Below, one piece after another: positions 1-64,000 of a stretch of DNA of 64,000 bases. How positions within the stretch are numbered: the first letter of the stretch is position 1; each line of letters opens with the position of its first letter. The position numbers and the translations under genes were made by a program. This DNA is from Thermoanaerobaculia bacterium (GTDB lineage: Bacteria > Acidobacteriota > Thermoanaerobaculia > Multivoradales > Multivoraceae), in the NCBI GenBank assembly GCA_963664405.1, contig OY761158.1, positions 1,440,001 through 1,504,000 of the forward strand, in the 5' to 3' direction. The notes under the pieces are model-generated. The model saw nothing but the letters and a program-made list of their open reading frames with translations, did not search any database and was not told where the DNA came from.

Positions 1-658
1 GGAGTTTGTCGAGGGTGGCGTGCCATCGGCCGTTGTAAAAGTAGCCGTCGGTACAGAAGAGAACCTTGGGCTCGATCTGCGGGAAGCGATCGAGAACCGC
101 GGCGACGCCGAAATCAGGAGAGGTCGTCGAGTACACGGCGCCTATCGAAGCCGTCGCCAACATCGCGACCACCGCCTCCGGAACGTTGGGCAAGAGCGCG
201 GCGACCCGATCGCCCTGTCGGACCCCCAACTCCGCCAATAGCGAGCTGAGAGCCGCCACCTCGCCACGAAGCTCGGCCCAAGACATCTCTCGTCGTGCGC
301 CGCTCTCACTACGAAAGATCAAGGCCGGACCAGCGAGATCCGGAGCCAGCAGATTCTCGGCAAAATTCAGCCGTGCCTCGGGGAACCAACGGGACCCGGG
401 CATCCGGTCGCCATCGACCAGAACGCTACTACCCCTCCCCGCCGCCCTGACTCCGCAGAAACGCCAGACTTGAAGCCAGAACTGTTCTCGGTTTTCGATC
501 GACCAACGGTGAAGATCGCCGTACCCGTCGAACGAACGACCAAGATTGGCCTCGGCTTTGGCGGTGAAGGCCGTCAACTGGGCCGCTGCAACGCGCTCCG
601 GCTGAGGGCGCCAAACCGGGGAGTGACTAGACCAGCGTTTCCAAAGTTCGTGCTGCAT
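1..658 (-). CDS. Acetoacetate--CoA ligase (AMP-binding enzyme), 5' part; runs off the window
   Basis: Manual translation (not in the ORF track): MQHELWKRWSSHSPVWRPQPERV...LHRWSIENREQFW...GDRVAALLPNVPEAVVAMLATASIGAVYSTTSPDFGVAAVLDRFPQIEPKVLFCTDGYFYNG. The ATG at 658 lies inside the palindromic element. Confidence 0.88.
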   Translation of the reverse strand, partial: MQHELWKRWSSHSPVWRPQPERVAAAQLTAFTAKAEANLGRSFDGYGDLHRWSIENREQFWLQVWRFCGVRAAGRGSSVLVDGDRMPGSRWFPEARLNFAENLLAPDLAGPALIFRSESGARREMSWAELRGEVAALSSLLAELGVRQGDRVAALLPNVPEAVVAMLATASIGAVYSTTSPDFGVAAVLDRFPQIEPKVLFCTDGYFYNGRWHATLDKL

Positions 659-792
659 AGCTCGAGGTCATTCTGTTCGCTGGCTAGGCGCGCTGACGCA
701 GGCATATTGGGCAATATGTCGAGGAGGCGAAACGACGCCAGCGGGCAGAAGGGCCCGAGATATGTGTGCGAACTTTGGAAACGCTGGTCTAG
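627..792. repeat. Palindromic element, subfamily A (166 bp, CTAG at both ends)
   Basis: Terminal inverted repeats CTAGACCAGCGTTTCCAAAGTTCG / CGAACTTTGGAAACGCTGGTCTAG; near-identical copies at 20964, 43958 and 55545. Confidence 0.95.
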
Positions 793-818
793 TGCTAGGC
801 AAACGAGACGCGTCCGGT

Positions 819-1547
819 TCAGCCGCCGGAAGCGAAGCCTGGCAGCAGAAACTTGACCCGCACCTGCGCCATCGCCTCGCTCGCATGGACTTGGGTCACG
901 GCGTCGTTGAGCTCCTGCCAGGATAGGTCGACAGCGATAGAGGTGCCGCAGCGATCCCGGCAAGCCTTCCAGCGCAACGTGCTCTTGCCATGGAAGCCCT
1001 CTCCTCGCAGCTTCCCGAGGCGCTCGTTGGTGCCGTAGTCGAGCCTCATGGTCAAACGCAGGTCATCGCCCGCCGGCTGCCAGCTGGGCTGGACAAAGAT
1101 CTTCCGGGCCTCCTCGACCCGCGCAAGATCGTCGCGGCTTTCGATCGCGGATCCGCCAATGATCCTGAAGCTCGCGATCGGTCGGAAACTGAGCTTCGCC
1201 GCAAGCGAAGTGGCCAGGAGCCTGCCCTCTGTCGGCTCCTGCCGCTTTTCCAAGCGCCGGTCCTCGAGAGAGTCCCAGGCGAGTGCGTGTTCTTGCGTAT
1301 TGCTCCCCTCCCGTTCCGAGTCGAGACGGAGAAACAGATCCCCGGTGAGCCCGCCCAACCAACCATCACCACCCAGGATGCACAAACCCTCGAACGCGCT
1401 CGACTCTCCCTCTTCGGTGAACAGAGCTCCAAACTCTCGAGCCTCTTGCGCCGTGGGATCGCCGAATGGATCGGCCGCGGCCGAGGTGCCGACCGACGTC
1501 AGCGCCAGGATGAGGAGAGCACTGTTCCTAAGGCGCGAGAAAGTCAT
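819..1547 (-). CDS. Hypothetical exported protein
   Basis: Signal-peptide-like N-terminus MTFSRLRNSALLILALTSVGTSAAA; no family recognised. Confidence 0.6.
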   Translation of the reverse strand: MTFSRLRNSALLILALTSVGTSAAADPFGDPTAQEAREFGALFTEEGESSAFEGLCILGGDGWLGGLTGDLFLRLDSEREGSNTQEHALAWDSLEDRRLEKRQEPTEGRLLATSLAAKLSFRPIASFRIIGGSAIESRDDLARVEEARKIFVQPSWQPAGDDLRLTMRLDYGTNERLGKLRGEGFHGKSTLRWKACRDRCGTSIAVDLSWQELNDAVTQVHASEAMAQVRVKFLLPGFASGG

Positions 1548-1647
1548 ATCGCGATGGTAGTTTACACCCTGGTCCAAGCTCCGGTCAGAGTCAGAGGGGT
1601 AGCGGGTCAAGGTGCGTGAAGCTTCTTGGAGCGCCGCGGCGCAGAAG

Positions 1648-3906
1648 CTACTGTTGGGTCATCTCTCGACGCACGCGGGCGCGGTCGAGCTCGTAGATCT
1701 CAAGCCCATCCAACTCCTCGGTAACCTCGAAGTGGAGCTTCGTGAAGCCGCCCTGAAATGGGAACGGGCCGACATAGTCGTCGGTGACGGCAGAGCCTGC
1801 GTCCTTGCCGACATCCATACCGGACATTCCGATAAACCGCAGGACCCACGGCACTCGACCCTCAATGTGGTCACCGCCGCGAGATCCAACGGTGACGGCT
1901 GCGCCCTCGTCGTCGCGCACGAAGTCCACTTCGACCACGCACTCGCCGGCGGGCAGAGCGGCTCGAAGAACATGGTGGTCACCGAAGAGGTTGTAGTCGA
2001 ACACGATCTCCGCGTCCTTCACATACCAGCTCAGACCCGTGTTGGCGGTACCCCAAGCGACCAACACTCCCTCTTCGTCACCTGTCGAACGATCGATCTG
2101 AGCCTCCATCCGCCAGCTCCGACCCGCAATCGCAGGCGCGGCCTCGTTGGGTAGCCGAGACATCGGAGGCAGGTAGCGATAGAGCTTTTCCGCGTGGGGA
2201 GTACCAGCCCTGCGCTCGCGGAAGGCCATGCCACTGAAGTCGTCATCCAGGGGCAGGACTCCGTGCTTCTCAGCCTCTGACCACCACAGCTGAACGAGCT
2301 CTTCTAGCTTCTCCGGATGTTCCCCGCCGAGGTTGCGCGCCTCGGAAAAGTCCTCGTCGACGTGATAAAGCTCCCACACGTCGTTCTCGAAGGGCTTATA
2401 AGCGCGGTGGTAGGTCACGGCCTTCCAGCCATCCGACCAGATCCCGCGATGGCCGAACATCTCGAAATACTGGACCTCCTTACGACTTCGCACCTGCGCG
2501 TCGCCGAAGGTATAGCCAAGTGAGATCCCGGCTATCGGCAGTTGGTCGCGCCCCTTGAAAACCGATGGCTGCTCGACGCCGGCCTGCTCGAGGATCGTCG
2601 GTGTCAAATCGGTGACATGGTGAAACTGATTCCTGATCGTCCCCCTGTCGCTGATGCGATCCGGCCAGTGAATGATAAGTGGGTCCCTGACGCCGCCACC
2701 GAAGGTGTTCTGTTTGTACCACTTGAGCGGTGTGTTGCCGACCTGGGCCCAGCCCCAGGGATAGTTCGAATGGGAGCTCCGCGTGCCGATCTCGTCAAGC
2801 CTGTCCTGAGCGGCATCGACATCTTCGCGTACCCCGTTGAAGAAGCGCATCTCGTCTACGACACCCGTCGCGAATCCTTCCTGGCTCGCCCCGTTGTCCG
2901 AGGTGACGATGAAGATCGTGTTGTCAAGCTCGCCAATCGACTCGAGAAAGTCAATAAGGCGCCCGATCTGAGCGTCGGTGTGGTCGAGAAACGCAGCGAA
3001 GGCCTCATTGAGTCGCGCCGCGAGCTTCTGCTCACCCTCGCTCAGCTCGTCCCAGGGCTTGACCCCACGGTTCCTCGGCGCCAGCTCGGTTCCTTCCGGA
3101 ATGATCCCGAGCTCGAGCTGCCGCTCAAAGTAGCGCTGGCGAATGACGTCCCAACCCTCGTCGTAACGGCCCCTGTACTTGTCTAGGTACTCCTGAGGCG
3201 CCTGATGGGGAGAGTGGGTGGCGCCCCAGGCGATATAGGAGAAGAAGGGGACATCGGGTCGGACCGACTTCGACTCGCGAATGAAGTCGATGGCTCGATC
3301 GGTCAGATCTTCCGACAGATGGTAGCCATCGTCAGTCTCTGAGCGGGGCTGGAGATGGTGGTTGTCGAAGGTGAGCTCGGGGTGGAACTGGTCGGTCTCA
3401 CCTTGGAGAAAGCCGTAGTAGCGATCGAAGCCTCGCTGGAGTGGCCAGTCGTCGAAGGGGCCGGCCACCGAAGTGTCGGCCATCGGGCACAGATGCCACT
3501 TTCCGATGCAATGGGTTGCGTAGCCGGCATCGTTCAGAAGCTCTGCGACAGTCGCGGCGTCATGACTGATGCGCCCGCGCATATTGGGATAACCGGTATC
3601 GAAGTTGGAGATACACCTCATCCCCACGGTGTGGTGATTGCGGCCGCTCAGCAACGAGGCTCTCGTCGGCGAGCACAGGGCCGTGGTGTGGAAGTTGTTG
3701 TAGCGAAGGCCGTTGCGAGCCAGTCTGTCGATATTCGGTGTTTCGATGTCGGAGCCATAGCAGCCGAAGTGGGCAAAACCGGTGTCGTCGAAGAGCATCA
3801 AAACGACGTTCGGTTTGCCCTCCAACTCAGGTGGCTCAGGCCACCAAGGTGTCGATTCATCCGCCGTGCTGGCAATAACGCCACCGAAATCTTCACGTTC
3901 TCCCAT
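1648..3906 (-). CDS. Arylsulfatase (formylglycine-dependent)
   Basis: PNVVLMLFDDTG, CSPTRASLLSG (CxPxR), GKWHL, HSPHQ and SDNG motifs. Confidence 0.93.
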   Translation of the reverse strand: MGEREDFGGVIASTADESTPWWPEPPELEGKPNVVLMLFDDTGFAHFGCYGSDIETPNIDRLARNGLRYNNFHTTALCSPTRASLLSGRNHHTVGMRCISNFDTGYPNMRGRISHDAATVAELLNDAGYATHCIGKWHLCPMADTSVAGPFDDWPLQRGFDRYYGFLQGETDQFHPELTFDNHHLQPRSETDDGYHLSEDLTDRAIDFIRESKSVRPDVPFFSYIAWGATHSPHQAPQEYLDKYRGRYDEGWDVIRQRYFERQLELGIIPEGTELAPRNRGVKPWDELSEGEQKLAARLNEAFAAFLDHTDAQIGRLIDFLESIGELDNTIFIVTSDNGASQEGFATGVVDEMRFFNGVREDVDAAQDRLDEIGTRSSHSNYPWGWAQVGNTPLKWYKQNTFGGGVRDPLIIHWPDRISDRGTIRNQFHHVTDLTPTILEQAGVEQPSVFKGRDQLPIAGISLGYTFGDAQVRSRKEVQYFEMFGHRGIWSDGWKAVTYHRAYKPFENDVWELYHVDEDFSEARNLGGEHPEKLEELVQLWWSEAEKHGVLPLDDDFSGMAFRERRAGTPHAEKLYRYLPPMSRLPNEAAPAIAGRSWRMEAQIDRSTGDEEGVLVAWGTANTGLSWYVKDAEIVFDYNLFGDHHVLRAALPAGECVVEVDFVRDDEGAAVTVGSRGGDHIEGRVPWVLRFIGMSGMDVGKDAGSAVTDDYVGPFPFQGGFTKLHFEVTEELDGLEIYELDRARVRREMTQQ

Positions 3907-3966
3907 ATGCCTGACGTTAGCCCCCATAGATCTCTCGAGCAAGGCCGCGCCCTGCCGGGCCGAATG

Positions 3967-6643
3967 TCAATCGATGGGGACCAGCTGCGCCAGGCGGTCG
4001 AACCAGTTCAGATACACCTGAAACCAGGTGGTTTCGGCCCCTGCCTCGGCGCGCACCATGAGGAAGCGATCGTCGGCCGATATGTCGTAGTTCGGGTTTC
4101 CCCAGGGGTCGCTGGCATAAGCCGCCTCGAACAGGACCCGCGCGGGCTCCGCCCGGAAGCGGCCATCCTCGGACGACACGCCCACCGCCATCATCTGGTC
4201 GCCGTTTCGAAAGAAGAGCTCGCCTCCGTCGCGACGCCATGACGGCTCGCGGCCGCCCTCGGTCGAGATCAGGAGCTTGCCTCCGGGGCCGGGATAGGCC
4301 TGCACATAGACCTCGTCACGGCCCGACTCGTCAGAGACGTAGGCGAGCCAGTTGCCGTCGGGAGAGAACATGGGCGACCGCGCTGAAACGCGTAGTCAAG
4401 AAGGGAGAAGCTTCGCCGTCGATGCTACCGACCCAGATATCGCGCCCGGTCTCGCTGCTGATGGCGTAGTAGGCAATTCGCTCCCCGTCCGGCGACCACG
4501 AAAAAGGGTGATTCTCGATCAAGCTCTCGAGGAGTTGTTCGGTTGCACCGCTGCCGTCGCTACTCTTCCAGTGAATATTCACAGTCGGGCTGAGGTTCGA
4601 AGAGAACGCGAGTCGCTCCCCATCCGGAGTCCAGATTGCGCGGCGGTTCGATGTACCTTGGGTAGTGACTCGGGTGTTCGCGCCACGCTCGAGGTCGATC
4701 ACCCAGATGTCGTCGCCCGCCTCCGAGGCGAGCGTCACAGCAACGCCGCTGCCGTCGGGAGCGATTCGAGGGAACGCGCCTCGGCTCTGCCCCATGTCCG
4801 GGCCGAGTGAGGATTCCACGCCGTCGGGGCTCACCCAGACCAGCGTGCCTTCCGGCGTCGCATCCATGGCACTGTGGGGAACGTAGACCAGAGTACCGTT
4901 GTCTGCGACTGCAATCTGAGCCGGCCCGCCTGTCGTCACGCGCTCGTCGGTGAGCACTGGGACCGGCGGCACCGTGATCTCGGCGAGCGCGGTGTCGAAG
5001 GGGGTCGCCCAGAGCGAATCCTCGCGCGCAAAGATGAGATGGCCGGTGGCAAGATAGTTCGGCGCGGCGCCGTCACCGAGGATGCGAACCTCGCCACCGG
5101 CGAGAGGAACGAGGGCTATGCGACTCGTTCGCGAGCCCTCCCAGATGCTGAAGAGTACGGTGGTGCCATCGGGAAGGATCTGAGGCGAGTTGTGGGCCAC
5201 CTGGCCCGCCGCCTCGTCGAGAGCGGTGACCGCAAGGAGCTCGCCGCCGGCGTCGGGAACTCGAAGCAGTCCCCTGCTACCGCCAATAACGATCGTTCCG
5301 TCCTGGCCCCAGGCTCCGGTACTGCCGGTACCCTGCACACTCGCGAGAGTGACGGGCTGCCCTCCCGCGAGCTCCACTTTCTTTAGCAATCCGTCGGCGA
5401 AGAAAGCCACCCAGGCCCCGTCCGGCGAAAAGAAGGGGCTCATTGCACCCTCGGTGCCGCGCAGAGCCACCGCCTCCAGTTGATCGATCGGTCGCCGGGC
5501 AAGCTCGGTGACCTCACCCGCGAAGCGTACATACACGAGATCGCTACCGTCCGGCGAAAGCGCGAACACCCGGCTACCGTCGAGAACGGAACGGGCCGTA
5601 AGCACTTGGCGGCCCTGCGGATAAGGGATCGCCAGTCTCGCTGGGCGCGCAGCCTCTCCACCTCGCGGTTGCTGCGTAAAGCTCCACACCGCCAAGCCGG
5701 CGAGTACGGCGCCAACGATCGCCGCGGCGGCGGCTGGTTTCCAGGCCTTCCGTCCTCCGCCCTCGCGCTGGCGAGCCGCCGCCACGACTTCGGTGGCTCT
5801 GGTCCACTCGAGCTCCATCCTCAAATCTGCAGCGCTCTGCCAGCGTTCCCTGGGATCTTTCGCCAGGCAGGCACTGACCAGATGAGAGAGCGCCGGATCC
5901 AGACCGGGTTCGAGATCGGAAAGGAGCGGGGGGTGGCGCTCGAGGATGGCGGCGATCGCGCTGGCCTGGTTCTCCGCCGAGAACGCCTTCTGCCCGGAGA
6001 TCATCTCGTGAAGCATGGCGCCGAAAGAGAAAATGTCGCTGACCGCCTCGGCGTCGCCACTCTGGAGCTGCTCCGGCGCCATGTACTGCAGAGTGCCAAG
6101 GATCAATCCCTGGCTGGTGAGAGGCTGGACAACGGTCGGAGCCGAGGAGTCCGTCGAGGGCGCCACGTCGAGACCGGTGCTCTTTGCCAGCCCGAAGTCG
6201 AGGAGCTTGGCGCCCTTCCGCGTGAGCATGATGTTGCCAGGCTTCAAATCACGATGCACGACCCCACGGCCATGCGCCTGGTCGAGCGCATCGGCCACCT
6301 CGATGGCGATCCGCAGTGCCTCGGCGCGCGGGAGCCGTCCGCGCTCGAGCCGCTCGGCCAGGGATTCGCCTTCGAGCAACTCCATGACCAGAAAGAGGAC
6401 ACCCCCCTCGTGGCCGATGTCGTAGAGCGTGCAGATGTGTGGATGGGAAAGACTCGAGATCGCCTTCGCCTCGCGCTCGAGGCGCTGGCGCATCTCGTCG
6501 TCCTGGGAAAGCTCGCGCGGCAGCACCTTCACTGCGACGTCGCGGTCGAGACGAGTGTCGCGAGCACGATAGACCTCTCCCATTCCGCCAGCTCCCAGGG
6601 CGGAGAGAATCTGGTAAGGCCCGAGTCGAGTACCGCTTTCCAT
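3967..6643 (-). pseudogene. Ser/Thr protein kinase with TM helix and TolB/PD40 beta-propeller, frameshifted near 4375-4385
   Basis: GAGGMGEVY, HRDLKPGN, DFGLAK and YMAPE motifs; repeated SPDG propeller motifs. The last blades (MFSPDGNWLAYVSDESGRDEVY...) continue in another frame (3967..4371). Real lesion or assembly indel. Confidence 0.85.
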
Positions 6644-6657
6644 TGAGTCGCGGGCTC

Positions 6658-8217
6658 CTAAGAAGTCTCGAGAGCGGTGTGGGCTGGCGATGGCGACGGC
6701 TCTGCCATCGCTTCGAGGAGCGAGTCGAGGTCCTGTTGAGAGGGCAAGGACCACCTCTCTTCGTAGTTGAAGACGTCTGCGAGAGTCCTGGCCGTGAAGC
6801 CGTCGTCGAGGATCTCGAAATGCTCGTTCGAGATGAACGCAGGATGAGCAACACCGCAGGCGTGACACAGCTGCAGCAGATTCTTGCGCATCGTGACTAG
6901 GTAGTTGGCGAGCCGAGCCGCCTTCAGCTCAGGATCGAGCCCCCGCATCAGCCAGCGATTCTGGGTCGCGACTCCGGTAGGGCATCGGCCTGTGTGGCAT
7001 CGCTGAGCCTGAATGCAGCCGAGGGAGATCATCGCCTCTCGGCCGACATTGACCATGTCGCAGCCGAGTCCGAAGGCGAACAGAGCCTTCTCCGGAAAAC
7101 CGAGCTTGCCGGATCCTATAAAGACCACGCGCTCGGCGAGATCGCGCTCGGAGAAGACTCGGAAAACTCTCGAGAACGCTAGCTTGAAAGGAAGGGCGAC
7201 ATGGTCGGTGAAGGCGAGCGGCCCAGCCCCGGTGCCCCCTTCTCCCCCGTCGATGGCGATGAAGTCGACGCCTCGATCACCTTCACTCATCAGCTGCGCC
7301 AGCTCGGTCCAGAACGCCAACTGCCCTACGGCCGACTTGATCCCGACCGGCAATCCGGTCTCTTCTGCGAGCATCTCGACAAAGTCGAGCAGCCCATCGG
7401 GCCCCGTGAACGCCTGGTGGAAGGGTGGGCTCACGCAGTCACAGTCCCGAGAGATCTTCCGGATCGAGGCGATCTCGGCAGTGATCTTTTCTTTGGGCAG
7501 CAGCCCACCCAGCCCCGGCTTGGCCCCCTGGCTGAGCTTGACCTCGAGAGCGCGGACCGGCCCTGAAGCCACCATTTCTTTGAGCAGACCGAGATCGAAA
7601 GAACCGCTGTCATCACGGCATCCGAAGTAGCCAGTGCCGATCTGGCAAATCAGGTCGCCACCGTGAAGATGATGGCTGCTGACCCCGCCCTCGCCGGTGT
7701 TCTGGAGACAGCCGGCGAGTTTGCTGCCGCCATTCAGGGCTTCGACCGCGCGGCCGCTGAGCGAGCCGAAGCTCATTCCCGAGACGTTGACCACCGAGGC
7801 GGGCCGGAAGGCGAAGCGTCGACCGCGCGCGCCTCCCAATACCTTCGCCGCGGGTAGCGGGTATCCGAGGCTCTCTTCCCCCCCCGGGTGCTCCGCGCCC
7901 ACTTGGGAACCGAGAGAGCAATGTTTGATGATCAGATAGTTGGGACTCTGCTCCAGGTCGTTGTCGGTGCCGAAGCCGAAATAGTTGTTTTCCTTCTTCG
8001 ACGACGCGTAGATCCAGCGCCGCTGGTCCCGACTGAAGGGCCTTTCTTCGTCGTTGTCGGTGACGATGTACTGGCGCAGCTCCGGCCCTACGGCCTCGAG
8101 TAAATAGCGAAAGTGGCCAACGACAGGAAAGTTACGCAGGACCGCGTGGCGCCGCTGCACCAGGTCGTAGACGACTACGGCGCCAAGGATTGCTAGGAGT
8201 GCTGCAGCCAACAACAT
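6658..8217 (-). CDS. FMN-binding glutamate synthase family protein
   Basis: GMSFGSLS, NTGEGG, EVKLSQGAKPG, IDGGEGGTGA motifs and the 3Fe-4S motif CIQAQRCHTGRCPTGV. Confidence 0.93.
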   Translation of the reverse strand: MLLAAALLAILGAVVVYDLVQRRHAVLRNFPVVGHFRYLLEAVGPELRQYIVTDNDEERPFSRDQRRWIYASSKKENNYFGFGTDNDLEQSPNYLIIKHCSLGSQVGAEHPGGEESLGYPLPAAKVLGGARGRRFAFRPASVVNVSGMSFGSLSGRAVEALNGGSKLAGCLQNTGEGGVSSHHLHGGDLICQIGTGYFGCRDDSGSFDLGLLKEMVASGPVRALEVKLSQGAKPGLGGLLPKEKITAEIASIRKISRDCDCVSPPFHQAFTGPDGLLDFVEMLAEETGLPVGIKSAVGQLAFWTELAQLMSEGDRGVDFIAIDGGEGGTGAGPLAFTDHVALPFKLAFSRVFRVFSERDLAERVVFIGSGKLGFPEKALFAFGLGCDMVNVGREAMISLGCIQAQRCHTGRCPTGVATQNRWLMRGLDPELKAARLANYLVTMRKNLLQLCHACGVAHPAFISNEHFEILDDGFTARTLADVFNYEERWSLPSQQDLDSLLEAMAEPSPSPAHTALETS

Positions 8218-8260
8218 TTCGATGCCTTTCGTCCTCTTCCAACCCGCAAAGTGGTAACCA

Positions 8261-9121
8261 TCATTTCCCTTCGTTCGCTCGAACCACCAGCAACGAGCAG
8301 GCAGACTCGAGCACGGCGTCGCCGGATCCGCCAAGAAGAACAGGCGTGTCGGCCGGCAATACTAGAAGATGGTGCCGGAACAGGCCTAGGGTCGGGGCGA
8401 CATCGGCACCTCCCGGACTCGCGATCGGGCGAAGCCTGACGCGCAGCCCGCTCGCCCGAGCCCACTCTTCGACCTCTTGACGAAGGTCCCGAGACGACGC
8501 CTCTTCAGCGTGGGGCACGAGGACGCAGATCTCGACTTTGCTACCACGTCCGAGCTGGTCAACCAGCGCCAGCGCGCGGCGCGAGGCAGAGCCGCCGTCA
8601 TAGAGAACGGCGATCGGCAAATCTCGAAGGCGGCCGCTTCGGTGAATCAGCGTCAAGCCCCTATCGCGACGCAGCACCTCCGCTGTGGTCGCAATTCGGC
8701 GGCGATCGATGCCCGAGCTCCAGCGCTCACGGCCAATGGCGATCGCATCCCCATCACTCGAGGCGGCTAGCACCTCGGCCGCGACATCTCCCTCGGCGAC
8801 GCTCCACGACCACTTCACCCGGCGCCCCTCGGCGACCCGCTGAAGCGTAAGCCGAGCCTGCTCCGCCCGCGCGCGCAGCTCGAGCTTCAGCCGGTCAGTA
8901 TCCCAGGGCTGAACCTGCCCGCTCTCCATCAAGAGCTCCGTAGTCAGGGGGTGCTCGGCCAAGCTTCGCAAACCAGCTCCCACGACGAAAAGGCCGCGAA
9001 GCTCGGCGTGAAACGCCACCGCCAGCTCGACCGCCGCCGCTACAGCCTCCTGATTGCCCGAGCCATGATCGACGGCAACCACGACATGCCGGATTCGGCC
9101 TTGCTCCTGAGCCTCGCTCAT
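8261..9121 (-). CDS. Universal stress protein (two-domain)
   Basis: IRHVVVAVD N-terminus and ACSLLVV C-terminus; overlaps the stop of the upstream Lon-like gene. Confidence 0.75.
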   Translation of the reverse strand: MSEAQEQGRIRHVVVAVDHGSGNQEAVAAAVELAVAFHAELRGLFVVGAGLRSLAEHPLTTELLMESGQVQPWDTDRLKLELRARAEQARLTLQRVAEGRRVKWSWSVAEGDVAAEVLAASSDGDAIAIGRERWSSGIDRRRIATTAEVLRRDRGLTLIHRSGRLRDLPIAVLYDGGSASRRALALVDQLGRGSKVEICVLVPHAEEASSRDLRQEVEEWARASGLRVRLRPIASPGGADVAPTLGLFRHHLLVLPADTPVLLGGSGDAVLESACSLLVVRANEGK

Positions 9122-11508
9122 GGAGTTTCGTTCCCAGATCGCGAAGCGACACGACTCTTCTCAGCCAATTCCTCCATCCGACGCTTCACCAGACCGTTGA
9201 TCGATTCTGCCGGATACTCGCCGCTCTCGTCCAACTCTCCGGCAGGCACACCCGTAAGCAGCTCGATCCCCTGGTCGATGGTCTCAACCGGATAAACGCA
9301 GAAAGTACCGGCCTCGATGGCTTCCACCACATCCGGACGCAACATCAGGTGTTGAACATTGCTCGCGGGAATGAGCACTCCCTGATCGCCACTCAGCTCC
9401 CGAGCCCTACAGAGATCGAAGAAGCCCTCGATTTTGTGATTGAGCCCACCCACCGCCTGCACGAAGCCGTGCTGGTTCACCGACCCGGTCACCGCCAACG
9501 ACTGTCGCAACGGCACTTCCGAGAGGGCGGAGAGCAGAGCGTAGAGCTCGGTCGAGGAAGCGCTGTCTCCATCGACACCGCCATAAGATTGCTCGAAGAC
9601 AAGACTCGCCGTCATCGACAGCGGCTGGTCGCGGGCATAACGGGCTCCCAGAAAACCGGTGAGGATGAGAACGCCCTTGGAATGAATGGGGCCACTCAGC
9701 TCCACCTCCCGCTCGATGTCCAAGACTTGGCCCTTCCCCAACCTCACCCGGGCACTGATCCGGGTCGCGCGACCGAAGGAGAACTTCCCCATCTGTAGCA
9801 CCGAGAGACCGTTGACCTCGCCGACGCGCTCGCCCTCGGTTGCGATCAGCACGGTCCCGCGCAGAATCATCTCCTGGCTGCGCTCGCGCATGCGGTCGAG
9901 GCGAAAAGTGCGCGCTGCCACAGTCTGGTCCACGTGCTCGGCACTGACGACTTCGGAGGCGCCGTCCTCACCGGCAAAGTAGTCGGCCTCGCGCAACAGG
10001 TCGCCGAGCTCCCGCACTCGCGCCGAGAGCTTGTAGGCATCGTCCGTCATGCGCGCGCTCTCCTCGATCACTCGCTCGACCGCCGAACGATCGAAGGGCC
10101 GCAGCTCACGATCGCGAACCAAGGTCGCCACAAGACGCGCATAGAGCATCTCTCTCTCGGCGTCCCTCGGCAGTTCGGGATCGAAATCGGCGGCAACTTT
10201 GAAGAGGTCGCCGAAATCTGGATCGTGCTGAGCCAAGCCGTAGTAGAGCATCGCGTCGCCGATCAGGACGACCTTCGCCGAGAGCGGCACCGCCTCGGGC
10301 TCGAGCGAGATCGTGGTAGCGAAGCCCAGTGCTTCACCCGGTGATTCGATCCGCAGCTGTCCCGCCTGCAGAGCCCTCTTGAGGCCATCGTAGGCATAGG
10401 GCTGAGAAAGCAGTTTGCGCGCATCGAGGATCAGATACCCCCCGTTGGCGCGATGCAGCGAGCCTCCCTTGATGAGGGTGAAGTCGGTCGTAAGCACGCC
10501 CGCTCGCGCCGCGTGCTCGATACGCCCGATCAGGTTGGCGAAGCTGGGGTTGTCATCGTAAACAACCGGCGCCCCGACCTGGTCGCTATGATCGACGAGC
10601 AGGTTGACGTGATACCTGCGCACCGCCGCCTCAGCGACCTGCAGCATGCCGTCAGGGGCGGCGACGAGGATCTCCCGAAGCTTCTCGACCACATCCTTCT
10701 TAACCACATCGAGGAGCTCGAGTACCCCCGGCAGCTCTTGGTGCCGTGCCTTCAGGTCTTCGATCATGGGTGCAATCGCCTGGCCTACCACTTCTCTATT
10801 CAGCTCCCGGGTCCTCTCCTGACGTTCCCGCTCCCAGCGCGGGGCCTCGTTCAAGCCCTGTTGCAACTTATCCTGCAGCTCGCTGACCTCTTGCTGTAGC
10901 CGCAAGCGCTCCTCCTCCGGCAGCTTGCGGAACTCCTCCGGGGGGGCAACCTCGTCACCCTTGAGCGGTGCAAAGGCGACCCCCATCGGCGTTCGCAGAA
11001 CCGCCAGGCCGCGCTCTTTGGCATCCGTTTCGAGATCGGAAAAGATCTTCTCGCTTCGACTCTTGATCTCTTCGTCGATGACTTGACGGCGAGTACGGTA
11101 CTCGTCGCCTTCGAGTACCGTAGAGAGCGTGGTGCTGAGGTCCTCGACGAAGTCTTCCATGTCGCGTCGCAAGCGACACCCGACTCCGGCCGGCAGCTCG
11201 AGCAGGCGAGGCTTGCGAGGGTCTTCGAAGTTGTAGACGTGGCACCAGTCGCTGGGAGTGGCCTTCTCTTGCGCTACCTGACGCAGGAAGTGCTCCACCA
11301 TCGAATGGCGCCCGGATGCGGGTGGTCCGAGGACGAAGATGTTGTAGCCGTCATGATCGATCCCCACGCCGAGCTTCAGTGCCTCCACCGCTCGTGGCTG
11401 GCCGATAGTGGAGGGCAGAACCTCCAGCTCAGCGGTAGTGTCGAACCCTGGCTTGCCAAGGTCGGCCCTGCGGCGCGCAGTAGCGGCATCGATGGCGGTT
11501 GGAATCAC
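9118..11508 (-). CDS. Lon-like AAA protease (LonC/LonB type)
   Basis: GQPRA, LHRANGGYLILD, GPIHSKG, FEQSYGGVDGDSAS (catalytic Ser) and KIEGFF motifs. Confidence 0.92.
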   Translation of the reverse strand: MIPTAIDAATARRRADLGKPGFDTTAELEVLPSTIGQPRAVEALKLGVGIDHDGYNIFVLGPPASGRHSMVEHFLRQVAQEKATPSDWCHVYNFEDPRKPRLLELPAGVGCRLRRDMEDFVEDLSTTLSTVLEGDEYRTRRQVIDEEIKSRSEKIFSDLETDAKERGLAVLRTPMGVAFAPLKGDEVAPPEEFRKLPEEERLRLQQEVSELQDKLQQGLNEAPRWERERQERTRELNREVVGQAIAPMIEDLKARHQELPGVLELLDVVKKDVVEKLREILVAAPDGMLQVAEAAVRRYHVNLLVDHSDQVGAPVVYDDNPSFANLIGRIEHAARAGVLTTDFTLIKGGSLHRANGGYLILDARKLLSQPYAYDGLKRALQAGQLRIESPGEALGFATTISLEPEAVPLSAKVVLIGDAMLYYGLAQHDPDFGDLFKVAADFDPELPRDAEREMLYARLVATLVRDRELRPFDRSAVERVIEESARMTDDAYKLSARVRELGDLLREADYFAGEDGASEVVSAEHVDQTVAARTFRLDRMRERSQEMILRGTVLIATEGERVGEVNGLSVLQMGKFSFGRATRISARVRLGKGQVLDIEREVELSGPIHSKGVLILTGFLGARYARDQPLSMTASLVFEQSYGGVDGDSASSTELYALLSALSEVPLRQSLAVTGSVNQHGFVQAVGGLNHKIEGFFDLCRARELSGDQGVLIPASNVQHLMLRPDVVEAIEAGTFCVYPVETIDQGIELLTGVPAGELDESGEYPAESINGLVKRRMEELAEKSRVASRSGNETP

Positions 11509-11636
11509 GAAAGTCTCCTCGTAGCCGGTCTCCGGTCCGGTGCTCGATCGAGCCTATAGCTTACGCGCAATCCGCCGGCGAGGTAGACGGAACGCGCTCT
11601 ACCCAGAATGAGATCGGACCTCCTGCCGGTGGTAGC

Positions 11637-12089
11637 ATGAAAACCACGATGTCTCATTACAAACGACTCCTGGTAACCACCGATTACTCCGAAAGAGCTC
11701 TTGTCGGCCTCGAAGAAGCGGCCAAGCTAGCTAGCGATCTGGGAACGGAAGTCGTGCTCGCCTACGTAGTACAAAACCGGCTGCCGCCGATGATGCTCGG
11801 CGCGGGCCTTCATTGGCAAGAAATGGTCGAGAAGCACGAAGCGACTGCCATGGAAGCATTGAAGGAATGCGCAGAGGCCCACCTGCCTGGCCTCGATACG
11901 GAGACCGTAGTTCGCGTGGGCAACCCGTCAGAGGCTATTTTGCAGTTGATCGAAGAGAAAGAAGTCGATCTCTTGGTCATGGCCTCCCACGGCTACGGCC
12001 TGGTCGGACAGATCGTTCTCGGCAGCACCACGGAGCGAGTGCTGAAACGAGCCACCTGCCCGGTGCTCGTGGTGCGCTCCCGAGACTGA
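11637..12089 (+). CDS. Universal stress protein UspA family
   Basis: YKRLLVTTDYS...DLLVMASHG...LGSTTERVLKRATCPVLVV. Confidence 0.92.
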   Translation: MKTTMSHYKRLLVTTDYSERALVGLEEAAKLASDLGTEVVLAYVVQNRLPPMMLGAGLHWQEMVEKHEATAMEALKECAEAHLPGLDTETVVRVGNPSEAILQLIEEKEVDLLVMASHGYGLVGQIVLGSTTERVLKRATCPVLVVRSRD

Positions 12090-12433
12090 GAGAGCACGGC
12101 CCTACTCTCGTCGCGAAAGATCTCGAACGATCGTTCTGATGCTCTCGGCGACCCGTTTCGGCTCCTGATGGAGACGCCGATTCCGCACTCTCTGTCGTTG
12201 TCGATCGAGATGTGCCTCGAACTCTTCGAGCTCCACCGGGGGGGCCTCTTTCGCTGCAGGCGGTTTGGCCGCTTTCATGAAGGGACTTTATCCCAAGCCG
12301 CGGGGTCCCCGGGCCACCTCCAGCGAGGCGGGCACTGACTAACCACCGGGGGGTTGGCGGCGACCAACGCCGAGCCGGTGGCTGTCTACTACGGCTTCAC
12401 GATCAACTTCAGCTTGCAATGACTTAGCTCGGG

Positions 12434-12447
12434 TACCTACCCTGGTA
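12434..12447. promoter_or_regulatory. Possible CsoR-type operator upstream of copA
   Basis: TACC-N6-GGTA dyad about 60 bp upstream of the copper ATPase; short and weak. Confidence 0.2.
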
Positions 12448-12503
12448 TCTAGGTTATGACGTCTCGTCGATCGAAGCTGAGCGGCGGGACTCGTGAGGTG
12501 ACT

Positions 12504-14837
<2,334 letters not shown>

Positions 14838-14894
14838 GCACCCTTCGAATGTTAGCCTTCGCCTGCCAATGGCAGCTGCGATGGAACCAACCTG

Positions 14895-15677
14895 ATGGGC
14901 CTGCGTGAGAGCGGCAGCGACGTTCGTGTCGGTAGCAGCTCGCTGCTCCTCTGGCTGGCAATCGCCCAGTTCGCTGGAACCGCGGGAAGCGCCCTGGCTC
15001 AGGGCGGCCCCCCCCTCCTCACCGACGACCCCGGGACCCCCGGCGACGGCAACTGGGAGCTGAATCTCGCGGTCGAGCTCGTGGACGGAGAGGACGAGAC
15101 AGAATGGGCAGCGCCGCTTGTGGACCTCAATTACGGCGTTGGTGAGAGGGTACAGCTCAAGTTCGAGGTGCCGTGGCTCTTCTTGGAAGAATCGGGCCAC
15201 ACTCGCGACGGTCTCGGACCTTCGAGTGTAGGGGTCAAATGGCGATTTTACGATGCCGGAGAGGGAGGCAGATCTTTGTCGATCTACCCCCAGCTCGAGT
15301 TCCCGAGCCCGGGCTCCTCGGCCGACCGGGGGTTGGTCGAAGACGACACCAGCCTCTTCCTCCCAGTCGAGCTGGTGCAACCTCTCGGGCCGGTCTCAAT
15401 GAACGTCGAAGTCGGCTATCTAGTATCCGATCTCGGTGACGAGGTGGTGCTGGGGGTGGCCGTGGGGCGAGAGCTGACAGAGAGACTGGAGCTGGTCGCG
15501 GAGGTGTGGGGCGCCGAGCCGACGTCCGGAGGGGACGGCATCTGGGTGGCCAACCTGGGGTTACGTGTCGATCTGCAGGAGGGGCTGGCGCTCCTGGTGG
15601 CTGGGGGAACGGGCGTGGCGGGAGCCCATCAAGAGGCCGAAGGACTCGGGTTCCTAGGTCTTCAGATGACCTTCTGA
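14895..15677 (+). CDS. Putative outer-membrane beta-barrel protein
   Basis: Signal peptide, GPPLLTDDPGTP N-terminal motif, alternating beta pattern, terminal Phe. Confidence 0.65.
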   Translation: MGLRESGSDVRVGSSSLLLWLAIAQFAGTAGSALAQGGPPLLTDDPGTPGDGNWELNLAVELVDGEDETEWAAPLVDLNYGVGERVQLKFEVPWLFLEESGHTRDGLGPSSVGVKWRFYDAGEGGRSLSIYPQLEFPSPGSSADRGLVEDDTSLFLPVELVQPLGPVSMNVEVGYLVSDLGDEVVLGVAVGRELTERLELVAEVWGAEPTSGGDGIWVANLGLRVDLQEGLALLVAGGTGVAGAHQEAEGLGFLGLQMTF

Positions 15678-15712
15678 GCGGCGAAATAGACGGGCCAAAG
15701 GAGAGTAACGCG

Positions 15713-16954
15713 ATGCAACACTCACTCAGACGATGCGCGAAGCTGGGGCTGGCGACCCTACTCGCACTGATCATGGCCCGACTGCCCGTCGCCGCTCAAC
15801 CGCAGACTTCGAGCGCAGATGGTGGCCACACTTTTGTCGGCTCGGAGACTTGCGGGTCTTGTCATAGAGCCATCTACGGCCGCTGGAAGAACACTCTGAT
15901 GGCCAACATCCTGCAAGACGTCAAGGAGCGCCCCGAGGCCATCAAAGGCGACTTCACGACGCCCCATGAGTTGGTGACCTTCGACAAGGAAGACATCGTC
16001 TTCACCTATGGCAGCAAGTGGAAACAACGCTACTTCACCAAGATCGGGAGCGACTATTACGTCTTCCCCGCTCAGTGGGACGTCACCAACCGCGAGTGGC
16101 GCAACTACTACGTCAGAGAAGGCACAGACTGGTGGGTAGAGCACTACCCAGCCGATCAGATGCAGAGGCCGACAGGGCCACTTTGCGACGGATGTCACTC
16201 GACCAACTACAACATCGAGACCAAGGAAGTCACTGAGTGGAATGTCGGCTGCGAGAAGTGTCACGGAGCGGGTAGCGAACATGCTGTAGACCCAACCATC
16301 GGGAACATCACCAATCCGGCCCGGCTGGACTACGTGCGATCCGCCGACGTCTGCATCCAATGCCACTCTCAGGGCCAGCCGCTCACCAATCCGATCGACG
16401 GCACCTACTATGACTGGCCGGTTGGATACCAGCCCGGCGATCGGCTCAGTGACTTCTGGATGCTAGAGGAGCACCACCTCGGTGAGGAGTCGTTCACTCA
16501 CTGGCCTGAAGGCTCCGCCCACAAGAACAGAATGCAGGGGAATGACTACATCTCGAGCGTCATGTACACGCGAGGAGTGCAGTGCTCCGCCTGTCACGAC
16601 GTACACGGAACCGCGCATGGCGCCGAGCTCACCAAGCCCGACAATGCCCTGTGCCTTCAGTGTCATGGCCCGCGCTCTCCGAACGGTCCCGGCGGCACCC
16701 TCGAAGAGCACACTCATCATCCTCCGGGGAGTGAAGGAAGTCAGTGCGTCGCCTGTCACATGCCGAAGATCGCCAAGACGATCGGCGATGTGATGGTACG
16801 AAGTCACACCTTCAAATTCATACCCCCGGCCATGACCGAGCAGTACGGCATTCCGAGCCCCTGCACTTCGTGCCACGCCGACCAGAGCTCCGAGTGGGCG
16901 AAGGAGGAGCTCAAAGGCTGGCCGAGCGTCTCTCCCTGGCGAGTGGCGCAGTAG
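15713..16954 (+). CDS. Multiheme (8 CxxCH) cytochrome c
   Basis: Signal peptide; CGSCH, CDGCH, CEKCH, CIQCH, CSACH, CLQCH, CVACH, CTSCH. Confidence 0.9.
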   Translation: MQHSLRRCAKLGLATLLALIMARLPVAAQPQTSSADGGHTFVGSETCGSCHRAIYGRWKNTLMANILQDVKERPEAIKGDFTTPHELVTFDKEDIVFTYGSKWKQRYFTKIGSDYYVFPAQWDVTNREWRNYYVREGTDWWVEHYPADQMQRPTGPLCDGCHSTNYNIETKEVTEWNVGCEKCHGAGSEHAVDPTIGNITNPARLDYVRSADVCIQCHSQGQPLTNPIDGTYYDWPVGYQPGDRLSDFWMLEEHHLGEESFTHWPEGSAHKNRMQGNDYISSVMYTRGVQCSACHDVHGTAHGAELTKPDNALCLQCHGPRSPNGPGGTLEEHTHHPPGSEGSQCVACHMPKIAKTIGDVMVRSHTFKFIPPAMTEQYGIPSPCTSCHADQSSEWAKEELKGWPSVSPWRVAQ

Positions 16955-17002
16955 GCCCGCGAACGGCGCGACGGATGCACCGCGACCTTCGGGAACCGGG
17001 GT

Positions 17003-17242
17003 CTAAGTGACGTCTTTGAGGCTGAGGCCCAGCGTCTGCAGGTACTTGAGCAGCCCCATCTTGTTAACCGAGCGAAGGGCCCTTGTCGAAACCTTGAGCC
17101 GCACCCAGCGCTTCAGCTCAGGCACGAAGATGCGTTTTCGCTGAATGTTCGGTCGCTGAAAACGATTGGTGACGTTGTGGGCATGCGAGATATTGCGAGC
17201 CCGCAGGGGTTTCTTTCCGGTGATCTGGCATCTTCTCGGCAT
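17003..17242 (-). CDS. rpmB: 50S ribosomal protein L28 (single-Cys form)
   Basis: MPRRCQITGKKP...NISHAHN..RFQRPNIQ...LKVSTRALR. Confidence 0.95.
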   Translation of the reverse strand: MPRRCQITGKKPLRARNISHAHNVTNRFQRPNIQRKRIFVPELKRWVRLKVSTRALRSVNKMGLLKYLQTLGLSLKDVT

Positions 17243-17264
17243 GGTGCGATTCTCCGACGTTTTC

Positions 17265-18437
17265 TCAACTGTTGGCGACTCGAAGCAGTCTCTTTCCGGC
17301 CAAACGAGCTCCGTGAATGTTACGTGCGGTGGGACCGATCTCGAGCTCGGCTAAGGGACCTGCGACGTGGATTCCCGGGGCCCAGCGTAGACCATTGTCG
17401 ACCACCGGGTACCCGCAAGAGGCGCATTGTAGCCCAAGTCGAAGGATCGTGCGATCCAACCACTCTCCTCCGGGGCGCTCCGGGCTGAACCCGGTGGCGA
17501 GGAGAACGAGGTCGGCATCGACCGTGCAACCCTCCTCGAGGGCAAGGGCTGCGCGCCCCTGCAGGTGATTGGCATCCGAGATGTTGCCTCGAGCGTGGCG
17601 AATCATGCCCCTCGCAACCGCCTCTTGGAACCTCGCCACGACATCTCCAGGGGCCGAGCCGAGATGCCGCTCCCGCTCGATCACCTGGCGGCGTCGATCC
17701 GCCGCTTCGATGCGGGCGAAGGTCGCGCTCAGCCGCGGGCCCATCCAGGCCGAGTCGATGTCGAAGTCGTGCAGACGATGGCTGTGTCTCGAGAGCAGGC
17801 AAACACGGCCAGGAGCCTCGGCGGAAAGGGCAAGAGCCTTCTGTTGCGCCGAGATCCCCCCACCGACAACGACGACCTGCTGCTCGCGTGTCAGCGGCTG
17901 ATGGCTGTACCCATCATCGAAAATGTGCCTCACTCGCGCCCCCTCGTGGGCGAGCTTCGACGCCCACGAGGGCCACAACGGCCTTTCGGTTCCGCCAAGC
18001 GCGAAGGCCACCCGTCTGGTCTCGAGACGACCCCGATCGGACTCGACCACTAAATGACCGTTCGAGCGCTCCACCGCTCGAGCTGTAGCGAGAGCTCGAA
18101 GCGGGGCCAAATGATCTCGAGCGACGACCGCCTCACAGTGCGCAGCGAAGAGCTCCAGGGAGGGGCGCAGATAGGGACCGAGAAGATGCTCCGAGCCGTA
18201 ACCCTGCTCCTCGGCAAAGCGCCTCAGCGAGCCAGGCTCGCCGTCGAGGTGATGAACGATAGAGGAGCGCAGAAAGTCCATCCCTACGGCCTTCGTACAG
18301 GCGAAAAAGCGACTGAGAGGGGCCTCATGCGGATCGAGGACCACAACCCGATCCAGCGGCACCGCCGCGTCGGCCGTAAGAACGCGCGAGAGCAGAGTTC
18401 CTTGGAACCCGCCACCGATGATGATCCATTCCAGCAT
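17265..18437 (-). CDS. FAD/NAD(P)-binding protein
   Basis: WIIIGGGFQG, VVVVGGGISA, LATGF and GPLAELEIGP.ARNI.GAR motifs; co-oriented directly upstream of rpmB. Confidence 0.85.
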   Translation of the reverse strand: MLEWIIIGGGFQGTLLSRVLTADAAVPLDRVVVLDPHEAPLSRFFACTKAVGMDFLRSSIVHHLDGEPGSLRRFAEEQGYGSEHLLGPYLRPSLELFAAHCEAVVARDHLAPLRALATARAVERSNGHLVVESDRGRLETRRVAFALGGTERPLWPSWASKLAHEGARVRHIFDDGYSHQPLTREQQVVVVGGGISAQQKALALSAEAPGRVCLLSRHSHRLHDFDIDSAWMGPRLSATFARIEAADRRRQVIERERHLGSAPGDVVARFQEAVARGMIRHARGNISDANHLQGRAALALEEGCTVDADLVLLATGFSPERPGGEWLDRTILRLGLQCASCGYPVVDNGLRWAPGIHVAGPLAELEIGPTARNIHGARLAGKRLLRVANS

Positions 18438-18588
18438 CGCCTTCGTTACCTACACCAGGCCACCCCGCTACACGACTCATCTTTAGCGGCGGAGCCGGAG
18501 TTTAACCGCTGCGTCCCACCCTCTCTGCCAAGATGCTTGAGACATCTCGCCACCCCTCAAATAGAGTAGGGCGGAGAGGTGAAACCTG

Positions 18589-19143
18589 ATGTCTGAAGAG
18601 AGGAAGATGGAAGAGATGAGATCAGCAAGCACGTCCATTGCGGTCCGGGGCGAGGAGGAGGTTTCCCAGCTTCCCCCGTGCGCCCAGCTGGGGTCCGCGG
18701 AAGCGCCGACGGGCGAGCGTAGCGAGCACGGAGACGCAGCAGCGGGCGCCATCTGGGCGCGGCCGAGCCCTGTGTTGGATCCTGAGGTGGCCGCCAAGCC
18801 AACGCGGCGGACGTTCACGGCCGAGTACAAGCTGCGAATCCTCGAAGAAGTCGATCTGGCCACGCCTGGCGACATCGGCGCGATCCTGCGTCGCGAGGGA
18901 TTGTACAGCTCACACCTGACGGCCTGGCGCAGGGCACGCAGGACCGGCGCTCTGCGAAGGCTGGGCCGAAAGCGAGGGCGCAAGGCGAAGCAGGCCGATC
19001 CACAGGCCAAGAAGATCGAGCAACTGGAAAAGGAGCTATCCCGCACTCGCGAGGCGCTACGCAAGGCAGAGCTGATCCTCGAAGTGCAGGGAAAAGTTGC
19101 CGGGCTGCTGGGCTTCAACCTCGAGGACGGGAGGAACTCCTGA
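18589..19143 (+). CDS. IS3-family transposase OrfA (HTH)
   Basis: RRTFTAEYKLRIL...GAILRREGLYSSHLTAWR; possible -1 slippery site GGGAAAAG near 19089. Confidence 0.88.
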   Translation: MSEERKMEEMRSASTSIAVRGEEEVSQLPPCAQLGSAEAPTGERSEHGDAAAGAIWARPSPVLDPEVAAKPTRRTFTAEYKLRILEEVDLATPGDIGAILRREGLYSSHLTAWRRARRTGALRRLGRKRGRKAKQADPQAKKIEQLEKELSRTREALRKAELILEVQGKVAGLLGFNLEDGRNS

Positions 19144-20147
19144 TCGCCGCCGCCGAGTTGGCGTTGCAGGTCGGCGTCAAGCCGTCCTGTGTCGCTCTCG
19201 GCGTGGCACGGGCGACTCTGTACCGTCGTCGGAAGCCAACTACCGGGCCGCAGCCCCGGCCAACACCCGCCCGGGCTCTGAGCGAGGACGAGCGCCAAGC
19301 CGTCCTGGACGTCCTGGACTCGCCTCGTTTCGTCGACCGTGCCCCCGCCGAGGTCGTCGCCACGCTCCTGGACGAGCAACGCTACCTCTGCTCGGAGAGG
19401 ACCATGTACCGCATCCTCGCTGCGCGAGCTCCGGTGCGCGAGCGGCGCAACCAGCTTCGCCACCCCGATTACACCAAGCCGGAGCTGGTGGCGGTCGCCC
19501 CCAACCAAGTCTGGTCCTGGGATATCACCCGATTGCGGGGTCCTGAGAAGTGGAGCTACTACTACCTCTACGTCCTGCTCGACATCTTCAGCCGCTACGT
19601 CGTCGGCTGGATGCTCGCGCCCCGCGAGAACGCCAATCTCGCCGGTCGCCTCATCGAGGAGACCTGCTGCAAGCACGACGTCAAACCTGAGGTGCTCACC
19701 CTGCACAGCGATCGGGGCTCCCCGATGACCGCCAAGTGCACGGCTCAGCTGCTCGCCGATCTGGGACTCACTCAGTCGCTCAGCCGGCCCCAGGTCTGTG
19801 ACGACAACCCCTTTTCCGAGGCCCAGTTCAAGACCCTCAAGTACCACCCGAGCTTCCCCTCCCGATTCGCCAGCCAGGAGGCCGCCCAGGCTTTCTGCAG
19901 GACCTTCTTCCCTTGGTACAACACCGAGCACCGCCACGGTGGGATCGCACACCTGACGCCGCACGGCGTCCACCACGGTCGAGCGGAGCAGGCCCTTGCC
20001 GCACGGCAACTCGCGCTCGATGCCGCCTTCCAAACTCACCCAGAACGCTTCCTCCGAGGGCGACCCATCGTCTCGCCTTTACCTGGAACCGTATACATCA
20101 ACCGGCCTGACGATACGCCGGCCTCGACCGAAGAGGACCTTCACTAA
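19140..20147 (+). CDS. IS3-family transposase OrfB (DDE integrase core)
   Basis: PNQVWSWDIT, LHSDRGS, DNPFSEAQFKTLK and YNTEHRHGGI motifs; -1 frame relative to orfA. Confidence 0.92.
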   Translation: MIAAAELALQVGVKPSCVALGVARATLYRRRKPTTGPQPRPTPARALSEDERQAVLDVLDSPRFVDRAPAEVVATLLDEQRYLCSERTMYRILAARAPVRERRNQLRHPDYTKPELVAVAPNQVWSWDITRLRGPEKWSYYYLYVLLDIFSRYVVGWMLAPRENANLAGRLIEETCCKHDVKPEVLTLHSDRGSPMTAKCTAQLLADLGLTQSLSRPQVCDDNPFSEAQFKTLKYHPSFPSRFASQEAAQAFCRTFFPWYNTEHRHGGIAHLTPHGVHHGRAEQALAARQLALDAAFQTHPERFLRGRPIVSPLPGTVYINRPDDTPASTEEDLH

Positions 20148-20259
20148 TTTATGACTCGAGGTGTCTCAAAGTTCTTGACAGGTTCCGCACGCCGCGCACC
20201 GGCAGGGACTTCCCTGTTAAGCTTGCCCGGTGCTCTGGGGTGGGAAGGCGGAGCATCAG

Positions 20260-20967
20260 ATGGCTGAAAAAGAGATCGCTAGAGATCGGGTACGTAAGGG
20301 TGCCGAGCGGAGGCGTCATGAGCGCCATTCTCTCTCCGAAGTCCCCGGCCGGCTGCACCTCGCTCGCGATGTAACCGTCTTCGACCTCAGCACGACGGGT
20401 ATGGGCATCGAAACGTCGGAGCGACTGCTTCTCGGCGGCATCTACAAGATCCGGCTCGGGGAGCCTGAAGAGGAGCTTCCGATTCAAGCCCGGGTCGTGT
20501 GGTGCAAGCTCCTCGCCACACGCAGCGAGGGCGACGGATCGATCGTGCCCGTCTACAAAGCCGGCCTACACTTCGAGAACGCCGACTCTGAGGCGGTGAA
20601 AGGACTTGGCAGATATATCCAAGACCAAGCTGCTCCGGGAGAGAATACTCAACTCGAGGCAAGGATAAAGCTCGATAAACTGGCCAGAATTCTCGTCGGC
20701 GACGAGCTCGAGTTCATGGTCACCAAGATCAGTAAAGGGGGGATGGAAGCCGAGATGAGCCACCAACCCCGTATTGATTCGGTCCTGGATCTCGAGCTCT
20801 CCCTTGCCGGCGAGCACGTAGAGGTACGGGGTCGAGTCGTCAATACCGCCCACAAAAACGGCGGCGACCAGTGCTTCATCGTTGGCATCGAGTTCCTGGC
20901 CCCGAGCGAGCAGGCGGCACAGCGCTTGGACGCTTTCATCTCCACCCTCACTGCGGCCGGACACTAG
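20260..20967 (+). CDS. Tandem PilZ-domain protein
   Basis: RRRHER (RxxxR) and DLSTTG (DxSxxG); second domain has KISKGG. The TAG stop is inside the repeat's CTAG. Confidence 0.82.
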   Translation: MAEKEIARDRVRKGAERRRHERHSLSEVPGRLHLARDVTVFDLSTTGMGIETSERLLLGGIYKIRLGEPEEELPIQARVVWCKLLATRSEGDGSIVPVYKAGLHFENADSEAVKGLGRYIQDQAAPGENTQLEARIKLDKLARILVGDELEFMVTKISKGGMEAEMSHQPRIDSVLDLELSLAGEHVEVRGRVVNTAHKNGGDQCFIVGIEFLAPSEQAAQRLDAFISTLTAAGH

Positions 20968-21129
20968 ACCCGCGTTTCCAAAGTTCGCGCCACCTATCTC
21001 GGCCCCTTCTGCCCGCTGGCGGCGTTGCACCTTCTCGACAGATTCCCAATATGCCTGCGTCGGCGCGCCTTGCCAGCGAACAGAATGACCTCGAGCTATG
21101 CGACTCGAACTTCGGAAACGCTGGTCTAG
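20964..21129. repeat. Palindromic element, subfamily A (reverse orientation)
   Basis: 166 bp, CTAG to CTAG; reverse complement of 627-792 with substitutions. Confidence 0.93.
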
Positions 21130-21292
21130 TGGACCGTAACACCCAAACGTTTAGCGCCTGAGCGGCCCTCGCGGCCGATCTCTGCGTTACGCTTCCTCCA
21201 CATAGTCCCCGCTATGCCTGCGTCAGCGCGCCTTGATCTCGACCACGAATGACTCACTCAGCCACTAAACGTTCGAGTGTTACGTCCACCAG
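21126..21292. repeat. Palindromic element, subfamily B, abutting the A copy through a shared CTAG
   Basis: Arms TGGACCGTAACACCCAAACGTTTAG / CTAAACGTTCGAGTGTTACGTCCA; reverse complement of 28863-29030. Confidence 0.92.
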
Positions 21293-22544
21293 TCTCTGGG
21301 GTTGCTGAATCTCGCGGTGCTGAGAGCGCGGCCAGCGCCGGCGGCGTATAACGGAGCACAGCCTTGCCGGAGAAGATAGATCCAAGCACGACCAGGACAC
21401 CTCCCGAGCCGAGCACCGCCGCTTCGCCATAGCGATCGGCCAGAGCCCCCCACCCAAGGCCCGAAAGCGGAGAGAGCCCGAGAAAGAGTGTGGTGTGTAA
21501 AGACATGATGCGCCCACGCATACGACGCGGAGCCAGAGTCTGGATGAGGGTATTCGTAGTCGCGAGCTGAATCATGAAGCTGAACCCCATCGGAACCAGG
21601 ATCAACATCGCGGTGACCACTGAGCCGGCAAGAGAGAGGGCGAAGAGAAGAACGCCGAACGACGCGGTCGCGGCCACCACCCAACGCTCGAGTCCGTGAA
21701 CTCGACCCCGCCAGGCAAGGCTCACGGCACCGATCAAGGCCCCGAAGCCGACGGCCACTTGAAGGTAGGAGAAGGTGTCTGGGCCTCCGCCTAGATGACG
21801 ACTCGCGAAAGAAGGCAAGAGCACTGCATAAGGCATCCCCGCGATCGCCACCACCGCGAGACCACTCAGCAACGCCAGCAACGGCGGTGCGTGACGGACA
21901 TGGTGCAGGCCCTCTTGGATCTCGCCGAAAAGAGACCGGCCGGAAGGTTCGCGAGCCTCGGTCGCCGGCATTCGAATCGCTATCAGCGCTGCCACAATCA
22001 AAAGGTAGGAGAGCGCGTTCGCAAGGAAGCACCAGCCCTCACCGACCCATGGAATGAGAGCTCCGGCCAACGCCGGCCCGATGAGCCGAGCACCGTTGAA
22101 TAGGGCTGAATTCAGCCCTATGGCGTTGGTCAGGTCCTCCGAACGGACTAGGTCAAGGATGAAAGCCTGACGGGTCGGGATCTCGAAGGCTCGAGCCAAA
22201 CCGGCAAAGAAGGCCAGCAGCACGATGTGCCAGGGAACAACGACCCCGGTGACGGTGAGCAGACCCAAGAGCGAAGCTGGGACCACCGAGAGCGACTGGG
22301 TGATAATGAGGATGAGCCGACGGTCGTGCCGATCCGCGAAGGCCACGGCGATGGGGCCAAGGAGTAGTCCTTGACCCTGCCAGGCAAAGGTCATCAACGC
22401 CACCGCGGCCGCCGACTCGGTAAGACGAAACATGAGCCACGCCATGGCAGTGACTTGCAGCCACATGCCCACCATCGACCCCACCTGGCCGAAGAAGAAC
22501 AGTTTGTAGTTGCGGTGTCTGAACGCTCGAAAAACTCGCGACAA
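21258..22544 (-). CDS. MFS transporter
   Basis: RAFRHRNYKLFFFGQ, ADRHDRR and RGRIMS motifs; about 12 hydrophobic segments. The last ~10 codons lie in the B repeat. Confidence 0.92.
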   Translation of the reverse strand: MSRVFRAFRHRNYKLFFFGQVGSMVGMWLQVTAMAWLMFRLTESAAAVALMTFAWQGQGLLLGPIAVAFADRHDRRLILIITQSLSVVPASLLGLLTVTGVVVPWHIVLLAFFAGLARAFEIPTRQAFILDLVRSEDLTNAIGLNSALFNGARLIGPALAGALIPWVGEGWCFLANALSYLLIVAALIAIRMPATEAREPSGRSLFGEIQEGLHHVRHAPPLLALLSGLAVVAIAGMPYAVLLPSFASRHLGGGPDTFSYLQVAVGFGALIGAVSLAWRGRVHGLERWVVAATASFGVLLFALSLAGSVVTAMLILVPMGFSFMIQLATTNTLIQTLAPRRMRGRIMSLHTTLFLGLSPLSGLGWGALADRYGEAAVLGSGGVLVVLGSIFSGKAVLRYTPPALAALSAPRDSATPETGGRNTRTFSG

Positions 22545-22599
22545 ATCCTTCTCCTTTCCTGACGGTCTCCTGACGCGAAGAGTATTTAATGGCCTTGTT

Positions 22600-22863
22600 T
22601 CGGGCCCCGCTTGGGGGCAGGGGAGCCACGGCCACGGTCGCTGCTTCCATGCTGGAGGGATGATTTCTTTAGGAGAACTTGTTCTCCTCTTGAGCCAGTC
22701 GACGAGGGCCCCCCGCCCTCGTCGACTGCACTACCTCACTCTATGTTTGGGTTCGATTCGGAGGGTTACCCAACCGATTCGGTAACCCTCCTTCCTAAGG
22801 TTCCGACTCCCAAAGGGGATGCCAAAATAATTGCCGGGAGCCCCGCTCCCGGCGCCTTTTTTT
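22600..22863 (+). ncRNA. Candidate multi-hairpin small RNA
   Basis: Series of perfect stems (22671-88, 22696-728, 22760-91, 22808-19, 22833-53), several with C-rich loops, ending in a T7 run; no convincing ORF. Confidence 0.4.
22833..22863 (+). terminator. Intrinsic terminator
   Basis: GCCGGGAGC-CCC-GCTCCCGGC followed by GCC and TTTTTTT. Confidence 0.7.
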
Positions 22864-22885
22864 CCGGCCGCCTACCCAACGATCC

Positions 22886-25024
22886 TCATCCGTAGACGGC
22901 TTCGAAAATCGTCTTCATTGCCCGCTCGTAGCGAGTGAAGGCATTCCGAGCACGACCGGGGTCAGCGAGATCACCAGCTCGGTCGAGGGCGGCGGCACTC
23001 TGCATCGCCCGCGACACCGCTTGGCTCACTTTTCCCCGCTCCCGCGCCGACAATGCGCCCAGATGGTCGAGGAGCGCCTCAGCAAGGTCACGGGCGTCGA
23101 AAGCAGGAATGTGAAGAGCGAGCCACTCCTCGCTGTCCATCAACTCTCGAAGCACATCCGTCCGAGTAACAAGCTCGGCGACGATCTCCTCCGCACTCGC
23201 CGGAATCTGCAGGGGGGGGCGCTCGTGACTGTGAGATCCCAGGGCCGCGTACCTCGCCAGCTCCGCCGCCGAGAGGTCGGCGGACAGTTCTTCGAAGTAG
23301 AAGTCGAAACGCCTCTTCTCGCCCGCAAGCGAAACAGAGGCATAGAACTCCGAGGGGAGCTCGGCTGGGATCTTGGCCTCTAAGTAGGCCGAGCCCGGTC
23401 CACCGTAGACCATCGGATAGACCGTCTCTTCCCACTGCTTCTTCTCCTCGTTCCAGCTCTCGAAGATGGCCTCAGAGGCAAAGTTGCGCGGATCCACCGG
23501 CTTCTTGAAGTCATCGTATACGTAGAGTCGGAACTCTCCCTGTGCCGGCAACGCACCCTCGAGGTGGTGATAGTTGTTCATGGCCATGAAGAACTGGCCT
23601 CCATGGAGAGGGCTGTGGTCCATATGCGCCGTAGCCTGCGGATCGACAACCCCCGAGGAGGCACCCTCGCCACCTCCGAGCATTCCTCCCTGCGACGGTG
23701 CGGGCCTCGGCGCCTGGACGGGCTCGGGGAGCACGAGGTGGTCGTTCACGGCATAGATCGCATGGAGCTCGAAGGGTCTCTCTGGCCGGTTGTCGGCCAC
23801 GCCGAGGGTGCCGGTCATCGCCAAACGCGAGCCCGGAGGGGCTTGCAGGGGACGGTCGAGAACAAAGGTGGAAGGCCAGGCGGGGTCGTACTCCTCGATC
23901 AGAAGCAACAGATCAGAACGACCGTCCGGATAGCTGAGCGTAATCTCGACCTGCTCCACCCCAGGCGGGAGGTTGGGAGCCAGAGACACCACGCGTACGT
24001 CCTCGGCAAAGGTCAAAAGAGCCTCCCTGGTTGGTGGAGGCGCCGACTTCTTCTTCCGCCTCTTGCGAGCGGCCGGCCGAGCGACCTCGGCGCTGGCGCT
24101 TTGCGCAAGGACGATCAGATCCACTTCGTCCGGCTCTTGTGCGAGGAAGAGTCCGAGCTTTGATTGATCACGGATCTCGGTATCGAAACCATCCATCTCA
24201 CGGCGCCGATACTGGACCTCCAGCTCGAGGGTCGAGCCCCGCCGCAGCCGCCGGCCCATGCCGTCCGGAAGAAGAACCGGCGCGTCTCCTCTCAGCCACT
24301 GCCCGAGGAAGTATGGCCCTGGCGGGAGCTGATAGGCACGAGTCGGCTCCGGAGCGTCTTCGTCCCTGAAGGGATCGTAGGGTTCTTGGATCTCTACCTC
24401 GAAACTCTCCGGTACCGAGCCCGCGGGAGGGTGGATCCATGCCGCCATGCGATAGACGGCGCCGGGAGTGCCAGCCCGAAACTCGAATCCCGTCACCCAG
24501 GTATCCTCCTCGATCTCGATCTCGAGAGTGTGGGAGACCTCGTCTTCGATTCTCCCCGCCTGCAGAAGGAAGGGCTCCTTCGAGCCCACCACCAGGTCAG
24601 GTTCACCAAGCTGCCACGCTCCCTCCTCGAACTCGGGTGGCGGTGGCAGATTGCGGCGCGGCCCCTGCGGCCCCCCTCCCTGGATCCAGCCCACCAGGAT
24701 CTCAATATCCTCCTGGCTCATCCGCCTGGTGTTGGCAAAGTGATCGAAGCGCGGATCCGCCTGCCACGGGGGCATGCGACCGGTGAGCACCTCCTCCTCG
24801 ATGGCGGCCGCCCAAGCGCGTGCGCCGGGGGCACTGTCAGTGCCATAGGTGGTGAGATCCACATAGCTGGGTGCCGACCCCCCTGGGCTATGACACCCCA
24901 TGCAGTGTCGGCGCAGAATCGGTCTGACGTCGTCACTGAAGTTCAGATCGGTGGTAATCCGAACGTGGGCACCCGCGGGGCACGCGATCAGGAGCAGGGT
25001 GAGTGCGGTGAGAGAGAGGCGCAT
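22886..25024 (-). CDS. Exported protein: cytochrome c domain + copper-monooxygenase-like region + His/Met-rich domain
   Basis: Signal peptide; CMGCH then MPPW; WQLGEPDL...WVTGFEFR; HMDHSPLHGGQFFMAMNNYHHLEG. Confidence 0.7.
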   Translation of the reverse strand: MRLSLTALTLLLIACPAGAHVRITTDLNFSDDVRPILRRHCMGCHSPGGSAPSYVDLTTYGTDSAPGARAWAAAIEEEVLTGRMPPWQADPRFDHFANTRRMSQEDIEILVGWIQGGGPQGPRRNLPPPPEFEEGAWQLGEPDLVVGSKEPFLLQAGRIEDEVSHTLEIEIEEDTWVTGFEFRAGTPGAVYRMAAWIHPPAGSVPESFEVEIQEPYDPFRDEDAPEPTRAYQLPPGPYFLGQWLRGDAPVLLPDGMGRRLRRGSTLELEVQYRRREMDGFDTEIRDQSKLGLFLAQEPDEVDLIVLAQSASAEVARPAARKRRKKKSAPPPTREALLTFAEDVRVVSLAPNLPPGVEQVEITLSYPDGRSDLLLLIEEYDPAWPSTFVLDRPLQAPPGSRLAMTGTLGVADNRPERPFELHAIYAVNDHLVLPEPVQAPRPAPSQGGMLGGGEGASSGVVDPQATAHMDHSPLHGGQFFMAMNNYHHLEGALPAQGEFRLYVYDDFKKPVDPRNFASEAIFESWNEEKKQWEETVYPMVYGGPGSAYLEAKIPAELPSEFYASVSLAGEKRRFDFYFEELSADLSAAELARYAALGSHSHERPPLQIPASAEEIVAELVTRTDVLRELMDSEEWLALHIPAFDARDLAEALLDHLGALSARERGKVSQAVSRAMQSAAALDRAGDLADPGRARNAFTRYERAMKTIFEAVYG

Positions 25025-25038
25025 GGGGAGAGGGAGAG

Positions 25039-25345
25039 GAAGTGAAAGAGTGAAAGAGTGAAAGAGTGAAGAAGTGAAGAAGTAAGGGAGTAAGGGAGTA
25101 AGGAGTAAGGAGTGAGGTGTTAGGAGTGAGGAGTGAGGGTGTAAGAAGTGCGGAGTTCGGCGTTAGCTGAGGTAGTAAGCAGGAGAGAATTGGAGAGGAC
25201 GGCTGTGGCAGTGTTCCAGCCTACCCCTTGCTCCCTCAATCTTACTTCCTCACCCCAAACTCCACACCCTTACTCCTTACTCCTTCACTCTTTACTTCTT
25301 CACTTTCTTACTTCTTCACTCCTTTACTTCTTCACCCACTCCCCT
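25039..25345. repeat. Mirrored low-complexity 7/8-mer arrays (purine-rich arm, pyrimidine-rich arm) around a ~90-bp core
   Basis: AGTGAAAG/AGTGAAGA/AGTAAGG(G)/AGTGAGG units at 25039-25150; complementary CCTTACT/TCTTCACT/CTTTACT units at 25241-25345. Confidence 0.85.
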
Positions 25346-26182
25346 CGGCACCAGCCCCAAAATACGAACCGGTCCCCCCGATCCGCCCTCGATCTTCATC
25401 GGCAGGGCCACCACCCAAGCTCCTTTCGGCGGCAGCTCTGCGAGCTTCGCCACGTTCTCGAGACCGAGAACGTTGGCGCCGTTGGCGATCTGGTGGACGA
25501 TGAAATCGGCTGAGGCGCCGTAGTCGATGCTTGCGGTATCGACCCCGAGCGCAACCACTCCGCGCTGAAGAAGAAGCCTGGCGGCCTCTTCGCCGTAGGA
25601 GGGGAAGTGGAGATTGGAGGCATCGCCAGGAGTGTCATCGCCCAGATAGCTCAGAGCATCCGGCCAAAAGCGCTCCCAGCCGGTTCGCAGAAAGACGGCC
25701 GAGCCGGACGGAATCTGGCCGTGCGCCGACTCCCACGCCTCGACGTCCGCTGCAGAGAGGAGGTAGTCGGGATCTGCCGCAGCACTTTCGGAGATGTCGA
25801 TCACCACGGCGGGAGATACCAGCCTCTCGAGCGGGATCTCATCTACGGTCCAGCCAGAGGCCGAGAAATGAATCGGAGCATCGAGATGAGTACCGCCGTG
25901 CTCTGGTGACGAGAAGGAGTAGGAAGAGTAGAACCAACCACCCTCCGAGGTACCGTAAGCTTCCTCCTTGTGCTGGAAGCGCTCGGTCGAGGTCGGCCAG
26001 TAGAGAGTGTCTTTGCCATAGGAATGCGACATGTCGACCGGTCGGAAGTCGCGGAGGTCGAGACTCGCGGGACCGGCCGGAGGCGGTTCTATCGGGGGAG
26101 ATCCGGGACTACAGCCCAAGGTCAGAAGCAGAGTCATGAACAGTCCTGATCTCACAGATGAATCCTCCGCGATGGCGGCCAT
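25316..26182 (-). CDS. Cyclase family protein (kynurenine formamidase-like)
   Basis: HGGTHLDAPIH, LRTGW, GVDTASID, LENV and GGSGGPVR motifs; lipoprotein-like LGC near the N-terminus. Confidence 0.92.
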   Translation of the reverse strand: MAAIAEDSSVRSGLFMTLLLTLGCSPGSPPIEPPPAGPASLDLRDFRPVDMSHSYGKDTLYWPTSTERFQHKEEAYGTSEGGWFYSSYSFSSPEHGGTHLDAPIHFSASGWTVDEIPLERLVSPAVVIDISESAAADPDYLLSAADVEAWESAHGQIPSGSAVFLRTGWERFWPDALSYLGDDTPGDASNLHFPSYGEEAARLLLQRGVVALGVDTASIDYGASADFIVHQIANGANVLGLENVAKLAELPPKGAWVVALPMKIEGGSGGPVRILGLVPRGVGEEVKE

Positions 26183-26309
26183 ATTCTAGCCGCCGCAGAC
26201 GATCACGATCACCTCCTCCGCCGCAAGCGCCACTCGCCACAGCAAACAGAGGGGGCCGGCGGCAGGCTCCGAGCCAGTGCTAGAGTCGCGATCGACCCAC
26301 GAAGCTACG

Positions 26310-27464
26310 ATGACGGGCATTGACTCAAAGCGACGAGGCGCTCTGCTCCGCCTCGCACTCGCCCTCGTCCTCTTCAAGATCTTCGTCCTCCTCGTCGCCC
26401 TCTCGTCGCCGGTGCTCCTGCCCGGCTTCTTCAGCGAGAACTATTACCGGGGAAATTTCCACTGGCCGCCGGACGAGGCGCCCCATGCCCTCACCACTCT
26501 CAAGACCTGGGACGCCCAGCACTACCTCTACCTCGCGACCGAGGGCTACAAGCCTGGGCGAATGCCGATCGCCTTCTTTCCCCTCTATCCGTGGCTCATC
26601 CGGGCCCTCGCGACTCTGCCCGGCGTGGGCAGCCAGGCAGCCGCACTCCTTCTGGCGAACGGCCTCTCGATCGCGGCCGTTCTCCTCCTCTTCGACCTTC
26701 TGAGGAGACGACACCCCGGCACCGAAGAGTGGACAACGGTCTTCCTCCTCGCCTTTCCAGGAGCCCTCTTCTTCCACTTTCCATATACCGAGAGTCTCTT
26801 CCTATTCCTCGCTGTGGCGGTCCTCGCCGCCATCGAAAGAGATCGGTGGGGAGTCGCCGCCGGGGCTGCCTTCCTTCTCGCCCTCACTCGCCCCAACGGC
26901 GTGCTCATTGCCGGCCTCCTCGCCTACGAGCTTCTCGTCAGGGTCAGAAGGAAGCAGAGGCCAACCCCGATGATGCTCCTCTGCGTCGGCGCGCCCGTCC
27001 TCGGTTTAGGCGCGTACTTCCTGTTCATGCAAGCCGCAACTGGTGACGCGATGGCCGGAATCGAGATGCAAAGAGCCTTCCACGCCGGCCGCTCGGTGAC
27101 CAACCTCTTCGATGTGGGAGGTATGTTGCGCAACCTCCTGGACGTCGAAGTGATCCACGGCATCCAGCACTCTCTTCTCGACCGTCTTGCCTTTCTCCTC
27201 GTGCTCGCGACGCTGGTACCGCTGTGGCGAATCGATAAAGCGTTCTTTTGGTTCGCACTGCCGATGGCGCTCCTCGGGCCACTGTCGGGGAGTCTCGTTT
27301 CCTACACTCGCTTTGCGGCGGTGATCTTCCCGACCTCCCTGGTGTTGGCACGAGCGCTCGGCGGCCAGGACCGAGTCTCCTACCGCTACCTGACCGCTGC
27401 GGTCTTCTTTGTAGTGCAGATCATTCTTCTCCTTCGCCACGCCACCAACCACTGGGCGGGGTAG
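26310..27464 (+). CDS. GT-C membrane glycosyltransferase (PIG-V-like mannosyltransferase)
   Basis: WDAQHY, AFFPLYP, YTESLFL and TRPNG motifs; multiple TM helices. Confidence 0.82.
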   Translation: MTGIDSKRRGALLRLALALVLFKIFVLLVALSSPVLLPGFFSENYYRGNFHWPPDEAPHALTTLKTWDAQHYLYLATEGYKPGRMPIAFFPLYPWLIRALATLPGVGSQAAALLLANGLSIAAVLLLFDLLRRRHPGTEEWTTVFLLAFPGALFFHFPYTESLFLFLAVAVLAAIERDRWGVAAGAAFLLALTRPNGVLIAGLLAYELLVRVRRKQRPTPMMLLCVGAPVLGLGAYFLFMQAATGDAMAGIEMQRAFHAGRSVTNLFDVGGMLRNLLDVEVIHGIQHSLLDRLAFLLVLATLVPLWRIDKAFFWFALPMALLGPLSGSLVSYTRFAAVIFPTSLVLARALGGQDRVSYRYLTAAVFFVVQIILLLRHATNHWAG

Positions 27465-27516
27465 AAAAGAACGGCAGGTCTGCATCACAGCGGTCTTTGT
27501 CGGACCCCTCCTCTGT

Positions 27517-28641
27517 ATGCAGGTGCAACTGGAGCCGAGAGACACGCGATTCGACTTGAAGCAGGTCCTGGCCTACTGCGGTGCCGCAGTGCTCTCGATC
27601 GGTGTCTTTCTTCCCCTGGTCCAAGCGTCGCCCGATCCCTCGCTCAACTTCCTCGCCAGCCCTCGCGGAGAGGGCGGCATCACCCTGCTCCTGGTCTCGG
27701 CGACAGTTCTCGCGATCTACAAGAAGCGTTTCTGGGCTCTGGCACCGGTCGGGGTTGCCAGCCTCGCCCTCCTCTTCCTCGGACTGGCCGGAGCAGGTGG
27801 TCTGATCCAGGCCAACGAGTCTGCACAACTCCTCGTAGGAGGGCCCGTGCTGGTCATTGGCGCCCTCCTTCTCGTCGGTGCGTCTGAAGTCGCGGGCAAC
27901 GAGGGAGCCTTGGCACGAGGCCCTCAGCTCTTGGCCTTCGTCGTCGGCCTCGGACTCTTGGGTGCAAGATCGATCTCATCGAGCCCCAGCCCGGTGGCAA
28001 TCCCGCAGAAGCGGCTACTGGCGGAGACAACACTCTTCGATCACACACTCCTTCCAGGCCCCACGTACCACTTCTTGCCACGACCCATTGACGACTCGAA
28101 AGGCACCAAACCTGAGCCGGAGCCGTGGCCGCAGGGCGAGCCCGAAAAGCAAGGTCGACCGCTCATTCGACGGACGACACCTCCGTCGATCGAAGAGGCG
28201 CGTAGAGAGGAGCTGGAGCGGCGCCACAGGCGGGAGCGAGAGGAGGTCCGACGTACCAGACACCGACTCGGCCAAGCGATGATCGACTGGCACCCTGTCT
28301 TCGAAGAGCGGCTTCAGGGGGTGCTGCGGGCGAGAACAGCGCTCTATGAGGGTCTCGATCGACGCCGACTCGACGAGATCGCGCCACAGTGTGAAGCCGT
28401 AAGTCTTGCACTCGACGAAGTGCGGCTGGCGGAAGCAGCTCCCGATCCCGTCGTCAAGGGCCTCGTCGCGCAGCTGGTCGCGACTTATCGGAGGTCGGCT
28501 CAGCTCTGTGCGCGTGCATCCTATTTTTCATTTCGAGAGGAAGAAAAGAAGGTCCTAGCGACAGCCCGAGCTCTGGGGCAGCGGCTCCGAGTGTACGGTC
28601 TCGCCTTGCCCGCCGCCGCCACCCAGCGTGAAGGCTCTTAG
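27517..28641 (+). CDS. Hypothetical membrane protein
   Basis: Several N-terminal TM segments, Pro-rich linker, helical C-terminal domain. Confidence 0.65.
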   Translation: MQVQLEPRDTRFDLKQVLAYCGAAVLSIGVFLPLVQASPDPSLNFLASPRGEGGITLLLVSATVLAIYKKRFWALAPVGVASLALLFLGLAGAGGLIQANESAQLLVGGPVLVIGALLLVGASEVAGNEGALARGPQLLAFVVGLGLLGARSISSSPSPVAIPQKRLLAETTLFDHTLLPGPTYHFLPRPIDDSKGTKPEPEPWPQGEPEKQGRPLIRRTTPPSIEEARREELERRHRREREEVRRTRHRLGQAMIDWHPVFEERLQGVLRARTALYEGLDRRRLDEIAPQCEAVSLALDEVRLAEAAPDPVVKGLVAQLVATYRRSAQLCARASYFSFREEEKKVLATARALGQRLRVYGLALPAAATQREGS

Positions 28642-28654
28642 AGGCGACCCCTCA

Positions 28655-28898
28655 GGCACCGTAGTCGACCGGGGTATCCTGGTCCGCGTGACCTCCCTGG
28701 CAAGGGCACTCCGCGCAGGCGGTCATGGTCGGAGACTCCCTATTCGACCTTGTCGCGGGTCGAGAAGCCGGCGTTGCCACCGTCTTGGTAGGAGACGGGC
28801 CGACCTCCTGGACCGATCTGGCCGACCTACAAGTTGCAGGGCTCGAAGATCTTCTCCCCCACCTAGTGGACCGTAACACTCGAACGTTTAGTGGCTGA
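28655..28898 (+). pseudogene. HAD-family hydrolase C-terminal remnant
   Basis: Frame 28698-28898 reads AVMVGDSLFDLVAGREAGVATVLV...LEDLLPHLVDRNTRTFSG*; in-frame TGA at 28689; N-terminal part absent. Confidence 0.72.
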
Positions 28899-29030
28899 GT
28901 GAGTCATTCGTGGTCGAGATCAAGGCGCGCTGACGCAGGCATAGCGGGGACTATGTCGAGGAAGCGTAACGCAGAGATCGGCCGCGAGGGCCGCTCAGGC
29001 TCTAAACGTTTGGGTGTTACGGTCCACTGG
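28863..29030. repeat. Palindromic element, subfamily B
   Basis: CTAGTGGACCGTAACAC...GTGTTACGGTCCACTGG; core AGGCGCGCTGACGCAGGCATA..TATGTCGAGGAAG shared with subfamily A. Confidence 0.93.
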
Positions 29031-29059
29031 GTGAGCCCGAATAGGTACAATCGCGCACC

Positions 29060-29632
29060 ATGGCAAGCGAAGGCCCGGCCCGCATCGGCATCCTGACCGT
29101 CTCTGACCGGGCCAGCCGCGGAGTCTACGAGGACCGGGGGGGGCCGGCGATCGGCGAATACCTGGACGAGGTGCTCTCCTCTCGATGGGAGGCGGTGGCC
29201 AAAGTCGTACCGGACGAGCGCCCGGGCCTCGACGAAGCGATCGCGGAGCTGTGCGACGAAGAGAGCTGCTGCCTGGTCATCACCACTGGCGGCACCGGGC
29301 CGGCGGCACGAGACCTGACTCCCGAAGCCACCGCGGCGGTCAGCGAAAAGATGATGCCGGGCTTCGGTGAGTTGATGCGCAAGGTGTCGCTGGAGAAAGT
29401 GCCAACGGCCATCCTTTCCCGCCAAACCGCGGGCATTCGCGGGAGCTCCTTGATCGTCAATCTACCTGGACAACCGAAAGCGATCAGAGAGTGCCTGGAC
29501 GCGGTGTTCCCGGCGATCCCCTACTGCATCGACCTCATCGGCGGTCCTTTTATCGAAACCGACGAAAGTCGAATCATCGCCTTTCGCCCCAAGAAAAAGA
29601 ATGCCGACCAAGCGAGCGAGCTTCCCAAATGA
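29060..29632 (+). CDS. mogA: Molybdopterin adenylyltransferase
   Basis: IGILTVSDRASRG.YED, TTGGTGP..RD.TPEA, AILSRQ and NLPGQPK motifs. Confidence 0.93.
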   Translation: MASEGPARIGILTVSDRASRGVYEDRGGPAIGEYLDEVLSSRWEAVAKVVPDERPGLDEAIAELCDEESCCLVITTGGTGPAARDLTPEATAAVSEKMMPGFGELMRKVSLEKVPTAILSRQTAGIRGSSLIVNLPGQPKAIRECLDAVFPAIPYCIDLIGGPFIETDESRIIAFRPKKKNADQASELPK

Positions 29633-29970
29633 GCGCCGGCGATCCGTACCTGACCGAAGTCAAGAAGTTGCCGGAGGAAGGGGCGCTACTCTTGACCTGG
29701 AGCGACGGCTTCCAGGCCAAGCCCTCCTACGACTATCTCTGCGGCTACTGCCCCTGTGCCGGGTGCCAGGGCTACGGTGGCACTATCGAGTATCACCAGC
29801 CGAAGCAGCCAATGGAGCCCGAGGACATCCGCCCCGTAGGAAACTACGCAATTCACATCGACTGGAAGGCCGGCTGCAAGGACGGAATCTACAGCTTCGG
29901 CTTCCTGCGCAAGCTCTGCTCGGTAGACGCGAGCAAGACCCCGACTCTCGACAAAGACGAGATCAAGTAG
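29629..29970 (+). CDS. DUF971 / gamma-butyrobetaine hydroxylase-like N-terminal domain protein
   Basis: WSDG...CPCAGC...PVGNYAI..W...GIYSF..LR; overlaps the mogA stop (ATGA). Confidence 0.85.
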   Translation: MSAGDPYLTEVKKLPEEGALLLTWSDGFQAKPSYDYLCGYCPCAGCQGYGGTIEYHQPKQPMEPEDIRPVGNYAIHIDWKAGCKDGIYSFGFLRKLCSVDASKTPTLDKDEIK

Positions 29971-30601
29971 TCGGCAAGGCGTCGCGCTCGTAGCCGGGGG
30001 TCACGTTCCCCAACTCGTCCGCTTCGAGGAGCGCGTGGAAGGGGTAGCCGCGCTCACGAATGCGCTCGGCACCTCCCGCTTGACGATCGAGGACCGCCGC
30101 AACCACAGCGATCTCACAGCCTGCCTCTTCGATCGCATCGAGGGCGCGAAGCACCGAGCCGGCGCTGGTGACGACGTCGTCCACCAAGGCGACACGACGA
30201 CCCGGCGTCAGAAGATCGCCATCCGGATGCCAGGAGACATCGATCTTCTGGCCTCTCCCGTGATCCTTCTGTTCCGAGCGCACGCAGAAGCCGTAGATCG
30301 GTCTCGACGAGCGCTCGCTGGCGATCGCCACGGCGGTAGCAAGGTAGGAGGCCCCCATCGCCAGGCCCCCGACAGCTTCGACCCCGAAGGGCTCCAGCAG
30401 GTCGCAGAGAGCTTCACCGACGAGCTTTGCACCTCGCGGCGAAAGTACGGTCAGTTTGGTATCGCAGTAGTAATGGGTCTCGGCGCCGGACACGAGAGTG
30501 AACTTACCGAAACGAATGCTCCTCTCAGTCAGCAGGGCGGCCAGCTCGTCGAGGCTCGCCGAAGCGACTTCTCCTCCGTCTCCCGACTCAGGGGCGGTCA
30601 T
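29963..30601 (-). CDS. pyrE: Orotate phosphoribosyltransferase
   Basis: FGKFTLVSG..THYYCD, R..QKDHG and VALVDDVVTSAGS (PRPP loop). Confidence 0.88.
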   Translation of the reverse strand: MTAPESGDGGEVASASLDELAALLTERSIRFGKFTLVSGAETHYYCDTKLTVLSPRGAKLVGEALCDLLEPFGVEAVGGLAMGASYLATAVAIASERSSRPIYGFCVRSEQKDHGRGQKIDVSWHPDGDLLTPGRRVALVDDVVTSAGSVLRALDAIEEAGCEIAVVAAVLDRQAGGAERIRERGYPFHALLEADELGNVTPGYERDALPTT

Positions 30602-31434
30602 CCCTCCTCCGCTTCATTCTCGACTCGCGGCTCGATATAGGCATAGGCGTTATGAGCGTGGATCGACTCGAAGTTCTCCACTTCCACGGAGAACCACTTG
30701 ATGCGCGGGTCCTTGCGAAGAAGAATCGTGACTTCGCGGCTCAGGTCCTCGACGAAGCGCGGATTGTCGTAGGCCTTTTCGGTCACGAATTTCTCGTCTT
30801 GGCGTTTGAGCACGGGATAGAGGTCGCAACTGGCGGATGCTTCGATCCACTCGATCAGCTCCTCGATCCAGAGCTCGCCCTCGAAGCGGGCCTTGACTCG
30901 CACCAGACTCCGTTGATTGTGCGCCCCGCGGGCACTGATCTCTTTCGAGCAGGGGCAGAGGGTCGTCACCGGCACGTCCACCTGTACTACGAAGTCATTC
31001 ACGTTGCCGGCACAGGCGTCGAAACCGCAGACATAGGGCATGACCCCACGAGCGCCGGTGACCGGGGCTGACTTCTCGATGAAGTAGGGAAAGGTCACGT
31101 GAAAGTGGGCTGTCTCCGCCTCCAGGCGGGTGCGCATCGCCTCCAGAAGGGCGGGAATCTCGTCCACTCCGATGGCGCCATCGTGGGCATTCAGCACCTC
31201 GAGGAAGCGACTCATATGAGTCCCTTTGAAGTGCCCGGGGAGATCGACATACATATTGATCGTGCCCACGGTCGACTGGGTTCCCTTGCCGCGGTCCCGA
31301 ACCACGATGGGGTACTCGATGTTCTTCACTCCGACCTTGTCGATCTTGATCTCGCGCCGGTCGGCAGAGCCCTGCACGTCGGCAAGCTCGGAAGTGTTGA
31401 TTGCCTTGCGTACTTCGTCGATCACAGTGGTCAT
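30598..31434 (-). CDS. folE2: GTP cyclohydrolase I, type IB (FolE2)
   Basis: IDKVGV, KGTHMSRF, TTLCPCSKEIS..GAHNQRS, LKR.DEK, NPRFVED and ESIHAHNA motifs. Confidence 0.95.
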   Translation of the reverse strand: MTTVIDEVRKAINTSELADVQGSADRREIKIDKVGVKNIEYPIVVRDRGKGTQSTVGTINMYVDLPGHFKGTHMSRFLEVLNAHDGAIGVDEIPALLEAMRTRLEAETAHFHVTFPYFIEKSAPVTGARGVMPYVCGFDACAGNVNDFVVQVDVPVTTLCPCSKEISARGAHNQRSLVRVKARFEGELWIEELIEWIEASASCDLYPVLKRQDEKFVTEKAYDNPRFVEDLSREVTILLRKDPRIKWFSVEVENFESIHAHNAYAYIEPRVENEAEEG

Positions 31435-31470
31435 AGCAAGTTCTCCAAAAGAAAACGATATCGCAGAAAC

Positions 31471-31809
31471 CTAAGGCGTGTCCCGAGATGCCATACGCCG
31501 AGACTCGATCACTTTCATCTTGCGCTCCACCTCGCTGGCGAGGTCGACGCCCCTCGTGTTCGCATAGTTGAGGATAGCGATCACGACATCCGCGGCTTCA
31601 TCTTCGAAAGCCGCAGCATCCTGTTGCTGCCCCCGCCAAGCCTTCTTCTCGAGATTCGCAAGCTCGCCGGCTTCGCCACAGAGCTCGAGCGCAAAAAAGC
31701 TGGTGGAGCGCTGAGGAAAAGCAGCCTCCTGATAGCGATCGAACTCCTTCTGCAGGGAACGCAGTCCCTCATAAGAGGAAGGAAGCATGGCAGGACTCAG
31801 GTCGGACAT
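31471..31809 (-). CDS. MazG-like nucleotide pyrophosphohydrolase (small all-alpha)
   Basis: ELCGEAGELAN (ExxE), EDEAADV (ExxD), GVDL..EV.RKM; GGAG ribosome-binding site before the ATG at 31809. Confidence 0.85.
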   Translation of the reverse strand: MSDLSPAMLPSSYEGLRSLQKEFDRYQEAAFPQRSTSFFALELCGEAGELANLEKKAWRGQQQDAAAFEDEAADVVIAILNYANTRGVDLASEVERKMKVIESRRMASRDTP

Positions 31810-31843
31810 GGTCTTCTCCACATCGAGTTGGATCACGCCTGGC

Positions 31844-32340
31844 GGGCACTCACACCGCGAGCTCTGCACCATAGGAGATTCCCCTCCTCGGGGCAACTCG
31901 ACCCCTTCGGGTTGGGTTCTCGTAGCTGGGGCCTCCGGGCTGGGGCCTCGCTCCGAAGAGCCGGCTGCCGGGGCGCGAGGCGTTCCCTGCTCGCTCGGCT
32001 CTCTGAGCCCGTCGCGCGTCGGTCGTCGCAGCCGAGCGGCTCCGTGCTCACGGACCCAATCACCCCTGCCTGGGCCGAGCCGGTTTCGGCGCTTTCGTAG
32101 AGAACCGCGGTAGGAAACTGGCCTGCGCAGTACTAGGAACCTAATCCCGGCTCGGCACGACGGGCTACGCCTCGGCTGCGCCGGGAACGCCTCACGCCCC
32201 TTCACCGGCTCTGAAGCTCGTCCCCTGCGCTAGATGCAGACCCGCGCCCCTCGGAGGAAGACCAGAGCGCTGACGCCTACGATCCTTCAGGTGGGTAGCC
32301 TGCGAATCTCAGGTGCTCACACTCCCTCAGCTGTGTGCCC
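31844..32340 (-). ncRNA. Candidate large structured RNA / leader (~500 nt)
   Basis: Nested long-range complementarities: 31844-49/32335-40, 31866-70/32312-16, 31875-81/32304-10, 31957-64/32205-12, 31970-87/32183-200, 32074-83/32147-56. Crossing pairs: 32006-17/32155-66 and 32027-36/32171-80. Two C.A mismatches on + become G.U pairs on -. Confidence 0.6.
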
Positions 32341-32382
32341 TCGGGAGGCGACGAAGAGTCGGCGAGGGAGAGGGGGGCGCAT

Positions 32383-32403
32383 TAATGCTGAGCGCACTCA
32401 TAG
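32383..32403. promoter_or_regulatory. Possible Fur/Zur-family operator between the divergent operons
   Basis: TAATG-N11-CATAG imperfect dyad in the only AT-richer patch of the intergenic region; weak. Confidence 0.25.
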
Positions 32404-32525
32404 GAGCGGCCGCCGTTCACCCCGAGGAGCACCCGCCCCCCTCCGGCCCCCTCGCAGCCCCCCCTCCGCGTCGGGGGCCCCAGCCAAGAGCGCGAGCCGC
32501 TGGTTCTTGATAATCTGGCAGATCC

Positions 32526-33557
32526 ATGACGACGGTGACCGACCCAGGAATCGCTCCGCCGCGGAGGGCGGCGAAGAAGCACGATCTACGGATACGGCCC
32601 CGCCGGAATCGGGTGAGCGCGGCGATTCGCTCGATGGTGCGGGAAACGGAGCTCTCCGCCGCCCATCTCATTTATCCCCTCTTCGTTGTCGACGGGCAAG
32701 GGCAGAAGGAGCCCATTGGCTCCATGCCAGGAGTATCGCGCCTCTCGATCGACCTGCTGCTCGATGAAGCCGCGGCTGCGGCTGCGCTGGGAGTGCCGGC
32801 AGTTGCCCTCTTCCCAGCCCTCCCGGACACTCTCAAAGACCGCTTCGCGACCGAGTCGACCAACCCGACGGGCCTGCTCCAGAAGACGGTGAGAGAGCTC
32901 AAGAGCGCGCTCCCCGAACTGATGGTGATCACCGATGTCGCCATGGACCCCTACTCGAGCGACGGTCACGACGGCCTGGTCGAGGACGGCAAGATCGTCA
33001 ACGACGAGACCCTCGACATCCTCGCCGCGATGGCGGTCTCCCAGGCCGAAGCGGGCGCCGACATGGTCGCCCCGTCAGATATGATGGACGGCCGGGTGGG
33101 AGTGTTGCGCAGCGCCCTGGACGAGAGCGGCTTCCAGGACGTCGGCATCCTCGCCTACTCCGCCAAATACGCATCCTCTTTCTACGGACCCTTCCGCGAA
33201 GCCCTCGACTCCGAGCCCCGCGGCGGCGACAAGAAGACCTACCAGATGGATCCTGCGAACGTACGTGAGGCCCTGCGCGAGGTGGAGCTGGATGTCCGCG
33301 AAGGCGCCGACATAGTGATGGTCAAGCCCGCTCTGCCCTACCTCGACGTCATCCGCAGGGTGAAGGAAGCTGTCGACGTGCCGGTCGCTGCCTATCAAGT
33401 CAGCGGCGAGTACGCGATGATCCAGGCCGCCGCCGAGAGAGGTTGGATGGAAGCTGACGCCCTGATGATCGAGTCCCTCACCGGGATCCGGCGAGCGGGC
33501 GCCGATGTCATCCTGACCTACTTCGCCCGCCGTCTGGCCGAGGTGCTGGCTCGATGA
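32526..33557 (+). CDS. hemB: Porphobilinogen synthase, non-zinc (Asp-rich) type
   Basis: [14 protein letters not shown] in place of the Cys-rich DxCxCx7C site; [21 protein letters not shown] and YQVSGEY motifs. Confidence 0.96.
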
Positions 33558-34042
33558 GTGAAGACGCCTCGCAGCCCTTCGCCGCCCGCACTAGCGTCGA
33601 GCAGGTCGAAGAAGGACACGAGCTGGCGCCGAAGTTCGACGACAACGGTCTCATCCCCGCGATCACCACCGACGCCACCACCGGCGAGGTGTTGATGCAC
33701 GGCTACATGAATGAGGCTGCCCTACGGCAGACTCTCGAGCTCGGCGAAGCCGTCTACTGGAGCCGAAGCCGCCAGGCCTTGTGGCACAAGGGAGCCACCA
33801 GCGGCCTGGTGCAACGCGTCGTCGAGATCCGCATCGACGACGACCAGGATGCGATCTGGCTCCGAGTGGAGTCGGTGGGCGGAGCCAGCTGCCACGTCGG
33901 CTATCGCTCCTGCTTCTATCGCCGCATCCCCCTCGCGGCCGAGAGCAGCGAGGGCGACACCCGCCTAGTATTCACCGAAGAGGAAAAGGTCTTCGACCCC
34001 GAAGAAGTCTACGGCGACGCACCAAACCCGACTCGTCTCTAG
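33554..34042 (+). CDS. hisI: Phosphoribosyl-AMP cyclohydrolase (first Cys replaced by Asp)
   Basis: [17 protein letters not shown]; DDDQD instead of DCDxD; CHVGYRSCF. Confidence 0.93.
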
Positions 34043-34203
34043 ACCCAGCGTCGCGCCTGGGGCGGCATGGCCGGGGCGTCTGACAGCGAGGCGATCTCGA
34101 AGGGGCCGGAGGCAGGCGGCGCGCCAATCACCTCGGCAGCTGAGTCGCGACCCTCGGCTGACCCCAGATACGAAACGAATCAAGGATAACCATAGAGATA
34201 GAG

Positions 34204-35259
34204 GTGACGCTCTGTAGACAAATAGTATCGATTTGCCTCCTCCTCCCGACCATGGCTCTCGTGGCTTGCTCAGGTAGCAGTGAAACCAACGACGAGCAGA
34301 AGCTGATCGACGTCAGCTACGAAAATTACAATCAGGCTGAGACAGCTCGGAACTTCGACAACTGGGCCAAGTTGGGCAGCAACAACAGCATGTTGCACCT
34401 CGAGGAACTGTCGCCCATCGGCCCCGATGCTCCGACCATCCGAATGAATCTCGACACCCTCTACAGCGTCGGCGTCTATGACAATGACGGCGAGATGAGC
34501 GTTACGATTCCCGATTCCGACCTCTACCAGACGGTGATGATCCTCGATACCGATGGCTACACGCCCTTCTTCCTTTCCGAGCCCGGAACCCACCTTGTGA
34601 AGCATGACTCCGATTACTTGTTCATCGCCGTTCGCACTGGGATCGAGGATCGGCATGATGAGGCCTCCTTCGAAGAGGCTTACGTGGTGCAGGAGGGGAT
34701 CAAGGTGGAAGGAAACGGAACGAAGCCGTATGTGATGCCTGCGTTCGATCAGGAGCAGCTTCACGCCCTCACCGCCGAGTAAAACAAGAAGATGCTCGAG
34801 GCAAAAGTGCCCTTCGTCTATGGCGACGGAACGACGCCCGTCAACGAGGAGCACCGAACCTGGTCGAACGGGGCCGGCTGGGGAGGGATGGCCACCGAGG
34901 TGGGTAGGTCGAACACCTACAATTCGTCAGAGACGTTGCCTGGCGATACATGCATGGCCATTACGTTTCCCGAGACCGGCAACAAGTTCTTTACCTCCTT
35001 CACCATCTACGACACGAATGGCTATCTCATGGAGGGCAACAGCCACATCAACAGCTATACATGGAAGCCGAATGACGACGGCTCTACCACCATCCACTTC
35101 AACTGCGAGGGAGAGCAGGACAATATTGAGTCCAACGGCAACGAGTTCAACTACATCGTACGCAACTACGGTGTAAGCCAGGAAGTCATCGACCTAAAGA
35201 TCAACCCGGTGAAGCCTGAGCCGGTACTGTCGGATCCAGAGAAGGTCGAAGGGAACTAA
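34204..35259 (+). pseudogene. DUF1254/DUF1214-like lipoprotein with an internal TAA at 34780-82
   Basis: Lipobox LVAC; IRMNLDTLYS, FFTSFTIY and DGSTTIHF motifs; the reading frame continues unchanged after GAG TAA AAC AAG AAG. Confidence 0.78.
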
Positions 35260-35304
35260 GGCCTGCATACGATCAATAGTTTCGAGGCGCCGCCAAAGCT
35301 ATCG

Positions 35305-35640
35305 TCATGCGCTCTGCGCCCTCTGAATGTGTCCAATGATGCGCCTGGCGATTTCCTCAGACCCTTCCTCAGACGTATCCAGCGTTAGCGCGTTTGCGTG
35401 AGGTACCTCGAGCACTTCGAAGTCTTCAAGGTATCGAGCGATGTTGGTCACGTCAATGTCCTTCAATCGCGCCCTGCGGTCCGGTGAGTCCTTGCGTTCG
35501 CGGAGGGTCTTCGCATCACACGTGAGCCACACCGGAAAGAAGCCGGCTCCCCGGTCGATCGCCAACTGCTCGATCCGGCGAAACAACGCAGCAGCGCCAT
35601 CGTTGTTAGCCTCCAGCACATTCGTGAAGACGAAACTGTC
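35305..35640 (-). pseudogene. C-terminal remnant of a P-loop kinase-like protein
   Basis: SFVFTN.L, PVWLTCD..TLRER, LTLDTS...EEIARRI; no N-terminal Walker A present. Confidence 0.5.
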
Positions 35641-35715
35641 GCTGGGGGGGCTGCTAAGACCCTTCGGCTGTTCGCAAGTAGTCGATTGCATAGACGCCAC
35701 GCGACCCTCTCTAAC

Positions 35716-36243
35716 GTGTCATTCGATTATCAACCAAGTCTGAAAGGCGAGTTTGTCGAGCTCAGGCCACTTCGGGCTGAAGACTATGACGACTTGTACG
35801 CTGTCGCTGCCGATCCGCTCATATGGGAACAACACCCGGCCAGAAATCGTCACGAAGGAGCGGTCTTCCGTGCATTCTTTTCCGAGGCACTAGCGTCCGG
35901 CGGCGCCTTGATCGTCATTGATAGCAACAGTCAGCGAACTATTGGATCTTCGCGGTTTCACGGTTTCGATCCTGAGCGACGCGAGGTCGAGATTGGCTGG
36001 ACGTTCTTGGCTCGATCCCACTGGGGCGGCACCTACAACGGTGAGATGAAGCGGCTGATGCTGCGGCACGCCTTCACTTTCGTGAGTACCGTCGTCTTTC
36101 TCGTGGGTCTCGACAACATCCGTTCGCAGCGCTCCGTGGAAAAAATCGGCGCTGTTCGCGCTGGAACGAGACCCGACGCGGGCGGGAGAGACAGCTACGT
36201 TTATCGGATTGCTGCCTCTGCGTTCGGAAAGTCGGACGTTTGA
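35716..36243 (+). CDS. GNAT N-acetyltransferase (RimJ/RimL-like)
   Basis: LRPL, EIGWTFLARSHWGG.YN and NIRSQRSVEKIG motifs. Confidence 0.9.
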   Translation: MSFDYQPSLKGEFVELRPLRAEDYDDLYAVAADPLIWEQHPARNRHEGAVFRAFFSEALASGGALIVIDSNSQRTIGSSRFHGFDPERREVEIGWTFLARSHWGGTYNGEMKRLMLRHAFTFVSTVVFLVGLDNIRSQRSVEKIGAVRAGTRPDAGGRDSYVYRIAASAFGKSDV

Positions 36244-36466
36244 CGTCGCGATGGCGCTATTCTTCGATGAGAACGGCCTCTTCATGCCGGATCCGGAGCA
36301 TTCGGGCTCAGAAGATCGCTTCGTGCTCCTTGGTCTGAGTCAGGCGTTGAAGCTCTTAGTCGTGTGCCACTGCTACCGCGAGAGAGAAGAGATCATTCGG
36401 ATCATTAGCGCACGAAAGGCTGATCGATCGGAGCGTCGACAATACGGCGAACGGATACCAAAATGA
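36236..36466 (+). pseudogene. brnT: BrnT-family toxin, N-terminally truncated
   Basis: DPEHS..EDRFVLLG...LLVVCH...IRIISARKA..ERRQY; lacks the N-terminal FEWD..K...N.KHG segment and a proper start. Confidence 0.78.
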
Positions 36467-36680
36467 AAAAGAGCTACGATTTTTCGAAAGCGAAACGGAA
36501 TCCTTACGCCAAGCGACTGAAGAAGCAGATCACCATCCGCATCGCCACCCCGCACTAGACTATTTCCGAGATCTCTCGGAGGAGCTCGGTATTCCGTACC
36601 AGACGCTCATCAACCTCTATCTGAGCGACTGTGCAAGGACGGAGAAGCGGCCATCCTTGAAGTGGAGGGCTTCGAACTGA
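36463..36680 (+). pseudogene. brnA: BrnA-family antitoxin with a 1-nt frameshift
   Basis: MKKSYDFSKAKRNPYAKRLKKQITIRI, then after the C-run near 36550 in a shifted frame LDYFRDLSEELGIPYQTLINLYLSDC. Confidence 0.82.
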
Positions 36681-36835
36681 GCGGCCGTACAGAGCTGTAA
36701 CTGAACCAGAGCGCCACCCGAGAAGATTTGACGTCTGCTCCACCAACCTTTGAGATATTCGGGTGGCACCCAGATGTTCGGGTCGCACGAAGCGACCTTC
36801 TGGCAGGGAGCGCCGGCCGTCATCGAAAGCGTGGA

Positions 36836-36991
36836 GAGCGGCCGAGCTGGGTGCGGCGTGGGGGGTCGCGGGGACCGGGCGGCGCAGCATAATTCTACCG
36901 TCGCAATTCGGCTTCAACGCCTGCGCCTCATGCCACCCGCGGAGCCGCCCGGTCCCCGCGACCCCCACGCCTGCACCCAGCTCGGCCGCTC
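36836..36991. repeat. Long GC-rich inverted repeat (about 48-bp arms)
   Basis: GAGCGGCCGAGCTGGGTGC..GGTCGCGGGGACCGGGCGGC (36836-83) vs GCCGCCCGGTCCCCGCGACC..GCACCCAGCTCGGCCGCTC (36944-91). Confidence 0.85.
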
Positions 36992-37030
36992 GTTCGGAGC
37001 GACGCCCCAGGCGCCCACCCCGCTCCGCCC

Positions 37031-37741
37031 TCAAGACCCCTTGCGGACGAAGACGACTTGGAGGTCGCGCTTGGCGGGGTCCATGGTCCATAGGCCGAGC
37101 TCTTCGTCGACCATCGCTCCGGGGGGGAGGTCCGGGAGCTCTTCTCGTGGCGGGATCGAGCTTTCTGCCACCTCCCAGGCTCCGCCGGCCTCGGCGACGT
37201 TAGCCATGACGACCTCGAGGTCGGGGAAGGCTTTGTTCAGGACTCGGACTCGGACCCTCTCGGCGAGCTCAGGGGCTTCGGCGAACGCGAACTCGAGCAT
37301 GTAGACGAAGAACCCCTCGGTGCCCTTGCCGTTGATCGGCGTATCCACCGGGCGCCAGCTTCCCGCCGGGGAGCGCCCGTCGATCTCGAGGATGAGCTCC
37401 TTGGCGAAGCTCTCGAGCCGCGCATCGCGGTACTTGTCCTCGAGCGCCTCGAAGCCGCCCGCCTCGATCTCGGCCAACAGATCGACATCGGCGTAGAACT
37501 CCTTGAAGTCCGCCACCAGCTCGATCGTCGGTACCTCGAGGACGACCACCGCCTCCAGGCCCTCTTCGTCCAGAGATATCGCACTCTTCGCCGAGTGGAA
37601 GGTCGGCCAGAAGAAATGGGCCGCGGCGGCCTCGGCCAGCACGATACAGAGGAAGAAGGTGATGACTGCGACGTGGGTCGGCACGCACCCCACGAAAACG
37701 CGCAGAGTCGAAGCGCGCGTCGGGTTCAATGGCTCATGCAA
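37031..37741 (-). CDS. Hypothetical exported protein
   Basis: Signal-like segment followed by AHFFWPTFH; acidic body. Confidence 0.65.
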   Translation of the reverse strand: MHEPLNPTRASTLRVFVGCVPTHVAVITFFLCIVLAEAAAAHFFWPTFHSAKSAISLDEEGLEAVVVLEVPTIELVADFKEFYADVDLLAEIEAGGFEALEDKYRDARLESFAKELILEIDGRSPAGSWRPVDTPINGKGTEGFFVYMLEFAFAEAPELAERVRVRVLNKAFPDLEVVMANVAEAGGAWEVAESSIPPREELPDLPPGAMVDEELGLWTMDPAKRDLQVVFVRKGS

Positions 37742-37829
37742 AGGGAGGGACTCCAGGACCGCTGGACAACCTATAATCCGCCCCTACCCATGTCAACGAA
37801 GCAGCCCAGCGGGCGGAGCTCACCAGAAG

Positions 37830-38474
37830 ATGCTGGTTTCTAGCGGGAGACTCGCCGCACTCCTCCTGCTGGCCGCCGGCTGCCAGTCCTCTAGCGACCC
37901 GGGCGGCGATGCGACTGAGGCGTCGGCGCAGTTTCGGGAGCTGCACCGCCGTGTGTACGATGTCTACGAGCTGGGAACCGATAGAGATGCGGTGCATGAC
38001 CTCCTATCGCAGATCTTCGCCGGCAAAGAGCTCACTCGCGAGTATCTCGAGCATTGGACCACGCTCTCTCGGATGCAGGCCGAAGGCACGGCCATCGATG
38101 TGCTCGCTGTCGACTACGAAGCCGTCGAGGTCGCCACCTCGAGCGACGACCGACTGGTGATCGAGGCCGACTGGAGCGTCGGCGGCATTGTCAGCCACCA
38201 GCTCCATAAACATCATCGGGTGAACCGATACCGAGCGGCCTACACTCTCGCGGCACTGACAGACGATCCCGATCAGCTACGCATCGTGGAGACGCGGCTG
38301 CGCAGCGCCGAGCGTGTCGGGACCCCGATGACCGGCTCCGGAGCCTTCCCGCTCGAAGACCTCCCGACTTCCGAGCGGGGGTTCGTCGGACCTGCCGAGC
38401 TCCTGGCAAGCGGGCTACTTGACGGCGATGACTCGAGTGCAGGCGAGGAGCAGAACGAGGAGGTCGCACCATGA
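37830..38474 (+). CDS. Hypothetical lipoprotein
   Basis: Lipobox AAGC; WSVGGIVSHQLHKHHRVNRY His cluster; overlaps the ABC ATPase start. Confidence 0.7.
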   Translation: MLVSSGRLAALLLLAAGCQSSSDPGGDATEASAQFRELHRRVYDVYELGTDRDAVHDLLSQIFAGKELTREYLEHWTTLSRMQAEGTAIDVLAVDYEAVEVATSSDDRLVIEADWSVGGIVSHQLHKHHRVNRYRAAYTLAALTDDPDQLRIVETRLRSAERVGTPMTGSGAFPLEDLPTSERGFVGPAELLASGLLDGDDSSAGEEQNEEVAP

Positions 38475-39217
38475 CCTCAGGAAAACCCACCGAAGAAGCG
38501 GAGACGAGCGTCCGCATTGCGAATCTGCGCTTCGCGTATCCGTCTCCGCATCCGAGCCGGCAGCGCTCCTTCACTCTGGCCGTCGACACCTGGAGGGTTG
38601 CGCAAGGCAGCAGAGTCGGCCTCTTTGGACCTTCGGGCTGCGGCAAGTCGACGCTCCTCAACCTGATCGGAGGCGTTCTCCAACCCCAGCAGGGCCGCAT
38701 CACGGTCGAGGGTCTCGAGCTGAGCACCCTCACAGATGCCGAAAGACGGGCGCATCGCATCCGGAACATCGGCTTCATCTTTCAAGACTTCCCTCTCGTC
38801 GACTACCTCGACGTCAACGAGAACGTGCTCTTCCCCTATCGCCTCAACTCCGCTCTGCGCCTTAATAACGATGCTCGAGATCGCGCGCGAACGCTTCTCG
38901 GGGATCTCGGCCTCGAAGACAAAGCGCAGCGACGCCCGCGCTCCCTCTCCAGCGGTGAGCGCCAACGCGTCGCGATTGCCCGAGCTCTCGTAACTCAACC
39001 GCGACTCCTGCTCGCCGACGAGCCAACAGCGGGCCTCGACCCGGACCAGAGCCTGGCCGTCGTGCGTCTCCTCGAAGAGGTGAGCGCCCGCCAGAATCTC
39101 ACCCTGCTGATGGTGACCCACGACCCTTCCCTGCTCGAGCTCTTCGACGAAGTCCTGGCGGTGGCCGACTACAACGAAGAGCTTGCCCGAAGAGTGGAGC
39201 CATCGGATGCTGCGTGA
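38471..39217 (+). CDS. ABC transporter ATP-binding protein (LolD/MacB-like)
   Basis: GPSGCGKST, LSSGERQRV, LLADEPT and VTHD motifs. Confidence 0.95.
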   Translation: MTSGKPTEEAETSVRIANLRFAYPSPHPSRQRSFTLAVDTWRVAQGSRVGLFGPSGCGKSTLLNLIGGVLQPQQGRITVEGLELSTLTDAERRAHRIRNIGFIFQDFPLVDYLDVNENVLFPYRLNSALRLNNDARDRARTLLGDLGLEDKAQRRPRSLSSGERQRVAIARALVTQPRLLLADEPTAGLDPDQSLAVVRLLEEVSARQNLTLLMVTHDPSLLELFDEVLAVADYNEELARRVEPSDAA

Positions 39218-40370
39218 CGCGCTCTTTCTCGCCTCGCACTATCTGCGCTCTTCGCCGGGGCGCAGCCTGGTGCTCGTATTGGGGTCGACCGCGGCCGCAT
39301 TCCTGCCCCTCTTCACCTTTCTTGCCGCCGACCTCGTCGAAGACACTCTCCTGCGCCGCGCCCAAGCCTCACCCGTTCTCATCGGTGCCAAGGGCAATGA
39401 GTTCGATCTCAGCATGAGCTCTCTTTACTTCCGGGGTCAGGTCGCCGAGCCGGTCCCCGTTCGCGAGCTGGATCGACTGGGAACGAGGAACGGAACTCTC
39501 GCAATCCCCCTCTACGTCGCCCACAGTATCGGAGGAACACCGCTGGTCGGCACCAGCGTCGAGTACTTCTCGGCCCGCTCGCTGCGCCCGGCACAGGGGC
39601 GACTTCCCGCCCTGCTGGGAGAGGTTGTGGCGGGAGCCGAAGTCGCCCACCGCCTCCGCCTCGAGATCGGCGAGCATGTTCGCTCCGACCTCGCGAACCT
39701 CTACAACCTGGCCGGCGGCTATCCAGTACTCCTCGAAGTTGTCGGAATCCTCGAGCGCTCTTCAACCCCGGACGACGACGCTTACTTCGCGGATGTCAAA
39801 ACCACCTGGGTCCTCGACGGTCTTTTCCACGGCCACCAAGCAGTGACCCGTGAGCAGACCTTGAATCCGGACGCCGGCGAGGGCGAGAACATGGAAGCAA
39901 CTGCCGCCCTCTTTCTCTTCGCCGATCTCGACGAGAGCAACCGATCCAGCTACCACATGCACGGCAGCACCGGAGATGCGCCCCTGAGCTCCATTCTGGT
40001 GCTCCCGGAGAGTCAGAAGGACCACGACATCCTGCTCGGCGATTACGCCCTCGAGCAGAATCTTCAGGCGATCGAGCCGGAGACCGTCGTGCGGACGGTG
40101 TTGGGCATCGTGCTGCGCGCTCGTGACGCGCTCAGCGCCTTCTTCGTCGTCGTAGCACTTTCCACTCTCTGTTTCTTCGTCCTGGTCATCTCTCTCACTC
40201 TGCGGCTACGCCGCCGTGAAATCGATCTGATGCAGCGAATCGGTAGCGGGCGCTTCGCCATCGCGACCATCGTCGGAACCGAGATCGTGCTCGTCCTGCT
40301 CGCTTCCGCACTGCTCTCGAGCGGTCTCACCTGGGCCGGACTCGCCCTGATCCGCTCTCAGCTGGCGTAG
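39207..40370 (+). CDS. ABC transporter permease (FtsX/MacB-like)
   Basis: N-terminal TM helix, large periplasmic domain, three C-terminal TMs, RRREI.LM..IG. Confidence 0.85.
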   Translation: MLRDALFLASHYLRSSPGRSLVLVLGSTAAAFLPLFTFLAADLVEDTLLRRAQASPVLIGAKGNEFDLSMSSLYFRGQVAEPVPVRELDRLGTRNGTLAIPLYVAHSIGGTPLVGTSVEYFSARSLRPAQGRLPALLGEVVAGAEVAHRLRLEIGEHVRSDLANLYNLAGGYPVLLEVVGILERSSTPDDDAYFADVKTTWVLDGLFHGHQAVTREQTLNPDAGEGENMEATAALFLFADLDESNRSSYHMHGSTGDAPLSSILVLPESQKDHDILLGDYALEQNLQAIEPETVVRTVLGIVLRARDALSAFFVVVALSTLCFFVLVISLTLRLRRREIDLMQRIGSGRFAIATIVGTEIVLVLLASALLSSGLTWAGLALIRSQLA

Positions 40371-40392
40371 CCTCAGCGCGCGCGAGCGCGTC

Positions 40393-41829
40393 TCAGAGCA
40401 GTGCCCGTCGGCGCTTCGTTGCCTGCTCCAAGCTCCGTCGATAGTCGTCGGATTCCAACAGGCTTCGATGAAAGTCGCCCGCCTCACCGATCAGCCGGCC
40501 GGCCACATACATCGCGTGAATGGCTTGCGTCGTGTCGCCCATCGCCAGCGCGTTGAGGCCGGGCCGCTCGGGCCAGAATGCCGGATGCTCGAGGTCCCAC
40601 ACCAATAGATTCGCCAAAGCCCTCTCTTCCAGCACCCCCGCGCGAAAGGCCGGGTGGCCCTCGCCCGGGATCCTCCACACACGATCCAACAATCGTTCGG
40701 GCTCGGCCAGATCGGCCGCTCGCCCAAAGTGCTCACCGCGAGTGGACCAGGTCGACTCGGCATCGCGCTGCGCCCCCTCGGCGAGAAAGCGACGATAGTC
40801 GGAAGACCATGTCGTCCCCATCGATCGCTGACCCGCGACGTAGCGCAGCTCTTTCTGCAGGTTCATTGAATCGTTCGAAGGCGAGCAGTCGGTGGCAACG
40901 GCCCAGGACAGGCCGGCTGCGGAAAAACTCGCCGGGTCGGCCGGAAAAGCAAAGACGAGTTGGGAGTGAGGACAGAAGATCAACAGCACCCGATCCGGAT
41001 CCAAGAGCGCCAGCTCAGGGCGTGAAGCAAAGAGACAATGAGCAAAAACCCACCGTGGCACTCGCTCGAGCACGCCGAGCGACGCCAGCCAGCGCAAGGG
41101 CGTTGCCCCGCGCCGCTGGACACTGAAACGGTATTCCTCGATCGACTGAGCCAGGTGTGCGTGAATCGGCAAGGTGTGGGACTCGGCTATCTCCGCCGCC
41201 TCTCGCCACAGCTCGCCACTTGCCGTGTCAGTGGCATGAGGCCCCAGTGCGGCAAAGATGCCACGTTCGCCAAGGTCTGCCGAGCCGACGATCTCCAGGG
41301 TTGCCGCGATCTGCTGTCGGCTCTGTGCCATACCCGGCCCGGAAATGTCCTGCAAAGTAGGGGCGACTACCCCGGAGAGGCCTGTGTCGCACAGGGCCTC
41401 CACAATGGCAGCGCCGTGATAGTAGTGATCCCAGACCAGGCCCACGCCCTGAAGCAGGCTCTCGTAGGCGCCCATGCGCGAGAAGGCGAGCACGTCCTCC
41501 GGCTCGAGCCTGCTCTCGATCTCGAAGTAGAGCTGCCGCACCATATTGCCCTCGAGAACCTCCCGCTCGGCGAAGCCGCGCAGGAAGCCGAGGGAGAGAT
41601 GGGTGTGCGGGTTGACGAAGGCGGGAGTGATGAGACGATCTCCGAAAGACGAAGCTGTGGTGCCGAGCTCGGCGCCCCAGGCCGCCAGCTCATCCTCGAA
41701 TCCGGCCGCGGAGAGCGGCCGCACCTCGCGAATGCGAGACCCGTCAATCAGGATTGCGGCAGGAGCTACGTGATGCCCGCTCTCGCCGCTTCCGCACGCG
41801 ACCTGTCTCGAAGCAATCAGCTTGGTCAT
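40393..41829 (-). CDS. Amidohydrolase (SsnA/MtaD-like deaminase family)
   Basis: PAFVNPHTH, GPHA, HAHLAQ, AHC and ATD motifs. Confidence 0.88.
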   Translation of the reverse strand: MTKLIASRQVACGSGESGHHVAPAAILIDGSRIREVRPLSAAGFEDELAAWGAELGTTASSFGDRLITPAFVNPHTHLSLGFLRGFAEREVLEGNMVRQLYFEIESRLEPEDVLAFSRMGAYESLLQGVGLVWDHYYHGAAIVEALCDTGLSGVVAPTLQDISGPGMAQSRQQIAATLEIVGSADLGERGIFAALGPHATDTASGELWREAAEIAESHTLPIHAHLAQSIEEYRFSVQRRGATPLRWLASLGVLERVPRWVFAHCLFASRPELALLDPDRVLLIFCPHSQLVFAFPADPASFSAAGLSWAVATDCSPSNDSMNLQKELRYVAGQRSMGTTWSSDYRRFLAEGAQRDAESTWSTRGEHFGRAADLAEPERLLDRVWRIPGEGHPAFRAGVLEERALANLLVWDLEHPAFWPERPGLNALAMGDTTQAIHAMYVAGRLIGEAGDFHRSLLESDDYRRSLEQATKRRRALL

Positions 41830-41873
41830 CGGAGGGCAGTCCGCCACACATCGAATGCGCGAGGAGCCAGACC

Positions 41874-43892
41874 TCAGTGCACGCGCATGCCCGGCTCAGC
41901 GCCCTCGTCAGGGTGCAGGAGAAAAATCTCGCTCCCTCCTTCTCCCGCAGCCAGAACCATGCCTTCGGAAACGCCAAAGCGCATCTTCCGCGGCGCCAGG
42001 TTCGCGACCACGATGGTCATCCGGCCGGCGAGACTCGCGGGGTCATAGGCAGCCTTGATCCCCGCCAGCACGGTGCGCTCTTCGCCGCCGAGGTCGAGCT
42101 GCAGCCGAATCAGCTTGTCGGCGCCTTCCACCGGCGTCGCCTCGATGATGCGCGCGACACGGAAGTCCAGCTTGGCAAAATCTTCGTAGCTGATCTCGGG
42201 CTCGATGGGGTTCTCCGTCAAGCCCCCCGGGGAGGGCTCGTCGGGCAACTCTTCTTTGGAGCTCTCGATCATCTTCTCGATCGCCTTTTCGTCGACCCGA
42301 GTCATCAGAGCACTATAGCGGTTGATCTCGTGATCCAGGAGCGGTCTGGTGGCATCTTGCCACTGCAAATCAGAGACCCGGAGAAACGCCTCGGCGTTGG
42401 CCGCCGTAACCGGCAGGATCGGCCTCAGATAAACCATCAGGGTGCGAAAGAGATTAATTCCCGTGGTGAGGACCTTGTGCAGCTCGTCGCGGCGGTCCGG
42501 GTCCTTCGCCATCTCCCAAGGCTTGCGCTCGTCGATGTACTTATTGGCATCGTCCGCCAGCGCCATGATCATGCGCACCGCGCGGTTGTAGTTTCGTCCT
42601 TCGAGCTGCGAAGCGATCTCCTCGGCCTGGCCGGCCGCCAGTGCCACCAGCTCCGGATTGTCGAGCGAGATCCCGAGTCGACCGTCGAAGATACGATGGA
42701 GAAAACCGGCGCAGCGGCTGGCGATATTGACCACCTTCCCCACCACGTCGGAGTTGACACGGTTGACGAAGTCTTCGAAATTGATGTCTATGTCGCCCAT
42801 TCCGGTGCCCAACTTGGCGGCGTAGTAGTAGCGCAGGTACTCCGGGTTGAGGTGATCGAGGTATGTTCGAGCGGTGATGTAGGTCCCTCGCGACTTCGAC
42901 ATCTTGGCCCCGTCCACCGTCACGAAGCCATGAACGTAGACCGCTGTCGGCATCCGGAAGCCGGCGGCGTGAAGCATCGCCGGCCAGAACAGACAGTGGA
43001 AGTAGACAACGTCCTTGCCGATGAAGTGATAGACCTCGGCCTCGCTGTCGGCCTTCCAATACTCGTCGAAGTCGAGTCCGAGGCGGTTGGCGTACTCTTT
43101 GAACGACGCCATGTAGCCTATCGGGGCGTCGAGCCAGACATAGAAGTACTTGCCCGGCGCATCGGGTATCTCGAAACCGAAGTACGGCGCGTCGCGAGAG
43201 ATGTCCCAGTCTTTGAGCCCCTCGGAAAACCACTCCTCGAGCTTGTTGACTACTTCCGACTGGAGGCGCTGCGGTGTGACCCAGGCACGGAGTAGTTTCT
43301 CGAAGTCCGCAAGCTTGATGAAGTAGTGCTCAGAGTCCCTCTCTTCAGGCTTGGCCCCGGAATACGCCGAGACCGCATCGATGAGATCCACTGGACTGTA
43401 GATAGCGCCGCAGACCTCACAATTGTCGCCGCTCTGGTTCTCCGACTTGCACTTTGGGCAGGTGCCTCTGATAAAGCGGTCGGCGAGAAAGATCCCGCGC
43501 TCAGGGTCGTAGAACTGGCGCACATTCCGAGTGGTGACGTGGCCCCCTTCGCTCAGTCGGCGGTAGAAGTACTCCGCCAGCTCCCGATTCTCGGGAGAGT
43601 GCGTGGAGTAGTAATTGTCGATACCGACAGCGAAGTCAGCAAGATCGCGAGCGTGCTCTCCCTGGAGACGCGCGATCAGCTCTTCGACTCCGATCCCCTC
43701 CTCCTCTGCACGCAGCATGGTGGCCGTGCCATGTGCATCGTCGGCACAGACATAGCGGCAATCGTGCCCTCTCATCCTCTGTAGGCGCACCCAGATGTCG
43801 GTCTGGATCGCCTCCACCAAATAGCCGAGATGAATCGGCCCATTGGCGTTTGGAAGGGCGCTGGTAACGAGGATCTTGCGTGGTTTGGACAT
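41874..43892 (-). CDS. metG: Methionine--tRNA ligase
   Basis: HIGH-like HLGY, DDAHG, CPKC/CEVC knuckle, [15 protein letters not shown] and C-terminal tRNA-binding domain. Confidence 0.97.
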
Positions 43893-43957
43893 GGCGAAGG
43901 TAGGCCGAGAAGGGAGGCGGGATTCTTTCACGCGGCCAACCTTTCCTCAACGACAGG

Positions 43958-44123
43958 CTAGACCAGCGCTTCCAAAGTTCGTGCTGCATAGCTCGAGGTC
44001 ATTCTGTTCGCTGGCTAGGCGCGCTGACGGAGGCATATTGGGCAATGTGTCGAGGAGGCGAAACGACGCCAGCGGGCAGAAGGGCCCGAGATATGTGCGC
44101 GAACTTTGGAAACGCTGGTCTAG
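43958..44123. repeat. Palindromic element, subfamily A
   Basis: 166 bp, CTAG to CTAG; only a few substitutions relative to 627-792; lies between the divergent metG and substrate-binding protein genes. Confidence 0.95.
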
Positions 44124-44135
44124 GATGGCCTCATC

Positions 44136-45332
44136 GTGCCAGGCACCTTCCCTTTCGCTCGCGGTGCCGTTGTCGCCGGCACGTTGGCATCTCTGTTTGG
44201 GGGATGCTCCCCGACACCCGCGCCGCCCTTTACGGTAGCTCCCTGCAACGAGGGTACCGAGCGCGCCACGATTCCAACCGACCAGCGAGTCGTGCCTCGC
44301 CACGCGAGTAGGTTCCGAGTTGACTACCAGGACGGGCACAAAAGGATCGACATCGTTGACCCGTGGAGAGGCGCTCAATTCGACATCAGCTTCGTGCTCC
44401 TTCCCTGCGGCGAAGAGGCGCCACCCCTCGACCCCGAGACTGTAATCCTGCGAATACCACCACAGCGGGTGGTGACGACCTCGACTACGCAGCTGCCGCA
44501 CTTCATCGCTCTCGATGTCATTGACCATCTTGCCGGCCACAACCGATTCGACTACGTGAGCTCGCCGGAGATCCGCGAGCGCATCGACGCGGGCACGCTG
44601 GTGGAAGTCGGCGACGGCGTACGTCTCAACCCCGAGATGCTCATCGAGCTCGAGCCGGATCTGGTTCTCGCCACCAGTATCGGCAACCCAGAGCTCGACG
44701 TGCTCGGCATGCTGCGAGGGCTCGATCTTCCTTTTGCACTGGACTCGGCATTCATCGAAGAGACCCCACTGGGCCGGGCGGAGTGGATCAAGTTCACCGC
44801 CCTCTTCTTTGACAAAGAGGCCGAAGCAAACCTCCTCTTTGACGGCATCGAAGCTCGATACCAAGCGCTCGCCGAGCTCGGCCGCTCGGCGGCGCGACGA
44901 CCCACCGTGCTCGTGGGTACGCCCTTCCAGGGTACCTGGCACGTCTCCGGCGGAGCCGCCTATCAAGCACGCCTTATCGCGGATGCCGGTGGTTCGTATC
45001 TCTGGGCCGACGATCCGTCGAGCGGGGCCATCCCACTCGACTTCGAAGCGGTTTACGCGCGAGGTCTCAGCGCCGACGTATGGCTCCATCCTTATGGTTG
45101 GAGCAGCCTGAACGATGGCATCCGTTTGGACTCCCGGATGGGTGACTTCGCCGCCTTCCAGAGCGGCCAGGTCTTCAACAACGACAAGCGAACCAACGCG
45201 CACGGAGGCAACGACTACTGGGAGACCGGAAGCCTACGTCCGGACCTCATCCTGGCCGACCTCCTTCACATCCTCCATCCCGAGCTCCTCCCCGATCACG
45301 AGATGGTGTTTCACCGTCGCCTCCCGCAGTGA
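44136..45332 (+). CDS. ABC substrate-binding lipoprotein (cobalamin/Fe-siderophore class)
   Basis: Lipobox FGGC; EETPLGRAEWIKF, DAGG.Y and NDYWE.G..RPDLIL.DL..ILHP motifs. Confidence 0.85.
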   Translation: MPGTFPFARGAVVAGTLASLFGGCSPTPAPPFTVAPCNEGTERATIPTDQRVVPRHASRFRVDYQDGHKRIDIVDPWRGAQFDISFVLLPCGEEAPPLDPETVILRIPPQRVVTTSTTQLPHFIALDVIDHLAGHNRFDYVSSPEIRERIDAGTLVEVGDGVRLNPEMLIELEPDLVLATSIGNPELDVLGMLRGLDLPFALDSAFIEETPLGRAEWIKFTALFFDKEAEANLLFDGIEARYQALAELGRSAARRPTVLVGTPFQGTWHVSGGAAYQARLIADAGGSYLWADDPSSGAIPLDFEAVYARGLSADVWLHPYGWSSLNDGIRLDSRMGDFAAFQSGQVFNNDKRTNAHGGNDYWETGSLRPDLILADLLHILHPELLPDHEMVFHRRLPQ

Positions 45333-45390
45333 GTCGCGATGATGTAGAGTCCCTGGGTTTTAGAGAGGCCGCCTCTCCTGTGGGGACGTC

Positions 45391-48030
45391 GTGAGCAGCA
45401 CAGAGAAAAGTCTAGTCATCGTCGAGTCGCCGGCCAAGGCGCGCACCATCGCCTCTTTCTTGCCCAAGGGCTTCCAGGTGGAGGCGTCGATCGGTCACAT
45501 CCGCGACCTTCCGACATCGGCCGCGGAGATTCCGGCAAGCATCAAGGGCAACTCGTGGGCGCGTCTCGGAATCGATATCGAGAACGGCTTCAAGCCCTTC
45601 TACGTCGTTCCTTCCGAGAAGCGAAAGCAGGTCCAGAAGCTCAAGAAGGCGCTCAAAGATGCCGACGTCGTCTACCTCGCAACTGACGAAGATCGGGAGG
45701 GAGAGTCGATCAGTTGGCATCTCACCGAGGTGCTCAAGCCGAAGGTCCCTCTCCGGCGGCTGGTCTTTCACGAGATCACCAAAGAAGCCATCCAGCGAGC
45801 TTTGGAGCAGCCTCGCGAGCTCGACCAGGGTTTGGTCCGGGCGCAAGAAGCTCGCCGCATTCTCGACCGCCTTTACGGCTACGAGATCTCGCCTATCTTG
45901 TGGCGCAAGATCCGACCCCGCTTGTCGGCCGGGCGAGTACAGTCGGTAGCGGTTCGCCTCTGTGTCGATCGCGAGCGCCTACGGCGCCGCTTCGTGCGTT
46001 CCGGCTACTGGGATCTACGTGCCACTTTCGTAACCGACAAGAACGAGAGCTTCGAGGCTGACCTGGTCCGCATCGGGGAGAATCGTCTGGTCAGCGGCAA
46101 AGACTTCGACTCCGCGACCGGCGATCTCAAGGCCGACGCAGCCGGCCTGCTTCAACTCTCGGAGGAGCGAGCCCTCGAGCTAGCCGAAGGGCTCAAAGAG
46201 GCATCGTGGCAGGTGAGCGAGGTCGAGGAGCGGCCGTACACGACCAACCCGGCGCCGCCCTTCACCACCAGCACTCTCCAACAGGACGCCAATCGCACGC
46301 TGCGATACAGCGCACGCCGAACGATGCAGATCGCGCAGCGCCTTTACGAGAACGGTCACATCACCTACATGCGTACCGACTCCACGACTTTGGCGGAGTC
46401 GGCAGTCACCAGCATCCGCTCGCTGATCCAAAAACGGTATGGAGAGGAGTATCTTTCCTCCAAGAGCCTCCAGTACAGCACCAAGGTCAAGAATGCCCAG
46501 GAGGCCCACGAAGCCATTCGTCCCTCGAGCGTCTTCAAAAGACCTCGCGAGCTCGCCCAAGAGGTCGGAAGCGATGAGCTCAAGCTCTACGAGCTCATCT
46601 GGAAGCGCACCATGGCTTGTCAGATGGCACAGGCACGGGGCCATAACGTGACCGTCAGAGTGTCGGATAGCGAGGCCGTCTTTGCGGCAAGAGGCAAAAC
46701 GATCGAGTTCCCGGGTTTCCTGCGCGCCTACGCGGAAGGGTCCGACGAGCCGGCCGCCGTCTTGGCCGATCGGGAGATCCTGCTGCCCCGGGTTGCAGTG
46801 GACGAGGCTCTCGACTGCAGCAACCTCGATGCTCGCGGCCACACCACCCAGCCGCCCGCCCGCTACACGGAAGCCTCCCTGGTGAAGGAGCTCGAAGCAA
46901 AAGGCATCGGCCGCCCTTCGACCTACGCCTCGATCATGGACACGATTCTGCACCGCGAATATGTCGTGAAACAGGGCAACGCACTGGTACCGACATTCAC
47001 CGCTTTCGCCGTCGTCAAACTGCTCGAAAACTTCTTCGCCGACCTGGTCGATGTCGACTTCACCGCCCGAATGGAGAATGCCCTCGACGAGATCTCTCTC
47101 GGCAAGAGGGAGTCCCTCCCCTACCTACACCGTATCTACTACGGCCTCGACAACGAACAAGGGCTCCACGCCTTGACCCTGCAGGACATCGACGCCCGAG
47201 AGTCGTGCACACTCCTGGTGGCCAATGACGAGAACGGCGAGGCGGTCAACGTTCGTGTCGGCCGCTACGGTCCTTACATCGAGCGCGGCGACGAGCGGGC
47301 GTCGATACCGGACAAGGTCACGCCGGACGAGCTCTCTCTAGAGATGGCTCTCGAGCTTCTCGAAAAAGGCTCGGGGCCCCGTGAGCTCGGTCTCGACGAT
47401 GCCTCCGGAAAGCAGGTGTACGTGAAGACCGGCCGCTTTGGTGCGTACGTACAGCTCGGCGACGCGGACGACGACGAGAAGCCCAAGATGAAGTCTTTGC
47501 TGCCCGCGATGGAGGCGGAGACCGTTGGAATCGAGGAGGCTTTGGCGCTCCTTTCTCTGCCCCGCTCGATCGGCGTCGACCCGCAAACCGGCGAAGAGAT
47601 CTTTGTCGATCTCGGCCGTTACGGGGCCTATGTCAAGAGCGGGAAGGAGACCCGCAGCCTCGACGCTCCCGAGCAGGTACTCACCGTCAGTCTCGACCAG
47701 GCCGTCGCCAAGCTTCGAGAAGAAAAGAAAAGCCGACGCGGCGCACCAGCGGTTCTCAAAGAGCTCGGGAATAACCCCGAAGGCGTGGCGATCCGGCTTC
47801 TCGACGGTCGTTTTGGCCCCTATGTAGCCGACGGTAAAACCAATGCGTCGGTGCCGAAGGGTACAGATCCCGACAGCGTGACTCTGCAGGACGCTCTCGA
47901 CCTGATTCAGATCAGAGAGGCCAAGGGTCCACGCAAACGACCTGCCCGCGCCAAAAAGAAAGTCGCCAAAAAGAAGGTCGCTAAGAAGAAGGCAGCGAGG
48001 AAAAAGGCCACCGCCAAGAAAAAGACCTGA
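45391..48030 (+). CDS. topA: DNA topoisomerase I
   Basis: LVIVESPAKA, ATDEDREGE, SAGRVQS, ITYMRTDS, QEAHEAIRP and GIGRPSTYA motifs; GRYG repeats and a Lys-rich tail. Confidence 0.97.
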   Translation: MSSTEKSLVIVESPAKARTIASFLPKGFQVEASIGHIRDLPTSAAEIPASIKGNSWARLGIDIENGFKPFYVVPSEKRKQVQKLKKALKDADVVYLATDEDREGESISWHLTEVLKPKVPLRRLVFHEITKEAIQRALEQPRELDQGLVRAQEARRILDRLYGYEISPILWRKIRPRLSAGRVQSVAVRLCVDRERLRRRFVRSGYWDLRATFVTDKNESFEADLVRIGENRLVSGKDFDSATGDLKADAAGLLQLSEERALELAEGLKEASWQVSEVEERPYTTNPAPPFTTSTLQQDANRTLRYSARRTMQIAQRLYENGHITYMRTDSTTLAESAVTSIRSLIQKRYGEEYLSSKSLQYSTKVKNAQEAHEAIRPSSVFKRPRELAQEVGSDELKLYELIWKRTMACQMAQARGHNVTVRVSDSEAVFAARGKTIEFPGFLRAYAEGSDEPAAVLADREILLPRVAVDEALDCSNLDARGHTTQPPARYTEASLVKELEAKGIGRPSTYASIMDTILHREYVVKQGNALVPTFTAFAVVKLLENFFADLVDVDFTARMENALDEISLGKRESLPYLHRIYYGLDNEQGLHALTLQDIDARESCTLLVANDENGEAVNVRVGRYGPYIERGDERASIPDKVTPDELSLEMALELLEKGSGPRELGLDDASGKQVYVKTGRFGAYVQLGDADDDEKPKMKSLLPAMEAETVGIEEALALLSLPRSIGVDPQTGEEIFVDLGRYGAYVKSGKETRSLDAPEQVLTVSLDQAVAKLREEKKSRRGAPAVLKELGNNPEGVAIRLLDGRFGPYVADGKTNASVPKGTDPDSVTLQDALDLIQIREAKGPRKRPARAKKKVAKKKVAKKKAARKKATAKKKT

Positions 48031-48191
48031 CCGACACGGTCCAAAGCCCGGACGGCCTCCAAATGCGCCGTCCCTGGCGCCATGTCACGCCCTTAACGGC
48101 CGGAGGGATAGATCCCAAGTTATAGTTTCAGATTGCCGCGGACCCTAGGCCACGCCGGATCCGCGACCTGACCACGATAAGAGGAAGAACG

Positions 48192-49358
48192 ATGGATCTG
48201 AGCACCTCACCTCAGCAGGAAGCACTCCTAGCCAGCGTGCGACAGGCCTGCGCCCGCTTCGACGACGACTACTGGCTCGACCTCGACAATCGCGCAGAGT
48301 TCCCCTTCGAATTTCACACCGCGATGGCGGAGGCTGGAGTGCTCGGCATAGCGATGCCCGAGCAATATGGGGGCACCGGTCTGGGCGTAACCGAAGCGGC
48401 TCTGGTGATGCACGAGGTCGCCCGCTCCTCGGGAGCCATGAGCGCCGCTTCGGCCATCCACATCAACATCTTCGGCCCACACCCCATCGTCGTCTTCGGC
48501 ACTGAAGAGCAGCGCCAACGCTGGCTCCCGGATCTCATCGAGGGTCGCGTGAAGACCTGTTTCGGTGTTACCGAGGCCGACGCCGGGCTCGACACCACCA
48601 GCATCAAGACTCGTGCCGATCGCGATGGCGACCACTACCGCGTCAACGGCAAGAAAATCTGGACCACCACCGCCCAGGAAGCAGACAAGATCATGCTTCT
48701 CACCCGTACGACCGCCAAGGAAGACAGCCGCAAGCGGACCGACGGGCTCACTCTCTTCTACACCGACCTCGACCGAGATTACGTCGACGTTCGGGTGATC
48801 CCCAAGATGGGCCGTGCCGCGGTCGACTCCAACGAGGTCTTTTTCGATGACCTACCGGTACCCGCAGCCGATCGAATCGGCGAAGAGGGCAGGGCCTTCG
48901 AGTACCTTCTCCACAGCCTCAACCCCGAGCGCATTCTGATCGGCGCCGAGGCCGTTGGAATCGGCCGCAACGCGCTCGCGCGGGCTGCCGACTACGCCCG
49001 CGAACGGGTTGTCTTCGGCCGCCCCATAGGTAAGAACCAATCGATTCAGCATCCTCTGGCCGAGAGCTGGATGGAGCTCGAGGCCGCATTTCTCATGTGT
49101 CTGCGCGCCGCCGACCTCTATGACACAGGCGAGCCCTGCGGTCCCCACGCGAATGCCGCCAAGTACCTCGGTGCCGAAGCCGGGTTTCGGGCCTGCACAC
49201 GGGCGGTCATGACCCACGGCGGCATGGGCTACGCCAAGGAGTACCACGTCGAGCGTCTGATGCGGGAGATCATGATCGCGCGTTTGGCGCCGGTGAGCCC
49301 TCAACTCATTCTCTGCAATGTGGCGGAGAAGGTGCTCGGGCTGCCGAAGAGCTACTGA
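48192..49358 (+). CDS. Acyl-CoA dehydrogenase
   Basis: FGVTEADAG, NGKKIWT, ERVVFGRPI and HGGMGY motifs. Confidence 0.95.
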   Translation: MDLSTSPQQEALLASVRQACARFDDDYWLDLDNRAEFPFEFHTAMAEAGVLGIAMPEQYGGTGLGVTEAALVMHEVARSSGAMSAASAIHINIFGPHPIVVFGTEEQRQRWLPDLIEGRVKTCFGVTEADAGLDTTSIKTRADRDGDHYRVNGKKIWTTTAQEADKIMLLTRTTAKEDSRKRTDGLTLFYTDLDRDYVDVRVIPKMGRAAVDSNEVFFDDLPVPAADRIGEEGRAFEYLLHSLNPERILIGAEAVGIGRNALARAADYARERVVFGRPIGKNQSIQHPLAESWMELEAAFLMCLRAADLYDTGEPCGPHANAAKYLGAEAGFRACTRAVMTHGGMGYAKEYHVERLMREIMIARLAPVSPQLILCNVAEKVLGLPKSY

Positions 49359-49367
49359 GGGGGAGAA

Positions 49368-50474
49368 GTGAAGCAGACTCGAGCCCATAGCCTCGACCGC
49401 GACCTGAGCGCCGGCGCCGTCTGCCTAACTGTTTTACTGGCGAGTCCCGCTCTCGCCGCAGAGCGCTACGCTCTCGACATCGCCGTCAGCGATGACGCGA
49501 GCAAGACACCTCTGATCCTTCTCAAGGACACCGAGGCGCAAGTCGAAGCCGCGATCGCCCCCTCGAAGGGAGGGGAGCTGAGTGGCCTCAAGGTCCACTA
49601 CCAGGGCCGCTGGATCGAGACCTTGTACTTGGCTCGAGACTACTCGCCGCGCGAGAGCTGGAAAGGGAAGGCGCCCCTTCTATGGCCGGCGACAGGACGC
49701 AACTTTCCGCCCGACCTGGAGGCCCGGCGCAAGGCCGGCGAGGACTTCAGCGACGGCGCCTATCTTGTCGAAGGCAAGCGATACGAGATGCCTATCCATG
49801 GATTCGCCCGCGATCTGCCATGGCGGGTGACCCAGAAAGCGGCAACCGACCGAAGCGTCTCGGCAACAGTCTCACTGAGCGACACACCCGAGACCCGGCT
49901 GCGCTATCCCTTCGGGTTCGCCATCGACGCGGTCTATACGATCCAAGAAGGCGCCCTCACAATCGGGTACCAAATCCACGCAGCGAAAGCCAACGAAGGT
50001 GAGATGCCCTTCTCGATCGGCAATCACATCACTTTCACCAGCCCTCTCGTAGCCGGCACCGACCCGACTGAAATGGAGCTCGCCACGCCCTCGACAACGG
50101 AGCTCCTGAGAACCGCATACGGCACTCCGACCGGAGAAAGCCGCCCCCGCAATCTGGCCGCGGGTGTCAAGCTCGGCGGCTTCGAACGGCTCAGCGCCGT
50201 GCCGCTGACGGGATACGAGGGCGACCCTTACGTCATCTACAGCGATCCACAGGGGCTGGCGATCCGCATGTCGCACCGGGCATCCGAGATTCCGCCGCAA
50301 CCGGTAGTGCTCTTCAATAACTGGGGAGACGTCCGCGGCGGGTTCTTCAGCCCCGAGCCCTGGGTCGGACTGCCGAACTCACTCGTCCTCGGCAAAGGAC
50401 TGACCCGACTCGCGCCCGGCGACACTTTCAGCTGGACGATCCGTATAGAGTTCAGCCGGAGCGGGCAGGAGTAG
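49368..50474 (+). CDS. Aldose 1-epimerase / galactose mutarotase-like exported protein
   Basis: APLLWP, HGFARD, YPF.F, GNHI and EPW motifs; signal peptide. Confidence 0.85.
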   Translation: MKQTRAHSLDRDLSAGAVCLTVLLASPALAAERYALDIAVSDDASKTPLILLKDTEAQVEAAIAPSKGGELSGLKVHYQGRWIETLYLARDYSPRESWKGKAPLLWPATGRNFPPDLEARRKAGEDFSDGAYLVEGKRYEMPIHGFARDLPWRVTQKAATDRSVSATVSLSDTPETRLRYPFGFAIDAVYTIQEGALTIGYQIHAAKANEGEMPFSIGNHITFTSPLVAGTDPTEMELATPSTTELLRTAYGTPTGESRPRNLAAGVKLGGFERLSAVPLTGYEGDPYVIYSDPQGLAIRMSHRASEIPPQPVVLFNNWGDVRGGFFSPEPWVGLPNSLVLGKGLTRLAPGDTFSWTIRIEFSRSGQE

Positions 50475-50487
50475 ACCGGGGCCGAAG

Positions 50488-50752
50488 CTACCCGGCCGCC
50501 GGTGACGAGGCATAGCGAGCCAGCGCTTCCTCGATCGTCGAGCGAGTCACGCCCTGATTCTCGAGCACCTCGCTCAACCAGGGTGGAAGCTCTTGTGCAG
50601 CGACCGAGATCGGGTCTGGGATCCCACTGAGGTGGGCTGCCTGTCGGGCGTAGAGACGCACGTACCCTGAGGGCCGAGGGTCGCCACTGAGCTCGTGCAT
50701 AGCGAAGGGATCCGGCGAGCTCGAACGGCCGCCAGGGTCGAAGAAGACATCG
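50488..50752 (-). pseudogene. Alpha/beta hydrolase, C-terminal part (split by IS21)
   Basis: DVFFDPGG...DPRPSGYVRLYARQA...PPWL; joins in frame to 54143-54545 when the IS and one CATCG copy are removed. Confidence 0.85.
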
Positions 50753-50761
50753 TGTTACCGG

Positions 50762-51118
50762 CTACGAGAAAGCGCACTTAGTTGGCTGCGAGTCGGTTTT
50801 TTGTCCCCGCGAGGCGTGACTCAGGGTGTGGCGCAGATAGTCGAGGTACCCCTCGGGGGGTGGCGTCGTGGGGAGTTCTCGGAGGATGGGGAGAAAGTAG
50901 GCGAGGGATCGGATGGGCTGGAGCTTTGGTAGGCGCGGATCTCGGCATGCGCGTCGGGCGGAGCCGAGGAGGAGGGCGGCCTGGAGGACGGTGAGAGGCA
51001 GGTCTTGGTCGAAGAGCTGGTCGACGATGACGCGGTCGCCGTGGTGGAAGCGGTGCGGGGTGTCGGGAAGGAGTCGATAGAGGCGGAGGAGCTGGCGCCG
51101 ATAGTGGCTTCGGGTCAT
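50762..51118 (-). CDS. IS21 passenger ORF, hypothetical
   Basis: 118-aa ORF overlapping the istB stop and ending inside the terminal repeat. Confidence 0.65.
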   Translation of the reverse strand: MTRSHYRRQLLRLYRLLPDTPHRFHHGDRVIVDQLFDQDLPLTVLQAALLLGSARRACRDPRLPKLQPIRSLAYFLPILRELPTTPPPEGYLDYLRHTLSHASRGQKTDSQPTKCAFS

Positions 51119-51909
51119 GAGCGTCGTCGTGCTGCGCTCCGCCTTTTGGCGCGGTCCTTGGCCTTTTTTTCAGCAGCCTCCTTGGCCTCCTTGCGGCGAT
51201 AGGAGTTAGCCTCGATCTTGACGATCTCGGCGTGGTGGGTGAGTCGATCGACGAGAGTGACGACGCAGGAGGCGTTGGGAAAGACCTCGGCCCATTCGGC
51301 GAAGGGCTTGTTGGTGGTGAGAAGAATGGGCTTGTTGCCGTATCTCCTGGAGACGACCTCGAAGAGGAGATCCGCGTGGCGGTGGTCGTAGGAGAGATAG
51401 CCGAGCTCATCGATTGCCAAAAGCGAGGGTCGGGTGTATTTGGAGAGCCTTCTCTGGAGCGCCGAGGGGGTTTCCTGGACGGCGAGATCGTTGAGCATGT
51501 CGGAGGCGGTGACGAAGCTGGCGGTGGCCCCTCGTTGCAGCGCCTGGTAGAGGAGGTTCTTGGCAATCATGGTCTTGCCGACACCGTTGGGTCCGAGGAG
51601 GATGACGTTGGTGATGTCGTCGAGGAATTGGAGGGTGAGCAGATCCTGGATCTGCTCGCGGTCGATGCGCTGGGGCCAGGAGAAGTCGAAGTCGGCGATG
51701 CTCTTGAAGAGCCCGACGCGGCTGGTGCGGATGCGCCGTTCGAGGCTGCGCCGTTTGCGCTCGGCCTCTTCTTTGCGCAGCAGCTGTTCGAGCCAGGGCT
51801 GTTCTCGGTAGGTGCCCCAGTCGTCGACGAGGGCGTAGAAGCCGAGGGATCGGGCGAGCTCTCGTAGTGGTTCGTCAGGGATCGTTGGACTCTTCCTGGG
51901 TCGGGCCAT
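51115..51909 (-). CDS. istB: IS21 helper ATPase IstB
   Basis: GPNGVGKT, LAIDELGY, TTNK.F.EW and VDRLTHH motifs. Confidence 0.95.
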   Translation of the reverse strand: MARPRKSPTIPDEPLRELARSLGFYALVDDWGTYREQPWLEQLLRKEEAERKRRSLERRIRTSRVGLFKSIADFDFSWPQRIDREQIQDLLTLQFLDDITNVILLGPNGVGKTMIAKNLLYQALQRGATASFVTASDMLNDLAVQETPSALQRRLSKYTRPSLLAIDELGYLSYDHRHADLLFEVVSRRYGNKPILLTTNKPFAEWAEVFPNASCVVTLVDRLTHHAEIVKIEANSYRRKEAKEAAEKKAKDRAKRRSAARRRS

Positions 51910-53383
51910 CGTCGTTGCCTCCAAGTTGGTCGTAGTCCTCGAGGTTGTGCGGTCTCACGGAGAGATCTCGCTGTTGGAGCTCCTGGCTGAGCGGCACCGG
52001 TAAAGCCGGGGGCTGACCGAGGCCGCGCTGGTGCCGTTCGAGTAGGAGCCGGACGGACTGGAATCGCGGTGCGTGGTTCAGGAGCGCTTCGCGCACGGCT
52101 TTGTCGAGTCGCTGGGGGCCGTACTGGCGCAGGAGTCGGAGCAGGCCGGCGGTCTGCGTTCCGAGGTTCTCGCCTCGCTCGGCGAGCTGCTGCATCAGCT
52201 CTTCGCATCGAGGCACAGCGGAAAACAGCCGATGGAAGCCCCGGTGTCGTCGGGCCCTGCGTTTGTGAGCGAGGAGCTCCTCGAGGTGTTGAGGATCGAG
52301 GATCTGCTCGCCCCGGGAGTACGAGCGAGGGTGCTCGGCGAGGAGCTCCTGGCCATCGAGGATCCGCACCCGATGCTCGCTGGCGAGGAGCGTGACGGTC
52401 CTCTGCACATGACTGTGCGGCACCGAGTAGTCGTTGAGGTCGAAGCGCACGATCGGCGTCTTTCTGACCTTGATCTCCAGTCGCAGGTCGGTTTCGAAGT
52501 CGTCTCCGGGAAGCTCAAGCAGTCGAGGTCGTTCCTGGGCCAGGGCGCTTTTCACGGTTCGCTGTCGGTCCTGCGGCCAGGGTCTGCGCTGCGACCTCTG
52601 GCACCATTCCAGGACCTGCCGATTCAGACGATCCAAATCGCTCACCGTTCGGGCGCCGAAGAACGAGCTTCGCAGGAAGCGGATTGCGCGCTCGACGCGG
52701 CCTTTCTCATTTCCCCGAGCCACCGCGGCGACGGTGGGAAGGAAGCCGTAGTGGCTGGCGAAATCGAGCAGCACGGGATGGAAGCGCACCGCGGTTCCCT
52801 GCCGCTCGATCACCGCGGTTCGCAGGTTGTCGTACAGAACGGTCCTGACGACGCCGTCGACGTAGTGGAAGGCCAGCTGGTGAGCGTGCAAGAAGGTTTC
52901 GAGACGAGTGTCGAGGGTGAAGTGCACGAAGACCGTGCGCGAGAACGACAGCACGAAGACGAAGGCATAGAGCCGACGATGTGCCCGGCCGACGCGGAGC
53001 CGACCGAAGTGGCCCCAGTCGACCTGCGCCTGCTCTCCTGGCAGCATGCGCAGCGAGAGAAACGCCTCGCGCTGGGGCTTCGGTCGCATCGAGGCCACCA
53101 GGTGGCGAAACTGATCCGGGCCTCCTGGATAGCCGCGCTCCACCACCATGGTGTAGAGACGGCTCGCCGGCAGTCGTGGGTAGGTCCCGAGCACCTGCTC
53201 GATGAACGGCAGGTAAGGATCGATCATCCTCCCTCGTCGCTGCTGGGGTAGCACGCCGGACTTCTCCAGCGCCCGGCGCACGGTTGAGGGGTGCAGCTGT
53301 AGCTGTCGAGCGATCGTGCCGACTTTCCACTTCTCGACCAGGAACAGACGACGGATCTCCCCGCGCAGCTGTGCGTCGATCAC
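51875..53383 (-). CDS. istA: IS21 transposase IstA
   Basis: HTH, PGEQAQVDWG, LYDN and EKGRVER motifs. Confidence 0.95.
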   Translation of the reverse strand: MIDAQLRGEIRRLFLVEKWKVGTIARQLQLHPSTVRRALEKSGVLPQQRRGRMIDPYLPFIEQVLGTYPRLPASRLYTMVVERGYPGGPDQFRHLVASMRPKPQREAFLSLRMLPGEQAQVDWGHFGRLRVGRAHRRLYAFVFVLSFSRTVFVHFTLDTRLETFLHAHQLAFHYVDGVVRTVLYDNLRTAVIERQGTAVRFHPVLLDFASHYGFLPTVAAVARGNEKGRVERAIRFLRSSFFGARTVSDLDRLNRQVLEWCQRSQRRPWPQDRQRTVKSALAQERPRLLELPGDDFETDLRLEIKVRKTPIVRFDLNDYSVPHSHVQRTVTLLASEHRVRILDGQELLAEHPRSYSRGEQILDPQHLEELLAHKRRARRHRGFHRLFSAVPRCEELMQQLAERGENLGTQTAGLLRLLRQYGPQRLDKAVREALLNHAPRFQSVRLLLERHQRGLGQPPALPVPLSQELQQRDLSVRPHNLEDYDQLGGNDDGPTQEESNDP

Positions 53384-53387
53384 GCCC

Positions 53388-53783
53388 CTATCTCCGTCGG
53401 CAACGACGAAAGCTCGTTCGCACAAACTCTCGGCAGGCCTCTCCACACTGCATGCATCGCGGATTCCTCGGGTCGTAGCGCACTTCGCGCCTCGGAGTCT
53501 CGATCCGACACAGTGTCCTCCCCGAAGTACCGCCTGGGGTACCCTGATGCGTCACTTTCTCTGCCCGCTCGCGCTGGCGCCGACGGTAGCGGGCCTGACG
53601 GGCGGCATGACAATGCCGACCTCGGAGGCTTCGCTGGTACCGATGGCCGGCCGCCCGAGTCGATTCCCGACGAGCCACCAGAGCACAAGCCCGGCAGTAA
53701 CGCTGGCCACGGTCACAGTGCGAGCACAGCGAGATACGCCGACGGCATCGAGCACAGTCGAAGAGTCGGTAGTCCGGTCGCAT
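53388..53783 (-). CDS. IS21 passenger ORF, Cys-rich and Arg-rich
   Basis: CARC..CSHCDRGQRYCRAC, Arg-rich helix, C-terminal CMQC; lies inside the IS upstream of istA. Confidence 0.7.
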   Translation of the reverse strand: MRPDYRLFDCARCRRRISLCSHCDRGQRYCRACALVARRESTRAAGHRYQRSLRGRHCHAARQARYRRRQRERAEKVTHQGTPGGTSGRTLCRIETPRREVRYDPRNPRCMQCGEACREFVRTSFRRCRRR

Positions 53784-54142
53784 CGTCGCCTCCCATTCGA
53801 CGACGACCCCGACTCTCTGCCATACTGCAAGCGCAGCTAATGCTGCGGTTTGGGGCAGAGCCCGGGGCGTTTTCTACTTCGCTTTCCCGGGCTCTCGCCG
53901 TCTCTGGTCGGCCTGCTCTATCAGAGCAGAGCCCGCACTGCAAAGCCCTACACCGACTCACGCATCTCTTCCGACCGCAAACACGCCGCCGGGACCACGC
54001 ACCCGGACCGCCGTTCCGGCGGGATGATGCCGCCCTTCCTGAAGAAGGCCTAGCTTTCCCGCGGTCGCGAAGCCCTCAGCTCACTCCATCCCGGAAACTG
54101 CGCTCGCAGCCAACGGGATGCGCTTTCTCGCAGCCATCAACA

Positions 54143-54545
54143 CATCGGCAGGAACACCTCGCTCGCCACCGCCCGCGAGTCCCATTCCGTCGCACAGCAC
54201 GGCACCCAGGACCGCCATCGGGCGGCTTCCCGCGAGAAGGAGCGCAACGTAAGCGCCGATGCCGTAGCCAACGACGGTCGCACTACCGAGCTCGGCGACC
54301 GCTATATCGGCATCCGCCATCAGAATCTCAGCCGTATAGCCGCCGCCCCGGGGCACAGTTGATTGACCGTGTCCAGTGAAGTCAAGAGCACTTACGCTCC
54401 CCGGCCACTCAGCGAGCTCGCCAGGTACTGCCTCTGGAGAGGCTCCACCAAGCTCGTGAAGTACGAGCAGGCACGGCCCGTCGGCGTCACGCAGGGTGTG
54501 CAATGCCAGCTCGACCTGGCCATGCCGAAGCCGGCGGGTCCTCAT
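54143..54545 (-). pseudogene. Alpha/beta hydrolase, N-terminal part (split by IS21)
   Basis: LVLHELG, LDFTGHGQS and GYGIGAY motifs; truncated at GVPAD. Confidence 0.85.
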
Positions 54546-55474
54546 GAAAGATGGTCAAGCACGAGATCGGTGATGGCTCGAGGCTCCTCGATATGGAGAA
54601 AGTGACCGAGCTCCAGCTCCTCCACCTTCGACGAGCCGGAGAGGTAGGTGCGCAGCTCCTCGGCACTGGCCCCCCACCCCATCGGCTCTTCGATCGTGCT
54701 CACCAGTGCCAACATCGGCACGCGAACTTCGTTGAGCCGATCGAGTGTCCAGTCGGGGCGGAACGGCCCCACTCCCCACCGCATCCCGGGATCCAGCTTC
54801 CATCTCCAACCATCGGGGTCGCGCCTGGCGCCCGCGGTGACCAGATAGCGAAGCCAGTCCGGGGGGAGACGAGGGTTCATCTTGCCGCGACGAGCGGCCA
54901 GCTCCTCGAGCGTCCCAGGACGGCGCACCCCCGTCGCGGCTTGGCGTCGGTGATCGAGCCACTTCACCAAGATCGCCGAGCGCCCCTGCACTCGATCGTC
55001 TTGAGTCAGATCGGGTCGACGCCTACGAGTGCGGGCCGAGCCCAGGCCGTCCATGTTGACGAAGTGGCTGAAGCGCTCCGGCAGCAGCAGGCAGAGATCG
55101 AGTAGAAGCCCCGCACCCTTGGAGTGACCCACCAGGGCGACAGCTTCGTCAGTGGTCGAGTTGAGAACGGCAAGAGCATCTCTAAGATCGGCCGGCCAGT
55201 TGTAGAGCGCAGCATGCTCCGAGTCTCCGTGACCGCGGTGGTCCCAAGAAACAACTCTCCAGCCTCCCGCCGCGAGTAGGGGCGCGAAGCCGTCGAAGGT
55301 GCGCGCGAAGTCGCTGCCGCCATGGGCAAGCAGCAACACCGGAGCAGTCTCACTCCCCCACTCTGCGACCGAGATGCTCAGGCCGAAGGAATCAACCAAG
55401 CGCCGCCGCTCCGGCGGCACCGCGCCGGGGTAGGCGCCATGCGCGAGAGCCTCCGCTGCAGCGATTGCTTTCAT
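54542..55474 (-). CDS. Alpha/beta hydrolase
   Basis: LAHGG, WDHRGHGDS, GHSKG nucleophile motif and GHFLHIE. Confidence 0.9.
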   Translation of the reverse strand: MKAIAAAEALAHGAYPGAVPPERRRLVDSFGLSISVAEWGSETAPVLLLAHGGSDFARTFDGFAPLLAAGGWRVVSWDHRGHGDSEHAALYNWPADLRDALAVLNSTTDEAVALVGHSKGAGLLLDLCLLLPERFSHFVNMDGLGSARTRRRRPDLTQDDRVQGRSAILVKWLDHRRQAATGVRRPGTLEELAARRGKMNPRLPPDWLRYLVTAGARRDPDGWRWKLDPGMRWGVGPFRPDWTLDRLNEVRVPMLALVSTIEEPMGWGASAEELRTYLSGSSKVEELELGHFLHIEEPRAITDLVLDHLS

Positions 55475-55544
55475 GAGAGCGCGCCATTGTACTCGCTCAG
55501 CCCCTGCGCCGGGGCGAGCGGCAGTCCGCGCTTGATCTGGGGCT

Positions 55545-55711
55545 AAAGACCAGCGTTTCCAAAGTTCGTGCACATAGCTCGAGGTCATTCTGTTCGCTGG
55601 CCAGGCGCGGCGACGCAGGCATATTGTGGCCAATATGTCGAGGAGGCGAAACGCCGCCAGCGGGCAGAAGGGGCCGAGATGTGTACGCGAACTTTGGAAA
55701 CGCTGGTCTAG
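55545..55711. repeat. Palindromic element, subfamily A
   Basis: AGACCAGCGTTTCCAAAGTTCG...CGAACTTTGGAAACGCTGGTCTAG; left CTAG is degenerate. Confidence 0.93.
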
Positions 55712-56418
55712 GGACAGGTCGCGAAAGCCGAAGTGTCGGTGACGGCCGCGGAGGCAGTACCGAGGGGGTTCGTATAGGTTCGGCTCTCCCCGGCGAGTAG
55801 ATCACTGACCGTCAGACTCCACTCGACCGTCGTCGAGCCCGAGGCAAAGACCCAGTAGCGATCGTTCAAAGTGCAGCCATTGATGACCTTGAGCGTCATC
55901 TCCCAGTTTCTAGCCTGGAAGAACCACAGGATGCCCGACTCGGACGTCCGCGTGTCCGCCGATACTCGAGCCGGACCGGTGTTGTCCTTGAAGTCACGCC
56001 ACGTGGCCTCGACAGCAAAGCGCCCGTCACGGAGGCAGAGTCGAGTCTCGGAGGGCACGCAGCCGCCCGGCGTCGTATAGCGCTTCGAAAGCAGGAACTC
56101 GAAGCCGCCGATAAAACTGGAGTCCGGCCACTCGGAGTGCCCGAAACCAGACTGGATATCGGCCTCGAATTCAACTCCGAGGCGGTCGAGCTGGTCGACA
56201 ATCGCTGCATACGACGCGCCGAAAAAGTTCGGATCTTCGGTTCCGTAGTAGAGGTGGATCGGCGCCGCATAGTCGAGATCGGCAACATCGATAACCGGGC
56301 GGAAAGGGGCCGAGAGCGAGAAGACTCCGGCGAAGCGAGAGACTGTTCCGTAGGCGAGAACATAGGCAAAAGAGCCGCCCGACGAATGCCCGCCGATCGA
56401 GATGCGCTGTGGATCCAC
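55708..56418 (-). pseudogene. Esterase/phospholipase (GxSxG), apparently lacking its N-terminus, with a Cys-containing C-terminal extracellular domain
   Basis: GHSSGG, YGTED and GH motifs; then C..SETRLCLRDGRF.VEATW...WFF...NWE..LKV.NGC..N..YWVF..CP. The TAG stop is inside the repeat's CTAG. Confidence 0.65.
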
Positions 56419-56615
56419 CGGCAGATCCGCACCCCCCTTTGCCTCACTAAGGATCCCTGCTGGGGAGGGACCGAAGAGGTTGGGCGCGGACCGCCGCCAC
56501 GGACGATGTTCGCGTAAAGCTTCCGTATCGTCAAGCCGCCGGCCCAGGGAATGATCGTTATCTATGCATCAATCGCTATATTCATGTTAAAGTTTGCAGC
56601 TTCTCTCGAGACATC

Positions 56616-59051
56616 GTGAACAAGAAGCCAGACACAACCCGGATCGAGGAACCCTTCCTGCCCGGGAAGAACCCCTTCTCAGATGAGCGCATCGGCATCG
56701 CACTGGTCGAGCCACCGACCACGGAGGCAGGCGGCCAAAAACATGGCCCGGACGCCGTTCCCGGGCTCGACCCGGTCACTATCGGCCCCTATCGCATTGT
56801 CGGCCTCCTCGGCGAGGGCGGAATGGGGACCGTCTACGAGGCAGAGCAGAGCGAGCCTCTGGAGCGAACCGTCGCCCTCAAGGTGATCAGGAGGGACAAG
56901 GACAGCCGTGAGGTGTGGAGCCGCTTCGACACCGAGCGCCAGGCGTTGGCGATGATGGAGCACCCGTCGATCGCCAAAGTCTTCGATGCCGGCACCACCC
57001 CCGCCGGACAGCCGTACTTCGCCATGGAATTGGTACATGGTCCGCCCCTCGGCGAGTACTGCGATCGGGAATGGCTGTCGCTACGCGAGCGCCTCGAGCT
57101 CTTCCGACATCTCTGCTCCGCCGTCGAGCACGCTCATCAGAAGGGAGTCATTCACCGCGATCTCAAGCCTTCGAACGTTCTGGTCGAAACCACTGCCGGT
57201 TCGCCCCGACCGAAGGTGATCGACTTCGGTATCGCCCGGGCGCTGGAGAGTGGGCCTGACACTAAAGCGGTGACTCAGCTGGGCAGGATCCTCGGGACTC
57301 CCCGCTACATGAGTCCCGAGCAGCGCGAGACGTCGAGCCGAGGCCTCGATACCCGAACCGACATCTACTCCCTTGGCGTCATGCTCTACGAGCTCCTGGC
57401 GGGTACGCCCCCGCACGACGACGAGAGCCCTCCGCCAGAGCCCATTCCACCGAGCCGCCGCTTCTCGCAGCTCGGGGATGAACAAACGGAGATCGCTCAG
57501 AGAAGGAGGACCCGACCGGCGGCTCTGAAGCGAATGCTCAAGGGCGATCTCGACCGCCTCGCGACCAAGGCGATCGCCCCAGAGCGTGAGGAGCGCTACG
57601 CGACGGCCAACGCCCTGGCTCTGGACATCGAACGTTATCTGAATTCCGAGCCGATCCTCGCCCGGGGACCGAGCGCCACTTATCGGGTCACGAAGTTTGT
57701 TCGCCGCCACTGGGTCGGCGCTCTGTCGGCGGCGACCGTGCTCATCGCCCTCCTCGTCGGGCTCGGCGTCGCCACCCACGAGCGTCAGCAGGCCATCCGT
57801 GCCGAACGTGTCGCCACCGCCGAGTCCCGGGCCTCACAGCAGGTCGCTGACTTCATGATTGGCCTCTTCGACGTCGCGGACCCCTGGATTTACCAGCCCG
57901 ACGAGCTCAGCGCCCGGGATCTTCTCGATCAAGGAGCCGAAGAGATCGAGACCGCACTCGAGGACCCGCCCCTGATCCGAGCTCGACTCCTCTACACAAT
58001 GGGGGCGGCCTACTCGAGCCTAGGCTCCTACGATCGAGCCTTGGCGATGCTCGAAGAGGCCCGCGAGATCCAGAGCCGGGAAGGTGGAAGGGATAGCCTT
58101 CCCCTGGCAGCGACCCTGAATCAGCTGGGAACCGTATATCAGGAGCTTGGTCGTTTTCGCGAGGCCGAGCTCGTTCATCTGCGCTCGCTCACCATCCACG
58201 AGGACCGACTCGGCCCAGAGCATCCGGCAGTGGTCGGGATCCTTGGCAGCCTGGGCACGAGCTACGGAATCCAGGAGAAGTTCGACGAATCCCAGGCGGT
58301 GAAGGAGCGGGCTCTGGCGCTGGCGGAAAAGCTCGAGGGCCCAAATCACCCCAGTGTTGCGATGGCGCTCCACAACCTCGCCATCAACCACGCCGAGCAG
58401 GGCAAGCTGGAGCTCGCCGTGCTTCCCCTGCGCAGAGCGGTCGCCATTCTCGAGGCGGCGGGCGAAGAGGAGCAGCTCGCGTTGGCTCAGGCGTTAGGGA
58501 CGATGGGCCTCCTGCAGATGGAAATGGGACGCCTCGAGGAGGCCGAGGCCGCCGTGCGCAGGTCTCTCCAGACCCTCGAGAGCGCCTTCGGGCTCGAGCA
58601 CCCGATGGTCGCGAAAGACGCGAGGACGCTCGGTTTCGTCGTCATGGGGCTCGGCCGACTCGACGAAGCCCGCGATCACTTTCAGAGGGCCCTGAGCATC
58701 GAGGAGGGAATCTTCGACCCCGACAGTTACCAGGTGGCCTACACTCGACATGGTCTCGCCATGCTCGATCTGGCGGCCGGTCGCCCTCTCGACGCCGAGC
58801 GCAGCTGGCGCGAGATCCTCCCTATCGTGGAAGAGAGGGTCGGCATCCTGGTGGCGGCAGAGGCGCACCACGGTCTCGCCTCGATCCTCCACGCCCGCGG
58901 CGAGCTCGAGGAAGCTGAGAGGCTCTACCTGCTCGCCCTCGGAGCACGGAGGGAGATCTTCGGAGAGACGGGAGAGCCGACTCAGGAGACTGCCGAGGCC
59001 TATGCGGCTCTTCGCCGCAACGTCATTCGCCGCCCTGACGCGTCTCAGTGA
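56616..59051 (+). CDS. Ser/Thr protein kinase with TM helix and TPR repeats
   Basis: GEGGMGTVY, HRDLKPSN, DFGIA and YMSPE motifs; multiple GPEHP-type TPRs. Confidence 0.94.
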   Translation: MNKKPDTTRIEEPFLPGKNPFSDERIGIALVEPPTTEAGGQKHGPDAVPGLDPVTIGPYRIVGLLGEGGMGTVYEAEQSEPLERTVALKVIRRDKDSREVWSRFDTERQALAMMEHPSIAKVFDAGTTPAGQPYFAMELVHGPPLGEYCDREWLSLRERLELFRHLCSAVEHAHQKGVIHRDLKPSNVLVETTAGSPRPKVIDFGIARALESGPDTKAVTQLGRILGTPRYMSPEQRETSSRGLDTRTDIYSLGVMLYELLAGTPPHDDESPPPEPIPPSRRFSQLGDEQTEIAQRRRTRPAALKRMLKGDLDRLATKAIAPEREERYATANALALDIERYLNSEPILARGPSATYRVTKFVRRHWVGALSAATVLIALLVGLGVATHERQQAIRAERVATAESRASQQVADFMIGLFDVADPWIYQPDELSARDLLDQGAEEIETALEDPPLIRARLLYTMGAAYSSLGSYDRALAMLEEAREIQSREGGRDSLPLAATLNQLGTVYQELGRFREAELVHLRSLTIHEDRLGPEHPAVVGILGSLGTSYGIQEKFDESQAVKERALALAEKLEGPNHPSVAMALHNLAINHAEQGKLELAVLPLRRAVAILEAAGEEEQLALAQALGTMGLLQMEMGRLEEAEAAVRRSLQTLESAFGLEHPMVAKDARTLGFVVMGLGRLDEARDHFQRALSIEEGIFDPDSYQVAYTRHGLAMLDLAAGRPLDAERSWREILPIVEERVGILVAAEAHHGLASILHARGELEEAERLYLLALGARREIFGETGEPTQETAEAYAALRRNVIRRPDASQ

Positions 59052-59184
59052 GTTCTAGACACTCGCCTTTGGCGCGTGATCTAGCGAGCGGGTGGCACCT
59101 TTTCGCCGCGAGATAAGTCCGCATAGACAAATGCCTATTCTAGTGGCCGGTCCACAGCGCAGAGCCGCCCACGGCACCCGTCTC

Positions 59185-59230
59185 CTAGGGCCGGCCGTCC
59201 AGGGCACCCCACCTCACCGCGTGCTCGTCG
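59185..59230. repeat. Half copy of subfamily C element, starting at CTAG
   Basis: GGCCGGCCGTCCAGGGCACCCCACCTCACCGCGTGCTCGTCG matches the reverse complement of 62136-62177 with one mismatch. Confidence 0.8.
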
Positions 59231-59263
59231 CGAATGTGAGATATTGGAGATATCTAGACCTCT

Positions 59264-59893
59264 CTAGAGGCCGCCCAGGGCGGCGGCCAATGGCACGTCC
59301 CCTTCGAGCAGGCTGAAGGACTTGCCTATGGTGTTGTCCAGGTCCAGGCACATCAGGAGGGCCGCAGCGAGGTTCTCGCGAGAGGTCAATCCCTTTCCAA
59401 ACAGTTCCGTGCCGACCGAAACAAGCCCCGAGCCCGGCTCATCGGTCAAGCCGCCGGGGCAGACGATCGTGTAATCGAGATCGGTCTCGCGCAAATGGTT
59501 GTCGGCGTGGGCCTTAGCCCTGTGGTAGTGCGCGATCCGGGACTGACTGTTCACATCGTTGTTGATCGAGCTGAGCATGATGAATCGCCGAGCACCATTC
59601 ACCTGCGCTGCAACCATCGACCGAATCGCACCGATGTGATCGATCAGCACGGTCTTGTCTTTCCCCGTCTTGCCTCCCGAGCCCGCCGCGAAGATGACCG
59701 CGTCACAGCCTTGCACGGCATGATCGATCGGATACTCGAGATCTGCCAGAACTGTCGGCACACCAAGCTCATCGAACTTGACCCGCTGTTGTGGGCTTCT
59801 GATCATGGCGAGGGGCTCGTGCTGACTGTCAGCGAATCGCCGAACCAGGCGCTTCCCAGTGTTGCCGTTGGCTCCGATGACAAGAACTTTCAT
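59264..59893 (-). CDS. NAD(P)H-binding SDR family oxidoreductase
   Basis: VLVIGANGNTG, FAAGSG and YHRAK motifs. Confidence 0.92.
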   Translation of the reverse strand: MKVLVIGANGNTGKRLVRRFADSQHEPLAMIRSPQQRVKFDELGVPTVLADLEYPIDHAVQGCDAVIFAAGSGGKTGKDKTVLIDHIGAIRSMVAAQVNGARRFIMLSSINNDVNSQSRIAHYHRAKAHADNHLRETDLDYTIVCPGGLTDEPGSGLVSVGTELFGKGLTSRENLAAALLMCLDLDNTIGKSFSLLEGDVPLAAALGGL

Positions 59894-59902
59894 ATGGACT
59901 CC

Positions 59903-61456
59903 TTACGGCATGAACGGCGTCGAAGTGGGGCCCAGCTGGGTTTCCAACATCGGCTGGGCCAGCTCGACGAATTCACACAGCATCGGTCGGGTTTCTCTCG
60001 GGTCCATGATGTCTTCGATATTGAAAGCCTCGGCGGTGCGAAACGGGGACGCGAGCTGATCCAGCCGGTCCTCGATCTCTTTCTGTTTGGCGGCAGGATC
60101 GTCCGAGTCCGCGATGATCCTGCGGTAGGCCGCGGAGACACCGCCGGAGATGTGCATCGAGCCCCAATGGCCTGACGGCCAGGCCACCCGCTTGAACATG
60201 CCGCTGGGCCGGTCGTGGCATTGCCCTGCGACCCCGTAGAGCTGGCGGATGATGACCGTGATCCACGGCATCTGGGTCCGCAAGGTGGCGCAGAGAATCT
60301 TGGCACCTGCCCGAAGGATGCCCTGCTGCTGCTGGTCCGGACCCGACAGGAACCCGGGCTCGTCGGCGAGGTAGACCATCGGCAGATGGAAGGTGTCGCA
60401 CATCTGCAGAAAACGAATGACCTTGACCCCAGCCGCCACGTCCATGGCACCGCCGAGATGCCTGGGGTTGTTGATCATGACCCCGGTTGGGTAGCCATTG
60501 AGCCGAGCCAGGCCGACGATGCGAGAGAGGCCGTAGTGAGGCGTGATCTCGAAAAAAGATCCCTTGTCGAGCACCGCATCCAAGATCGGGCGCGGGTCGT
60601 AGACTCGGCGCTTGTCGCGCGGGATGATCGAAAGCAGATTCTCTTCCTTCCGATTGGGATCATCGTCACACTCGACCCGCGGCGCCATCTGCCAGACGTT
60701 GGTCGGCAGGTAGCTGAGGAAGCGCTTGATCATGTCGAAAGCTTCTGCCTCGCTCTCGGCGAGGTTGTCGATCACCCCGGCCTGGTACACCTGCGTCCTC
60801 TCGTCGCCGAGATCTTCCTTGGAGATGTCGATACCGAGGGAAGCCTTGACCACCGGCGGGCCGCCAGGGAAGACCTGAGAGATTCCTTTGACCATCACAC
60901 TGAAGTGGGCCAGACAGGCATCGACGGCGGGGAGGCCCGCTACGGAACCGAGTGCAGCGGAAACCACTGGTACCTCGCACAGCAGCTTCTCGATGCCTGG
61001 CGTAACCGGATTGGTGGGAATGTAGGTCCGCCCGATCTGCTCGAAGGTCTTTACGCTTCCGCCGGGAGAATCCAGCAGCCGTATGTAGGGGAGCCTCCAG
61101 TCGGCCGCCAGATTCTGGGCGTGCCCCTGTTTGTTGCCGATCGCCGCATCAGAAGCTCCCCCACGCACAGTGAAGTCGCCGCCATTGAGTACGACCTTGC
61201 GGCCGTTGAGGCGGCACAGGCCGATCAGCACGTTGGACGGCCTTACATCCACGAGCTCGCCATCCTCATCATAGGTGGCCGCCCCCGCCAGCCGACCGAT
61301 CTCCTCGAAAGAGCCCGAGTCCGAGAAGAGCTCGATCCGCTCACGGATGGTCAGCTTCCCTCGACCGTGCTGGATCTCGATCCCTTTCTCGCCGCCCAAC
61401 TTCTCGGCCATTGCCATGCGACGGGCGATTTCTTCTACTTCGGGTTCCCAGACCAT
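59903..61456 (-). CDS. Acyl-CoA carboxylase, carboxyltransferase subunit
   Basis: GKLTIRERI, DFTVRGG, GGPPVV, DEPGF and IMDPRETR motifs. Confidence 0.93.
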   Translation of the reverse strand: MVWEPEVEEIARRMAMAEKLGGEKGIEIQHGRGKLTIRERIELFSDSGSFEEIGRLAGAATYDEDGELVDVRPSNVLIGLCRLNGRKVVLNGGDFTVRGGASDAAIGNKQGHAQNLAADWRLPYIRLLDSPGGSVKTFEQIGRTYIPTNPVTPGIEKLLCEVPVVSAALGSVAGLPAVDACLAHFSVMVKGISQVFPGGPPVVKASLGIDISKEDLGDERTQVYQAGVIDNLAESEAEAFDMIKRFLSYLPTNVWQMAPRVECDDDPNRKEENLLSIIPRDKRRVYDPRPILDAVLDKGSFFEITPHYGLSRIVGLARLNGYPTGVMINNPRHLGGAMDVAAGVKVIRFLQMCDTFHLPMVYLADEPGFLSGPDQQQQGILRAGAKILCATLRTQMPWITVIIRQLYGVAGQCHDRPSGMFKRVAWPSGHWGSMHISGGVSAAYRRIIADSDDPAAKQKEIEDRLDQLASPFRTAEAFNIEDIMDPRETRPMLCEFVELAQPMLETQLGPTSTPFMP

Positions 61457-61496
61457 GCGCTTCTCCTGAGTGCGTTCTCTTGAAGAGTATGAATCG

Positions 61497-61862
61497 TTAG
61501 TTCGCAGATGGATCGAGCGGCTCACCATAGATATCAAATCGATCGTAGCGAACCCACGAAGGGTCGTAGCCCTCGCTTCGATCAAACTTCTGGGGTGCCG
61601 CCCATTCCGCCTTGACCGACGGGTCGTAGTCCGACGGCAGATCGCCCGAAGTCCGCTTGCCAAGCTCATCGTGCAGTCCCGCCATGACTCGCCCCAGCTC
61701 CGGCGGCATCGGCCCCTTACCCGAGGGTGATGTCTGATCGATCGGCCTCCGGTTCGCCTCCTTGTCGAAGCGAAAAGCCGCCGCGCTGTAGACCTCCTGC
61801 TCCGCCTTGTCGGCCTCTGTTCGTTGCAAAGCAACGGCACTATGCACCACACGAAAACGCAT
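61497..61862 (-). CDS. Hypothetical protein or gene fragment
   Basis: 121-aa ORF with protein-like composition, co-oriented upstream of the carboxyltransferase; no family recognised. Confidence 0.45.
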   Translation of the reverse strand: MRFRVVHSAVALQRTEADKAEQEVYSAAAFRFDKEANRRPIDQTSPSGKGPMPPELGRVMAGLHDELGKRTSGDLPSDYDPSVKAEWAAPQKFDRSEGYDPSWVRYDRFDIYGEPLDPSAN

Positions 61863-62051
61863 TTCAACGCACAGTTCCCTGATCTCCCCTCGGCTTCCTA
61901 TGGCCGAGGGCGCTCGACTCCGCCTCGGGCACCGTGCCCTTGGAGTAGATAGAGGAATGACTAGACCAGCATCCGCGGCGGCGACATCTTATCTAGGCTC
62001 CACAAATAATGGATATCAACTGCTCCGCTACTCCCACTCGACGTGGGCCGG

Positions 62052-62177
62052 GGCCGGCCGTTCAGCGTGCCCCAGATCGCCGCAGCGCAGGAGCGAGGCG
62101 ACGCAGGCGTACTCCGGGTACGCCGAGGAGCCGAACGACGAGCACGCGGTGAGGTGGGGTGCGCTGGACGGCCGGCC
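62052..62177. repeat. Palindromic element, subfamily C
   Basis: Arms GGCCGGCCGTTCAGCGTGCCCCA / TGGGGTGCGCTGGACGGCCGGCC; core GACGCAGGCGTAC-TCCGG-GTACGCCGAGGAG. Confidence 0.85.
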
Positions 62178-62216
62178 GGCTGATACGATCGCCGGCCTGC
62201 AACAAGGAGGAGAGCA

Positions 62217-63182
62217 ATGGCACGTTACGGCATGAGCATCCCGCTCGGCGGGATTCCACTGGATCAGCAAGGCGACATCTACAAGAAGATGATCGACTGG
62301 GGCTACACCGACTTCTGGTCCTCGGAGGCGGACGGAGCCGACGGATTCACCCCGCTCGCGCTCGCTGCGGCCTGGACTCCGACGGCGCGCCTCGGTGTCG
62401 CTATCATCCCGGCCTTCACTCGCGGTCCCGCTGTGATCGCCCAAACCGCTGCCGCCATGGCCGAAGCCGCGCCCGGTCGCTTCGTGATGGGCGTCGGCGC
62501 TTCCTCGAACGTGATCGTCGAGCGCTGGAACGACATCGCTTACGAGCGCCCGTACTACAAGACGCGAGATGTCGTGCGTTTCCTCAAAAAGGCGTTCGCG
62601 GGCGAGCGAGTGGCAGAGGAGTTCGACACCTTCAAGATCAACGGCTTCCGGCTCGGCCGCCTGCCGGAGATCCAACCGAAGATCCTTGTCGCCGCACTCC
62701 AGAAAGGCATGCTGAAGATGGCCGGAAGAGAGTCGGACGGTGCCATTCTCAACTGGCTCTCCGCCGAAGACGTGAAGACGGTCGTGCCCTACGTTCATGA
62801 GGGTGGACCGGACAAGGAGATCGCCGCGCGTATCTTCGTCATCCCCTCCGCAGACAAGGATCTGGTCTACGCTTCGGCGCGCCGCGGCATCGCGGCCTAT
62901 CTCAATGTGCCGGTATACGCCGCTTTCCACGAGTGGCTCGGAAGAGGTGAGCTCCTCGGCCCGCTGTGGAAGGCTTGGAAGGCCGGCGATAGAAAGAAGG
63001 CTCTGACCGTCATCCCCGATGAGGTCATCGACGACATCTTCATCTGGGGCAGGCCCGAGGAATGCCGCGAAAAGATCCAGCAATATGTCGAAGCAGGAGT
63101 CCACACTCCGGCCCTCGCCATGAACCACCCCGGCGACGACATGATGGAGTCGATCCGCTTACTCTCTCCGAGCGCCGCTTAG
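62217..63182 (+). CDS. LLM-class (probably F420-dependent) oxidoreductase
   Basis: GYTDFWSSE, RGPAVIAQ, GRFVMGVG and ESDGAILNW motifs. Confidence 0.88.
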   Translation: MARYGMSIPLGGIPLDQQGDIYKKMIDWGYTDFWSSEADGADGFTPLALAAAWTPTARLGVAIIPAFTRGPAVIAQTAAAMAEAAPGRFVMGVGASSNVIVERWNDIAYERPYYKTRDVVRFLKKAFAGERVAEEFDTFKINGFRLGRLPEIQPKILVAALQKGMLKMAGRESDGAILNWLSAEDVKTVVPYVHEGGPDKEIAARIFVIPSADKDLVYASARRGIAAYLNVPVYAAFHEWLGRGELLGPLWKAWKAGDRKKALTVIPDEVIDDIFIWGRPEECREKIQQYVEAGVHTPALAMNHPGDDMMESIRLLSPSAA

Positions 63183-63223
63183 CCCCCGGGGCTAGATAGT
63201 TGAGGTTTGCTTCCACCATGGAC

Positions 63224-63736
63224 CTACTCCTTCTCTTGATCCGAGTCCTGAAGCCCCTCTTCCCCGTAGCGACCGGCCGGCCCTGGGCCGCCGGGCGCCA
63301 GCCGTCCCTCTCCCCCGAAGTGGCCTCGGCCAGGCACGAAGTTGACTTCGACCCGGATGCCATCGGGATCCTCGAAGAGCACTGAATAGTAGCCGGGCGC
63401 GAACTCCGAGCCCTCCTCGGGCGGGTGCACCACCTCGACGTCGGGCTCCTGCAACAGGAATTCGTGAACCGAGCCGACATCCTCGCGGGAGCGCGCCCGG
63501 AAACAGAGGTGATGCAGGCCGGGGCGGTCCTGATCGTAAGGCCGATCGCGTTTGTCCACAGGCGCTCCACGTACCAGGATCCCGGTCCGACCGCCGATGC
63601 AGTAGACGATGTCGTCGCCCCGGATCAGCGTCGACATCTCCAGGAAGTGGCAGAACCGCTCCCAGAACGGCACGCAACGCGCAGGGTCATTGACCGTGAG
63701 CTGGATGTGCGCGATCCCGTTGATCGAAACCGTCAT
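63224..63736 (-). CDS. VOC/glyoxalase family protein
   Basis: GIAHIQLTV, GLHHLCFRA and YYSVLFEDPDGIRVE motifs. Confidence 0.92.
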   Translation of the reverse strand: MTVSINGIAHIQLTVNDPARCVPFWERFCHFLEMSTLIRGDDIVYCIGGRTGILVRGAPVDKRDRPYDQDRPGLHHLCFRARSREDVGSVHEFLLQEPDVEVVHPPEEGSEFAPGYYSVLFEDPDGIRVEVNFVPGRGHFGGEGRLAPGGPGPAGRYGEEGLQDSDQEKE

Positions 63737-64000
63737 CGTCGCCGTGCTCGGTACTTGTTGTAGAGCCGGGTGTGCTTGTTGTCGAGATCTACCGGCTGCC
63801 CGCGGATGATCACCTCCAAGACTTGGGTGCGGATCTCGAGAGGGTCGCCGTCGGTGATGATCAGATTCGCGACTTTCCCAGGCTCCAAGGTACCGAAGCG
63901 ATCACCCAGGCCCAGGATCTCGGCCGGGCGGCGACTGATCGCGCGCACGGCTTCCTCCCACGGCAGGCCGAAGGCCACGGCCTGGCCCGCCTCGTAGGGA
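63733..64000 (-). CDS. Amidohydrolase family protein, C-terminal part (starts beyond the window)
   Basis: AVRAIS..PAEILG...GTLEPGKVANLII.DGDPL. Confidence 0.85.
   Translation of the reverse strand, partial: PYEAGQAVAFGLPWEEAVRAISRRPAEILGLGDRFGTLEPGKVANLIITDGDPLEIRTQVLEVIIRGQPVDLDNKHTRLYNKYRARRR

Follow-up and report, generated by a model that had tools for sequence, protein, structure and literature searches.

The 716-nt divergent spacer between a MazG-like gene and hemB (31810..32525), within the 64,000-nt stretch of Thermoanaerobaculia DNA analysed here (the window), is occupied by an insertion of about 570-650 nt that is non-coding and specific to this lineage, and the nest of helices found in this spacer is the middle of that insertion. 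The inserted unit is a composite that consists of a module present in eight copies in the genome (hereafter module A), a poorly conserved linker and a strongly folded core of 256 nt, and a diverged second copy of the unit resides elsewhere in the same 6.78-Mb genome (G000). The most likely identity of the unit, which we put at about an even chance, is that of a non-autonomous insertion element rich in palindromes, of the MITE or REP-like kind, or its relic; such an element would be mobile, with a mobilising function behind it, and would lack a dedicated cellular role.

On the minus strand, the spacer is bounded by the MazG-like gene (31471-31809, ATG at 31809), which encodes a protein of 112 aa with a sub-threshold MazG domain only (18.9 bits against a cut-off of 22). 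Together with folE2 (30598-31434; Pfam GCHY-1, 2.4e-95) and pyrE (29963-30601; TIGR00336, 116 bits against a cut-off of 106.8), both also on the minus strand, it makes up the neighbouring operon MazG-like/folE2/pyrE (29963..31809). On the plus strand, hemB (32526-33557, ATG at 32526) is followed by a PRA-CH/hisI-like gene (33554-34042), hemB and hisI jointly spanning 32526..34042. By eye, a promoter-like pair can be read on the minus strand towards the MazG-like gene (TTGCCC at 31896-91 and TATGGT at 31873-68, 17 nt apart), a weak match (8 of 12 positions) that the promoter scan did not call, and a weak promoter-like hexamer, GATAAT (32508-32513, plus strand), similarly lies 12 nt before the hemB ATG. 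Weak hexamers in short flanks outside the inserted unit fit native promoters that were pushed apart by the insertion. Promoter and terminator scans of both copies of the unit found no promoter-like or terminator-like site.

The insertion status of the unit follows from comparison with relatives in which the gene order is conserved. The spacer between hemB and the MazG-like gene, 716 nt here, is 137 nt long in G006, and the spacer upstream of hemB in G008 measures 103 nt. In G006, hisI-hemB is divergent from MazG-like/folE2/PRT, that is, the order is the same, and there is no match to R1, a covariance model that we built from the two copies and that scores these copies themselves at 301 and 282 bits. 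At the paralogous site, the stop codons of the GWxTD and TPR genes are 714 nt apart, as against 40 nt in G001, -25 nt in G008 and 47 nt in G002, and all three of these relatives keep the PTPS-GWxTD/TPR order without the element. Given short spacers with conserved synteny in the relatives, both copies are lineage-specific insertions, each adding roughly 600-700 nt, and, judging from the same genome comparisons, both are recent on the scale of the family. The GC content of both spacers is 68-70%, compared with 62.6% for the genome.

The element is absent from the relatives that we searched. BLAST with the core did not find it in 60 relatives, four of which yielded matches of 31-43 nt only, with the rest of the element missing. 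Across 56 other genomes of the family, the best R1 score was 19.9 bits, a partial match that we judged to be chance, and a search of 150 other genomes sampled across the class returned the same match only. An exact 22-mer had no matches in either genome_contigs or metagenome_contigs, and an exact 20-mer had one match in each, with R1 scores (13.0 and 9.1 bits) at the level of chance; two exact 18-mers had no matches in viral_contigs, and blastn against plasmids and against phages gave no match. These scans of collections, which may omit near records, respond to exact words or near identity and could miss distant homologues.

BLAST of the gap against its own genome leads to positions 4162622-4163157, which are 72% identical over 31957-32455 of the window, within a second copy of the unit located at 4162588-4163200; the cores of the two copies are about 77% identical, and whole-genome BLAST found no core copy beyond these two. 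The paralog sits between the stop codons of the convergent GWxTD and TPR genes, 3' of a PTPS-GWxTD pair; lying between convergent stop codons, it cannot be a 5' leader and heads no operon. The second neighbour of each copy is a pterin-pathway gene, namely folE2 (30598-31434) in the window and a PTPS-family gene (L002, 256-759) at the paralog, which we take as coincidence (n=2) because both syntenies occur in relatives without the element.

Alignment to the paralog widens the shared unit to about 31919-32490 (about 570 nt, minus strand), with boundaries that are drawn from similarity to the paralog rather than from an empty-site alignment. In the minus-strand direction, the unit starts with module A (32370..32490; 94 of 127 alignment columns identical to the paralog), proceeds through the linker (32213..32369; 83 of 194 columns identical, with 41 gap columns over 32214-32369) and the core (31957..32212; 197 of 267 columns identical), and closes with a tail (31919..31956). 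Position 32213 is a lone base that separates the linker from the outer stem of the core. The tail carries two inverted copies of GCTGGGGCC, the head motif of module A, at 31925-33 and 31939-47 (plus-strand coordinates), the first of them preceded by GTAG at 31922-25. The ends of the unit form an inverted repeat (I2, 31919-37/32472-90) that is complementary at 16 of 19 positions in the window copy but comes down to a weak repeat of about 9 nt in the paralog. When the ends of the core and of the unit were read in both copies, no target-site duplication was seen, any direct repeats being 2 nt or shorter.

Module A, with eight copies in this genome, was not found in 36 relatives. In the window, a partial copy comprising the 5' part is located on the plus strand at 34065..34119, with 23 nt separating it from the hisI stop codon upstream. 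We considered whether hemB-hisI had been inverted between the inverted module A copies, but the same orientation in G006 rules this out. Further copies map to genome positions 5660645-5660900, 3075997-3076250, 3078700-3078950, 488103-488221 and 3560749-3560898. Five of the eight copies are situated 4-66 nt downstream of a stop codon that belongs to a co-oriented gene, and the module may be a lineage-specific 3'-end element. Each of three solo units of about 250 nt is closed by a stem of about 20 bp whose sequence varies from copy to copy while its two arms remain complementary. Module A itself has a weak consensus fold, with a covariation term of +1.25 and double-sided changes at 2 of 32 pairs. 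GTAG before the head motif occurs at the tail of the window copy and near genome position 3560898 and is missing in most module A copies. Aligning the solo units to the sequence beyond the core, as a test of whether the core had inserted into a unit of the solo type, gave an unconvincing result. Elsewhere in the genome, two convergent genes enclose a low-GC islet (0.51-0.61; positions 3076250-3078700, loci L005 and L006); behind each gene there is a module A copy, the two copies being inverted relative to each other, and the ORFs of the islet include a ParE_toxin (Pfam, 1.4e-8) and a truncated tyrosine recombinase of the Phage_integrase family (6.4e-11).

Palindromic intergenic repeats of several unrelated families abound in the genome, and spacers that harbour them can be inflated five- to tenfold. 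One of these families is a MITE of 166 nt, unrelated in sequence to the element studied here, that occupies about 230 genome loci, many of them more than 90% identical, and occurs four times in the window (627-792, 20964-21129, 43958-44123 and 55547-55711); it has perfect 24-bp terminal inverted repeats and folds at -92.6 kcal/mol. The genome also encodes 13 diverged ORFs with a Y1_Tnp (IS200/RAYT-like) domain, 12 of them above the Pfam cut-off (for example, at 6395600, 2208475 and 412965), which are possible mobilisers of its palindromic repeats. Four motifs, three taken from module A and the tail and the fourth from the end of the 166-nt MITE, were sought around these 13 loci; none flanked a locus on both sides, and there were two single matches, at one locus each. 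No link of the Y1_Tnp ORFs to a particular repeat family was found, nor is there a nuclease or transposase gene beside either copy of the unit.

The core amounts, in essence, to one long, imperfect palindrome. In the window copy, the closing stem amounts to 8+18 bp, namely an outer stem of 8 bp (31957-64/32205-12, the arm at 32205-32212 being CCGGCTCT) and a stem of 18 bp (31970-87/32183-200); in the paralog, it is a perfect 31 bp. The interior contains a co-axial 12-bp stem (32006-17/32155-66), a hairpin with a 10-bp stem (32074-83/32147-56) and repeated GCCGAGC/GCTCGGC words, with five occurrences in about 190 nt, three forward and two reversed, that allow alternative pairings, in particular the competition of 32027-36/32171-80 with 31992-32000/32030-38. 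All the helices listed in the earlier note on this DNA are indeed present, as given there or within one base, and our list of inverted repeats includes I1 (31970-90/32180-200), I13 (32074-83/32147-56), I9 (32006-17/32155-66), I5 (32024-36/32171-83) and I22 (31992-32000/32030-38). The last of these bears out the alternative partner that had been proposed for 32030-37 and is intact in the paralog. The crossing helices, and with them a pseudoknot, are possible, but one of the two, 32027-36/32171-80, has a C-A mismatch in the paralog.

The stability of the core is exceptional. On the minus strand, it folds at -150.6 kcal/mol (z -6.25), and on the plus strand the z-score is -4.08, with 0 of 200 dinucleotide shuffles as good in either case; the core of the paralog reaches z -8.12 and -8.04 on its two strands. 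The whole 714-nt gap, by contrast, is not clearly above chance on the minus strand (z -2.26, 1 of 20 shuffles equally good), and on the plus strand z is -1.05, with 3 of 20 shuffles equally good. Thus, of the structured RNA of about 500 nt that had been proposed, the inner 256 nt stand and the outline does not, the homology unit being about 31919-32490 and thus taking in 32370-32490, which that proposal did not cover. That outline depended on the three outermost helices (GGGCAC/GTGCCC, GCACC/GGTGC and GAGATTC/GAATCTC), which connect 31844-81 with 32304-40. Against mononucleotide shuffles, the duplex of these two segments does stand out (z -3.5; 1 and 2 of 500). The flank 31844..31881, however, lies outside the conserved unit and is not part of the sequence shared with the paralog, and it has a competing partner in the same gap, at 31915, that is at least as good (-30.8 compared with -28.9); for these reasons, we consider the outline wrong.

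Comparison of the two copies bears on whether the pairing has been maintained. The consensus fold of the two cores is better than all of 100 column-shuffled alignments on each strand (z -5.66 on the minus strand and -4.74 on the plus strand), and the z-scores for the whole unit against column shuffles are -5.33 and -4.45, respectively. In a structure of 48 pairs, 97.9% of the cells are paired in the two copies, compared with 36-45% when the partners are slid. Compensatory C-G to G-C changes occur in the 18-bp stem at 32196/31974 and 32189/31981, a C-G to U-A change, identified by hand, affects the outer stem at 32207/31962, and one further C-G to U-A change, also found by hand, involves the long-range pairing of the unit ends. 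On sequence comparison, these changes, which keep the closing stems paired, are suggestive. With two sequences only, the shuffle control for covariation was not significant (101 of 500), and the covariation is ambiguous inasmuch as the covarying pairs sit in stems that resemble terminal repeats, and a mobile element is expected to show covariation between its two ends even if no RNA is involved. Two pairs are broken in the paralog, the C-A mismatch mentioned above and a basal pair of the 10-bp hairpin.

The best-kept parts of the alignment are the internal stems and the unpaired junction strands rather than the ends; the junction strands are invariant, two loops are hypervariable, and a small hairpin is held at the same place with a different sequence. 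Two pairs of the 48-pair structure changed to or from G.U. In the window copy, as the earlier note had observed, the two longest helices each contain a G.U pair on the minus strand (32194/31976 and 32157/32015), and in the paralog there is another at the equivalent of 32158/32014; the four minus-sense G.U cells are A-C mismatches on the opposite strand, an asymmetry that hints at selection on an RNA. Four DNA-type sequencing runs (X8, X9, X10 and X12) contain the same two copies at low depth, and position 32014 reads A in all four, including an X10 contig (31869-32158) that matches the window copy's own flank, which makes this pair a G.U on the minus sense. One contig (depth 2) in runs X8 and X9 joins 32038 directly to 32135, with 32039-32134 (96 nt) missing; this shorter form may come from related organisms that carry a variant copy, or may have arisen as an artefact of assembly.

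The element does not belong to a described RNA family. At gathering thresholds, Rfam had no matches in the whole window, the best hit in the gap at E up to 10 scored 21.4 bits against a 70-bit threshold, and Rfam searches of the paralog and of two module A loci identified no known family, the paralog giving only generic hairpin matches to miRNA models; Rfam 15, which was used, covers RNase P, tmRNA, 6S, cobalamin, group II intron, HEARO, GOLLD, ROOL and OLE. ARAGORN found no gene. A coding function is rejected as well: the core alignment includes four 1-nt indels, there is no conserved small ORF, and the long ORFs in the region either overlap known genes or cross the element without support from the paralog. 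A type I toxin-antitoxin module was also considered and discarded, the only ORFs of at least 18 aa conserved between the copies being Arg-rich translations of conserved stems. The description of the region as undescribed, non-coding and strongly paired is therefore upheld.

Taken together, the second copy in an unrelated context, the short spacers in relatives, the lack of a conserved small ORF, the 31-bp stem of the paralog, the repeat-rich genome, the eight copies of module A and the GC content of the spacers favour a non-autonomous insertion element. The earlier note had named many dispersed copies in unrelated contexts as grounds for regarding the structure as a MITE, and our findings go a short way in this direction, with two copies of the core and eight of module A. 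Under the proposed mechanism, a function supplied in trans would carry the element into intergenic DNA, and the long stems would either serve as the recognition feature for the mobilising machinery or be kept matched by templated repair of quasi-palindromes; any effect on MazG-like/folE2/pyrE or hemB would be incidental, resulting from the presence of a stable hairpin between two divergent promoters. Against this identity, there are two copies with about 77% identity, while an active MITE has numerous, similar copies; no target-site duplication was seen, the end repeat of the paralog is weak, and no transposase gene with these ends was found among the 13 Y1_Tnp loci. Moreover, the internal conservation of stems and junctions fits a functional RNA or a protein-binding site better than a plain MITE.

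The leading alternative, which we regard as tentative although a real possibility, is that the core is a gene for a lineage-restricted structured non-coding RNA, with two paralogs, that would have arrived by insertion and would now be kept by selection. It would be transcribed in the minus sense, module A perhaps being a 5' domain or promoter region, and would act in trans on a protein or RNA. The stability of both cores (z -6.25 in the window and -8.12 in the paralog), the two-copy consensus fold that beats column shuffles on both strands, the three compensatory pairs in the closing stems with two one-sided G.U changes, the invariant unpaired junctions next to hypervariable loops, the hairpin held with different sequence, the A at 32014 in the X10 contig, the absence of a coding frame through the four indels, and the low copy number with stems preserved at 77% identity are all consistent with such a gene. 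These observations have to be set against the non-significant covariation test, the location of the covarying pairs in terminal-repeat-like stems, the two pairs broken in the paralog, the negative promoter and terminator scans, the lack of a homologue outside the lineage in the searches made, and the status of both copies as recent insertions on the family scale. An insertion element and a non-coding RNA are compatible identities and do not exclude each other. Their combination in a stronger form, which we consider unlikely, would make the core the founding member of a new class of mobile, pseudoknot-capable structured RNAs about 256 nt in length, known to date from a single marine lineage. 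Such an RNA would spread through insertion, accompanied by a REP-like 5' module, and would be under selection at the RNA level, for instance, as a protein scaffold or guide.

The same repeats and palindromes could instead act as DNA, in the form of an array of protein binding sites, a recombination or partition-like site, or a landing pad for a nucleoid protein or regulator that arrived with the insertion. The five GCCGAGC/GCTCGGC words in about 190 nt, the GCTGGGGCC heads at both ends of the unit, the conservation of module A as sequence rather than structure, and the inverted module A copies that flank the low-GC islet with its ParE toxin gene and truncated tyrosine recombinase are the observations that speak for a DNA-level role. 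Nevertheless, we hold it to be rather improbable, given that no candidate binding protein is encoded beside either copy and that the compensatory changes and G.U pairs require pairing, not merely repeated words.

That the element is a cis-acting leader or riboswitch of MazG-like/folE2/pyrE, sensing a nucleotide, a pterin or a metal, is very improbable and, on the comparative sequence data, largely refuted: the window copy does lie upstream of this operon in the same direction, 32030-38 has two alternative partners in a switch-like arrangement, and a pterin gene (PTPS) is likewise the second gene from the paralog, but the orthologous G006 operon has its 137-nt spacer without the element, the paralog is downstream of PTPS-GWxTD, faces the end of a convergent gene and leads nothing, the PTPS-GWxTD/TPR synteny persists without the element in three relatives, a promoter-like pair, read by eye, separates the element from the ATG, the scans revealed nothing resembling a terminator, and no Rfam riboswitch matches. 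The proposal that the structure heads and regulates the operon accordingly falls, with the G006 operon lacking it and the paralog lying between convergent genes, and the suggested tie to pterin or metal metabolism is unsupported, both copies being lineage-specific insertions and the second one occurring in an unrelated context.

A general caution emerges from this case: a striking nest of helices in a GC-rich spacer beside genes of interest proved to be inserted DNA that has a paralog at another site in the genome, not the regulator of those genes. Spacers inflated by such repeats could affect the transcription of neighbouring genes, for example, hemB and folE2. If the core is transcribed and its structure is conserved, it would represent an orphan structured RNA that moves as DNA, which would be of relevance for RNA discovery in uncultured marine bacteria.

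Among known systems, one comparison is with folate- and pterin-related riboswitches. The THF riboswitch and the folE motif are 50-100 nt long, reside in 5' UTRs and are conserved across genera. The only likeness is the position of the window copy upstream of a GTP cyclohydrolase operon, whereas the element is 256-570 nt long, is absent from the searched relatives and has a second copy outside a 5' UTR. The HEARO RNAs of IscB and the omega RNAs of TnpB are pseudoknotted RNAs of 200-300 nt that travel with mobile DNA, and copies without an ORF are possible. Here, the likeness is one of concept only, a structured RNA that moves with mobile DNA; the element differs in having no Rfam match, HEARO included, no adjoining nuclease or transposase gene, and no further copies found beside such genes.

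Another parallel is provided by REPs, the GTAG-tagged repeats of Di Nocera et al. 2013 (PMC3733652), which are palindromes of 20-40 bp with a GTAG or CGTC tag, present in high copy number and located mostly downstream of genes. Module A resembles them in that most copies closely follow a coding region, where the neighbouring genes run in one direction or converge, in the occasional GTAG tag in the module or the tail, and in the Y1 (RAYT-like) domains encoded in the genome. It differs from the REPs so described in its length of about 120-250 nt, in having eight copies from most of which GTAG is missing, and in that no motif-flanked Y1 gene was found.

A further likeness is to MITEs, which are miniature inverted-repeat transposable elements in the general description given in PMC11602168. 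The Correia and ERIC elements are examples of this kind. The element studied here departs from MITEs in having two copies that are about 77% alike, with no target-site duplication seen and no matching transposase found at the 13 Y1_Tnp loci tested, in termini that are less conserved than the interior, and in an interior that is a multi-helix structure with competing pairings instead of a simple hairpin. In its general organization, it is nevertheless MITE-like: it is non-coding, a few hundred bases long and intergenic, with long inverted repeats that form a big hairpin; it has terminal inverted repeats (31 bp in the paralog, 8+18 bp in the window copy, and 16 of 19 positions at the level of the unit); and it is present or absent at sites of conserved synteny, in a host genome that is rich in other MITEs.
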